In this document: piece by piece, positions 1 to 64,000 of the stretch
How the letters are laid out: every line of letters begins with the position of its first letter
How positions within the stretch are numbered: position 1 is the stretch's first letter
Source: Eledone cirrhosa
Taxonomy: Eukaryota
Assembly (NCBI GenBank): GCA_964016885.1
Contig: OZ024743.1
Span: forward strand, 348,068,001 to 348,132,000
DNA: 64,000 bases
Direction: 5' to 3'
Position numbers and translations under genes: made by a program
The notes under the pieces: model-generated
Seen by the model: the letters and a program-made list of their open reading frames with translations, nothing else
Databases searched by the model: none
What the model was told of the DNA's origin: nothing

Positions 1-1781
1 ATTGGTGTTGTTGAAGGTGTCGTTGTTGTTGGCGGTGGGGTTGCCGCCGGTGGTGATGGTAGTGCTAGTGTGGCTGGTGATAGTGTTGGTGGTGATGCTG
101 CTGTAAATCTCTTTGCAGTAGCCTTCACCCTTTTTTCATTTCTTCCCTCCCTTTTCGAAGGCGACGATGCGCTGTTTCTGCGTCTGTGCCTTGTTGCCAC
201 CTTTTGCCATCCCTCTCCCACCTCACACTCCATGTCCGATTCTGTGAGGTCGGGGAGAGGTACCAGCTCCACTCTTTCACTTGTTCTTGTTGGTGATTGT
301 TGCAGTGGAGTCTCTGTTGCAGCTGCAGTTGGTATTGCTGTTGTTGTGGTTAATACTTACACTGCTGCTGCTGTTCTTGATTTCCGTGGCGTGGGTATGG
401 GTATCACGAACCTATCCTTCCTGTTTGCCGCCTGTCCTGTTGCTGGTATCAGTGAAGCCGGTTTTCGAAGGAGGGGGGTTTTCTCCTTTCTCAGGGTCTT
501 CTCATTGCAGAAGGCCCTGAGCTGAGTGTTTGACCCACAACGAAAGCATTTGGGGCGTTTGCCCTCAACACTTATGGGAAGTTGAGTGCCGTTATCGAAG
601 TCTTTCACATCCGGGATAGCTTCCATGCTTTCCTGGTTGGTTTGAATTAACATCTCAATGGAGGCGCCGACCCAATCTTCTCGTACTTTTTTCTGTACTT
701 GCAGTACGGTTGTTTTGTCCTCGATTCCGACGAGGTCAGACGCGGCCAGCCAAGAAGGGGCCATCCCGGGGGGGGGGGGACTTGGGTCAGTCTGACCCTC
801 ACAATGTTTTGCCCGCAGTAGGGGGGCACCAACACCATTTCCTCGCTCCTTAGGGTTACTAAGGATTGAGCCTTTGCCTCCTGGGGTGTGGCAAAAAGCA
901 CGTCCACGGTGGCATATTTCTTGCCTCGGGTGATATGCGTTTTCCGCTGCCACACAGACCCTAAGGATTTTTGTATTTGAGTCTCTGTGTCTCTTTCAAC
1001 CCTACGCGATTTTGTGCTTTCTGTACGGTACGTGACCGTACAGTACTGTTGGGTTTCCAAAAATTCTTCGGCTGCCTTGCTGATTGCTCGGTGTCCGGTT
1101 TTCGTCACCATCTTCCTTGCATCCTGTAATTCCTCATTTGTTATAAGGATGGTTTCCAGATTCTTTGCGATACTTGCAAACGAGATTGGTTTTTCTTTCT
1201 TGTTGTTTTCGTCAGAGCTGCTGTTACTTTTGTTGTTGCTGCTGGTACTAAGACCACCGCCGCCGCCGTTGTTGTTGTTGTTGTTGCTGCTGTTGCCTCT
1301 GCTGCTGCTGCTGGTGGTGTTGTTGCTGTTGTTTCTGCTGCTGTTGTTGTTTATGCTGCTGCTGATGTTGTTGCGGCTGCTACTAGTATTTTCCTCGCCA
1401 CTCTTGCTGCTGCTGCTGTTATTACGGCTGCTGCTGCTGCTATTCTTCATGACGTCAGACGAATGAAATGGCTTTCCATATTTATCGCACACATCTTTCG
1501 TTGTTGTCGTCGTCGTGGAGAAATGTTCCACGGTACGCCTGTTCTCTTGATGAAGAACGCTACGAGAAACTACATTTTTCTTTTTCTTTAATGGCGTCGC
1601 TTGCAAAAGAGGTGACAGTGGCGACACCACATTTAGAGAAGGGAGGGAGAGAGACAATCTTTTCTCTGACGTAATGACGATTGGGGAAGAAGAAGACGGA
1701 AGGAGTGGGAGTGACTTGTGAAAATTCTTTTTTTTAGCCATGTTTTTTTTACGGTTTAAAATGAACATTGGGCACAAATAC
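1..1781 (-). mobile_element. Second (tandem-duplicated) copy of the Tx1-like ORF1 region, running off the window start
   Basis: 1-1781 matches 2759-4539 (period 2758 bp); the ORF track shows identical peptides offset by 2758. Confidence 0.9.
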
Positions 1782-2335
1782 ACATTCGGGTTATCCAGTC
1801 CATACCTGTCAGACAGTTCAAAACGTCTGAGCAGGTTGGTGAGGCTATTGCACCCTCCTCCCCTATCCTCTAGCCCCACACAATCCCAGCGTGCATCGAA
1901 GATACCGTTCCAGTCGCCCACTAACACTAAAGAGCGGGACGTTCCAAGAAAGGTCTCTAGACGTCTGAAGAAATCTGGCCGCCCTCTCCCTGTCGGGGCA
2001 TAGGCGGCTACTAGCCTGAAAGCGTTGCCTTCGGTGCCACTTACATCTAGCACTACCGACTTACCTTCTGGGTCCAAGAAGATGGCCCGTATGGCGAGAC
2101 CCAAGCCTTTTCGAAACAACATAGCCACTCCGCCCCCCGCTCCCGGACTGCTCGGATATGCGTACACCTCGTAACCGTCGAAGATCGGTGCAAAAGCTTG
2201 CGTTTCGGAGATTCTGGTCTCGCTGATGGCACCACATCTATGTTTAGTGACCTGAGGTCGTTTATCAAGTGACCCTGCTTCCAAACCGAGCTCAAGCCAC
2301 GCACGGTTACACTTCCGATCCTGAATACGGTCATG
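1781..2335 (-). pseudogene. APE-type endonuclease N-terminal part of LINE ORF2
   Basis: Motifs xNVRGL-like TVRGL, ISETR, YAP, GDWN; frameshift near 2230; truncated at the duplication junction. Confidence 0.85.
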
Positions 2336-2399
2336 TTGGGTGAGGAACGGGCCAAGTGAGAAAGGATCCTTGATCGTCTGGTGAAGAGACCGTTGAATC

Positions 2400-4499
2400 G
2401 TCCCTTCGGCTGGTCGTCGGCTCTTCTGTGAGTATATCCGAGTATACTCTTCGGTTGTGTGTCCCTCCTAGGTCCCTGAATCAGCAACTGCGTTGGGGAA
2501 TTTCATTTTAATGTTTGTGTATTGTTTCTGTGATATTCTTACCAGTCTTATGTTCGTTGGTGTTTTGATTGGTGCTGGTATTATGTAGTCGTGCTGTGAA
2601 ATATCTGTGAGTTCAATTATGTAAGTCATTAGTTTCTTGTTGCGTGTATTTATTGCTGTGCATTCTTTTTCTAGGGGTGGGGTGTGTTTCTGCTATTTTC
2701 TTGTCGTTGTTACTGGGTGTGTGTGTTTTGTTGTTGTGTTTGCGATGTTGGTGCTTGTATTGGTGTTGTTGAAGGTGTCGTTGTTGTTGGCGGTGGGGTT
2801 GCCGCCGGTGGTGATGGTAGTGCTAGTGTGGCTGGTGATAGTGTTGGTGGTGATGCTGCTGTAAATCTCTTTGCAGTAGCCTTCACCCTTTTTTCATTTC
2901 TTCCCTCCCTTTTCGAAGGCGACGATGCGCTGTTTCTGCGTCTGTGCCTTGTTGCCACCTTTTGCCATCCCTCTCCCACCTCACACTCCATGTCCGATTC
3001 TGTGAGGTCGGGGAGAGGTACCAGCTCCACTCTTTCACTTGTTCTTGTTGGTGATTGTTGCAGTGGAGTCTCTGTTGCAGCTGCAGTTGGTATTGCTGTT
3101 GTTGTGGTTAATACTTACACTGCTGCTGCTGTTCTTGATTTCCGTGGCGTGGGTATGGGTATCACGAACCTATCCTTCCTGTTTGCCGCCTGTCCTGTTG
3201 CTGGTATCAGTGAAGCCGGTTTTCGAAGGAGGGGGGTTTTCTCCTTTCTCAGGGTCTTCTCATTGCAGAAGGCCCTGAGCTGAGTGTTTGACCCACAACG
3301 AAAGCATTTGGGGCGTTTGCCCTCAACACTTATGGGAAGTTGAGTGCCGTTATCGAAGTCTTTCACATCCGGGATAGCTTCCATGCTTTCCTGGTTGGTT
3401 TGAATTAACATCTCAATGGAGGCGCCGACCCAATCTTCTCGTACTTTTTTCTGTACTTGCAGTACGGTTGTTTTGTCCTCGATTCCGACGAGGTCAGACG
3501 CGGCCAGCCAAGAAGGGGCCATCCCGGGGGGGGGGGGACTTGGGTCAGTCTGACCCTCACAATGTTTTGCCCGCAGTAGGGGGGCACCAACACCATTTCC
3601 TCGCTCCTTAGGGTTACTAAGGATTGAGCCTTTGCCTCCTGGGGTGTGGCAAAAAGCACGTCCACGGTGGCATATTTCTTGCCTCGGGTGATATGCGTTT
3701 TCCGCTGCCACACAGACCCTAAGGATTTTTGTATTTGAGTCTCTGTGTCTCTTTCAACCCTACGCGATTTTGTGCTTTCTGTACGGTACGTGACCGTACA
3801 GTACTGTTGGGTTTCCAAAAATTCTTCGGCTGCCTTGCTGATTGCTCGGTGTCCGGTTTTCGTCACCATCTTCCTTGCATCCTGTAATTCCTCATTTGTT
3901 ATAAGGATGGTTTCCAGATTCTTTGCGATACTTGCAAACGAGATTGGTTTTTCTTTCTTGTTGTTTTCGTCAGAGCTGCTGTTACTTTTGTTGTTGCTGC
4001 TGGTACTAAGACCACCGCCGCCGCCGTTGTTGTTGTTGTTGTTGCTGCTGTTGCCTCTGCTGCTGCTGCTGGTGGTGTTGTTGCTGTTGTTTCTGCTGCT
4101 GTTGTTGTTTATGCTGCTGCTGATGTTGTTGCGGCTGCTACTAGTATTTTCCTCGCCACTCTTGCTGCTGCTGCTGTTATTACGGCTGCTGCTGCTGCTA
4201 TTCTTCATGACGTCAGACGAATGAAATGGCTTTCCATATTTATCGCACACATCTTTCGTTGTTGTCGTCGTCGTGGAGAAATGTTCCACGGTACGCCTGT
4301 TCTCTTGATGAAGAACGCTACGAGAAACTACATTTTTCTTTTTCTTTAATGGCGTCGCTTGCAAAAGAGGTGACAGTGGCGACACCACATTTAGAGAAGG
4401 GAGGGAGAGAGACAATCTTTTCTCTGACGTAATGACGATTGGGGAAGAAGAAGACGGAAGGAGTGGGAGTGACTTGTGAAAATTCTTTTTTTTAGCCAT
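2400..4499 (-). pseudogene. Tx1-like ORF1 (gag-like, zinc knuckle), frameshifted
   Basis: The frame switches at the poly-G run ~3526-3538 (QVPPPPG to MAPSWLAAS); the paralog at ~10700 reads QVPPDVPIPWLAAS without a shift. Further stop near 3115; the 3' boundary is approximate. Confidence 0.75.
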
Positions 4500-4714
4500 G
4501 TTTTTTTTACGGTTTAAAATGAACATTGGGCACAAATACCCAATAACTGGTTATTTAATCCCGAAGGGCCAAATAACGGGCAGAAAGACCCCCCTCACGA
4601 GGAGGAGGGTGTCTTTATCTACAATTTGGTTCAAGTTTTAAACAATTTACAATTGTCATAACCGTTAAAATTACAATACCTTACAGAGCCGAGCCTCCGT
4701 CAACCATGGCATTC

Positions 4715-4791
<77 letters not shown>
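4715..4791 (+). repeat. (AAT)n microsatellite
   Basis: Pure AAT run directly visible. Confidence 0.98.
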
Positions 4792-4918
4792 GGGAAGAAG
4801 ACGCACGAGGTGACGGAGGTCATGAAATCGCTCCCGTAAGTTTTGAATTTTTAACATATTTAAATCATTTGTGAAATAACAACTCTTAGTACAAATGCTA
4901 CGTAATATATTGTTATAA

Positions 4919-5578
4919 GGCTCAAATATTCAAATATTCAACTTTGTATTGTACACTGTATATCCAAAAAAAAATGGCTATAAATGGAAGAAGAAGAACC
5001 CCCCCCCCCCTCCTCTCCTCTGGCTACACTATATAGGACAGCTAAACTCACCAACACCAGAAACTAGATACACCGCCCACCCCATCATCTGTGTACACTA
5101 AACACAACAGCATTTTCACCTTCACCGCCACCGCTCACTACGGCCATCATTACCACCACTATCCCATCACCGCCGCCACCACCCCTTGACTCCTTCACTG
5201 CTGCTGCCACCGCTACAGCACCATCACTACAGTAATACGGCTCAAATATTCAAATATTCAACTTTGTATTGTACACTGTATATCCAAAAAAAAAAAATAA
5301 TAAAATAAAATGGCTATAAATGGAAGAAGAAGAACCCCCCCCCCCCCCTCCTCTCCTCTGGCTACACTATATAGGACAGCGAAACTCACCAACACCAGAA
5401 ACTAGATACACCACCCACCCCATCATCTGTGTACACTAAACACAACAGCATTTTCACCTTCACCGCCACCGCTCACTACGGCCATCATTACCACCACTAT
5501 CCCATCACCGCCGCCACCACCCCCTGACTCCTTCACTGCTGCTGCCACCGCTACAGCACCATCACTACAGTAATACGG
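4919..5578 (+). repeat. Tandem duplication, ~320-340-bp unit x2
   Basis: ggctcaaatattcaaatattcaactttg starts at 4919 and 5239; the copies differ mainly in poly-A and poly-C lengths. Confidence 0.9.
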
Positions 5579-5999
5579 TCGCATCACCGCCACCACTGCC
5601 TCGGTATCGACATCACCGCCACCACTGTCTCAGTATCGCCAACGCCGCTAGTCTCTGCTGGCTACCACTTCCACATTATAGAATTCCTACTACTAACAAA
5701 GAGGAAGGCATCAACATATATAGATAGACTCAAAAGAAAAAAGAAAAAACAAACAACAAAAGCAGCACAGCAACAACAGTAAAAAACGAGAAAAACAGAG
5801 AAAAACAAAAACAAAAAATGAAACCCCAAAAACGTAAAGAAAATAAGAATGAAGAGAGAAGCAGGCGGACGGACAGAGAAGAGGGGGGAAAAAGTAAAAC
5901 TTAAAAAACAAAAACTAAGTCAGACATTCGAATACTACATTACAATGAAACTTATGCTTATTCATTTTTGGGGCCCTTTCTGCCCGTGTGTTTGTTTGT

Positions 6000-8900
6000 T
6001 TATGTGTGTCCGTATACAGCGTGGTGATAATGCCACACAAGGGCCAAGTGGGATGGCGGATCCACAGATGGCTATGTAAACATACATTCGCCAATCCTCG
6101 ATAAGAGTGTTTAAATATCGAACATAAACAGTTCGAATAACGGTGAAATGGAGACTAGAACGTCATGTGACAGACTCTCACCCAACAGGTGCCCCCTGGC
6201 TCAGCAGCAGGAACCTGACTGTCAACGAAATACTGCTGATGTTGGAGGAAGAAGAAGAAGGAAAGGGGCCAGAACCAACTGGACGAAAGAATTGAATAGA
6301 ACTGTTATGCAATGCTACCTGAAAAGTAACCCCAAGGAGAGGGGCTACAGGAGACGGATGCATAACATCTGGAACGAGATTGGTTTATTTAAATTAGATG
6401 AACAAAAATTGGCCGGGCAGGCTCGGGTAATAAGAACTAATGGGTGGATAAGCGAGCTGGAACTGGAGGAACTGAGCAGAGAGAATGGCTTGGAGATGGC
6501 GGGTGTAGTATGCCAGACAAGCGAGCCGGCGGGAAATGAAGGTGAGGAGGTCCTGAGAGCGGAGGAACCACCCGAAGCAGACAATGATCTGAATACTGAG
6601 ATAAATAATACCTGGAACAGAGATACGGCCACTGAGGAGATGAATGCTGACGGGCTAGGACAAGATTCGGTTGACATCCTAAATTTAGTGGTAGATGAGT
6701 TGAACAATGATAGTGGGAGACCTATGAACCTAAGATTTGTAGACAGGAAAAAGTTAAAAGAAACAACAGCTAAGGTAAACAAAGTCATCCCATACCTTGA
6801 GGCGAGGAGTCTTCACCAGTGCAACAATGTCCTCAAAGCAACAGCAAATACGGTGAGGAAACTACTTGGTATAAAAGCGAGAGGAAACAACAGACAAGAA
6901 AGAGCAGAGCCGTGGTGGAAGAAGCGACTGAGTGGGCAAATCGGGGAAATGAGAAATGACATAGGAAAGCTTGAGTCACTACTGAATGGGACACTAAAAA
7001 ACATAGGCACTAAAAATAGACTGGAAATAAAATACAAAACTAGGAGTAAAAAGCTAAATATTATCATAGAGGAATTGAAGCAACGCATTGTAGCAAAGAG
7101 TGCCAAAATCAGGCGATACGAGAACAGAGTCAGTCAGTATAAACAGAACCGCATGTTCGACAACAACCAGAAGATGCTGTTTGGACAGCTTGAGGGGAAA
7201 GAAAGAGGCACCGACTTGATCCCTGGGGCGGAACAAGCTAAAACATTCTGGAGAGGAATATGGGAGCAGGATGTTAGACACAATGCCCAGGCAGGGTGGA
7301 TTGAGACAGTACAGAGGGAGATCGGTGAGCAGGCACAGCAACAGACTGATTTGAGTATCACAGTTGAAACTCTTAAGGGGCAAGCCAAAAAACTAACCAA
7401 CTGGAAATCACCAGGCCCAGATGGTGTGCAGGGGTATTGGATTAAACATTTAACATCCCTCCACCCGAAGCTGACGGCCATGTTCAATGACTGCTTGGTG
7501 TCGGGTGAGGTGCCAGAGTGGTTGACAAAAGGTACCACAGTTCTGATAATGAAAGACCGAATCAAGGGTAATGATGTTACCAACTATAGACCTATCACAT
7601 GTCTGCCCGTAATGTGGAAACTGTTGACGAGCATTGTGTCTGAGGAAATCTACCATCACCTCCACACAAACAACTTGTTGCCGGACGAACAGAAAGGATG
7701 CCGAAAGAAGTCACGTGGTACAAAGGACCAGTTGCTTATTGATAAGATGGTAATGGGGAATTGCAGGAGGAGACACACTGATCTTGCCATGGGATGGATG
7801 GACTACAGAAAGGCATTTGACATGGTGCCTCATTCCTGGATCACCAAAAGCCTGGAGATCTTCAGGGTGGCAGATAACATCAGACAGTTGCTGGGCAGGA
7901 GTATGGGGTCCTGGGAGACAGAGTTGACATCAACTGGAGTATCCTTGGGAAGCGTGAAGATCAAGAGAGGTATCTTCCAGGGAGATAGCCTGTCCCCTCT
8001 GTTGTTTGTCCTTGCCCTGATGCCCTTGACCATTATGCTGCGAAAAGTGAGAGCAGGATACAAGTTGGGAAGGGGAGAGCTTACCATCAATCACCTCCTC
8101 TTCATGGACGATCTTAAGCTCTTCGGGAAAAGTGAGAAGGAGTTGGATGTGCTTGTTGACACTGTCCGTATTTTCAGCAGTGATATATGTATGCAGTTTG
8201 GTGTTGGTAAATGTGGAGTCATTGTGATGAGGAGGGGTAGGTTGAGCAGAAGTAACGGGATCCAGATACCAACAGGTGAGATGATAAAGGAAATTGACTC
8301 TGAGGAAGGATACAAGTATTTGGGCGTTCTGGAGGCTGATGGCATAAAGAACAAAAAAATGAAGGAATTGTTAAGAACTGAATACATTCGGAGAGTAAGG
8401 AGCGTATTGAAGTCACATCTGAACAGCAGAAATGCCATAAGCGCAGTAAATTCCCGAGCTGTGTCTATTATTAGGTACAGTGCGGGAATTCTGAGATGGA
8501 ATGTTGCTGAACAAAAAGAAATGGATAGGAAGACTAGGAAGCTATTGACTATCTACAACATGTTCCACAAGAGGAGTGATGTCGATAGACTCTACCTAAG
8601 GAGATCTGAGGGTGGAAGAGGTCTTATCAGCATAGAGGACTGTGTTCGGATGGAGAAAAACAACCTATACAAATACGTGACCTATAGTAAGGAGCCAATG
8701 CTCAGAGCTGTACTGAAGGAGGGGACAGTAGGCCAGGGGATACCCAAGGAGGAAATAACATCAAGGAGGAAGAGCAGCCTTAAGGGAAAATCCCTTCATA
8801 GTACCTACCTTCTTTGAGAAAACTGAATTTAGAGATCCACAGACATGGAACTGGTTGAGAAGAGGAGACCTCAAAAAGGCTACAGAAGGAATGCTAATGG

Positions 8901-9663
8901 CTGCGCAGGAGCAGGCCCTCAAAACGAAGTGGTTGAAGCACCATATCTACAAGGAGGAGGCTAGCCCACTGTGCAGGATCTGTGGAGAGAGAGAGGAGAC
9001 TGTGGCTCACATTGTGTCCGAGTGTAAACACCTAGCCCAGACCCACTATAAGGGCTGGAGACACGATGTGATGGGCAGGGTGATCCACTGGCACCTGTGC
9101 AAAGTAAACAATCTACCACATTCTGAGAAATGGTATGAGCATAGGCCAGAGGCGGTGATGGAGAACAGTCAGGTGAAGGTGCTGTGGGATTTTAGGATAC
9201 AGACGGACAAAAAACTGGAACACAATAGACCTGACCTGGTGGTTGTGGACAAAGAAAAAAGATCGTGCCTGATTGTGGATGTGGCCTGCCCGTTCGACAC
9301 GAGAGTGCAAGAGAAGGAGAGGGAGAAAATTAACCGATACCAGGACCTAAAGTGGGAGGTGAAAAGGATTTGGAACTGCCATGAAGTCAAAGTGATCCCG
9401 ATTGTCATAGGCGCACTGGGGACTATCTCCAAAGGTTTCCAGGGATGGTTAAAGAAAATCGGCCCCTTCACGCTTTTTGGAACGCTTCAAAAGGCATGCT
9501 TGCTTGGAACGGCAAGAACCCTCCGATACGTCCTGAATATCTGAGGCTGCAGGTAGTGGCTTGATATTCAATCCAACGGACTTTCCAGTTAACCAACATC
9601 AATGACTGAGATTCAAGGAATAACAATAACAATAATAATAACAATAATAATAATAATAATAAT
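6000..9663 (+). mobile_element. R4/Dong-like non-LTR retrotransposon (RT + CCHC + restriction-like endonuclease), near full length
   Basis: RT motifs KSPGPDG, YRPITCL, DYRKAFD, IFQGDSLSP, LFMDD, YKYLG; CRIC-x8-H-x4-C; RHD; RPDLVVVD...IVDVACPFD...KINRY. Short 3'UTR and (AAT)n/(AACAAT) tail at 9619-9663. The 5' boundary is approximate. Confidence 0.92.
6148..9544 (+). pseudogene. RT-RLE polyprotein interrupted by one frameshift
   Basis: ORFs 6148-8817 and 8855-9544 join in frame (LHSTFFEKTEFRDPQTWNWLRRGDL) if one copy of the tacc duplication at 8802-8809 is removed. Confidence 0.88.
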
Positions 9664-11540
9664 GGTTTCTTTATTGGACACAAGGGCTAACATGACGAAC
9701 CACATTACAGACGGCACAGAACGGTACAGGACGATACAAAGAGGGTTTTGGCCGTGTAAAAAGTTTATAACAATATATAAATATTAAAAAAATTCAAACA
9801 ACAAAAAATTCCCCAGTAGGGGGGAAACTTCCGAGGGTCACTCGTGGCGAAAACCGCACAAAAAACCACGACCACCCTGACCACCATGGCAAGCGCACTC
9901 TCTCAGTTTTCCACTCCACAGTCTACAGGCGCATACTCAGAGCGGGTCCGCTCACTCGGACCAGACTCGCCACTTTCACCAACCTTTCAACAAACTTACT
10001 AGAAGACAGTACTTGCCTCTCCACTCTAATTTTCCTCTTCAAGTGTAAGTTGAAAAAGTTAATCAGGGTTTGGCCGGAGAGGAATGTGTCTGTCTTCAAC
10101 CCTTTCAACCTTGTCCACCACACAATCTCTTTCGCCATGGCCACAAGGCAGATGAAGTCTGCCTGCCCGTCCTCCTCTTCAAAGGAGGATGGCAGGGCTA
10201 TCTGCACAATGGACCCAGTCGATAACCGGATCCGGAGATGCTTGTGGTGGTGATGGTGATGGTGTGGTGTTGCTGCCACAGCTGCCGCTGCTTTACTTGT
10301 CCGTGGCCTTGGTATGGGTGCCACGGACCTTGCCCTCCTACTCCCCATGGAAGGGTCTCCTGCCTCTGTTGTCTGCCGTCCTCTTGGTAGTAGCGGATCA
10401 GGCGTTGGAAGGAGGGGCCCTCATTGTGGCTGTCTTCTGTGGGCAGAAGGCCCTGAGGTGACCCTTCTGCTCACAGAGATAGCAATTTGTGCGCCTTCAT
10501 TCCACGCTTATAGGGAGTTGGAGCCCTTCTTCGAGGTCTATGATGTCTGGGATGGCCTCGATGCACTCCTGCTCAGTCAGTATTAGCATTGCCATGCCTA
10601 TTCCTGACTAGTTCTCTCTTCCCATTCTCTGTATTTGCAGTATGGTGGTCTTCTCCTCGATTGCAGCCAGTAAAGACGCGGCCAGCCAAGGTATGGGCAC
10701 GTCAGGCGGGACCTGCCTCACTCTGACCCTCCAAATTTTCTGTCCGCAGTAGGAGGGCACCAAGACTATCTCCTCACTCTTTAGGGTTTCCAAAGTGTAA
10801 GACTTCACCGCTTGGGGGGTGGCGAAAAGTACGTCTACTGACGCGTACTTTCTGCCTCGGGTGATGTGGATTTTGCGCGCCCAGACGCACCCAAAGGCCT
10901 TTTGGATATGAGCCTCCTAGCTCTCTCCACTCGATGTGACATTTTGCTTAAGGTGCGGTAAGTCACCGTCCGTAGCTGCTGGTCCTTGAAAAAATCGGGT
11001 GGAGGTTTCAGGGAAACTCTATTGGCGTTTATTGTCACCATGGCCCTTGCCTCTGCCATCTCCTCCTCTGTGACTAACAATGTTTCAATATTTCGGGCCA
11101 CACCTGCTAAAGAAGTGGTCCCTTTTTCAGCGGCACCACTATTGCTGCCGCTACTGGTCCTGCTGGTGGTGCTGAGATCGTTGTTACAGGTATCGATGTC
11201 ATTGTTGATGTTTTCGTTGGTACTGTTGTTGCTGTTGTTGTTTTCGTTGATACCGTTGCTGTTGTTACTGTTATTGTGGCTGTTGTTATTATTGTTGTTT
11301 TTGTTGATACTGTTCCTATTATTATTGTTGTTGTGGCTGTTGTTATTGTCATTGATATTGTCGTTCTTGACCTTACCGCTGTTATTTTTGTTGTTGCTGT
11401 TGTTATTGTTGGTGTTGTTGTTGGTGTTATCGTTGGTGTTGTTGGTGTTGCTTGTGTTGTTTGTTGTAATTTTAATTGTGTAACAATATCATTAAAAAGT
11501 ATATTGTTCCTCTTTTCCTTCGTAATATTTTCTTTTAAAT
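9664..11540 (-). mobile_element. Internally deleted Tx1-like element (decayed ORF1 joined to last ~100 codons of ORF2 and 3'UTR)
   Basis: ORF1 homology to the 2400-4499 copy (VLVPSYCGQKIWRVRV, WLAASL). ORF2 C-terminus AKEIVWWTRLKGLKTDTF...SMRL. Minus-strand AATAAA then (ATT)n tail at 9664. Confidence 0.8.
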
Positions 11541-11560
11541 AATAATAATAATAATAGTAA

Positions 11561-13780
11561 TGATTTCTTTATTGGCCACAAAGGATGACATCATGAAAAA
11601 CATTACAGACGGCACAGGACGGTACGGGACGGTACGATGTGGGTTTTGTGCGTGTAAAGATTTTTATTTTTATATAAGAAAGAAAAAAAAAGACATAGAA
11701 ACATATATATATATAAACAATAAAAATTAAAATGGAAGGAATGAAAAATTCCCCAGTAGGCGGGAAAAATCCGAGGGTTACTCGAGGCGAAAACCACACA
11801 AAAGACCACGGGCACCCTGACCACCAGCGCAAGCGCCCTCTCTCAAATTTTCCATTTCTCAAACTACAGGCTTATATTCAGAGTGGTCCCGTTTTTCGGA
11901 CCATTCTCGCTACATTCACCCACCTTTCAACAATTCAGCAATGATCAGGCACTGAACGAGTGCGTGCACGACGGTTTCGTCGCTCTGCGCGCATCTCGGA
12001 CGGGCTCAGCTGACGGCACTTTCGTGCCTGTAGAGCTTATCTCGAACCAGCAACGCTCGCCGGTAGCACTGCCAGGCCAGGGATTTTGGGGAGTTATCCA
12101 TAGGCCCTGGGATGAAAGGTCTCCGGAAGAGAGCAAACAGCTGATCTTCTTCGACCCCCAGGATCTCTCCGAGGACGTCGTGACTCTTCCCCTCCACTAG
12201 TCCTCTATAGAACGCCGAGGTGGATGTTCCACCGATACTGGTGCCCAGCTGGCAGAGGGCAGTGAGCGCGTGGAGACATTCCAGTTTCCAAGCGCTATCC
12301 TTCGGTCTTTCCCTGACCCAGGACTGCTGCTCCGTCAAGGAGACGAGCTGTGGGAAAATGTGCCTGGCGAACGGCGACCACATCTCAAGGAAGCACAAGA
12401 GATGTCGCAGCCTCAGCGCATGTTTTCGCATCATCAGCCATGGCATTGCCACCAGTCCTCCACGCAACGGTTGTTGACAGCAGATGGATCTTCTGATCAT
12501 GGGAGCGCGTCCCTTCCACAATAAGCGGAAGAGGAAGCGCTCTATTTTGGCAAGGGACGACGGTGAGGCGGTAGCAGATGACGGATGCGATGTACGCATT
12601 AGCCACATCCACCCAGCCTTTCAGGGACAGCTTCCTCTCGGCCCATTTCTGGCTGAGGGAGGCCAACTTGCTCGTCACCCCGCTCCAGTTTTTCTCCATC
12701 TGGAGGTTTGGTCCGAACCAGACCGCGAGCAATTTAACAGGTCCGTCCAACGACCCACGACGCTGTAGGACGACATGGTCTTGCCTCTCCAGGTGCCGAG
12801 CAGCAAGCCTACCGACCTTTCCCTGGTTTATCTTTGCTCCTGTCACCGCTTCGTATTCCTTGAGAGAGGTGCCGAGCATCTGGACGTGTCTGGTGCTCGA
12901 CACCACCACGTTGATTTCGTCGCGTAAGCCGACCCTTGATTTCCCGACATCATAGTTTGCGTGGGACGCCCTTCATCGCCCCCAGTTTGTGCAGTAACGG
13001 CTCGAGTGCTAATACGTACAAGAGAGACGAGAGGTGACAACCCTGGTGGACCGAGCGCATGATACTGAACGGCTGCGACAGGTGACCGTTCACCCTCACA
13101 ATTGTGCAGATATCGCTTTACATCGCACCGATTCAACCCCTGAAAACGGGCCCGAAACCGGCTGCCTCGAGAACCGCTGGCAGGTAAAGATGTTCGACCC
13201 TATCGAATGCTTTGGATTGATCCAAGATGATCAGGGACCCACCCGTGCCAGGTTCCTTAACCACCCTCTCTACGATGCATCGCATGAGGTGGATGTTGTC
13301 GTGTATATCTCTGTCCGGAATGGCGCATATCTGCGCCTCTCCCATCAGACCTTCGACGACAAGCGCCAACCTCGTTGGTAACATCTTGGCTAAAATCTTG
13401 AACTCTGCGTTTAGCAGGGTTATCGATAACATCCCCCTTGTTCGGGTCTTTTCTCAGCAGCGCCATCGCTCCCCGTCTCACAAAACTGGGAATGCCCCCA
13501 TTCTGCTGCCAGTTGCAGTAGACATCTGCCAAGAGGTCACCGAACAAGTCTGGCATAAATGCACAAAACTCGTAGGGCAGACCATCCAAACCTGGCGATT
13601 TACCCATCCCACAGTTAGCCATCGCTTCCCGTATTTCACCGGCTGTTATTGTCTTTTCGCAACACTGTGCTGCGGTCGTCGAGAGCCGAGGCAGTCCGTC
13701 GAGGTATGCACTGAAGTCCATACCCCGATCCGGCCCGCCGCTGCTCCCGAACAGTTCAGCAACGTGCTGCTGAAAAGCCT
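11561..13780 (-). mobile_element. 5'-truncated, decayed Tx1-like ORF2 (RT) with 3'UTR
   Basis: KSPGLDGLPYEF, ITLLNAEFKILAK, LDQSKAFDRVEH, RKLSLKG, LFRLLWKG in several frames; same 3' tail as 9664. Confidence 0.85.
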
Positions 13781-14411
13781 GTCTTTTTTTTCTTTCATTA
13801 TATAAATAATAACAAATATTTACACGCACAAAACCGACATCGTACCGTTCTGTACCGTCCTGTGCCGTCTGTAATGTTTTTCTTGGTGTCAGCCCTTGTG
13901 CCCAATAAAGAAATCATTATTATTATTATTATTTTATGGTTTGAAGACAGATACTTTTCTCTTCGGCCAATCCCTCATCAACTTCTTCAAGTTTTACCTG
14001 GAAAGGAAGGTGGGGGTGGAGAGAGAAGTGCTGCCCCCCAGTACATTGGCTAATAGGTGGATGAATGTGGCAAGAATGGCCCGTGTGAAATGGCCTACTC
14101 TGACCATGCGCCTATAGGCTAGCTAACTTGAGGAGAGGTGTGCTCTCCCTGGGTGCCCTAGAAGCGCAGGGTGGTTCAGGATTGGTGGGGGTACCTGAGT
14201 CACCCCAGGGTCGTCCAACCCCTATCGGGGAATTTATTTTGTTATATTTATGCATAGTTTATGTTATATTTTTTAAATCTTCATCGTTAAATTAGTCTTG
14301 CCATTGTGCACTTTTACTCGACCTTATTGTAAACCCCACTGCCCCTGTCTTTGTATTGTCCCCTACATGTCAGCCCTTGTGGCTAATAAATGAAATCATT
14401 ATTATTATTAT
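13781..14411 (+). mobile_element. Two plus-strand Tx1-like 3' ends in tandem (13781-13933, 13934-14411)
   Basis: Each ends gtcagcccttgtg..aataaa..(att)n; the second encodes GLKTDTFLFGQSLINFF...TMRL. Confidence 0.8.
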
Positions 14412-14520
14412 GGTTTCAGATTGAGGCACAAGACCAGCAATGAGCCTAGTGCATTACTGTAGCTGTGTTTTATCGGCCCCGTAAGGGTGAAAGGCAAATT
14501 AACGTCGGCGGAATTTTAAT
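14412..14520 (-). mobile_element. SINE fragment (same family as 59690-59880)
   Basis: ggcacaagaccagcaat...tttatcggccccgtaagggtgaaaggcaaa matches 59703-59790. Confidence 0.65.
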
Positions 14521-15156
14521 GATTTCATTTTTTGCCACAAGGGCCGACATAGAGGGGAGATATAATAATAAGACTGATAACAATAGTATCAATAATGACT
14601 GTGATGATGATAATTTCTAAATAAAATACATTATTCTAGTAAGAATAATAAAAGCAATAATAACAACAATAACAACGAGAAAACTAACCGCATATGCTAT
14701 CAAACAAAACTAACAACACAGAAAAAAGTAATAAAAGCGTAAATGTATAAATAAAAAGATTAAACAAAAGTAATCTGTATATAGTTGAAAAAGGCAATGG
14801 AAACCGGTGTATTAAGTAAATAACCTGCAATTTATATATCAAAGACATTAACGGTTTATTTTTCCACCGGAAGTGATTTGCACGCAAATTTATTTTTCCT
14901 GTGTGTATTTTATCTTTGTTGCTAAAGTTTTTTGTGATGTAGTTTCTTTCTTTTTGGTTTTTAAAGGTTATGTATTCTCTTTTGAGATACACACTCACAC
15001 ACACATAAACACACACATACACCACTCACGCACTTTCACACTTAAACACACATATATATAGACAACTCTCTCTTTATATATATATATGCATATATATATA
15101 TATACATACACAGAAATGCATATGCGTATATATTTATATATGTATATATGTATATA

Positions 15157-15309
<153 letters not shown>

Positions 15310-15329
15310 CGGGGGGTGTATGTATGTAT

Positions 15330-15363
<34 letters not shown>

Positions 15364-15626
15364 CCAACCAATATTTCGGATGAAATGCTTTCAGTGGAAG
15401 ATCCCTCCAGAGTAAGCTGTGATACAAGATGCATAGAAATAAACTTTTCATATTACCAGCTTCTATTAAAAATGTCACCAAAATCAAGGAGATGCTAAAG
15501 CTAAACGAATAACCGGATTTAATCTTATAAATACGTGTGACGCCTTCCAGGAAAAGATGACGTAAAACTACATTAAGTGGTTGTATACATACATACATAC
15601 ATACATAAATACATATATACGTACAG

Positions 15627-15667
<41 letters not shown>

Positions 15668-15798
15668 CACATATATATATATATATATACATACATACAT
15701 AAATACATATATACGTACAAACACACAAACACACACGCATACACACACACACGCCCCCCCACCCACACACACACGCACATACACACACTTATATATAT

Positions 15799-16409
15799 AT
15801 GGTGGCTGCCAACTCGTTTTAGAGTACGGCCACTACTTTATATCCATGTAGGAGAACACCTACCGATGCGCTGAACAAGTGTGACTTTTTAGTCCAGCCA
15901 ACGACTTGAAAACTCTGGTACAAACAATACACTTGTGCCAATTATTGACACGTAGTGCTGGGCCCAAGGTACCATGTGATGACAAGTGCAGAGAGATCTC
16001 CAGATATAAAGCAATGCCTGTGCCGTGAAGCTTTTATAGTGAGCAAAGGCACTGCACAAAGCCAGTCCCACTCTCTTAACCAATATGATATTAACCAAAA
16101 AGAAGAACAAGTCAACATCATTGGATACCATCAGTGTTGCAGGTGTTATATCAGAGTTTTCCTTCTCCTAGAATTCTGCCTTGACAAAGCCTAAGGGGTC
16201 ATCTCTCCCCATGATTTTGGATGGCCATTGATTCTTAAGAGCTCCTTTGCCCTTTGACAGGTTTTGTTTTTAGTCCTGCAGGATGTCCAAAGTCACCCTC
16301 CTCACCAAGAGACCTTGGTAGGGTTGCCAGTTTAGTCGCCAACGACCCGACCATTGGACAGGTTGTACTGGGATACATGTTACCAGTAGCACCAACTGGT
16401 GACCTGACA
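15799..16409 (-). mobile_element. Bipartite non-autonomous RTE-like element, copy 1
   Basis: Minus strand carries an RTE-type 5'UTR motif ctaggagaaggaaaactctga and a terminal zinc-finger-like peptide CIVCTRVFKSLAGLKSHTCSAHR*; flanked by (TA)n. Confidence 0.65.
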
Positions 16410-16424
16410 TATATATATATATAC

Positions 16425-17032
16425 ATGGTGGCTGCCAACTCGTTTTCGAGTACGGCCACTACTTTATATCAATGTAGCAGAACCCTACCGATGCGCTGAA
16501 CATGTGTGACATTTTAGTCCAGCCAGCGACTTGAAAACTGTGGTACAAACACTACACTTGTGACAATTATTGACACATAGTGCTGGGCCCATGGTACCAT
16601 GTAACGACAAGCGCAGAGAGATCTCCAGATATAAAGCAATGCCTGTGCCGTGAAGCTTTTATAGTGAGCAAAGGCACTGCACAAAGCCAGTCCCACTCTC
16701 TTAACCAAGATGATATTTACCCAAAAGAAGAACAAGTCAACATCATTGGATACCATCAGAGTTGCAGGTGTTATATCAGAGTTTTCCTTCTCCTAGAATT
16801 CTGCCTTGACAAAGGCTAAGGGGTCATCTCTCCCGGTGATTTTGGATGGCCATTGACTCTTAAGAGCTCCTTTGCCCTTTGACAGGTTTTGTTTTTAGTC
16901 CTGTAGGATGTCCAAAGTCACCCTCCTCACCAAGAAACCTTGGTGGGCTTGCCAGTTTAGTCGCCAACGACCCGACCATGAGACAGGTTGTACTGGAATA
17001 CATGTTACCAGTAGCACCAACTGGTGACCTGA
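16425..17032 (-). mobile_element. Bipartite non-autonomous RTE-like element, copy 2
   Basis: Diverged copy of 15799-16409, offset 625 bp, separated by (TA)n. Confidence 0.65.
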
Positions 17033-17647
17033 TATATATATATATACATACATACATATAGATAGATACATGCATACGAATCATTTTGTGCGTGGGATTG
17101 TGTGTGAATATTTGTTTCTTTACCTAATATTCGTATGTGTATATTCGGTATAGATTCAACAACAAAACATTTGAGATGAATTAAAATTAGCAAAAATCGG
17201 CCTCAACATTGATATGATTGGAACGAAGTAACTTTTGCATAACTGGTAAACAATGGCTTAACAAGAAACAATGTTTTGTTAGTAGTTGTGGTAGTACAAT
17301 ATCAACAACCTAAGGGAAATCTAACGGCAAGAAATGTAGATTTTTATATAATAGAATTCATGAATAAACGATAATCCATGAATTTAGCGAAATACGGAAT
17401 GTAACTATATCAGATATGATTGTATGCGTATATATGCTGCACCATGCTATAAGGAAGAGCAATGTGAGCTGAAATGAACGATGCGGTAGTTATCGCTGTT
17501 CGTTCTCCATGGCAAGGCGTCAGCAATCATGTCTGTTTGGTGCATTCGAGATATGCCACCATGTCAAGAGTGTAGATTTTGCACCACTCTCAATTTTATT
17601 CGTCTTTTCTTCTGCATTTTAATTGTGCTACATATTTTGATATTTAA

Positions 17648-17735
17648 TTTATGAATGAGAGATATATTTTTTGTTTTTATGAATGAGAGATATATTTTTT
17701 GTTTTTATGAATGAGAGATATATTTTTTGTTTTAT
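17648..17735 (+). repeat. ~28-bp minisatellite x3
   Basis: tttatgaatgagagatatattttttgtt repeated. Confidence 0.85.
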
Positions 17736-18679
17736 ATAATCTTTACATTTAGCACGCATTTCAAATTTGTTAGTTGTTTTTTTTTTAAATTCTGATTCAT
17801 GTCTGATAAAAAAAAAATTACGAATAGTTTTCAAACAAAATAACGACTATTACCACATTCTGCCTATCACTTCTCTTGTGTCTCATTCACACAGAAAAAA
17901 AAAATTAATTTACATGAAGTTAAATATTGAAGAAACAAATTATATGGTCTTAAGATGGATACTAAAAAAAAAAAGAGATTGCAAATGTAAAACGTCAGCT
18001 GTATCAATCAGCATATTTTCGTGTTATAGTAACATACAACGATCCCGCATCTTATGCCGTTAGGTGGTTCCCCAACCACATCGTTCTGTTAAAAAGAAAA
18101 ACATTCAGTACACTTATATAAAAGAAACATAATATCATGTACACTTGCTCATCTCAGGGAAAGAATGATGGCAGAATGTGTTAAAGTTTTCTCCCTTACA
18201 TAAGGTGATACCGATTTATGCGGAATACAACGTTGAAACATGTACCGCTTTGGTGAATTAAAATTCAACAATGTAATTTCGGATCACGGTCCTTCAAATT
18301 TACATTATTTAAAACCACACAAGACACGGGCGCATTTTTTTCTATAACCCTTTCCTGTGTCATTTCAAATTTAAGATTTAACGTTTTACACTAATTTCAA
18401 TAATTCAATCGTATTTTGTAGACCATATATTTAAATTACATCATGGAAGAATCATTTTCGCCATTATAAAACAAATAAAATTGTTATATTCACTTTTCCT
18501 TTAAGCCTTCAGGTGCCAACCGTTTCCTCACTTTTCTACCAATTGCTTATTAACACAAGTTTATTTACATAGTGCATCCTGTCAGATTCCATGCCACACA
18601 AATACAGCGAACATTTTTTAACTTTACCAGAAATAAACTAAAATAGTATATGACAGTTTTCATGTTTCTATAATTAACT

Positions 18680-18800
18680 TAATGGTTAGCGGAATCCCGA
18701 TAATAAAGTCATGAGTTCGATTCCCACACCAATTCACAAGGTGTACTCTTAATCAAAGCCCTTTGTTACGTTGGTCCAGTACATTTAGTAGGAAATGTGT
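18680..18800 (+). mobile_element. Degenerate tRNA-derived SINE head
   Basis: A-box-like taatggttagcg and B-box-like gagttcgattccc. Confidence 0.4.
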
Positions 18801-19972
18801 ACCACCCACTTTTGGAGGTTCACACTAAGATGGACTGGAGTTTGGTTCTGTGGTGTGTCTAGTATTCCTAGTCGTATAATGCTCAGGATTCTAGAATAAA
18901 TCCATTCAAACAGGGAAAGGAAAACGCATGAAAAACTATAAATAGTTAAATAGCATTTCTATGTAATGGCTTCATAGATATAATAATATGAAATCTTTCT
19001 TTCATAAATGTATTATGTAGGAATTTGTGAGAAATTATTATAAGATATAGGAATCCGCTCCAATATATGTGTTATCTGGTTTTTTTTTAATCGAATTTTA
19101 AATACAAATTATAAGACTTATTCTCTTTAAACATTAACTAATTAGGATGCAAAAATATAAACCAACTATTTTAACGAGTAAACTGGTGATATGATGAAAA
19201 GTAGGAGGAGTGGAGATAGGGAGAGGAAAAGGAAGAGAGCAATAAAATGATGATTAAGGCAATAAGTAATATGATGACCATCAAAATCATAATAATGAGG
19301 ATGTTGATGATTGACAGTAATCATGGTTATGATCATATTAACAGCGAGGTGGTTGATGAACATGGCATTTATGTTTGTGAATATAGTTATTATCAAAATG
19401 AAAGAGGTGGTGTTGCTCTGTGTACTACTCATTGTTAAATAATCCCACGCTCATTTCTTCCCAAATATATCACACTTACATTAGATGGATGCATCGGCTT
19501 TCTGTTTAATGTGGTTTCTCTTTACTTGTTTAGTCGCCATAGCCATTGAATATATAAGTGTATAAAATAAATGACTGAGAATTTCAGAAAACTGGTACAA
19601 TGGGGTAGAAAAATATAAAAAAGATGAAAATAATGACAAATAAAACAGAAAACAATTAAAATAAATGATAGATTAGAACTGAACCGGGCAGATTGGCTAC
19701 TACAACTGCTCCACGCATGCATAATGCAGACATTTAGACCAGTTAGGGTATAACGCATTGGGCGTTGGTTATGTTTGCACCTGTTTTATGTTTTTGCATT
19801 TGAAAATGATTTTATAACACTGAAATATAGTGGGTGAAAAAAATTACTTTGTTTAGTTCTATTTATCATACTTTCCCTCTATACACTTCTACCGCAATTT
19901 ACTGGCCTCGTGAAATACTTATCATTCATTTAATAGATAACTCATTATGATTCTTATTAACTATACTATATA

Positions 19973-20009
<37 letters not shown>

Positions 20010-20116
20010 CATTTCAAGTTATCAATACTTTAGTGATAATATATCGTCACGTTAGAGATGAACAGCGTACGTGTAGGTTTGCTCAACGAGTATAAATTAT
20101 ATTCCAGAGAAAATAT

Positions 20117-22268
20117 AGAAAAGATGAATATAAAATGAAAGTGCTTTTATAAAGGAATTTATTAGGTACTGACATATGTTTCTGTAACAGACGGAGTACC
20201 TATGTATCGCTGCCTGCTTAATCATATAATGTTAGCAAGTATTTGATATAACTATGGGTTCCAATGATTCTGCGGAAGTAACTGATCTTGTGGGAATTTG
20301 TATCACCCACAGACTACAAGGAAAATTCAAGGATCTCCACGGTGGACTCTACCGTGACGATGCGCTCCTATTAGTTAAGAATATGAATAACCAGAATTTA
20401 GAAAGGATGCGTAAAAACATTAGAAAGCTTTTTAAGGAACTAGGATTAAATATTACGTTTGAATATAACCCCAAAGAGGTTAATTTTCTTGATGTTACTT
20501 TGAATCTCAATGCAGAAACGATTAAACTGTTCCATAAACTAAATGAGAACCTTAAATATGTAAATACGGGTTCTAACCATCCACTCTCTATAATTAAATC
20601 ATCACTAGAAATATTTCCCTTAGAATCTCCCGCCTGTCTTCCAACCACCAAACCTTCAAAGAACATGCCGAATATTATGATGATGCACTTAGGAAGGCTG
20701 GACACCTAGATAATATAGAGTATATAGTCGACGATCACCAAAACACCCAAAATAAATCTCATAGAGGTAGAAATAGCATAGAATCACCACCATACATACA
20801 CTACCGCAATAGACACACTAATAGTCGCACACCACCAAACAGAAGGCGATGTAAAGAGTATATATGGTACAACCCGGTCTATACCAACTCTATTAAAACC
20901 AATCTACCCTCACAATTCTTTCGATTAGTTAAAAAACATTTTCCAACATCACATAAATATAATAAAATCTTAAACCCCAACACTTTTAGACTTTCATATT
21001 CAATCGCCCTTAATATTGAACAACATATAAAAAAGCTTAACGCAAAACGGTTGTATAAACGCCTTCCAACACATAACAATACACGTAAAACATCGGCTAT
21101 AACATCACAAAACAACAAACAACATCCCGTCCTGCCTAAGCAACCTCATCAACCCATCTATGCCAATACAACAACGCATAATTATAACTGTAACTGTGTC
21201 CAACCAGGAATGTGTCCGTTGAACAATCAGAGTCTTGAACGCAACATCATATACAAATGTACTACCGAATCGGGTAGCCAGAAGTGGTACTATGTGGGGT
21301 CTACAGCTACCTCCTCCAAATCTCGCCTTTATACACATCGTTACTCGATAAAACATGAAAACCAGCGTTATGTAACAACACTCGCAGACAAGGCTTGACA
21401 ACTGCGCGAAAATAACGAACAATTTAACCTAAAATGGGATATAATAGTGTACCCATGCCTATTTCCAAGTACAGGAATTTTGTCAATTGTGTAATATAGA
21501 AATATTTTGTATTATGAAATCCAAAAATATTTTATTAAATAACAGAATAGAGCGATCGTTATACTGTAACCATCGCTTGAAATCTACATTTTCATATTAC
21601 AAACTCTACCAGGATTGAACGCCTGTCTCCATCTCCGTTTGATTTTCAAAATACAAATTAACATTCTCTATTAGTCTTAATTCTATCAACTCTTCTATTC
21701 TTTACCATTTAATATAAACTGCTATAGATAAAATGAGATTTCTTAATTCAATTCCCTAATACATATACCAGCGTGATACCAGCATTGTTGTTATGCAGTA
21801 GCAGTGAAAATCTCTCTCTTCCTTACCTAACACTTTATATCTGTATTAATACTAGTACACCAAACGACCAGCCCTGTCTATTATTCAATTGGTCAAATAT
21901 AGATTAAAATAAGCACTCCCAAAAATTCTTATTTAAATAAAATAAACCATATACTCATTGTATTCTTATTAAAAACTTTCTATATACATGTTTAACAGAA
22001 AATTGAATTGCCATCTGTCATATACTAGCCCTTCTCTTCTTCCTTTCTTACAACTAATATAAATACTTTGATTTTTCTGATTTTTTCCAATTTATCCAAT
22101 ATCTCTGAAGAAGTGACAACTGATTATACATTTGCTATCGAATACTTGCTAATATTATATGATTACGCAATCAGCGGTACATAGGTATTCCGTCTGTTAC
22201 AGAAACATATGTCAATACCAAATAAATTCCTTTATAAAAACACTTTCATTTTATATTCATCTTTTCTC
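20117..22268 (+). mobile_element. 5'-truncated Penelope-like element (GLYRDD-type RT + GIY-YIG) with inverted terminal pLTR piece
   Basis: MGSNDSAEVTDLVG...GLYRDD...NFLDVTLNL...SNHP; CNC..CPL, NIIYKC...YYVGST...RLYTH. 20117-20248 is the reverse complement of 22137-22268. Confidence 0.88.
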
Positions 22269-22274
22269 TCTCTC

Positions 22275-22457
<183 letters not shown>

Positions 22458-22640
22458 TCAATACATGAACAGAGAAAGACTTAAACGATACGCAGTCCAA
22501 CTCCATCTCACTCAACAAACATTAGGATGTACTTAAGTATTATCCCAATTTAGTGTTTGGGGTGCTAACTAATCAGTATATCGTGGATAATTGGTTGTAT
22601 TATTTTATATGAGACTTTATTAAATAAATATGTCATTTCT

Positions 22641-22764
22641 TACAGACGGCCGTTTCGTTATAAGATTTCTACAATTTGAGATCAAAAATTTCCAGGTTAT
22701 GTAGAAACTTCTATATAATCAATAGTTTTATACACAAGCGGGCTCTTATAAACTCATCAGTGGA
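22641..22764 (-). ncRNA. Type I hammerhead ribozyme motif with long stem II insert
   Basis: Minus: tcca CTGATGA g(t)ttataaga...tcttataac GAAA cggccg TC tgta; palindromic stem III; one stem I mismatch. Confidence 0.7.
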
Positions 22765-22789
22765 TGCCCAGTCAATAAGGATAAAAGAA

Positions 22790-23002
22790 TGTTGAAGACT
22801 AAAATCGAAAGACGGCTCGATAAGGATAAATATATATCAGATATATAAGAACCGTAGGGCAAATATTTAATAAAATAACAGATTAAAGTTTAAGCAAAGA
22901 ATCGCTGCTTTCACCCATAACGGGATCTTCTGAAACTGTTTCAGAATATCCCGTTAAGAGTGAAAGCAGCGATACTTTGCTTAAACTTTAAACTGTTATT
23001 TT

Positions 23003-23005
<3 letters not shown>
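22790..23005. mobile_element. Foldback solo pLTR fragment (CAGAAGA-HHR family)
   Basis: Inverted arms 22872-22936 / 22938-23002; matches 32090-32215. Confidence 0.8.
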
Positions 23006-23072
<67 letters not shown>

Positions 23073-23258
23073 CAATGTTAATGAGTAAAATCGAGTTTGT
23101 AGCCAATGCAGCATCTCGCGAAAGAGCAATCCGATAAGATAATATCGATAAATCGATAAATCAAATCTTAGACTAATAAACATACGTTGAAGGTGTGACA
23201 AATTGAAAACTATGGCTAGGTAAAATAATGTCAAAACAGCCACTACAACAACGAAAAC

Positions 23259-23302
<44 letters not shown>

Positions 23303-23408
23303 TCTTCGGTAAACATTCTTTTATATATATATACATACACATTCATACGTACTTAAATATATACACGTACATACATGTGCTTATCTACATACATGCATAC
23401 ATACGTAC

Positions 23409-23806
23409 ATGGTGGCTGCCAACTCGTTTTCGAGTACAGCCACTACTTTATATCCACGTATGAGAACCCCCTACCGATGCGCTGAACGAGTGTGACTTTT
23501 TAGTCCAGCCAGCAACTTGAAAACTCTGGTACAAACACTACACTTGTGACAATTATTGACACATAGTGCTGGGCCCATGGTACCATGTGACGACAAGTGC
23601 AGAGAGATCTCCAGATATAAAGCAATGCCTGTGCCGTGAAGCTTTTATAGTGAGCAAAGGCACTGCACAAAGCCAGTTCCACTCTCTTAACCAATATGAT
23701 ATTTACCTAAAAGAAGAACAAGTCAACATCATTGGGTACCATCATAGATGACCCCTTAGTCTTTGTCAAGGCAGAATTCTAGGAGAAGGAAAACTCTGAT
23801 ATAACA
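23409..23806 (-). mobile_element. RTE-like bipartite element, copy 3, with 5' inversion
   Basis: 23409-23744 is colinear with copies 1 and 2; 23746-23806 is the reverse complement of 16145-16205. Confidence 0.75.
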
Positions 23807-24352
23807 TACATACATACATACATACATACATACATACATACATACATACATACATACATACATACGGTCACAAAAATATACTCGAAATTAAGAGAAAGAG
23901 ATAACATACATACTTATATACATATATACATAAAGAAATATAAATGTATACCAAACCACCTAGTTACTATTTCTAACAAAGAAATCGCAGATTTTTTAAA
24001 CACATTTTTATACAAGGGAATCTCGTATAGCTTTCAAATGAAATTGCCTGACATTACTCTATCTAGAAATTAAGCAGCACGCCAGTGGTTGATGGAGTTC
24101 AATAAATTAATTACGTTTATATATCCAAAGGCGGTATCCTAAAAAATATTTATACGAATTGTATAAATTTTTATTAATTTTTATTCTTTTAAACATGTAC
24201 CTGTTTCTTCGCGTGTATTTGAGTATATTTTGATATCTAAGTTTGTTCAGTTATGTGATTAAGTGAATAAATATCTGTATGTATGTGTATGTATGTATGC
24301 ACATATCTATGTATTCATGTATATATATATACATACATATATGTATAAGTAT

Positions 24353-24488
<136 letters not shown>

Positions 24489-25816
24489 GTATATATATAC
24501 TGTATATATATATATATATATATGTATGTATGCATGCGAATTTGTGCGTATGCATGCATATATGTATGCATGTATATATGTATTTCTGTATATACGTAGG
24601 TTTGTATGTATATGTGTATGTACGTATGTATGTATGTATGTATGTATGTATGTATGTATGTATGTATGTACGTATCTATGTGTGTATGTAGCTTGCGATT
24701 GTATACAATCATATGCGTGTGGGAATAACTGCGTTTGTTTTAGTGAAATAATATAATGCTGAATATCGTTTTCAGTCGGTATCGATGTAAATAAACTATA
24801 AAAATAGTGAACTATTTAGATGTATCCTCAGATAAAGCTATCTGTTCTTATGTTTTCCTATATGTCTTTATTTCATTCTATTTCTAGAAAATTCTTTTGC
24901 AAGCCCACGGACATATATACTAACAGTTTCGATTTCATTTCTCTTTTTGTTTTGTTGTGTTTTTCTGAAATATATTTGTTGTTCATCTCGTTGTTTCTGT
25001 CGTTGATGCAGATAGCGTTACCGTTGTTATTGTTGTTATTGTTGTTGGTGTGGTTGTATGTTGGTTGTTCTGGTTCCTTCTTGTAACTCCCTTTTTGATT
25101 CCGGACGGAATCACCTTTAGTTCTACTCCCATAAACATGTTTGTAATAATGTTTATCACACTTACATTTTCTTTCTCGTGATTTTCGTCCATCTCTGATT
25201 CTTCACCTCGAAAATTTACTCCTATTAATTCCTATTTCCTCTCTAGCTTTTGCTTTTTAAACTGTCTCTTTATCTACATCTATTTCTCCTTCTATTTTAC
25301 AAACCACGTGCATATACATACAATAAAAAGCAACAACACGTCTTTACATTTACACATATACATATACATACATGAACAACTCTTACATACAGACCGAAAG
25401 AGAATAGGCAGATATAGCCAGTCAGGAAGACAGAGGAAACGAAGTATATATACTCATATAAGCCTCAGCTTTCCTGCTGGTGTGAACATTTCGTCCCAAA
25501 TCAATCAAATATAAAATATTTACGAACAACTGCTTCGAAACCTTTAACTCCTCTACCTAGATTATAAATTCATATTCACACCTATAATTACATGGGAATT
25601 AGTAAACGTCTAAGTGACAAGCTGCAAAATTCTGCTTTTCAGATAGAGAAATTAATCAGCTAATACGCACTTTACACTTCAATCCGCAAGTAGAACTACA
25701 AAAACATGTAAAATATATAAATTCCAACGATATAGCTTTCGTCCATTGTAAGAAACCAACTTCTTTCTTACATACACATACATAAGCATACATAGACAAA
25801 TACACATATAAAAACA

Positions 25817-25847
<31 letters not shown>

Positions 25848-26544
25848 TTGTATAATGCCATATGATTTCATTATATTGTTGATGGCTTTATTCCTCTGGC
25901 ATAATTTTGATATTTCAAGAAAAATTCTTCAAACCATTCCTATAACCATTAATCCATGACTGGTCTCAGTTTGTGGAAACGATCCATATTTTATGGACCC
26001 ACATCATTACAGGTAACTCGCATAATGTCTATACCATTCCTCTCCATTATAGAATTCGCTTTATTCCTTATTGATATTCATAAATCAACCTAACCTTAAA
26101 TGCCACCTAAATCTTTATTTATTAAATTAACTCACCATAATTCACAAATTCTCTCTTATGCTGCTATCAGATGTATTTCAAAGATTCTGTTTTAGAGAAT
26201 CGCTAATTCATGATAGCCATAATTTATGGCGGGCGCTAATTAATGGGTCTTGCAACAATTTATAGCTTTCTCTAGATTATTGCTATCCTCCGTAATTCAT
26301 AAATCCTCCATTAACGATATCATGTCTAATTCAAGTCTCTTTCATTAAAGATATTGTACATAATCAATAACAGTTTCATCCTAAAGCCGTTCCTGGAATT
26401 ATTAGAAAACTAAATATAATTTAAAAGAAGCCCTCTGAAATCCTGTCATACAACTCTCTTTTACGCACACGCACACACAGTGGTTCTCCCATTATCTACA
26501 TATGCATCTCTTTCTCTCTCTATCTATCTATTTCTCTATCTATT

Positions 26545-26579
<35 letters not shown>

Positions 26580-26629
26580 ATCTCTCCCCTCTCTCTCTCC
26601 CCTCTCTCTCTCCCCTCTATCTCTCTTCG

Positions 26630-26673
<44 letters not shown>

Positions 26674-27528
26674 ATATATCATTTTTTAATCATCTTTTTT
26701 CAGAATGTTTTGGATATTTTTCAACCCTCAATGAACTGAAAGGTTTTTGGGAGCCAATGCAAAAGTACTTCTGTGTTTGTTGGTTATCTTTCTCTTCCAT
26801 TTTTAATGCTATACATTACACACATTCTTTTATTCTGTACCTATCTATGTAATCCAGTTTTACACTAAATATAAATTTCTGGAACTGGGGATTAACTAAA
26901 TCAATCGATCGCACTTCTGTTAAAGAAAAAGAGATACAGGGCGGATTAGATGGAAAGAGAGACGAGGAATATTATAGATAATATGATAAATTTGAAAGCA
27001 TCGTTTTTCTACTAGGCAGAATTTCAGAAATCGGATAACAAGTGGATACTTTGTATGTCATCAACAGTACTTACAATGTTCATGTTAGTTAAATAAATTG
27101 TACAGATAAAAGCAAGTAACGTCGGATAGGATTAACTAAGTGTTACAATGAAAGGGACCTTCGTCGATTTCGACGATGAGTATTCAACTACTTTAATCAG
27201 CTGGATAGCCTGTTCATGAACTTCCCAGCATATAAATATTGCAAAACGAACCTCCTAAACATATGGTCATGCTGTGTCCACACATATTTCGATCCATCAG
27301 AGCACACCTCACTACCCACAAAAAAGAGTTGTCTAGATTTAGGCCATGTTGCTACGTCATATTGATGTTGTTTCAGTTGAACATAGCGAACCAATTACAC
27401 AATTTATTTTTGACCTCTGGTAATAGTTTTATACATCACTATTCGTTGAATCACAAATTACGGGACGTATAATCAAAGACAATTAGAACACAGGCACAAG
27501 GATACACACACCTATGTATATGCATATA

Positions 27529-27569
<41 letters not shown>

Positions 27570-27648
27570 TATTACCCACTCTACTACACTAAGTATTAAG
27601 TACTTTGGTGCGTTATGGTCCATCTGGTTCCTTACCACAACTCCTCCG

Positions 27649-27680
<32 letters not shown>

Positions 27681-27717
27681 GACTATATATATAATCGGGG
27701 GTAACCACAGTAAGTAA

Positions 27718-27766
27718 GCTTTCCTGATGATTTCCACCGAATGAAATGAAACGGTTCTGTCGAAGC
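27718..27766 (+). ncRNA. Type I hammerhead motif in a ~100-bp insert between (TA)n tracts
   Basis: gctttc CTGATGA tttc-caccgaat-gaaa t GAAA cggttctg TC gaagc. Confidence 0.7.
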
Positions 27767-27774
27767 CATTTCTA

Positions 27775-27880
<106 letters not shown>

Positions 27881-27902
27881 TCATATACCCTCCATATATA
27901 TA

Positions 27903-28599
<697 letters not shown>

Positions 28600-28638
28600 T
28601 TATATATATACGTGTTTGTGAATTCAGACCCCGCCCCC

Positions 28639-28705
<67 letters not shown>

Positions 28706-29150
28706 CCAATGCTACACGTGGGATACCGCAACCCACTTGAACATTTAGTAGTAATGTAAATTCTTAGGAATCCCTTATAGGACTCATTTCCGATGATGTT
28801 TCCATGGTATGGAATTTGCTGGTTAAGGGATCTAATATTATTCGACAATCAGCGGATTCTCCACTGAATTTGAAACAACATTGTACCAGCTTAAACGTGA
28901 AGTTTTGTTCTCGGGTGGAATTTTGTGTCCTAAACTAGGAGGATATTGACTGTTTCAATTGATCAAATTTGAATACTTTACCGTTTTCATATGTTCATCT
29001 GTCGATAAAAGCATTACACTGTTTTCAGAGCTTAGGTATCTGGCCTGACAATGTTGGTTGTACTACAAACAATCCAATGCATGTGCTCCAAATTAATTTG
29101 TTAAGCAAATTGTAAACGAGATTGAAATCACTGGATATCGATCTAAACCC

Positions 29151-29185
<35 letters not shown>

Positions 29186-29219
29186 ATGTATGTATATTTA
29201 TATATATATATATATAGAA

Positions 29220-29322
<103 letters not shown>

Positions 29323-31988
29323 AAGCGAGAGCGAGAGACAGAGAGAGTGAGGAGAGACAGAAATACAAGCATACATTTATACATATATTTTTCGATCATA
29401 TTTATGCTTTAATGAACACATAACTAGCTAGTTATATGGACAGAAAATTACTTATTTCAATCTTTCACTTACACCATAGAACTCAGACTGTGATTCATGT
29501 AAGTTTCCTTTGAAACTGGTTGTCATCCCGATGATGATATAATTTTTATTAGATGGCATGTGATTGAAATTGCCTTTCCACATAAAGGCAAAAATTTAAA
29601 TGGAGAAATCTTAGACAAATCAATAATGACATAAAAGATTATTTCTAAAAGCAAACACTTAAACTTTATACACACACAAACATATATATATATGTGTGTG
29701 TGTGTGTGGGGGGGGGGGGGTGAGAGAGCGTGTGTGCGTGTGTGCGTGCGTGTGCGTGTGTGTGTGTGAGTATGCGTGTTTGCGCGTGCGTTTGTGCTTG
29801 TGTAAAGTTTGAAATTAGAAATATAAGCAACATCCGGATGGAAAAGAGAACGTGTTTATGATGTCTGAGAATGAGTATTGTAAATTCTGAATGATCCTTT
29901 ATCCGTTCCTCGCGTTTAAAATCATCTGAAACGACGATTAAGCAGGCAGAAAAGAAAGATGACAATGATGACAACAGAGATGAAAGAAAAAGAAGGAAGG
30001 AAAACGATGTTGAAGTGTATGGGAAATAAGAAATAGAAGAAAAAATATAAGGAAAATACTAGGAAAATTATTGGAGAAGAGGCATAATATAGGACAAGAA
30101 ATAATAAAACCGAAGGAAAATACTGAAGGAGAACAACAATATAAACAACATCAACAGCAGTCTTTAACAATAACATCGCTAACGAGAAATCAACTGTCTA
30201 AGGCTTTTCAGCTGTTCAATAATATAAATGTACACATCACGCAGGTTTCTAATATATATATAGAAGTAGAAGGAAGAGAATATAGAAAATGCGAACGTTC
30301 CTTGGCATTCTCTCGTGTCAGCTGGTGAACTGGCAATGAGTGACTAGCTGAAATAATTAGAGATATATTTAATGACTTTTTAAAGCCCACCGCCGTCTAG
30401 AGATGAGCGTTAGACCAAAATAGAGATGTGAGTGAAACCAGCAACTACCGCCGCAATTATTAGACGCATTTTCCCTCCCTCTTCTCTTGATTTCTTCCAT
30501 ATATGCTTTATTAAGGCCATGTCCTTAGCGTCGTGGTACCCTCATTTCGCTTATTTGATTCCTCATCCGATGCAAATGCTGAAAATGTTAAAATTAGTTT
30601 GGTCTATACCTTTTCAATTTTAGCAGTACACTAATTACTAGCCAGAATATGGAAATATACGAAATACACAGCCAATGAGCGTTCCTCGGCCATCTCATTA
30701 TTTTTTTAAGGTCTATGCGCAACTCATTTATATTAACTAACTACCGATTCTTTGTTCATTGCTAATATCATACTTTCTTTTACGATGTGCTGGTTTCATA
30801 GATTACCTATAAGTAAAATATACAATTTCTGCCCTGCTCTCCTGATTAAGTTTTTCGCTATTTTAACTGGCATTCTACACTGCCATTTTCCCACTGAAAC
30901 TATGTAACGACTTCAGATGTGTCCAAATATTATTTTGCCATTTCCTTGCTAGAAGCTAGCATCACAGATCTAGTTATTCACTATTAAGACTGCAAAAAGA
31001 TGTTAAAAGATTTATATAGATTTCTTTCAGAATTGAAATAATCAAAAGTATTATATCATATCGGCTAATTACATATCGAGCAGTATCAATGAAAAATAAA
31101 ACACACTGTTAAAGGGAACGGCAAAGACAGAGCAAAAATGAAAATGAAAAGGAGAAAAAGAAAACGAAAGAATGATCGTGCAACGAAAGAAAGAGATGGG
31201 CAGGAGGACAGTCACCACATCCCAGTCTAATTGGTGCCTTAGCCAAGATCCGCGGGAAAAACGGCCAGATACATCCACTGCAACAGTCACCCCATCTCAC
31301 ACGGCTCCTTCGTCAAGCTGGCTTCCGTATATCAGACATTACGGAGCAAATCAGCAGTGCGATGACCAAGAACCCTAGTGGTATTGACGGTCACCGGTAC
31401 AACGGGGTAGCGGTAGGCCAAGCCCCGGTATTTCATTATCTTTCTCTACTCTACACTGCGTTAGTTAATTTTTTCTTTGCTCACACTCTTTTTCTCAACT
31501 TCAGCTTGCGACCAGTTTTCTTCTATTCGTTCTATAGAATTATCGAATTTTGGCAGTTAACGTAGCACGGATGTCGTTTCATTTTCTTAGCTTACATGGC
31601 CTAAGGCTCATCATTCCTAGCAAGTTAAATCTGTTGTCCTGTATCTTTCCTGTTTAACGACAAATTTATATTTGCATGCTTGCATTATTATACTATATAT
31701 ATATATTTGCTATATATATATTATTTATTCAGTCTATAATTTCTGAGGGCCTCATCTTTGACCATGTTCTACTCGATAATCGAAGTAACTAAGTAAATAA
31801 AACGATGACCGTCGGCTATTTTCTACATGACATATATAAGAGAGATGTTTTCTTCTCCAAAATTCATAAATTTAATTCATTTTCTTCTGTGTACAAAGGA
31901 AATGTAAAGGCTTTTAATTCAAGAACTGTAATTTGCACCTTTATTAAATTTCAACAACAATTTTCTCCCCCTTTCTCTCTTTCTCTGT

Positions 31989-35355
<3,367 letters not shown>

Positions 35356-35554
35356 GGAGGTGAGTTTTATTGTAGTACAATAAAATGATATGTTGATTTA
35401 AAACTGCACTATTCACAAGTGTGTTTTAACCTTCATATCATGTCTCCCTATTTTATCTGATGAAAACGCAAATGTTATTGCATGATGATATTTGTTTTTG
35501 AAATGCGCATAATAAAATACATGAAACTCTTTTAACCATCTTTTGATCTTATAT

Positions 35555-35595
<41 letters not shown>

Positions 35596-36717
35596 ACAGG
35601 GAGAAAGAGACAATTATTAGGAAGAAAAATATATTTTTTCCTTTTTTGTTTCTCTCTCGCTTTTTTCTGGGTAAGAAAATGATTAAAACGAAATGTTTTA
35701 CTTTGTGTGAAGTGTTAAGATATTTGTTGATTTATTTATTATTTAACAATGGCATTTATTTATCTATTTATATATTTAATTATTGTCTATTACCGGTTTC
35801 AGCATGTTTATGCATTATCAAATGATGGTGAAATGTATTAGTGTGGTGTCGTACATGTTAAACAGAAAGTGCAGAAAGAATAATGTTATTTACAAACAAG
35901 GTTTATGAAGAGAAAAGAAAAAAGAAAAAGGAAAAAAAAGTGCATAACATTGAGCATAAAAGTCAATGTGGAAGAACAAATAATGTTATTTACAAGCATA
36001 GTCATTGAAGTTATATATATATACATACTTATATATTTATACACATATGGGTGGGTGCGGGCGTGTGTATGTGTGTGTTTTTGTGCGTGTCTTTGTGTAT
36101 GAGTGTGTGTCTGTGAGTGTGCGTGCGTGTGTATACGTATATAAGAGCAGACACCAAATCTAATTGTTGAAAGATAGAAAACTGGAAAAGGGATGGATTT
36201 TCATGAAAATATGATTAGTTGTAAAAGGAAAATATGAATTATAGAAAATTAGAGTAAAGTGAGAAACATATAATTTGATTGCTGTATGGAAGGCCGGATT
36301 TGTTTAAAAGTAGGTATAAGCTCTCATTAATAATACATATTTCTAATACTGTTATAAATAAACATCATTTGTAAATGGATAATTAGTGTGTCCATATATA
36401 AATACGTATACCTACATATATATATATATATATATACATACATACACACATATAAGCTTATATACATATATATATATATATATTTAAAAACACACAGATA
36501 CATGCGGACACACACATATATACATGAATGCATCCGCACCCAACTGTGAGTTAAGGGTGCCAACTTCACCGATGTTGCTCAATGAATGACTGGGACAGAC
36601 CAATTCAGTTTGAACCAGACTGAACCAGTATCAGAGTTAAAAATACATTATGAAGAGAGAAGAAACATTTAGATATAATTAGTAATAAAATGTATCATAC
36701 CTAAACTGTTCCTAAAT

Positions 36718-36805
36718 TCCTCGACTACGTAGTTTCGTGGCATAAACAAAAACAATATATCAAAGATATAGAGTCCTTGCGAGGTCTGCCAACTTATCAA
36801 GAGGA
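36718..36805 (-). ncRNA. Type I hammerhead, U3-A8 core variant (unit 1)
   Basis: tcctc TTGATAA g(t)tggca...tgccac GAAA ctacgtag TC gagga. Confidence 0.8.
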
Positions 36806-37308
36806 TACCTCATTTTACTAGTCTCAAGAACGCGTCTACACGACGTGAGAAAGAATCCCAAAAGGCGGAGGGGGAGATAGTCACGCGATATAACGGTCGA
36901 GAAACAGAGCTAAGCCTCTTATAACCACGAAGAAAATACCACGGAGGCGGAGGGGGTATTCATATCGAGGCCGTAGAAGAGGTAGTGAAGAAGGCGAGAA
37001 GTATGAGTAATGGAAGCTTTCCAGTTGTCCCCACACTTCAAAGATTGCTCGACCAGAGGGAGTTATTAATATATTTAAAAACACACAGATACATGCGGAC
37101 ACACACATATATACATGAATGCATCCGCACCCAACTGTGAGTTAAGGGTGCCAACTTCACCGATGTTGCTCAATGAATGACTGGGACAGACCAATTCAGT
37201 TTGAACCAGACTGAACCAGTATCAGAGTTAAAAATACATTATGAAGAGAGAAGAAACATTTAGATATAATTAGTAATAAAATGTATCATACCTAAACTGT
37301 TCCTAAAT

Positions 37309-37396
37309 TCCTCGACTACGTAGTTTCGTGGCATAAACAAAAACAATATATCAAAGATATAGAGTCCTTGCGAGGTCTGCCAACTTATCAAGAGGA
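37309..37396 (-). ncRNA. Type I hammerhead, U3-A8 core variant (unit 2)
   Basis: Same motif at +591. Confidence 0.8.
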
Positions 37397-37899
37397 TACC
37401 TCATTTTACTAGTCTCAAGAACGCGTCTACACGACGTGAGAAAGAATCCCAAAAGGCGGAGGGGGAGATAGTCACGCGATATAACGGTCGAGAAACAGAG
37501 CTAAGCCTCTTATAACCACGAAGAAAATACCACGGAGGCGGAGGGGGTATTCATATCGAGGCCGTAGAAGAGGTAGTGAAGAAGGCGAGAAGTATGAGTA
37601 ATGGAAGCTTTCCAGTTGTCCCCACACTTCAAAGATTGCTCGACCAGAGGGAGTTATTAATATATTTAAAAACACACAGATACATGCGGACACACACATA
37701 TATACATGAATGCATCCGCACCCAACTGTGAGTTAAGGGTGCCAACTTCACCGATGTTGCTCAATGAATGACTGGGACAGACCAATTCAGTTTGAACCAG
37801 ACTGAACCAGTATCAGAGTTAAAAATACATTATGAAGAGAGAAGAAACATTTAGATATAATTAGTAATAAAATGTATCATACCTAAACTGTTCCTAAAT

Positions 37900-37987
37900 T
37901 CCTCGACTACGTAGTTTCGTGGCATAAACAAAAACAATATATCAAAGATATAGAGTCCTTGCGAGGTCTGCCAACTTATCAAGAGGA
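37900..37987 (-). ncRNA. Type I hammerhead, U3-A8 core variant (unit 3)
   Basis: Same motif at +1182. Confidence 0.8.
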
Positions 37988-38270
37988 TACCTCATTTTAC
38001 TAGTCTCAAGAACGCGTCTACACGACGTGAGAAAGAATCCCAAAAGGCGGAGGGGGAGATAGTCACGCGATATAACGGTCGAGAAACAGAGCTAAGCCTC
38101 TTATAACCACGAAGAAAATACCACGGAGGCGGAGGGGGTATTCATATCGAGGCCGTAGAAGAGGTAGTGAAGAAGGCGAGAAGTATGAGTAATGGAAGCT
38201 TTCCAGTTGTCCCCACACTTCAAAGATTGCTCGACCAGAGGGAGTTATTAATATATTTAAAAACACACAG

Positions 38271-38298
<28 letters not shown>

Positions 38299-38305
<7 letters not shown>

Positions 38306-40054
38306 CAAATAACGAAACGAAATTAAATTTCGTTTCGTTTGTAACTCACTTTTGTATGACTGACGCTTAAACAATTAAGTTAAAGATGTACATCCATATA
38401 TGTATACTGAAATACTAGTATGTATATGAATACACACACGTATACATATGTAGGTGTACCAAGTTTTTTCACTGGTCACTTTACTGTGAGTGGCCAGCTA
38501 TTCTGTATGTAAACACACAGACAAACCGGTTTTTAGAGTCATACTGGTTTTTGAGGAAACACCTCTCCTCTATTCTTCAGAAAGCCAGACAAGGAATATT
38601 GAACTAGTTTCGTTGTTGTTACAACTCATCAGCAATATTTACCTATCTTCCGGCCTCTCTAGAGAATCGTAAAAGCACATATCGTTATATGCTTTTTCTA
38701 TGAAAATTAGTAGTGGGCAGACTAATTTGCATAGAGTGTGAGTAAGTACCGGTTCAACGGAGACGATAAAAACAAATAACGAAACGAAATTAAATTTCGT
38801 TTCGTTTGTAACTCACTTTTGTATGACTGACGCTTAAACAATTAAGTTAAAGATGTACATCCATATATGTATACTGAAATACTAGTATGTATATGAATAC
38901 ACACACGTATACATATGTAGGTGTACCAAGTTTTTTCACTGGTAACTTTACTGTGAGTGGCCAGCTATTCTGTATGTAAACACACAGACAAACCGGTTTT
39001 TAGAGTCATACTGGTTTTTGAGGAAACACCTCTCCTCTATTCTCCAGAAAGCCAGACAAGGAATATTGAACTAGTTTCGTTGTTGTTACAACTCATCAGC
39101 AATATTTACCTATCTTCCGGCCTCTCTAGAGAATCGTAAAAGCACATATCGTTATATGCTTTTTCTATGAAAATTAGTAGTGGGCAGACTAATTTGCATA
39201 GAGTGTGAGTAAGTACCGGTTCAACGGAGACGATAAAAACAAATAACGAAACGAAATTAAGTTTCGTTTCGTTTGTAACTCACTTTTGTATGACTGACGC
39301 TTAAACAATTAAGTTAAAGATGTACATCCATATATGTATACTGAAATACTAGTATGTATATGAATACACACACGTATACATATGTAGGTGTACCAAGTTT
39401 TTTCACTGGTCACTTTACTGTGAGTGGCCAGCTATTCTGTATGTAAACACACAGACAAACCGGTTTTTAGAGTCATACTGGTTTTTGAGGAAACACCTCT
39501 CCTCTATTCTTCAGAAAGCCAGACAAGGAATATTGAACTAGTTTCGTTGTTGTTACAACTCATCAGCAATATTTACCTATCTTCCGGCCTCTCTAGAGAA
39601 TCGTAAAAGCACATATCGTTATATGCTTTTTCTATGAAAATTAGTAGTGGGCAGACTAATTTGCATAGAGTGTGAGTAAGTACCGGTTCAACGGAGACGA
39701 TAAAAACAAATAACGAAACGAAATTAAATTTCGTTTCGTTTGTAACTCACTTTTGTATGACTGACGCTTAAACAATTAAGTTAAAGATGTACATCCATAT
39801 ATGTATACTGAAATACTAGTATGTATATGAATACACACACGTATACATATGTAGGTGTACCAAGTTTTTTCACTGGTCACTTTACTGTGAGTGGCCAGCT
39901 ATTCTGTATGTAAACACACAGACAAACTGGTTTTTAGAGTCATACTGGTTTTTGAGGAAACACCTCTCCTCTATTCTCCAGAAAGCCAGACAAGGAATAT
40001 TGAACTAGTTTCGTTGTTGTTACAACTCATCAGCAATATTTACCTATCTTCCGG
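38299..40054 (-). repeat. Tandem array, 467-bp unit x~3.75, left arm; retrozyme-like
   Basis: Units start at 38299, 38766, 39233 and 39700, with a few SNPs between them. Confidence 0.93.
38595..38639 (-). ncRNA. Minimal type I hammerhead (467 unit); repeated at 39062-39106, 39529-39573, 39996-40040
   Basis: aatattg CTGATGA gttgt-aaca-acaac GAAA ctag TT caatatt: 7-bp stem I, 5-bp stem II, palindromic stem III, GUU cleavage triplet. Confidence 0.92.
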
Positions 40055-40056
40055 CA

Positions 40057-41465
<1,409 letters not shown>

Positions 41466-41479
41466 AATATATATATATT

Positions 41480-41512
<33 letters not shown>

Positions 41513-41709
41513 AGCTGTGTGTGCGCCTGAGTATGTGTGTGAGTGTACGTATATAGGAGTCATTATAATGAAGTTTCTGATTAACGTATTGTTCACATAT
41601 GCATGCACCTCTATCACATCTCTATAATTTTAAAAAATGGATTGAAGTTGTTAACCTTGTTTTATTTTCATATTAAATACACACACACACACACACATAC
41701 ATATATGTG

Positions 41710-43385
41710 GAGTTGGGAGAGGGAGGTGGGGGTCCGAGCAGGGAGGGCTGACGTTGGTGTTTGTGTATGTGTGTAGGTGTAGGTGTGTGTGTGTGTGTGT
41801 GCGCGTGTGTATGTGAATGTGAGAGTTGGGGAAGAACGAGGTTCTATGTTCAGGATAAGTTGTGTGCGTGCATGTAGATGGAGAGGTGGCAGATGTCAGT
41901 ATTGTTAGTTGTGGGGTGGGCCAAGAAGGGTGGGGCGGTGAAAAGGAGGAGTGTGTTAGTGGTGTTAGTGGGGGATGTGTGGGGGGAAAGCTGGGCGGTC
42001 GAAGGCTAAATGAATAGGGGTTGGGAGTTCAGGCCGGTGGGTGTGTGGGTCTGTAGAGTGAAGATGGTGTGTTGTCCGACCGTGAGGCGGGTAGCGGGTG
42101 TTCCATGGCATTGGAGTAGGCCACAGACTGTGAGGTGGTGGCGGAATGTCTAGGGGAGCCAAAGTGGCGGGTGATGGGGGAACTCCCGCCGAGACGAATA
42201 TCCCGGAGGTGTTCAGTGAAACGATCTGCCAGGCGACGTCCAGTCTGTCCGAGGTAGGTTGCGCTGCACTCCGTGCAGCGATTTCCATAGACTAGGTTGG
42301 AGGTGGTGCAGCGAAGACGTGCCGGACAGAGCGAGAGTGGCTGTTTGGACCCTGGAAGGTGGTGGTATTGGTAATGTGGGGGCAGGTGTGGCAGCAAGGC
42401 CTGGAGTAGGAAAGGGAACCGGGGGATGAAGAAGAGCGTGGGTTCCGGTGTGGGGTGCTGCGGACGGGGAGGGTCCGGAGATTGCGTGTGCGTTTCAAGG
42501 AGGAGAGGGGTGGGGATCAGAAGATAGGGGAGGTAGAGTGGTCGACTGAAGGTGTCGGAAGAGGCAGAGGATGGTGCGGTGGATGGGTGGTAGTTGATGG
42601 GGAAGGGGAGACGGTGAGTGGGTGTGCGGTGGCGTGGGGCGAGGGTGGTGGAGCGGTGGACAGACCGGCGCGAGTGAGGGAGGTGTGGACGAGGGAGGAG
42701 GGTAACCTCTCCGGATGAAATGGCTGACTAGGGAAAGTGCCTGGGACTCAAAGTAAGCATCTCGGCTGCAGAGGCGGCGGATCCCGAGGAGTTGGGAGTA
42801 GGGAATAGAGTGTTTAGTGTGTGTAGGGTGGGAAGAGGTGAAGTCGAGGTAGGAGTGGGAGTCGGTGTGGTTGAAGAAGGCGGAGGTGACGAGTGAGCAG
42901 TGGGAGGAGTCGAGATGGCGACGGAGATGTCCAAGAAGTGGACGTGGGTGATGGAGATAGAGGTGGTGAAGTGGAGGGAGGGGTGGAAGGTGCAGAAGAA
43001 CGAGAGAAAGGAGTCGAGCTGTTCTCGGGTGTGGGTCGTGGCCCAAATACAGTCGTCGATGTAACGACCGTACAGTTCAGACGTGGGGCCGGTGTAACGA
43101 GCAAAGATTTGGGCCTCAACATGACCAACGAAAAGGTTGGCATAGTTTGGGCCCATTCTTGTGCCTATGGCTACCCCCGTGACCTGTTGGTAAAACTCAC
43201 CCGAGAAGCAGAAGCAGTTGAGGGTAAGGACCAGCTCGGCGAAGCGAAAGAAGGTGGGGGTGGATGCGATGGGGGAGGGGCGAAGATCGAAGTAGTTCCG
43301 GAGGGCACGTAGGCCGTCGACGTGGGGGATGACAGTATAGAGGGACTTGATATCTAGGGTGGTAACAAACTTTCCACCAAACGGC
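41710..43385 (-). mobile_element. 5'-truncated Penelope-like element, Neptune-like (RT + GIY-YIG), frameshifted
   Basis: TLDIKSLYTVIPH, YQQVTGVAIGTRMGPNYANLFVG, RYIDD, FLDI, SSHPTHTKHSIPYSQLL; CTTSNLVY..C..C..YLGQTGRRLADRFTEH. Confidence 0.9.
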
Positions 43386-43669
43386 TGGACCAAACAGCAC
43401 TAAATTTGCACCACAGATGTAACTTTTTCCAAGTAAAATAGTGGGGGTATTTTTGTCTACTGAATTTTGTTAAAAGTTTAAAGACATTATTTAAATATTC
43501 ACTTCTTTAACATTTCAAATGTCAACACTTCCGGTTATACGTGATACATCACTTTTTCTTATGACGTCGCACAACATTCCCCTCTTTTTCTTAGTCTAAC
43601 TTTTAGATAGATACATATCGCCCTTATAATATGTCTCTGTACGTGTGGATGTCTGCATTAGATAAGGTT

Positions 43670-43780
43670 TTTTGAAATATTTATTTCTGCGTTCACAGAC
43701 AATTTTTTTTTAGTTTCAGAAGATCCCGTTAAGGGGGAAAGCAGCGATTCTTTGCTTAAACTTTAATCTGTTATTTTAAT
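43670..43780 (+). mobile_element. Solo pLTR fragment with CAGAAGA hammerhead variant (43712-43762)
   Basis: Matches 45272-45376. Confidence 0.75.
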
Positions 43781-43789
43781 ATATATATA

Positions 43790-44728
43790 TATTCGTGTAC
43801 AGATATTTTTGCATACACAAAAACAAAAAAATATTTATTTCACGAAAGCACAGACGGCTTATCGTCATTGTTACTGTTCGAGGTTAGAGGACCACAGTCT
43901 TTCCAAGATCTGAGAACCATCAATGGCCATCAATGTGCCACTTACCATTTGGCTTGCCAGATGCGTGGTATGTTACACGATGACAGCCATTTGCACCTCA
44001 CCCTGCAAGAATCACCAACTGCTAAAGTCCCTTCTCTGTTGCGAAATTATTTTGCTATTATGCTGTATAACTATGATCTCGCCGACCCTCTCGAAATGTG
44101 GAACAACCACCGCGAAAGTCTAGCTGAGGAGATCCTCCACCGCATACGTAGACACAATCCAAACGTAACATACGATGTCGTTCTCAATGAGGCGCTCATT
44201 TGTCTTGAAAAGACTGTCTTGGAGATTGGTGGTAGGCCTCTAAGTCACTACAGCTTACCTGCTCTTGACAGGAGTCTCCAGAGGTCAACGTCTACAGAGC
44301 TTCTCCGTGAGACGAGCTACGAGATCAGTGAATCTCCCATGGTCAATTGTATCTAAGATGCTCTAGGGTGAGCTCGCAAAACAATCTCTTCATCGTTGCT
44401 CCAGATGGCCGAACCCAAAATATTGTATACTCTGAGGCTCTAATAATGTAATTTAAATATTATTTGTTACTCGGAATTTCATTATGGTTGTACAAATTAT
44501 TGTTTGTTAAAAAATTTCTTCTCTGTTCAGCCTTTATTGTTGTAAGTATCAATTTTCTTTACCGTACTGGCTGCTTAACTGGGGAATCCTAAAAACTAAT
44601 CAAACCCGACATCAGATCACGTTACCCCCCCCCCCCCCCACCCCGGCTGACTTGAGAGGGCGTGTGGTATCTTTGCACATGAGTGTAGGGGGGATTCCTG
44701 AAAAGATAAAATGGACGGGCCAGTTAGT
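43790..44728 (+). mobile_element. Internally deleted Helitron (RepHel fragments)
   Basis: LLFEVRGPQSFQDLRTINGHQCATYHLACQMRGMLHDD (RepHel linker); helicase C-terminus NLFIVAPDGRTQNIVYSEAL* at ~44383-44443; 3' end acgggccagttag|t resembles a degenerate CTAG terminus. Confidence 0.8.
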
Positions 44729-44957
44729 ATATATATATTACTAAAATACTAAAATATATGTGAGTGTGTATATATATATATGTGTGTGTATATGTGTGTG
44801 TGTGTCTATGACCAGTGTATATAGATCACAGACACCCATATATATATATATATACACACATACATACATATATGTATACACACTCATATTTATATATATA
44901 CATACACACACGTATATATATATATATATTGTATATATATATATATATATATATTAT

Positions 44958-45478
44958 AATAACAGATTAAAGTTTAAGCAAAGAATCGCTGCTTTCACCC
45001 TTAACGGGATCTTCTGAAACTAACAAAGTCAATCTGTGAACGCAGAAGTGAATATTTCAAATAACGTTGCAACTGGAGGAAGACATGAAGACGATACTTT
45101 GGTTGGTGGAAACGTTCCCTGGCAAAGAACGGGAAAAAAACGTCTTTGCGTGTAATTGTTTTTCACCGCTTCAAATAATGACATAATATATTCGTTTTTT
45201 CCTGTTCTTTGCCAGCGAACGTTTCCACGAACCAAAGTATCGTCTTCCTGTCTTCCTCCGGTTGCAAAGTTTTTTGAAATATTCACTTCTGCGTTCACAG
45301 AGTGACTTTGTTAGTTTCAGAAGATCCCGTTAAGGGTGAAAGCAGCGATTCTTTGCTTAAACTTTAATCTGTTATTTGTATAAATATTTGCTCTACGGTT
45401 CTTATATATTTGACATATATTTATCCTTATCGAGCCCTCTTTGGATTTTAGTCTTCAAATTTATTATTATTACTATAT
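44958..45478. mobile_element. Foldback solo pLTR pair (CAGAAGA-HHR family); HHRs at 44971-45021 (-) and 45313-45363 (+)
   Basis: Arms ~44958-45138 / 45195-45376 are inverted; homologous to 32053-32380. Confidence 0.85.
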
Positions 45479-45684
45479 TATATATATGGACTTTCCAGTT
45501 TCATTTCACATTATATACATGTTTGAGTATATTTTAACTATTTAAACATTTATTTTTAAGTGACCATGATTTTTTAAAATATTTTGAAGTGAACATGACC
45601 CACCCACGGGTGGTCTAGTACATATATATAAATGCATTACACGCACACACACGCACACATGCACACACACACATACCCAGCCAC

Positions 45685-45718
<34 letters not shown>

Positions 45719-46299
45719 GTATATATATATATATAGCCACAAGAATTTCTGAATTCTTGAAGTGTGTAAGAAACATTTTTGTAAGATAGAAAAGAATAAC
45801 ATAAATGTGTGAATTATATATTTCATCAAATGGACACACCATGCCCGAATAGCTAACGAATTTGCTTTACAAATATTAGGTCCCAGGTAGGTTCAATCAA
45901 ACTAACACTCGCCAAAATCTATTTTAAGTCTTCACATTAAAGTGTTTCATATTTATAGGGAAAACTCTGTTTAGTGGGAATCAACATATGTCGATTGCGT
46001 CTTGAATTCATTCTACATAATAGTAACCTATGCAAAAATACAATATACATATGTACTTAGAGGTTACAGCATTTGGTGCTTTTGGGATTCTATGTCAAAA
46101 CACTGAAAACTATTTACTTCAACAAATGTTGATTGTAGCTAGGTTCCTCTACGACACCACTAAATAAACCACCACAATAATAGAATAAACCACCACAATC
46201 ACCACCATTACCATTTCAATACCGCCCAAACAGTTAACATTGCCAAAACACCAACCATCATCACAAGAGCTATTATGTGTTCTCTATCATTATGTCGAA

Positions 46300-48225
46300 C
46301 TCGGGGAGACAATTTCACTTGCCGTAAAATTACTGGATAGAAGATACAGAAAGTGTAGGGAAAAGTAAATATTCCTAATAAAACGAAAAGAAAACACACC
46401 CGTACTTCAATCGAGAAATTGTATAAGGAGTATCATGGAGTGAAAAAAGAAAAATCAAAGATGACACACAAATCAATTGCAAAGCGTGAGATTTGGAATA
46501 GTAATCTCGAGGAAATTCTTGATTTTGCAAGCCAGTACGTTCTCGACCAAAAAGATGCAACATCTGAAAAATATAGCTTTCCTTGATACACAGGGAGGAG
46601 ATCGGATGTCTTAATTCATGGCTGCTTTGATGCGGAACATGTGCTAATCATTCAGAAGGAAATGATTCACGAGGTTAAAATAAAAGAAAAAGATTAAGCA
46701 GGATGGAGAAGTCAAGAAGATGTCTAAGAATGTAGCTCTTGAAAATTCAATATCCTGCTCAGCTACTATTGGTGATGATGATGAAATCTTTAAGATAGCA
46801 CCGCCCCGAATATCACCCCTCACTCTCGACGCCACTCTTGTTGTCATGTTAGTGTAGGAGAAACCATAGGTATGATAAGCAAATACTTCTTAGATCGCAT
46901 TTGTGAAGAATCATGGTTATGATGTGACTGAATTCTCGAGTTTCCCCACACCTGTTTAACTCTCAGAAACCAGTCACCGTGAGATGACGGCTCAGGAAAT
47001 CGAATTATCGGCTTTCCCACCTGATGTGTGATCCTAGCTAGTCCTCCACTGGGTTGGAAAATTATTAGAATCGGTTTCCCGATCCAGCACACTCGAAGAT
47101 TGCAGTTTTAGTTATAGGAAAAGGAAAGGAGGAGCTCTTTCATGCTTCGATTGCAAGAGATGAAACCGGACAATATAACGCTGAAATCATGTTGAAGGAA
47201 ATAAAACGACTTACAATTGAGGGTAGAATAAGTGATACCACTGCCCGTAACACAGGTATGCACTAAGGAGCCGATACGAAAATTGAAGCAACTCTGAAAA
47301 AATCCAAATGTGCCTTGCTTGCCACCATTTCATTCTTCAAGTGGTTTAGAATAATGTCCTTGAGATGCTTTACTCATCATCTGTTCCCGGTCTGCCACTT
47401 CAAAAGTTCCAGGAACATTGGGTCCCCATAGATAAATCTCATGATCAAACTATCCTGGATGATGATCAGCCCATGGAAGATTTTCAAAGCAAAAGATAAA
47501 GGATATGGTTGGATATCTCATGACTGTACTGTTTTCTGCAGTTTATCTTCGAGAAGATTATGCCAAGATCATAAATCTCTCCCTTCTATATTTTGGTGGT
47601 TGACGATCTGTCCAGTTATCCTCGGTCAAAGGAGCTTACCACGATGCACGCTGGATAGCCAAAACTATATATTTGATCAAGATCGATATGTTAAAAGAAC
47701 AACCTAATTTTACATCACATGAGTCGAGAGATCTAGAATAATTCGTTTACGGTTATACATATTATTCATAAATGTGTTTCCCTCTTTTTACTCCCGAATT
47801 ATTGAGTATTTAGAACCTCTTTGCTCTGCTTATTTTAATTTCATTTGTCTGCTTATTTTTATTTCAACATGTCACCCAGAGGGCAAAGGTGCCTCTCTTT
47901 GGCAATAAATATCATCCATAAAAGGTGTCTCTATCGAACCCAAATTATATTGTGTATTTAGAACATATTCTTCATACTTATTTTTATTTCATTTCGTTCT
48001 TTCGGGTGGTTTCCTCATTGAAATCAGTAAAGTGAACAGAGAAGACAATATACTACAGAGAAGATCTAAAATATAGTCAGGAATAAAAACATGTGAAAGT
48101 GGGCAATCTCTATGTTTTATTTGATTAACATATAATTCGACATACTTCGTTATTTCATCAACTCGAACATTGACGTGGCCAACCTGATATGATTCGCAAA
48201 TAGTTCATAAAATGGAACACCCTAC
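46300..48225 (+). mobile_element. Heavily decayed DNA transposon remnant, possibly hATm-like
   Basis: Residual peptides DTTARNTG (~47234) and GAYHDARWIAKTIY (~47631); caccctA at ~48218 resembles a TAGGGTG-type TIR. The left end was not found. Confidence 0.45.
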
Positions 48226-48439
48226 TGTATATTTCTTTGGAATGCTAAAAGATATTGCGTATCAATTTCACGAGCACGCTGTTACTATGTTGTTACAACT
48301 AGAACATTCATCGACGAATCCGAAGAAGGCTGATCAAAATTCAAATCAATTTATTGTTAAACGGTCATTCTACGTAAAATGTTGTTGTTGATATTGGATC
48401 TTTTTATCACATTATGTGACTTATTCTTCTCTTATTAAT

Positions 48440-48790
48440 GGGGATGCAGTGTGGTCAAAGCGATGAGAAGTTCATTTCATAATCGTTTGGTCCCGGGTGT
48501 GATTACAATGCGTAGCATCCTGGGAAGGTGTGATTTATCATAGTCCGGTATCGTCGTATAATATGTAGGTGAAATTCGGTAGGCGGAAACTCTTCGGAAG
48601 GGGATTGGATGGATAGTTCCTGTGATTTAAATGACCAAGCCTGTCATACTCTGTGACGCGAATCCCTATATTGATCACGTTAAAGGTAAAAGTGTCCTTG
48701 TAATGCTCAGTCACTTACCCAGTAATTTCTGAAGCATGATCTCCCGTTGACGAAAACCTTGAAAACTCAAAATCGAAACCTACGGAGATG
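48440..48790 (+). mobile_element. Degenerate tRNA-derived SINE
   Basis: gtggtcaaagcgatgagaag...ggtcccgggtgtgatt...cctgggaaggtgtg resembles a tRNA head plus core. Confidence 0.4.
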
Positions 48791-49319
48791 AGTTCCATTC
48801 CTTTATAGATATGTGAATAACATCTTCATCGATGAATACGCAATATTCAACTTTTTACGGTGCTAATAATACATAATTTTCTTTCGTTGTAAAGATGACC
48901 TAACCTTGAAATATAATGAAATGTATGGAAAGAATGGAGCTTGGTTGGTTTCGACGATGAAAGTGTCAGTTTTTACATCAACGGAACAGCCTTCTCATGA
49001 TATTAACGTATAAGTGGCTGAGGATCTCACACACACCTCTTCACAACATAGTTGTCAGATAGAATCAGCGTGACACAGCGTATGCCATTATACATGCCCT
49101 CTAATAGGACACAAAAAGGTCGGAAAATATATTAAAGGAGTTTATAATTTTCCTTTTCAATTTACAGGAATATTCTTCTTTGTTGGCATGTTTACTTGGT
49201 TACATATTAAAAATGTGCATATTTATATAATACTTATAAATGCAGTGTCATTTACCCACTCAGATTATATACAGATATACATTCATGGAACTCAACGTTT
49301 GCTAGCGCGATATTTTTTA

Positions 49320-49395
49320 CTTTCAAAAGATCAAAAGATCCCGTTTAGGGTGAAAGCAGCGATTCTTTGCTTAAACTTTAAACTGTTATTTTAAT
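49320..49395 (+). mobile_element. Short pLTR fragment of the CAGAAGA-HHR family
   Basis: aagatcccgtttagggtgaaagcagcgattctttgcttaaacttt. Confidence 0.7.
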
Positions 49396-49405
49396 AAATA
49401 AATAA

Positions 49406-49482
<77 letters not shown>

Positions 49483-49487
<5 letters not shown>

Positions 49488-50122
49488 ATACTTGGGGAGG
49501 ATCATATTTGTGTAATATTGCCAGAATTAATAACAGAACACACTCACTGTTTGGTTGGTTTTCGCTTTTCCCTTCTGTGTCTTTTATATCGGTAATCTAA
49601 TTTATTCACTCCTCAATGTTGCCATTGACTGACCAACGGTCAAAAATAATACAGATACAATATAGACACAAACACATATATATAGTTTATCAAAGTTCTT
49701 TCGTTGCACATCTGCAACACCGTCAGTGGTGCTATTGTTTCCTCCCGCTGCATTGTATTTTCTACGCCATCTTTATTTAGTCTGTTTATATATTTATTTA
49801 TTAGTTTATTTTATTTTGTCTTCTTTGCGCATGCGTTTGCGTGTGTGTATAGTGTTTTGTTTGATGTGTGTTCGTGATTGGGTGACTGTATATTGGTTAA
49901 TGTATTCTATCTTTACGAGTGTGTGTTTATATGTGTTTGTTGTTATTGTGCTTTGTATGTATTTATTTATTTATTTATTTATCTATTTATTTATTTATAC
50001 TTCTCTTAGGTCAGTGTTGTTTGTTTGGGTATTGTTGTTATTCCATTCATTCTTTCTGTTTAGCCTTGGCCTTCGACACACGATTTGTTTCGACACACGA
50101 TTTCATATCAAAAACCTCGCAA

Positions 50123-50125
<3 letters not shown>
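49483..50125 (-). mobile_element. Solo pLTR related to the 54676 element, with degenerate HHR at 49689-49730
   Basis: Terminus ttgttatacttgggg resembles 54676. Minus: CTGACGG t gttgca-gatg-tgcaac GAAA gaac TT tgat. Confidence 0.55.
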
Positions 50126-50159
<34 letters not shown>

Positions 50160-50183
50160 CATATGTATATATATATATATATA

Positions 50184-52391
50184 CAGTGGCGTACCTAGGG
50201 TTTGGCAGCAGCGCATATGCCACGGGTGCCATATTTAGGGGGGGGGCGCAAATTCGACCTAGAACGATTTACATCCATGTCGTTTTTATCATTTTTTTAA
50301 AATATAAGCCAAAAATGAAGCATGTGATATCTTGATAGCCGACTTCCACGCCATGTCTAGAGCACTGGACAGAGCAGATGTCTGATTTAACTTCAGATGT
50401 CTGATTTGACAGCAGGGTGGGTTGCAATTATACGGGCGCTATTTTTAGCTATACATTGCAAAACAGCGGATACCTCACTTGACCCCCCCCCCCACCCCCC
50501 ACACACACACTAACTGAAGGGACGTAGTTTTGGACGTGCAACTGGTGGATGCGCAGGCGCTATTTTTAGCAATGCATTGCAATGACCAATACAAGATAAT
50601 TATAATTATGAAGCTAGTTTACAAAACAGAGTAGTTTGTTTTTTACAACTGGTACATAAGACGTATAGAAAAGGTATCATAATCCAAATGGCCAGATAGG
50701 ATCGGATAGCTTCTATTAGGAATTCAATTTGACTCCAGTTTAGATGGTTCAATGTTTTCTTCTATAATACAGTTCGTCAGAATTTACTAAATCGTATCCA
50801 AAAGGCAAGATACTATGGTCTGCTGATTGATTCGACCCCTGACCAGGCGCACCGAGAACAACTGTCAAATGTTGTGCGATATGTCGATGTTGATTTCAAT
50901 ATGAAGACGGTCGTTGTGAGGGAATCTTTTCTTGGATTCATTCAAGTAATAAAAAAAGATGCCGCAAGCCTTGTTGAAACAATCGTGAAAGTGCTAGAAA
51001 AAGAAGACCTACCACTGCAGAGGTGTCGATCGCAGTGCTACGATAATGCTGCCATAATGGCTGGGCACCGCAGTGGGGTTCAGCAGAGAATGAGAGAGAG
51101 TAATAATTTGAATCACTTCGTTAATTGCGATAACCATTCACTTCATCTGGCTGGTCTTCATGCAGCCAAAAACGATTCTGCTATGATGAACTTTTTCAGT
51201 TGCATTGATTCGTTATACAACTTTTTTTCTCGTTCAACACGACGATGGGAAGCCCTTAAAGAAGTTGCTCCAGTGGTTGTTAAATATCCTTCCGACACGC
51301 GGTGGTGTTCTAGATGTACCGCAGTCAGACCGGTGAGAATTATTCGACGCTGATTGTTCAATTTCTCGAAAAAATTAGTGATGATGAAACAGAAACATGC
51401 GAGAGTAGAAGTGATGCCAGTAATCTCCATAATCGGATACTGAGTTATGCATTCCTGAACTTGATTGGATTCTGGAACACGATTCTCTCACGAATTGACC
51501 GGGTTCAAAAGAGACTTCAAGATCCAAGAATGAATGTTCACGGTGCTGTAGCTGATATAGGAGCCCTTCAACTTTATTTTAAAGAAGGAACATCCTTAAT
51601 CCACAAATCTCTTGAAATGGGCTTCGACCTCTGCCAGAAATGGAATGTCGATTTCCCGAATACCGAAATTACTGAGGACGTCGAGGTGGCTGCCAGAAAA
51701 GAGATAGAGTGAGCAATGCAAAGTTCACTCAATCGTCTTCAAACAGAAATGGAAGAACGGTTTATTCGACTTAAGGAAACCGACTCAAGTTTTGGCTTTC
51801 TTCTTGATGTCAACTATCTGTTTTATTTAGCTGCTCCTGATAACCTTGTCCTTAAATAAAGGTGCAACAGTCTTGCGGAACTACACAACTCCGACATCGA
51901 CGGAGAGCAATTGTATGAGGAAATCTTGGACTGCCGATCTTTGGTGGCTACTAGGATAGCTGACCCAATTTGAAAGCCGGAGGCACTTCTCCAATTCATC
52001 ATACGATACGGTGATGAATGTGTTTTTCTCAATTTGCGAATCAGCATTCAAATAATGTCGACGATTTCTATTTCAATTGCCAGTTACGAGAGGTCGTTCA
52101 GCAAGTTGAAGCTAATACATTCGTATTTGCGAACCTCAATGGGCCAATAATGGTTAACTGACCTCGCCCTTTTGAGTGTAGAATCGAAGAGTTTGAACGA
52201 ACTGATTTCGAGGAAATTATCAACCAGTTTGCCTCATTAAAAGCTCGAAAAATCAAGTTGTAACCGTTTTTTGTATTTTTATTATAAATTCTACCGCAAT
52301 TTCGTCTTTGTGGATGTTCACTTTTTGATGTGCGTGTGGGTGTGTGTGAGTGTGCTTGCCCTGGGCGCCGTTTACCCTAGCTACGCCACTG
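50184..52391 (+). mobile_element. hAT DNA transposon, decayed, with TIRs and 8-bp TATATATA target duplication
   Basis: TIRs cagtggcgtacctaggg / ccctagctacgccactg; DSTPD, QCYDNAAIMAG, CDNHSLHL, SDTRW, ERSFSKLKLI motifs with stops and frameshifts. Confidence 0.92.
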
Positions 52392-52639
52392 TATATATAT
52401 ACTTGGGGGTGGGACGTACACTCACACATATGTATATATAAAAGTATATATGTTATAGCTTTTTTTGTCTCAGGTATGATTGACTGAAACTTACACATGA
52501 CGGGTAAAAATATATACATCTCCCTCTCCGTTTCCCTTGTACTTTCTTGCTCCCTCCTCTCTCTCTCTCACTCTCCCTCATACATATGTATATATATATA
52601 TATGTAGTAGAATATATAAAAGCATATTTAAAATGATTA

Positions 52640-52945
52640 TATATATACATGCACAAACTAAGCACACAACACACACAACAACAAGATCCCCAGTTACTGA
52701 AGAGGTCACAGAATGTGTGACGAAAGAATTTTGACAATATATAAACAATCATCTGGTTGTGGAACCAACCAACCAACCGGAAATTTATAAATTCCTAAAT
52801 TTATAAATTTATTATAATAAATTGAAGTGAAAACTACTGATGCGTGTGTTTCTTATTGGCAACATTACCCTCCCAAAGTATAACACTATCGGTTTCAACA
52901 CACGTTTTCAGATAAAGAATCTTGCTAAACAAATTCAGAAACGAA
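52640..52945 (+). mobile_element. Solo pLTR with hammerhead at 52693-52735
   Basis: Matches ~57780-58043; gtta CTGAAGA g gtcaca-gaatg-tgtgac GAAA gaat TT tgac. Confidence 0.75.
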
Positions 52946-53414
52946 ATATATATATATATATACATAAGTATGTATATATAAATGTATGCATGTGTGTGTT
53001 ATTTTTGTTTATTTCATTCCTTGCCTAGTTTATTTCCTTTATATTGTATCTGCTGAGACGAAAATAATTTTCTGGTTTTCTTTTTAGTACAACCATTGGT
53101 TCGTAATTAAAATTCAAACTGACATTTATTGTTGGACTACCAACTTTTCAAAATCGATCAATGATGACAGATGCTCAAGGCAGCTGATCAGTTCTTTGAC
53201 TACACAGAATACTCGAAAATTGAGTAGTTTATAGAAGAAAAAAATATATATCTGCATATCAATGTGTACAAATTTAATTATATATTTGCATGTATGTATG
53301 TTTTTATGCGACATTTACTTCATATGCATATACATATTCATACTGATAACACTTACCCACATAGCCATGCCAACGCAATTGACTATAATTATATTTACTC
53401 AATATATATACATT

Positions 53415-53495
<81 letters not shown>

Positions 53496-53508
53496 TATAC
53501 ACACACAT

Positions 53509-53545
<37 letters not shown>

Positions 53546-53630
53546 CATATATATGTATATGTGTGTGTGTATGTGTGTGTCTGAAGGCGGTTGGTTTAGT
53601 GGTTAGAGCCTCGGGCTTGCACACGCACAA

Positions 53631-53687
<57 letters not shown>

Positions 53688-53845
53688 TATGGTATGCATG
53701 GGCGTCTTCTAATCTTCCACAAACAATCTTCCCAGGACATGTGCCTTGGAGGGGGGAACTTTCTACGTACACATCCCATGGTCATTTGTTACAGTCTTTA
53801 CTCTATATATTATATATATATATATATTTGTTACAGTCTTTACTC

Positions 53846-53895
<50 letters not shown>

Positions 53896-54150
53896 TATGA
53901 ATAAAGAGTTCAAAACTCAGGCAGTCGTTTACAATGAAATAGCTCAAAGAAAGAAGTATTTCTGAGCCGTGCAATACAAGTTAATATATTTGCCAATATG
54001 GTTTGTTTTTATTGATTTATTATTTTAAATCGAGACAGGCAAACTGTATTATTATAATTAGTATTTTTCAATCTAGCTAACTTAGTCATTTACAATACAA
54101 ACACTGATATGTTGCTATCTTGTTTATCATATATATTAATTTATATTAAC

Positions 54151-54190
<40 letters not shown>

Positions 54191-54289
54191 GTCTAATGGT
54201 AGCTAAAATTCTTCCATGGGCGGTATGCCGGTTGAGCACTCTATACTCCTACGGAGCAGAGTATTATAGAATGGAAAACGAAAAATCTG

Positions 54290-54518
54290 TGATACATCGG
54301 AATTTATTGTGTGTTACAATTGTTTCCCCGGCGAAGAACTCGAGGTGCGATCCATGTGTGGATCTATCTGACTCTAGTCTCGCAGGTTCCTCAGACACGT
54401 CTATTGATTTAGGATCCGAAATCCGAAATCAATAGTCAGGTAGATCCACACATGGATCGCACCTGGAGGTGTTCGCCGGGGACACACTTGTAACACAATA
54501 ATTTGAGTTCCGATGCAT
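54290..54518. repeat. Imperfect nested inverted repeat (foldback)
   Basis: Arms ~54296-54373 / 54435-54514, plus an inner hairpin ctattgatttaggat / atccgaaatcaatag. Confidence 0.8.
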
Positions 54519-54542
54519 CATTGATTTTTTGTTTTCCATTCG

Positions 54543-54584
<42 letters not shown>

Positions 54585-54596
54585 CTATATATATAT

Positions 54597-54675
<79 letters not shown>

Positions 54676-54680
<5 letters not shown>

Positions 54681-57600
54681 ATACTCTGGGAGGGTCATGT
54701 TGCCAATAAGAAACACACGCACCAGTTGCTTCCACTTCAATTTATTATAATACATTTATAAATTTCAGGTTGGTTGCTGGGTTCCACAACCAGATGGTTG
54801 TTTATATATTGTCAAAGTTCATTCGTCACACATTATGTGACCTCTTCAGTGACTGGGGATTCTTTTCTTTGTTTTTGTGCCTCTCCTTTGTTCTTTCCTA
54901 CGCCATCTTTTTTCTGTGTCTGTATTATGTGCTCAGTCTGCGCATGCGCCACATCCGGGTGTCTGTGTGTGTTTATATTCGTTTATTTATTTCTTTATTT
55001 ACATGTTACAGGTTGGTTGTTTGTTCTATGTGCGTGTGTGTTTTCATTTTGTCCTTAATTGTAAGTTGTGATGTTGCTGTTCCACTCATGTTTTCTATTT
55101 AATTTTGGTTCTAATTCTTTTATGTTTATTGCCTCTGTGATTTCTCTAAACATTGCGTCTTTTCTGTGTGTAGATTCTATTTTTATTTCTATGTTCTCTA
55201 ATTTACCCTTATGTTCTATTTTAACATGTTGGTAGAGTACAGATGATTCTTTACTATCTTGAAGGTCTCGCCAGTGTTCATTTATCCGTTCCCCTACACT
55301 ACGAGCTGTCTCACCTATGTACACTATATTTTTGTCTTTACATTGTCCTTCAGTAAATCTTATGCTATATACTACATTTCTAGTTTTACAGTTAATATGG
55401 GGGGCTTAATTTCCAGGTTATACATTTCTTATCTATACAGGCGAGTCTTTGAAAACGGTATGTCTTGCTGATAAGTGTTTTTATGGAGGTACCTGGTCTT
55501 TCTACTATCTTAATATTGAGTTTATGTTTATCTAGGGCCCTTCTAAATGTGTAAGCTAATTCACCTCTCGGGTTTGTATCGATGAACATTACACTCTGGT
55601 ATTTATTGCTATCATACCATGAGTTTATTCTATAAGCCTTATTCCTAGTTCTTTCTATTCTATTCCAAAATTAGCTCCTATAAAAGGGGCAGGTCCCATC
55701 TTTGTCATTATTTACCATTTTTTCGCATTTGGTTCTGGCTCCTCTATACACTCTGACTTTTTGTCTCTGATTGTAACCAGAGAACTGCATACGGTGGATG
55801 AAGTGTTGTATGTGTCTCTCTAGTTCTTCGAAGTTGCACATGCGGTACACGTTTCTCATCACCCGTAACAAATCCGCAATCAGTATGTTGATTTTGGTAT
55901 GGTCCGAAACAGCTGAGTTTCGGTGGATCAGATATTTGGAAGTCATGGGTTTGGCATAATGGGAATGGAGGATTCGTTTTTTGTTATTAATTGTATCTAA
56001 CCAGAGCTCTGTGTATAGTACAGGTAATCGATGGTTGGGGTGTTTGCTTGGGTAGTCTATAGTAACTCTAATACTCTGGTGGATGAAATTAGCTATTTGC
56101 TGGATGCTTTCCATTGTGTTTTTCTCTAATTCCTGACTGTTCTCTAGTGGGGGTATTTTAACTACGATGTTTATATCATCAACGTAGCGGGAGTACATTA
56201 TCAGGGTTAAGGGGGCTTCTAATTGTTCTTTAAGTTTAAGTTTAAGTCTACTGTCCCACCATACCATGAATAAGTTAGCTATGTCGCCTGCAATGCTAAC
56301 ACCAATGGCTGCTCCCTCCTTTGGGCATATGTTTTTACATTAAATTTGAACATATGTTCCTTAAGGGTTAATTTTATGCTGGCCCCACCGCATGTGCAAT
56401 CATTTTCTCTAGTTCATCGTAGTTTTCGGGGGTCCGTATGGCTCTGGTCCACCCGTTCCATCTATCTGTATGGGTTTTCTTGGCCATTGAGTGCTAAGGT
56501 CATATGTGTCTAGATAATGATTACTATAGGTAAGTTTAAGTAGGAGTCCCAGCTCACTGGTATCAATCCCACGGAACTCAACATTGCTCTCACTGATCAT
56601 TTCTACGCATTTCTCCCCAGCAAAATCCACGTCAATAGATGGATACAGGGACACAACATCCATACTACCTATTATGCAGTTTGTTAGGTCCCTAGATCGG
56701 TTACTCTCGCCGATTCTGCTGAGGAGGTCCTCCGTGCTGTCACATACATCTGGGGACATTTCAATGATGGGTCGTATGATCAGGGAGAGGAAGTGGGACA
56801 ATCTGTAGTTACTAGCAATGTTAGCTCCACTGACTGGCCGTGTTGGTGGTCCCGTGACAGGGCCACTGCCCGTTTTATGGTATTTTCGAAGCTCATACAA
56901 CACTGGCACGTCATTGTTCCAGGCCTTTTGTTGGGCTGCATTATATATGTCCACATCACCATATGGGCATTGAGGGCTTTTTCTCTATCCTCATGCTCTT
57001 GTGGTGTTACTTCTCTTGTGTTAGTGATGTGGGGTTGCATTGCCTGGATGTAGTTTTGACAGACTGTCAACCGATATTCTGCCAGACTTGTCTGTTGGAA
57101 AGCATGATATCTTTCCATTACGCGAGCGTTGCATGAGCTTACGCAAGCCATTTTGCAGATTTTTCTCCCAGTTGCTGGGCCTCCATTCTATTATGCTTCT
57201 TGCTATACTGTTCTATAATATTGCTAAGTTTAGATCTAGCTATACTAAATTGTGCTTCTGTTTGTTCATCGATCTGCGACGGCAATTGCGTGCATTTGTT
57301 AAAAGCTAAAGTCGTGGCGTGGACTCGTCGCAGGTCAAACGACTTATCGGAGGGATTATAAAAAGTAGAGATCCAGGCTGCTGCTTTATGATAGTAAAGA
57401 ATCATCTGTACTCTACCAACATGCTAAAATAGAACATAAGGGTAAATTAGAGAACATAAAAATAAAAATAGAATCTACACACAGAAAAGACGCAATGTTT
57501 AGACAAATCACAGAGGCAATAAACATACAAGAATTAGAACCAAAATTAAATAGAAAACATGAGTGGAACAGCAACATCACAACTTACAATTAAGGACAAA

Positions 57601-58040
57601 ATGAAAACACACATAGAACAAACAACCAACCTGTAACATGTAAATAAAGAAATAAATAAACGAATATAAACACACACAGACACCCGGATGTGGCGCATGC
57701 GCAGACTGAGCACACGACACACACACAGAAACAAGATGGCGTAGGACAGAACAAAGGAGAGGCACAAAAACAAAGAAAAGAATCCCCAGTCACTGAAGAG
57801 GTCACAGAATGTGTGACGAATGAACTTTGACAATATATAAACAACCATCTGGTTGTGGAACCAACCAACCAACCGGAAATTTATAAATTCCTAAATTTAT
57901 ATATTTATTATAATAAAATTGATGTTGAATAACGTCTGGTGCGTGTGTTTCTTATTGGCAACATGACCCTCCCAAAATATAACAATATCGGTTTCAACAC
58001 ACGTTTTCAGATAAAGAATCTTGCTGAACAAATTCAGAAA

Positions 58041-58043
<3 letters not shown>
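54676..58043 (-). mobile_element. Penelope-like element, probably Naiad-like (RT + GIY-YIG), decayed, with ~580-bp inverted terminal repeat
   Basis: GSMDVVSLYPSID, GAAIG, MVWWD, RYVDD, DYPS, MQFSGY, YIGETARSVGERINEH. 54676-55250 is inverted at 57400-57985. HHR motifs at 54811-54853 (-) and 57789-57831 (+), both with GAAT for GAAA. Confidence 0.88.
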
Positions 58044-58077
<34 letters not shown>

Positions 58078-58399
58078 TTGAGAAATAGGCACCACTGAGG
58101 AATCTACCGACCGATCATTCTCATGCCTGTAGAGTGCGATAACCTCAATGCAAAAGATCCGCTGGTCATTAATTTTAAGAATTGTAGCGAGAAGTGAAAA
58201 TAAAAGACGATGACTTAAGAAACATTGGGAATATATGAAATTTAAAATGTATATGTTACAACTGAAATGACTAAAATATTGATAGAGTTAAGTGTCACCA
58301 GAGATGGAGAAAAGTAGACAGGCATTTCTTGCAGTTGACACTTTCAACAATTTTTCCGGCAATAGTGGTACTGTACTCAATTTTGTATGGTGAGCAAAT

Positions 58400-59150
58400 G
58401 GGTCCCACGTGCTGGCCTCCCTAGAGCCACGGGGACAGGATGTAGAAAGCGTTTCCCCGGAGGTTGGTAAGAGAGATGCGCTGGAAGAGCCATTTCAACT
58501 CACAAGGGTCTCACCTGTGGCTGGTTAGCTCAGCGCCTGTGGTGGTGAATAGGAGGTAGCCCTAAGGCCAAGGACACAAGAAGTCTCCACTGCCAAGGGC
58601 ACCACCGCCAACCTGTCGCAGAGCGACCGGTACTTGGAGCGTTTGGCCTCCTCGGCCCGATGTGCATCAGTACCTGGGTTAATTGCAGACTGCACCAGGT
58701 TGAGGCTGGATAAAGTGTCGCAGCATCCAACCCATCATTAAAGACATGAAGTGGAAGACGGCCGGCACTGTGGCGACAGGAAACGGGTGGAGTCCGAAAG
58801 ATTCCACGGTGGATCCACAGCGACATTTATCTGGCTCGCAGATCCGGAGTCCAATCCTCAAGGAAACGCCGATGCGCAGGCAATCGTTATCCAGCTGCGT
58901 GCCAGTGGAGAAGGAAGGTAAGACTTGGAGCCAGTCACCACTGAGCGGTTTGGAGGCCGCGCGAAAACAGGCAAGGTGGTGCTGGTCGAGCTGGCAAGTG
59001 AGTCTGTCTGAGGCCAGGCTGCACTGGATGACATCCCATACGCTTTGGGGGAATTGACATCAGCAGGAGGAGAAGGAGGAGGGACGTCTACCGGGCTAAG
59101 TCCCAATTTGTCCCACGTCTCACAGGCGACCTCACGTTCCCTGAACACAG
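58400..59150 (-). mobile_element. CRE-like (RLE) non-LTR retrotransposon 3' fragment
   Basis: SGDWLQVLP, RIGLRICEPDKCRCG...GLH and terminal WLFQRISLTNLRGNAFYIL, typical of CRE-clade C-termini. Confidence 0.65.
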
Positions 59151-59199
59151 AGGGTTCTATTGTGTTATTTATATTTATAGTGTTCAATTATTATTATTA

Positions 59200-59392
59200 G
59201 TTACGACCCTTGACGGTCTGAGTCCAAATCCCGTTAAGGTTGCCTTTCAACCTTACGGGTTCGATGAAATAATGCACCAGTATTGTCGATTTAATCGATT
59301 TTCCCCTCTCCTACATTGTTTGGTCTTGTGCATTAATCGATTTCCCCCTCTCCTACCTTTGTGGTCTTGTGCATATATCAGAAACCATTACA
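59200..59392 (+). mobile_element. Truncated SINE with internal ~40-bp duplication
   Basis: ctgagtccaaatccc...gcctttcaaccttacgggttcgatgaaataa; ttaatcgattttcccc... x2. Confidence 0.6.
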
Positions 59393-59687
59393 AGGACGCA
59401 TACATTTTAAATATATCCAATTATTCTTAAGGTAAGCGTTTTGTTTACACTTCTAGCTACATGCTTAATATCGTCTATGAAGATGGATTTTCTGTTAGTT
59501 ACCGTAGCCGATGGAATCCGGAAGATGTGGAGATCGCATACTCGCATGTGCATCAGTCTACATGCACGATTTTCATAACTATTCTTTAAAGCGACCAATT
59601 ATTGCATTTTCTAATCAGGTTTCCCTGTAATATGTTAGACATTTATCAAAATAATTCTGCAAAGGTATGCGTTTGCTGTATGTACAT

Positions 59688-59880
59688 AATTGTTTCTACT
59701 TTTGGCACAAGGCCAGCAATTACCCAGTGCATTACTGGTACTTTATTTTATCGACCCCGTAAGGATGAAAGGCAAAGTCAACCTCGGCGGGATTTGAACT
59801 CAGATCGTAAAGGGACGTAACTATGCTGGAAAGCATGGCGTCCGACCCTCTACCGATACTGCCAATCCACCACCCTTGCT
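59688..59880 (-). mobile_element. tRNA-derived SINE (octopus OK-like)
   Basis: Minus: tggcagtatcggtag (A box)...gagttcaaatccc (B box) gccgaggttgactttgcctttcatcc...gataaaataaagtaccag...ctggccttgtgccaaaagtagaaac. Confidence 0.75.
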
Positions 59881-59896
59881 GTATGTACATAATGAT

Positions 59897-59995
<99 letters not shown>

Positions 59996-60188
59996 GATTG
60001 TGTGTGATTTAGGTGTAATTATTAAAGGCAAGGAAAGTATTTTAGCTAGAAACGAAGCCTCATGAATTCAGTTCTACCATGTCACTCATCATGGATGTTT
60101 GCGGGTTACTTCATATATTTTTTATTAATAAATATATATAAAATATTCTAAATACACCTTGGAATTTCAGCAACATAATATCCATAAG

Positions 60189-60223
<35 letters not shown>

Positions 60224-60230
<7 letters not shown>

Positions 60231-60265
60231 CTTTTAGAAGTTTACATACACATAAACAAGACAGA

Positions 60266-60313
<48 letters not shown>

Positions 60314-61235
60314 TGTTTTTGGCAACAATTCACGGTGTGGCTCAATGACGAATTGATTAATGAAATAATCAAACGTCAGAGTAATATATAAGAACGTAAT
60401 TCCATAGAATCATTAGATAAAATATATACAGTATTTCTTCTCCCAATCAGCTTAATCAACCATACAAAAAAAAATCATTTAAACGAGGCTATAAGTTTAA
60501 AATATACCTATGAAGAAATAATAGATAAATAAATTTGTATCCGCCACAGAAAATTCACCTAGTATTTCTGATACCCTGTAGAAATTGACTAGACATAGTT
60601 AACCATAAATAATTAGGTACAGAATCAAAGTTAGAAGAAAAAGTGTACATAAACATACCAAAATCATCAAATATATCTCTACCCTCTGGGATTTCATTCG
60701 CTTTTTGGAAATATCCGGTATTGGATAAATCAACGACTTTCGAAATCATCAGGAGACAAACTCAATTTGACAAAGATTTTTCTTAAATGATCCTCGCCCG
60801 AAACGCATTCAAAATGGCTAAGAATTGTCACGTGGCTAGTGGTCAAGTCAGAAAGCTTGTGATTGGTGCCTGTCGGCGAGTAGGCCCTGTTGCTAGAAAG
60901 CGCAGCCGAATACTCCCTAAAGTTTTACTCAACCTTACGGGAGTATATAAAATTTAGAAGTTTACACACACATAAACTAGACAGAGCCATATATATATAT
61001 GTTTTTGGCAACCATTCACGGTGTGGCTCAATGACGAATTAATTAATTAAATAATCAACAATCAGAGTAATATATAAGAAAGTAAGTCCATAGAATCATT
61101 AGATAAAATATATACAGTATTTCTTCTCCCAATCAGCATAATAAACCATACAAAAAATCATTTAAACGAGGCTATAAGTTTTAAATATACCCATGAAGAA
61201 ATAATAGATAAATAAATGATAGCTTTTTATCCGCG
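60224..61235 (+). repeat. Diverged ~290-320-bp direct repeats (60224-60545, 60945-61235) around a ~400-bp spacer
   Basis: ttagaagtttaca.acacataaac.agacagagcc...gaagaaataatagataaataaat occurs twice. Confidence 0.8.
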
Positions 61236-61355
61236 ATATATATATATATCAAGGGAGTGTAACTTGGAGTTAAGGTAGGTTTACCCGGGTGAGAACTCGA
61301 TGGCTTAGGTTCACTTCAGTGTCGAGGTGTAGAGCTATATAGAGTGTATTATAGA

Positions 61356-61652
61356 TAAATAAGATAACAAGGACGATTGGTTACTCCTTCATCACGTTTA
61401 TTGGTTGGTGTTGCGCGTTTCGCCACTGACCAGCTCAAGGTTCGATCTGTATCGATCTGACCTGACTCTGTAATCCGCAGTTCGTCAGAAACCCTTGTAA
61501 TGTTAATTTTACAAGGGGTCTGACGAGGCGCGGTTTACAGAGTCAGGTCAGATCGTTACACATCGAACCTTGAGCTGGTCAGTGGCGAAATGCGCATCAT
61601 CAACCAATAAATGTAATGAAGGAGTAACCAATGGTCCTTGTTATCTTATTTA
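61356..61652. repeat. Foldback palindrome (~145-bp arms) with one hammerhead motif per arm
   Basis: Centre ~61504. Right arm: ggt CTGACGA g..long stem II..gtggc GAAA tgcgca TC atc (61517-61601). Confidence 0.8.
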
Positions 61653-61890
61653 ACTATACATATATATATATATATTAATGAAAGGAATTCCAACTGTGTC
61701 TGATTTACTCGTTTTATTTACAATCCTTTAAAATTATAATGATATTATAATGAAATAGTAGAATATTAAATATTGAGTGTTAATTGAACAAGTACTTTCA
61801 TGCTTTCGCAATCTTCAGGTTCATATTCAGTGGTGACAGTCAAGTTTGCAATTTTCTAATATAATTTTCTATACACAATCATACACACCC

Positions 61891-61960
<70 letters not shown>

Positions 61961-62092
61961 ATATATATATGTATATATATATATATGTATATACAGTATA
62001 TATATATATGTGTGTGTATATATATGTATATATATATGTATGTATATATGTATATATATATATATATATACATATATATAAATATATGTACA

Positions 62093-62157
<65 letters not shown>

Positions 62158-62519
62158 GTAGAAAGAGAGAGACATAAGGGGGAGGGACAAAAGATAGATA
62201 TCCCTTAAAGTTAAACTTCGTAAATTTTGATTGATTAATGGGGAGTTAAATAAAACTGTTTGTAAATCATTCTGTCAATATCTATTTCGTCAGGGACTGA
62301 GCAATACCTGGATTGACATGTTGCAGGATTGGTGTAGAATAGTGACCCCACCCCTATACACACACACAATAATACTCACACAAACATATATATAATTATA
62401 TGTATGTCTCTTTGTATTCATGCATATATGAATTATATACATATAGAAATCAATGAATGCGCATGTGTGCATGTGCAAGTCCATGCGTTTTGACTGAAAT
62501 ATTTATTTTACATACAAAA

Positions 62520-62634
<115 letters not shown>

Positions 62635-62661
62635 TATATATGTATATTTATATATATATGT

Positions 62662-62711
<50 letters not shown>

Positions 62712-62713
62712 GA

Positions 62714-62744
<31 letters not shown>

Positions 62745-62758
62745 AATATATATATATG

Positions 62759-62830
<72 letters not shown>

Positions 62831-63363
62831 TATTTACATATATACATACATACTTACATACATACATACGTACATGCGTACATACATATATAAATACGTA
62901 CGTACATGCATACATAAATGCATAATGCATACACGCATGCATTATTACATATATGAGACAGGTAATGTATAGTGCGGAAAAAGAAAGAATGGAAATGAAA
63001 AACATGGCAGAAATGATAGAGGATCATATATAATGCAAATATAAAATTAAAACGACGATAAATATAGGAAATGGAAACATACATGCAAAAACATAAACAA
63101 ATATGGAAATATAAGAATAAAACATGTAAAAAAAGAAACGCAACTTCCGATAACATGATTGTAGAAAAATGGTGAATATATTTAGTACTGTGAAATATAA
63201 TAAAAATCGATGCTGCTCCGGAAACTATAATAGGTGTCTACAGTTAGTGAGAATCTCATCCAATATGGCTTTATGAATAGAGATGTGCACACACGATCAT
63301 ATACAAAGGTACATGAATACATATGCACGTGAACGTGCACAAACACGCACATTCATATACACA

Positions 63364-63438
<75 letters not shown>

Positions 63439-63512
63439 AGAAGATAGGAGGCAAGAGAAAGAGAGAGGGTGAGACGGCGGAAGAGAGAGATGCATAAATA
63501 TATAATAAATAA

Positions 63513-63641
<129 letters not shown>

Positions 63642-63642
63642 T

Positions 63643-63738
<96 letters not shown>

Positions 63739-63765
63739 AATATATATTTATATATATATATATAT

Positions 63766-63880
63766 ATTTTTAATATAGAAGAGATTCTACAGGACTAGAA
63801 CTGTTTCATTCATTAGAAATCGATGATTTCTAATGAATGAAACAGTTCTAGTCCTGTAGAATCTCTTCTATATTAAAAAT
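63766..63880. repeat. Perfect ~56-bp-arm palindrome containing a 5'-clipped hammerhead
   Basis: ...cattagaaatc gat gatttctaatg...; right arm GATGA tttc-taat-gaat GAAA cagttctag TC. Confidence 0.85.
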
Positions 63881-63946
63881 GTTATACTCTGCTATGTATT
63901 GAGTACCTTACTTACTGTGGTTACCTCCGATTCAACCCGGAATAAC

Positions 63947-64000
<54 letters not shown>

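Follow-up and report, generated by a model that had tools for sequence, protein, structure and literature searches.

The 591-bp array and its hammerhead motif

The window, the 64-kb stretch of Eledone cirrhosa DNA analyzed here, carries on its minus strand an insertion of 3.04 head-to-tail 591-bp units at positions 36478–38276. Self-comparison revealed perfect period-591 identity over this interval, with 0 mismatches at 1,208 compared positions, which bears out the tandem array of the preliminary description; as assembled, the array consists of three full units and approximately 26 nt. It is 5'-truncated at 38276, and its 3' end (36478) coincides with a fixed site termed site B below. A TA-rich microsatellite (36394–36483) lies at the 3' junction, and a (TA)n tract (38271–38301), common to this array and a neighboring 467-bp array, lies at the 5' junction. 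Because (TA)n flanks the insertion on both sides, a target-site duplication, which in non-LTR retrozymes is longer than 4 bp where one occurs, cannot be read. The unit is non-coding, the longest stop-to-stop frame among the six being 86 residues.

On the minus strand, each unit contains UCCUC-UUGAUAA, a helix II closed by G10.1-C11.1, GAAA, the palindrome CUACGUAG, GUC, and GAGGA. The three type I hammerhead copies occupy 37900–37987, 37309–37396, and 36718–36805, with TTGATAA cores beginning at 37982, 37391, and 36800, respectively (U3 to A9: 37982–37976, 37391–37385, and 36800–36794). The core elements of a type I hammerhead were all present, namely a 3-8 Watson–Crick pair (as U3-A8), G12-A13-A14, A15.1-U16.1, and H17. 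The UUGAUAA core, the 5-bp stem I, stem II, and the palindromic stem III described earlier were thus found intact in every unit. Cleavage is predicted after 37314 in the middle copy and, by the period, after 37905 and 36723 in the others; the last position agrees with the GUC cut proposed previously, being 37314 minus one period. Two full monomers lie between the predicted cuts, at 37314–37904 (the predicted 591-nt circular RNA) and 36723–37313, both on the minus strand. A sequence scan detected hammerheads on only one strand of the unit.

Two details of stem II needed revision. The unpaired base noted previously is present, but it is the second U (37382 in the middle copy) and lies inside helix II, as the bulge is a C in the larger subfamilies. 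Likewise, the long stretch described as a stem II insert exists, but it is a conserved extension of helix II whose 13 pairs are all standard in 9/9 aligned rows. Across nine aligned copies, 99.3% of 303 cells in the three helices around the core were paired, a value of little information since most of these pairs are invariant and the structure was drawn from the same sequences. A search of Rfam at the gathering score returned no match anywhere in the window; as the canonical hammerheads of the 467-bp repeat were missed as well, the miss is not specific to U3-A8.

Furthermore, the circular sense monomer was predicted to fold at −173 kcal/mol (z −7.0), compared with a z of −1.1 for the antisense (40 shuffles each). 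Among 12 aligned monomers, most changes keep pairing, and 11/159 pairs showed two-sided change (covariation term −6.85), a count inflated by sequence kinship and G-U wobble. The ACCUC of the helix II internal loop was the same in all subfamilies compared and can pair with a conserved UGAGGU directly 5' of stem I. In the window, these strands correspond to 37371–37376 and 37398–37403 (minus strand). We infer that they may form a 6-bp pseudoknot of the kind described in PMC3088659. A single two-sided change was found in this pseudoknot, in one old copy whose sibling copy lacks it, and the strand 5' of stem I is alternatively predicted to sequester stem I. In a nearest-neighbor model, in which pseudoknots and dimers are not scorable, the active fold lay 4.6 kcal/mol above the minimum with a weak helix III, and stem I was almost never formed when at least 30 upstream bases were included. 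As the model favors inactive folds, activity would need the pseudoknot or a dimer, which a palindromic helix III permits (PMC4209133). The predicted inactive folds are a real uncertainty regarding the activity of this hammerhead; the available text of PMC7151607 gives no rate for a U3-A8 pair.

The dispersed family and its U3-A8 core

An exact 20-mer over the core occurred 766 times in the 3.0-Gb genome, with 0 occurrences of the reversed control. Allowing two mismatches gave 7,742 occurrences (control 0), and a relaxed family motif gave 7,203 (control 5). A DNA search returned 164 matches, 40 of 494 candidates having been scored, in which the full-length matches were 99–100% identical and came from many contigs, where similar arrays were found. 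Natural monomers and subfamilies were approximately 73–100% identical to the window unit (lowest, 73.5%). The copies are dispersed, with fixed 3' ends, variable 5' ends, and no terminal-repeat layout. The family is unrelated in sequence to the 467-bp array (best blastn E between units, 1.4), in line with the earlier suggestion of a second retrozyme-like family. Its unit, previously called unusually long, does exceed the usual 150–450 bp (PMC7229834) but falls inside the 51–972 bp reported in bioRxiv 10.64898/2026.07.22.740005.

Conservation of the ribozyme was evaluated column by column, with at least eight copies and 70% agreement per column and two duplicate loci left out. Lineage-level change was seen in 1/50 ribozyme columns, the bulge, versus 103/472 columns elsewhere (Fisher p 0.0003). 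Old copies, approximately 25% diverged and chosen by the downstream segment rather than by the 5' half of the ribozyme, kept TTGATAA in 32/33 readable cores. The same motif was read in 161/161 family copies from fresh regions, which had been chosen by that motif. We read this conservation as selection on the ribozyme.

Breaks of the 3-8 pair were then counted. The nine matches of a U3C search comprised eight family copies in eight insertions and one unrelated sequence, and the sibling retained U3 in 6/6 insertions with a visible sibling. A search for A8 changes gave 17 matches, namely 15 family copies in 13 insertions and two unrelated sequences. Of ten such insertions with a sibling, A8 was kept in the sibling in 8/10 and the change was present in both copies in 2/10, so that either copying sometimes went ahead despite a broken core or the copies were later homogenized. 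Single 3-8 breaks are scattered and rare and have founded no lineages. C3-G8 relatives with the flanks of the family numbered 0, with one unrelated example among nine matches, in a search that reached family-like flanks only. Homologs, to which the preliminary description had looked for covariation at positions 3 and 8, exist in thousands, but the pair is invariant at the lineage level. Covariation within the family is therefore not demonstrable, as the pair never varies by lineage and no C3-G8 homolog was found.

The rarity previously attributed to U3-A8 does not hold for this genome, where the pair is common and is used by a Penelope family and several other hammerhead families. A general U3-A8 pattern, after removal of the 591-bp family, gave 7,101 matches including double counts, against a high reversed control of 2,795. 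The first 100 listed matches belonged mostly to a few families with paired stems, among them a tandem repeat of 316 bp and a Penelope-like element that carries the motif in its terminal repeat. U3-A8 is already published as an active natural covariant (PMC3088659, PMC4209133), and approximately 1,300 U3-A8 motifs are reported from Schistosoma, where the pair is known from Penelope-like elements (PMC4209133). U3-A8 can thus be the norm for whole families, and searches with CUGANGA alone undercount them.

The 316-bp family (L132–L143, G000:C1:6519942–6521557; L150/L151) has a U3-A8 hammerhead, TA ends, and inverted pairs, and is a candidate second U3-A8 retrozyme on the basis of these features. 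Another U3-A8 hammerhead family (L146, L149, L178, and L179) has a longer helix II followed by AATAAA; it shows two TA-ended termini approximately 108 nt apart, and no Penelope frame was seen in it.

Insertion ends and unit variants

The family has two 3' end sites, 164 nt apart: A at +80 and B at about +244, counted from the predicted cut. TA nearly always follows them, and the 5' ends vary. In the window array, site A lies at 37234 (minus strand), with repeats at 36643 and 37825, and is an end used by other insertions of the family. A fresh set comprised 69 regions of a single contig, selected through the hammerhead motif, and held 39 tail-out inverted pairs, of which 35 joined an A end and a B end (AB), none was AA or BB, and four were unclassified. 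Unpaired arms in this set ended at A in 14 cases, at B in 19, and elsewhere in two. An earlier set of 68 regions, part of which was biased towards B, contained 51 pairs, comprising 41 AB (one of them a local duplicate), 2 BB, 0 AA, and 8 unclassified.

Arms stop approximately once per 740 nt, and the longest in the fresh set measure 2,900 nt; across both sets, arms of four to seven units exist. Seven 5' ends were observed at the predicted cut site against 5.1 expected in the fresh set. The lack of an excess means that the genome holds no direct trace of cleavage, and that cDNAs cross the cut site without extra stops, as they would on a ligated circle. The earlier set, which was partly biased, had hinted at a pile-up of 5' ends just after the cut, but the fresh set did not reproduce it (p 0.26); another at +331–360 (12 versus 5.0) was not significant over 20 bins. 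Both arms exceeded one unit in 8/35 AB pairs. Just 25/35 pairs were nested, so fold-back of one cDNA was rejected as the rule for inversions. In a minority, 6/35, the junctions were near-palindromic, the arms starting at most 15 nt apart in the unit (permutation p 0.005; L282, L285, L287, L294, and two others), which suggests fold-back or hairpin-guided joining in these cases.

Units were compared in the 17 fresh regions with at least two full monomers (55 monomers). Substitutions between full units amounted to 0.77 within regions versus 6.97 between regions. Seventeen variants, private among the 69 sampled regions out of thousands, were common to all units of their region and were distributed over 9/17 multi-unit regions, and in L230, L253, and L290 such variants spanned both inverted arms. 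A further 22 private variants were confined to one unit. The simplest account of a new variant fixed in every unit is that the sequence passed through a monomer stage, involving two cuts, ligation, and rolling-circle copying. On sequence grounds, the pattern points to each insertion having been copied from one circular monomer template; homogeneous source arrays outside the sample, gene conversion, or DNA circles are possible causes of the shared variants.

Candidate partners and a proposed route of copying

Penelope-type elements of the same genome were surveyed as candidate partners. In the U3-A8 Penelope family, eight of the nine longest copies, taken from 131 scored matches, had frames of 852–979 residues, and these eight were 96.7–99.1% identical in DNA. 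They carried DKT in 7/8, RWK in 5/8, and a CxCX5C-type linker in 8/8, with U3-A8 hammerheads in their terminal repeats, (TA)n targets, and, by motif reading, a putative C-terminal GIY-YIG-type nuclease. The Hydra clade is defined by those motifs and by TA targeting in PMC8557442, and by this motif description the long-frame family is of Hydra type. Its ends lie approximately 61 and 221 nt past the hammerhead, and 8/8 inverted copies had one short and one long end. The spacing of approximately 160 nt is nearer to the 164 nt of the retrozyme than are the spacings at two other Penelope-type ends, approximately 108 and 75 nt. CTCT(G/A) occurs 7–9 nt past end A in the retrozyme and three Penelope-type ends, a likeness noticed after the fact; in three of the four elements, its predicted pairing partner is a GAG(C) farther downstream. 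The copies of the long-frame family are less alike than the youngest retrozyme copies, and the exact partner may therefore be another lineage.

A sequence link between the retrozyme and Penelope terminal repeats was not significant, either for the U3-A8 Penelope family, against whose ends 35–123 of 200 shuffles scored as high as the retrozyme 3' region, or for the Penelope family of the window itself. Scores against a third end and two other tandem families were marginal (3–76 of 200 shuffles).

The window contains a broken Penelope-like frame with DKT and CxCX5C motifs at 33296–35101 (minus strand). Its family has many copies, approximately 91% alike in protein, and two 3' ends approximately 75 nt apart in TA; a sequence scan of its terminal repeat found no intact hammerhead. 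Broken frames at 20236–21398 (plus), 42029–43399 (minus), and 55671–56984 (minus) may derive from Penelope-type RT/GIY-YIG elements, which they resemble by eye; one fragment from these three had no Pfam hit. Overall, Pfam gave no real hit on five Penelope-like fragments.

The shape of the insertions suggests that a Penelope-type retrotransposon resident in this genome probably made them from a small RNA circle. We consider it likely that the 591-bp array arose as a single recent insertion of the dispersed family, which is non-coding and conserves the U3-A8 hammerhead motif, and that the family is a non-LTR retrozyme whose RNA would cut itself into 591-nt monomers and circularize, to be copied into (TA)n by a Hydra-type Penelope element. 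By this route, a tandem locus would be transcribed through two hammerheads and the U3-A8 core would cleave after GUC, probably aided by dimer pairing of the helix III palindrome and by the 6-bp pseudoknot proposed above. A host ligase would then close the monomer, and the fold of the circle would sequester stem I. The Penelope endonuclease would open a (TA)n tract, and its two DNA ends would serve as primers on a single circle, at the UA-like sites A (+80) and B (+244). Rolling-circle cDNAs would end at variable positions; two of them joined head to head would give an inverted insertion, and one joined to the TA flank a direct insertion, as in the window array. A bolder reading, to which we give somewhat less than an even chance, is that every inverted insertion preserves the trace of two primings, at both fixed sites (164 nt from each other) of a single circular RNA monomer that a pseudoknotted U3-A8 hammerhead had cut. 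The retrozyme would then mimic the two-site 3' geometry of a Hydra-type Penelope element.

Other explanations were weighed against this retrozyme reading. In one, a short Penelope-dependent retroelement would spread from long uncleaved read-through transcripts or circular DNA monomers, its hammerhead being slow or a protein-binding structure and its arrays being homogeneous by inheritance or gene conversion. The lack of an excess of 5' ends at the cut site, the weak predicted active fold, and the two insertions with a broken 3-8 pair in both copies would fit such an element, as would two reports, of poor in vitro cleavage by minimal Penelope hammerheads (PMC4209133) and of no cleavage in 8/9 tested Xenopus retrozymes (bioRxiv 10.64898/2026.07.22.740005). 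Yet the catalytic core bases are kept across approximately 25% divergence, private variants are common to both inverted arms, and with one stop per approximately 740 nt such arrays would shrink at each round, whereas arms of four to seven units exist. We therefore regard this explanation as unlikely.

Replication of the 591-nt circle from RNA to RNA, in the manner of a viroid, with genomic arrays as reverse-transcribed snapshots, is less probable still. It would account for the many insertions with their own haplotype and for the pair-preserving changes throughout the fold (covariation term and two-sided pairs given above), and RNA–RNA replication has been suggested for mussel retrozymes (PMC7229834). 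However, hammerheads occur on one strand only and the antisense folds no better than shuffles, 766 copies sharing one 20-mer and young units 99–100% identical represent low diversity for an RNA replicon, and the haplotypes could simply come from the thousands of source loci in the genome. The identity of the three local copies could also reflect a local duplication, a satellite, or an assembly artefact with a decayed hammerhead. We give this almost no credence: the family is dispersed in thousands of copies, which form short arrays whose ends are fixed, and the copy counts (766; 7,203) together with the conserved core refute it for the family. Mis-assembly, raised earlier as a possible source of the repeat, is thereby excluded.

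By the features that can be read from sequence, the family is a variant non-LTR retrozyme, and it can be set beside several known systems. Like the non-LTR retrozymes of coral, mussel, and axolotl (PMC7229834; bioRxiv 10.64898/2026.07.22.740005), it has tandem non-coding units with one type I hammerhead each, a palindromic helix III, a strongly self-paired predicted circle, and co-occurring Penelope-like elements. It differs from these animal elements in having a U3-A8 core, a 591-nt unit (against the usual 150–450 bp), a long helix II with a bulge, a predicted pseudoknot that would replace the usual loop contacts, and TA targeting with two fixed ends; moreover, its ribozyme is predicted to be blocked in the circle, whereas that of most animal retrozyme circles is predicted to be free. 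The U3-A8 covariant is shared with the Cercyon Penelope-like hammerheads of Schistosoma (PMC4209133) and other natural cores (PMC3088659), but the Schistosoma motifs are minimal, heterogeneous, and mostly single, whereas the 591-bp family has a full helix III and young tandem arrays. With Hydra-clade Penelope-like elements (PMC8557442), it shares (TA)n targets, 5' truncation, tandem and inverted insertions, a one-sided extension ("tail"), and hammerheads near the 3' end. Unlike them, it has no open frame, its tail is 164 nt rather than 30–40 bp (PMC8557442), and its 3' region lacks significant similarity to the local Penelope ends tested. The predicted Watson–Crick pairing of a stem II loop with a strand beside stem I matches pseudoknot-stabilized hammerheads (PMC3088659); unlike those pseudoknots, that of the 591-bp family is only predicted, is without useful covariation, and arises from an internal loop of a long helix II.

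The U3-A8 core has been published and the unit length has precedents; of greater interest is the insertion signature. Penelope-like elements have been proposed to mobilize animal retrozymes because the two co-occur and have similar terminal repeats, and the published accounts leave both this mechanism and the source of the Penelope tail unsettled (PMC7229834; PMC8557442; bioRxiv 10.64898/2026.07.22.740005). Our literature search, a weak negative that covered few subscription papers, found no tandem U3-A8 retrozyme and no one-of-each end rule. If the proposed route is true, the one-sided tail of Penelope elements would be explained as two RNA priming sites, genome sequence alone would show animal retrozymes moving by rolling-circle reverse transcription with Penelope machinery, and a layer of U3-A8 retrozymes would have been missed by CUGANGA searches. 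A very young retrozyme, long-frame candidate partners, and a common two-end rule make these questions of mechanism testable.

At least half of the words of the 591-bp unit were also found in public sequencing runs X1–X14 (14 rows, 10 studies, and 11 organism labels), where the plain reading is trace host material or cross-contamination. None of the 24 runs listed is on record as RNA, and the four looked at in detail (X1, X15, X19, and X22) carry no weight here for expression or host range. Run X1 yielded one 621-nt contig closing on the 591 period at a depth of 7.8, which fits an array or a circle. Runs X15 and X19 contained partial low-depth pieces of the unit, and X22 contained five spurious TA/CA-rich reads.

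Elsewhere in the window, the 467-bp tandem repeat, with a canonical CUGAUGA type I hammerhead, forms an inverted insertion (38299–40055, minus; 40056 to about 41400, plus) that meets the 591-bp array at one TA tract; another copy of this repeat, in L174, ends at two sites approximately 68 nt apart. A 900-residue RT frame followed by a 261-residue frame lies at 6115–9544 (plus); the pair resembles a non-LTR retrotransposon. Finally, a block of more than 1 kb at 357–2467 and 3115–4550 is repeated 2,758 bp apart with identical translations, as a local duplication or an assembly repeat.
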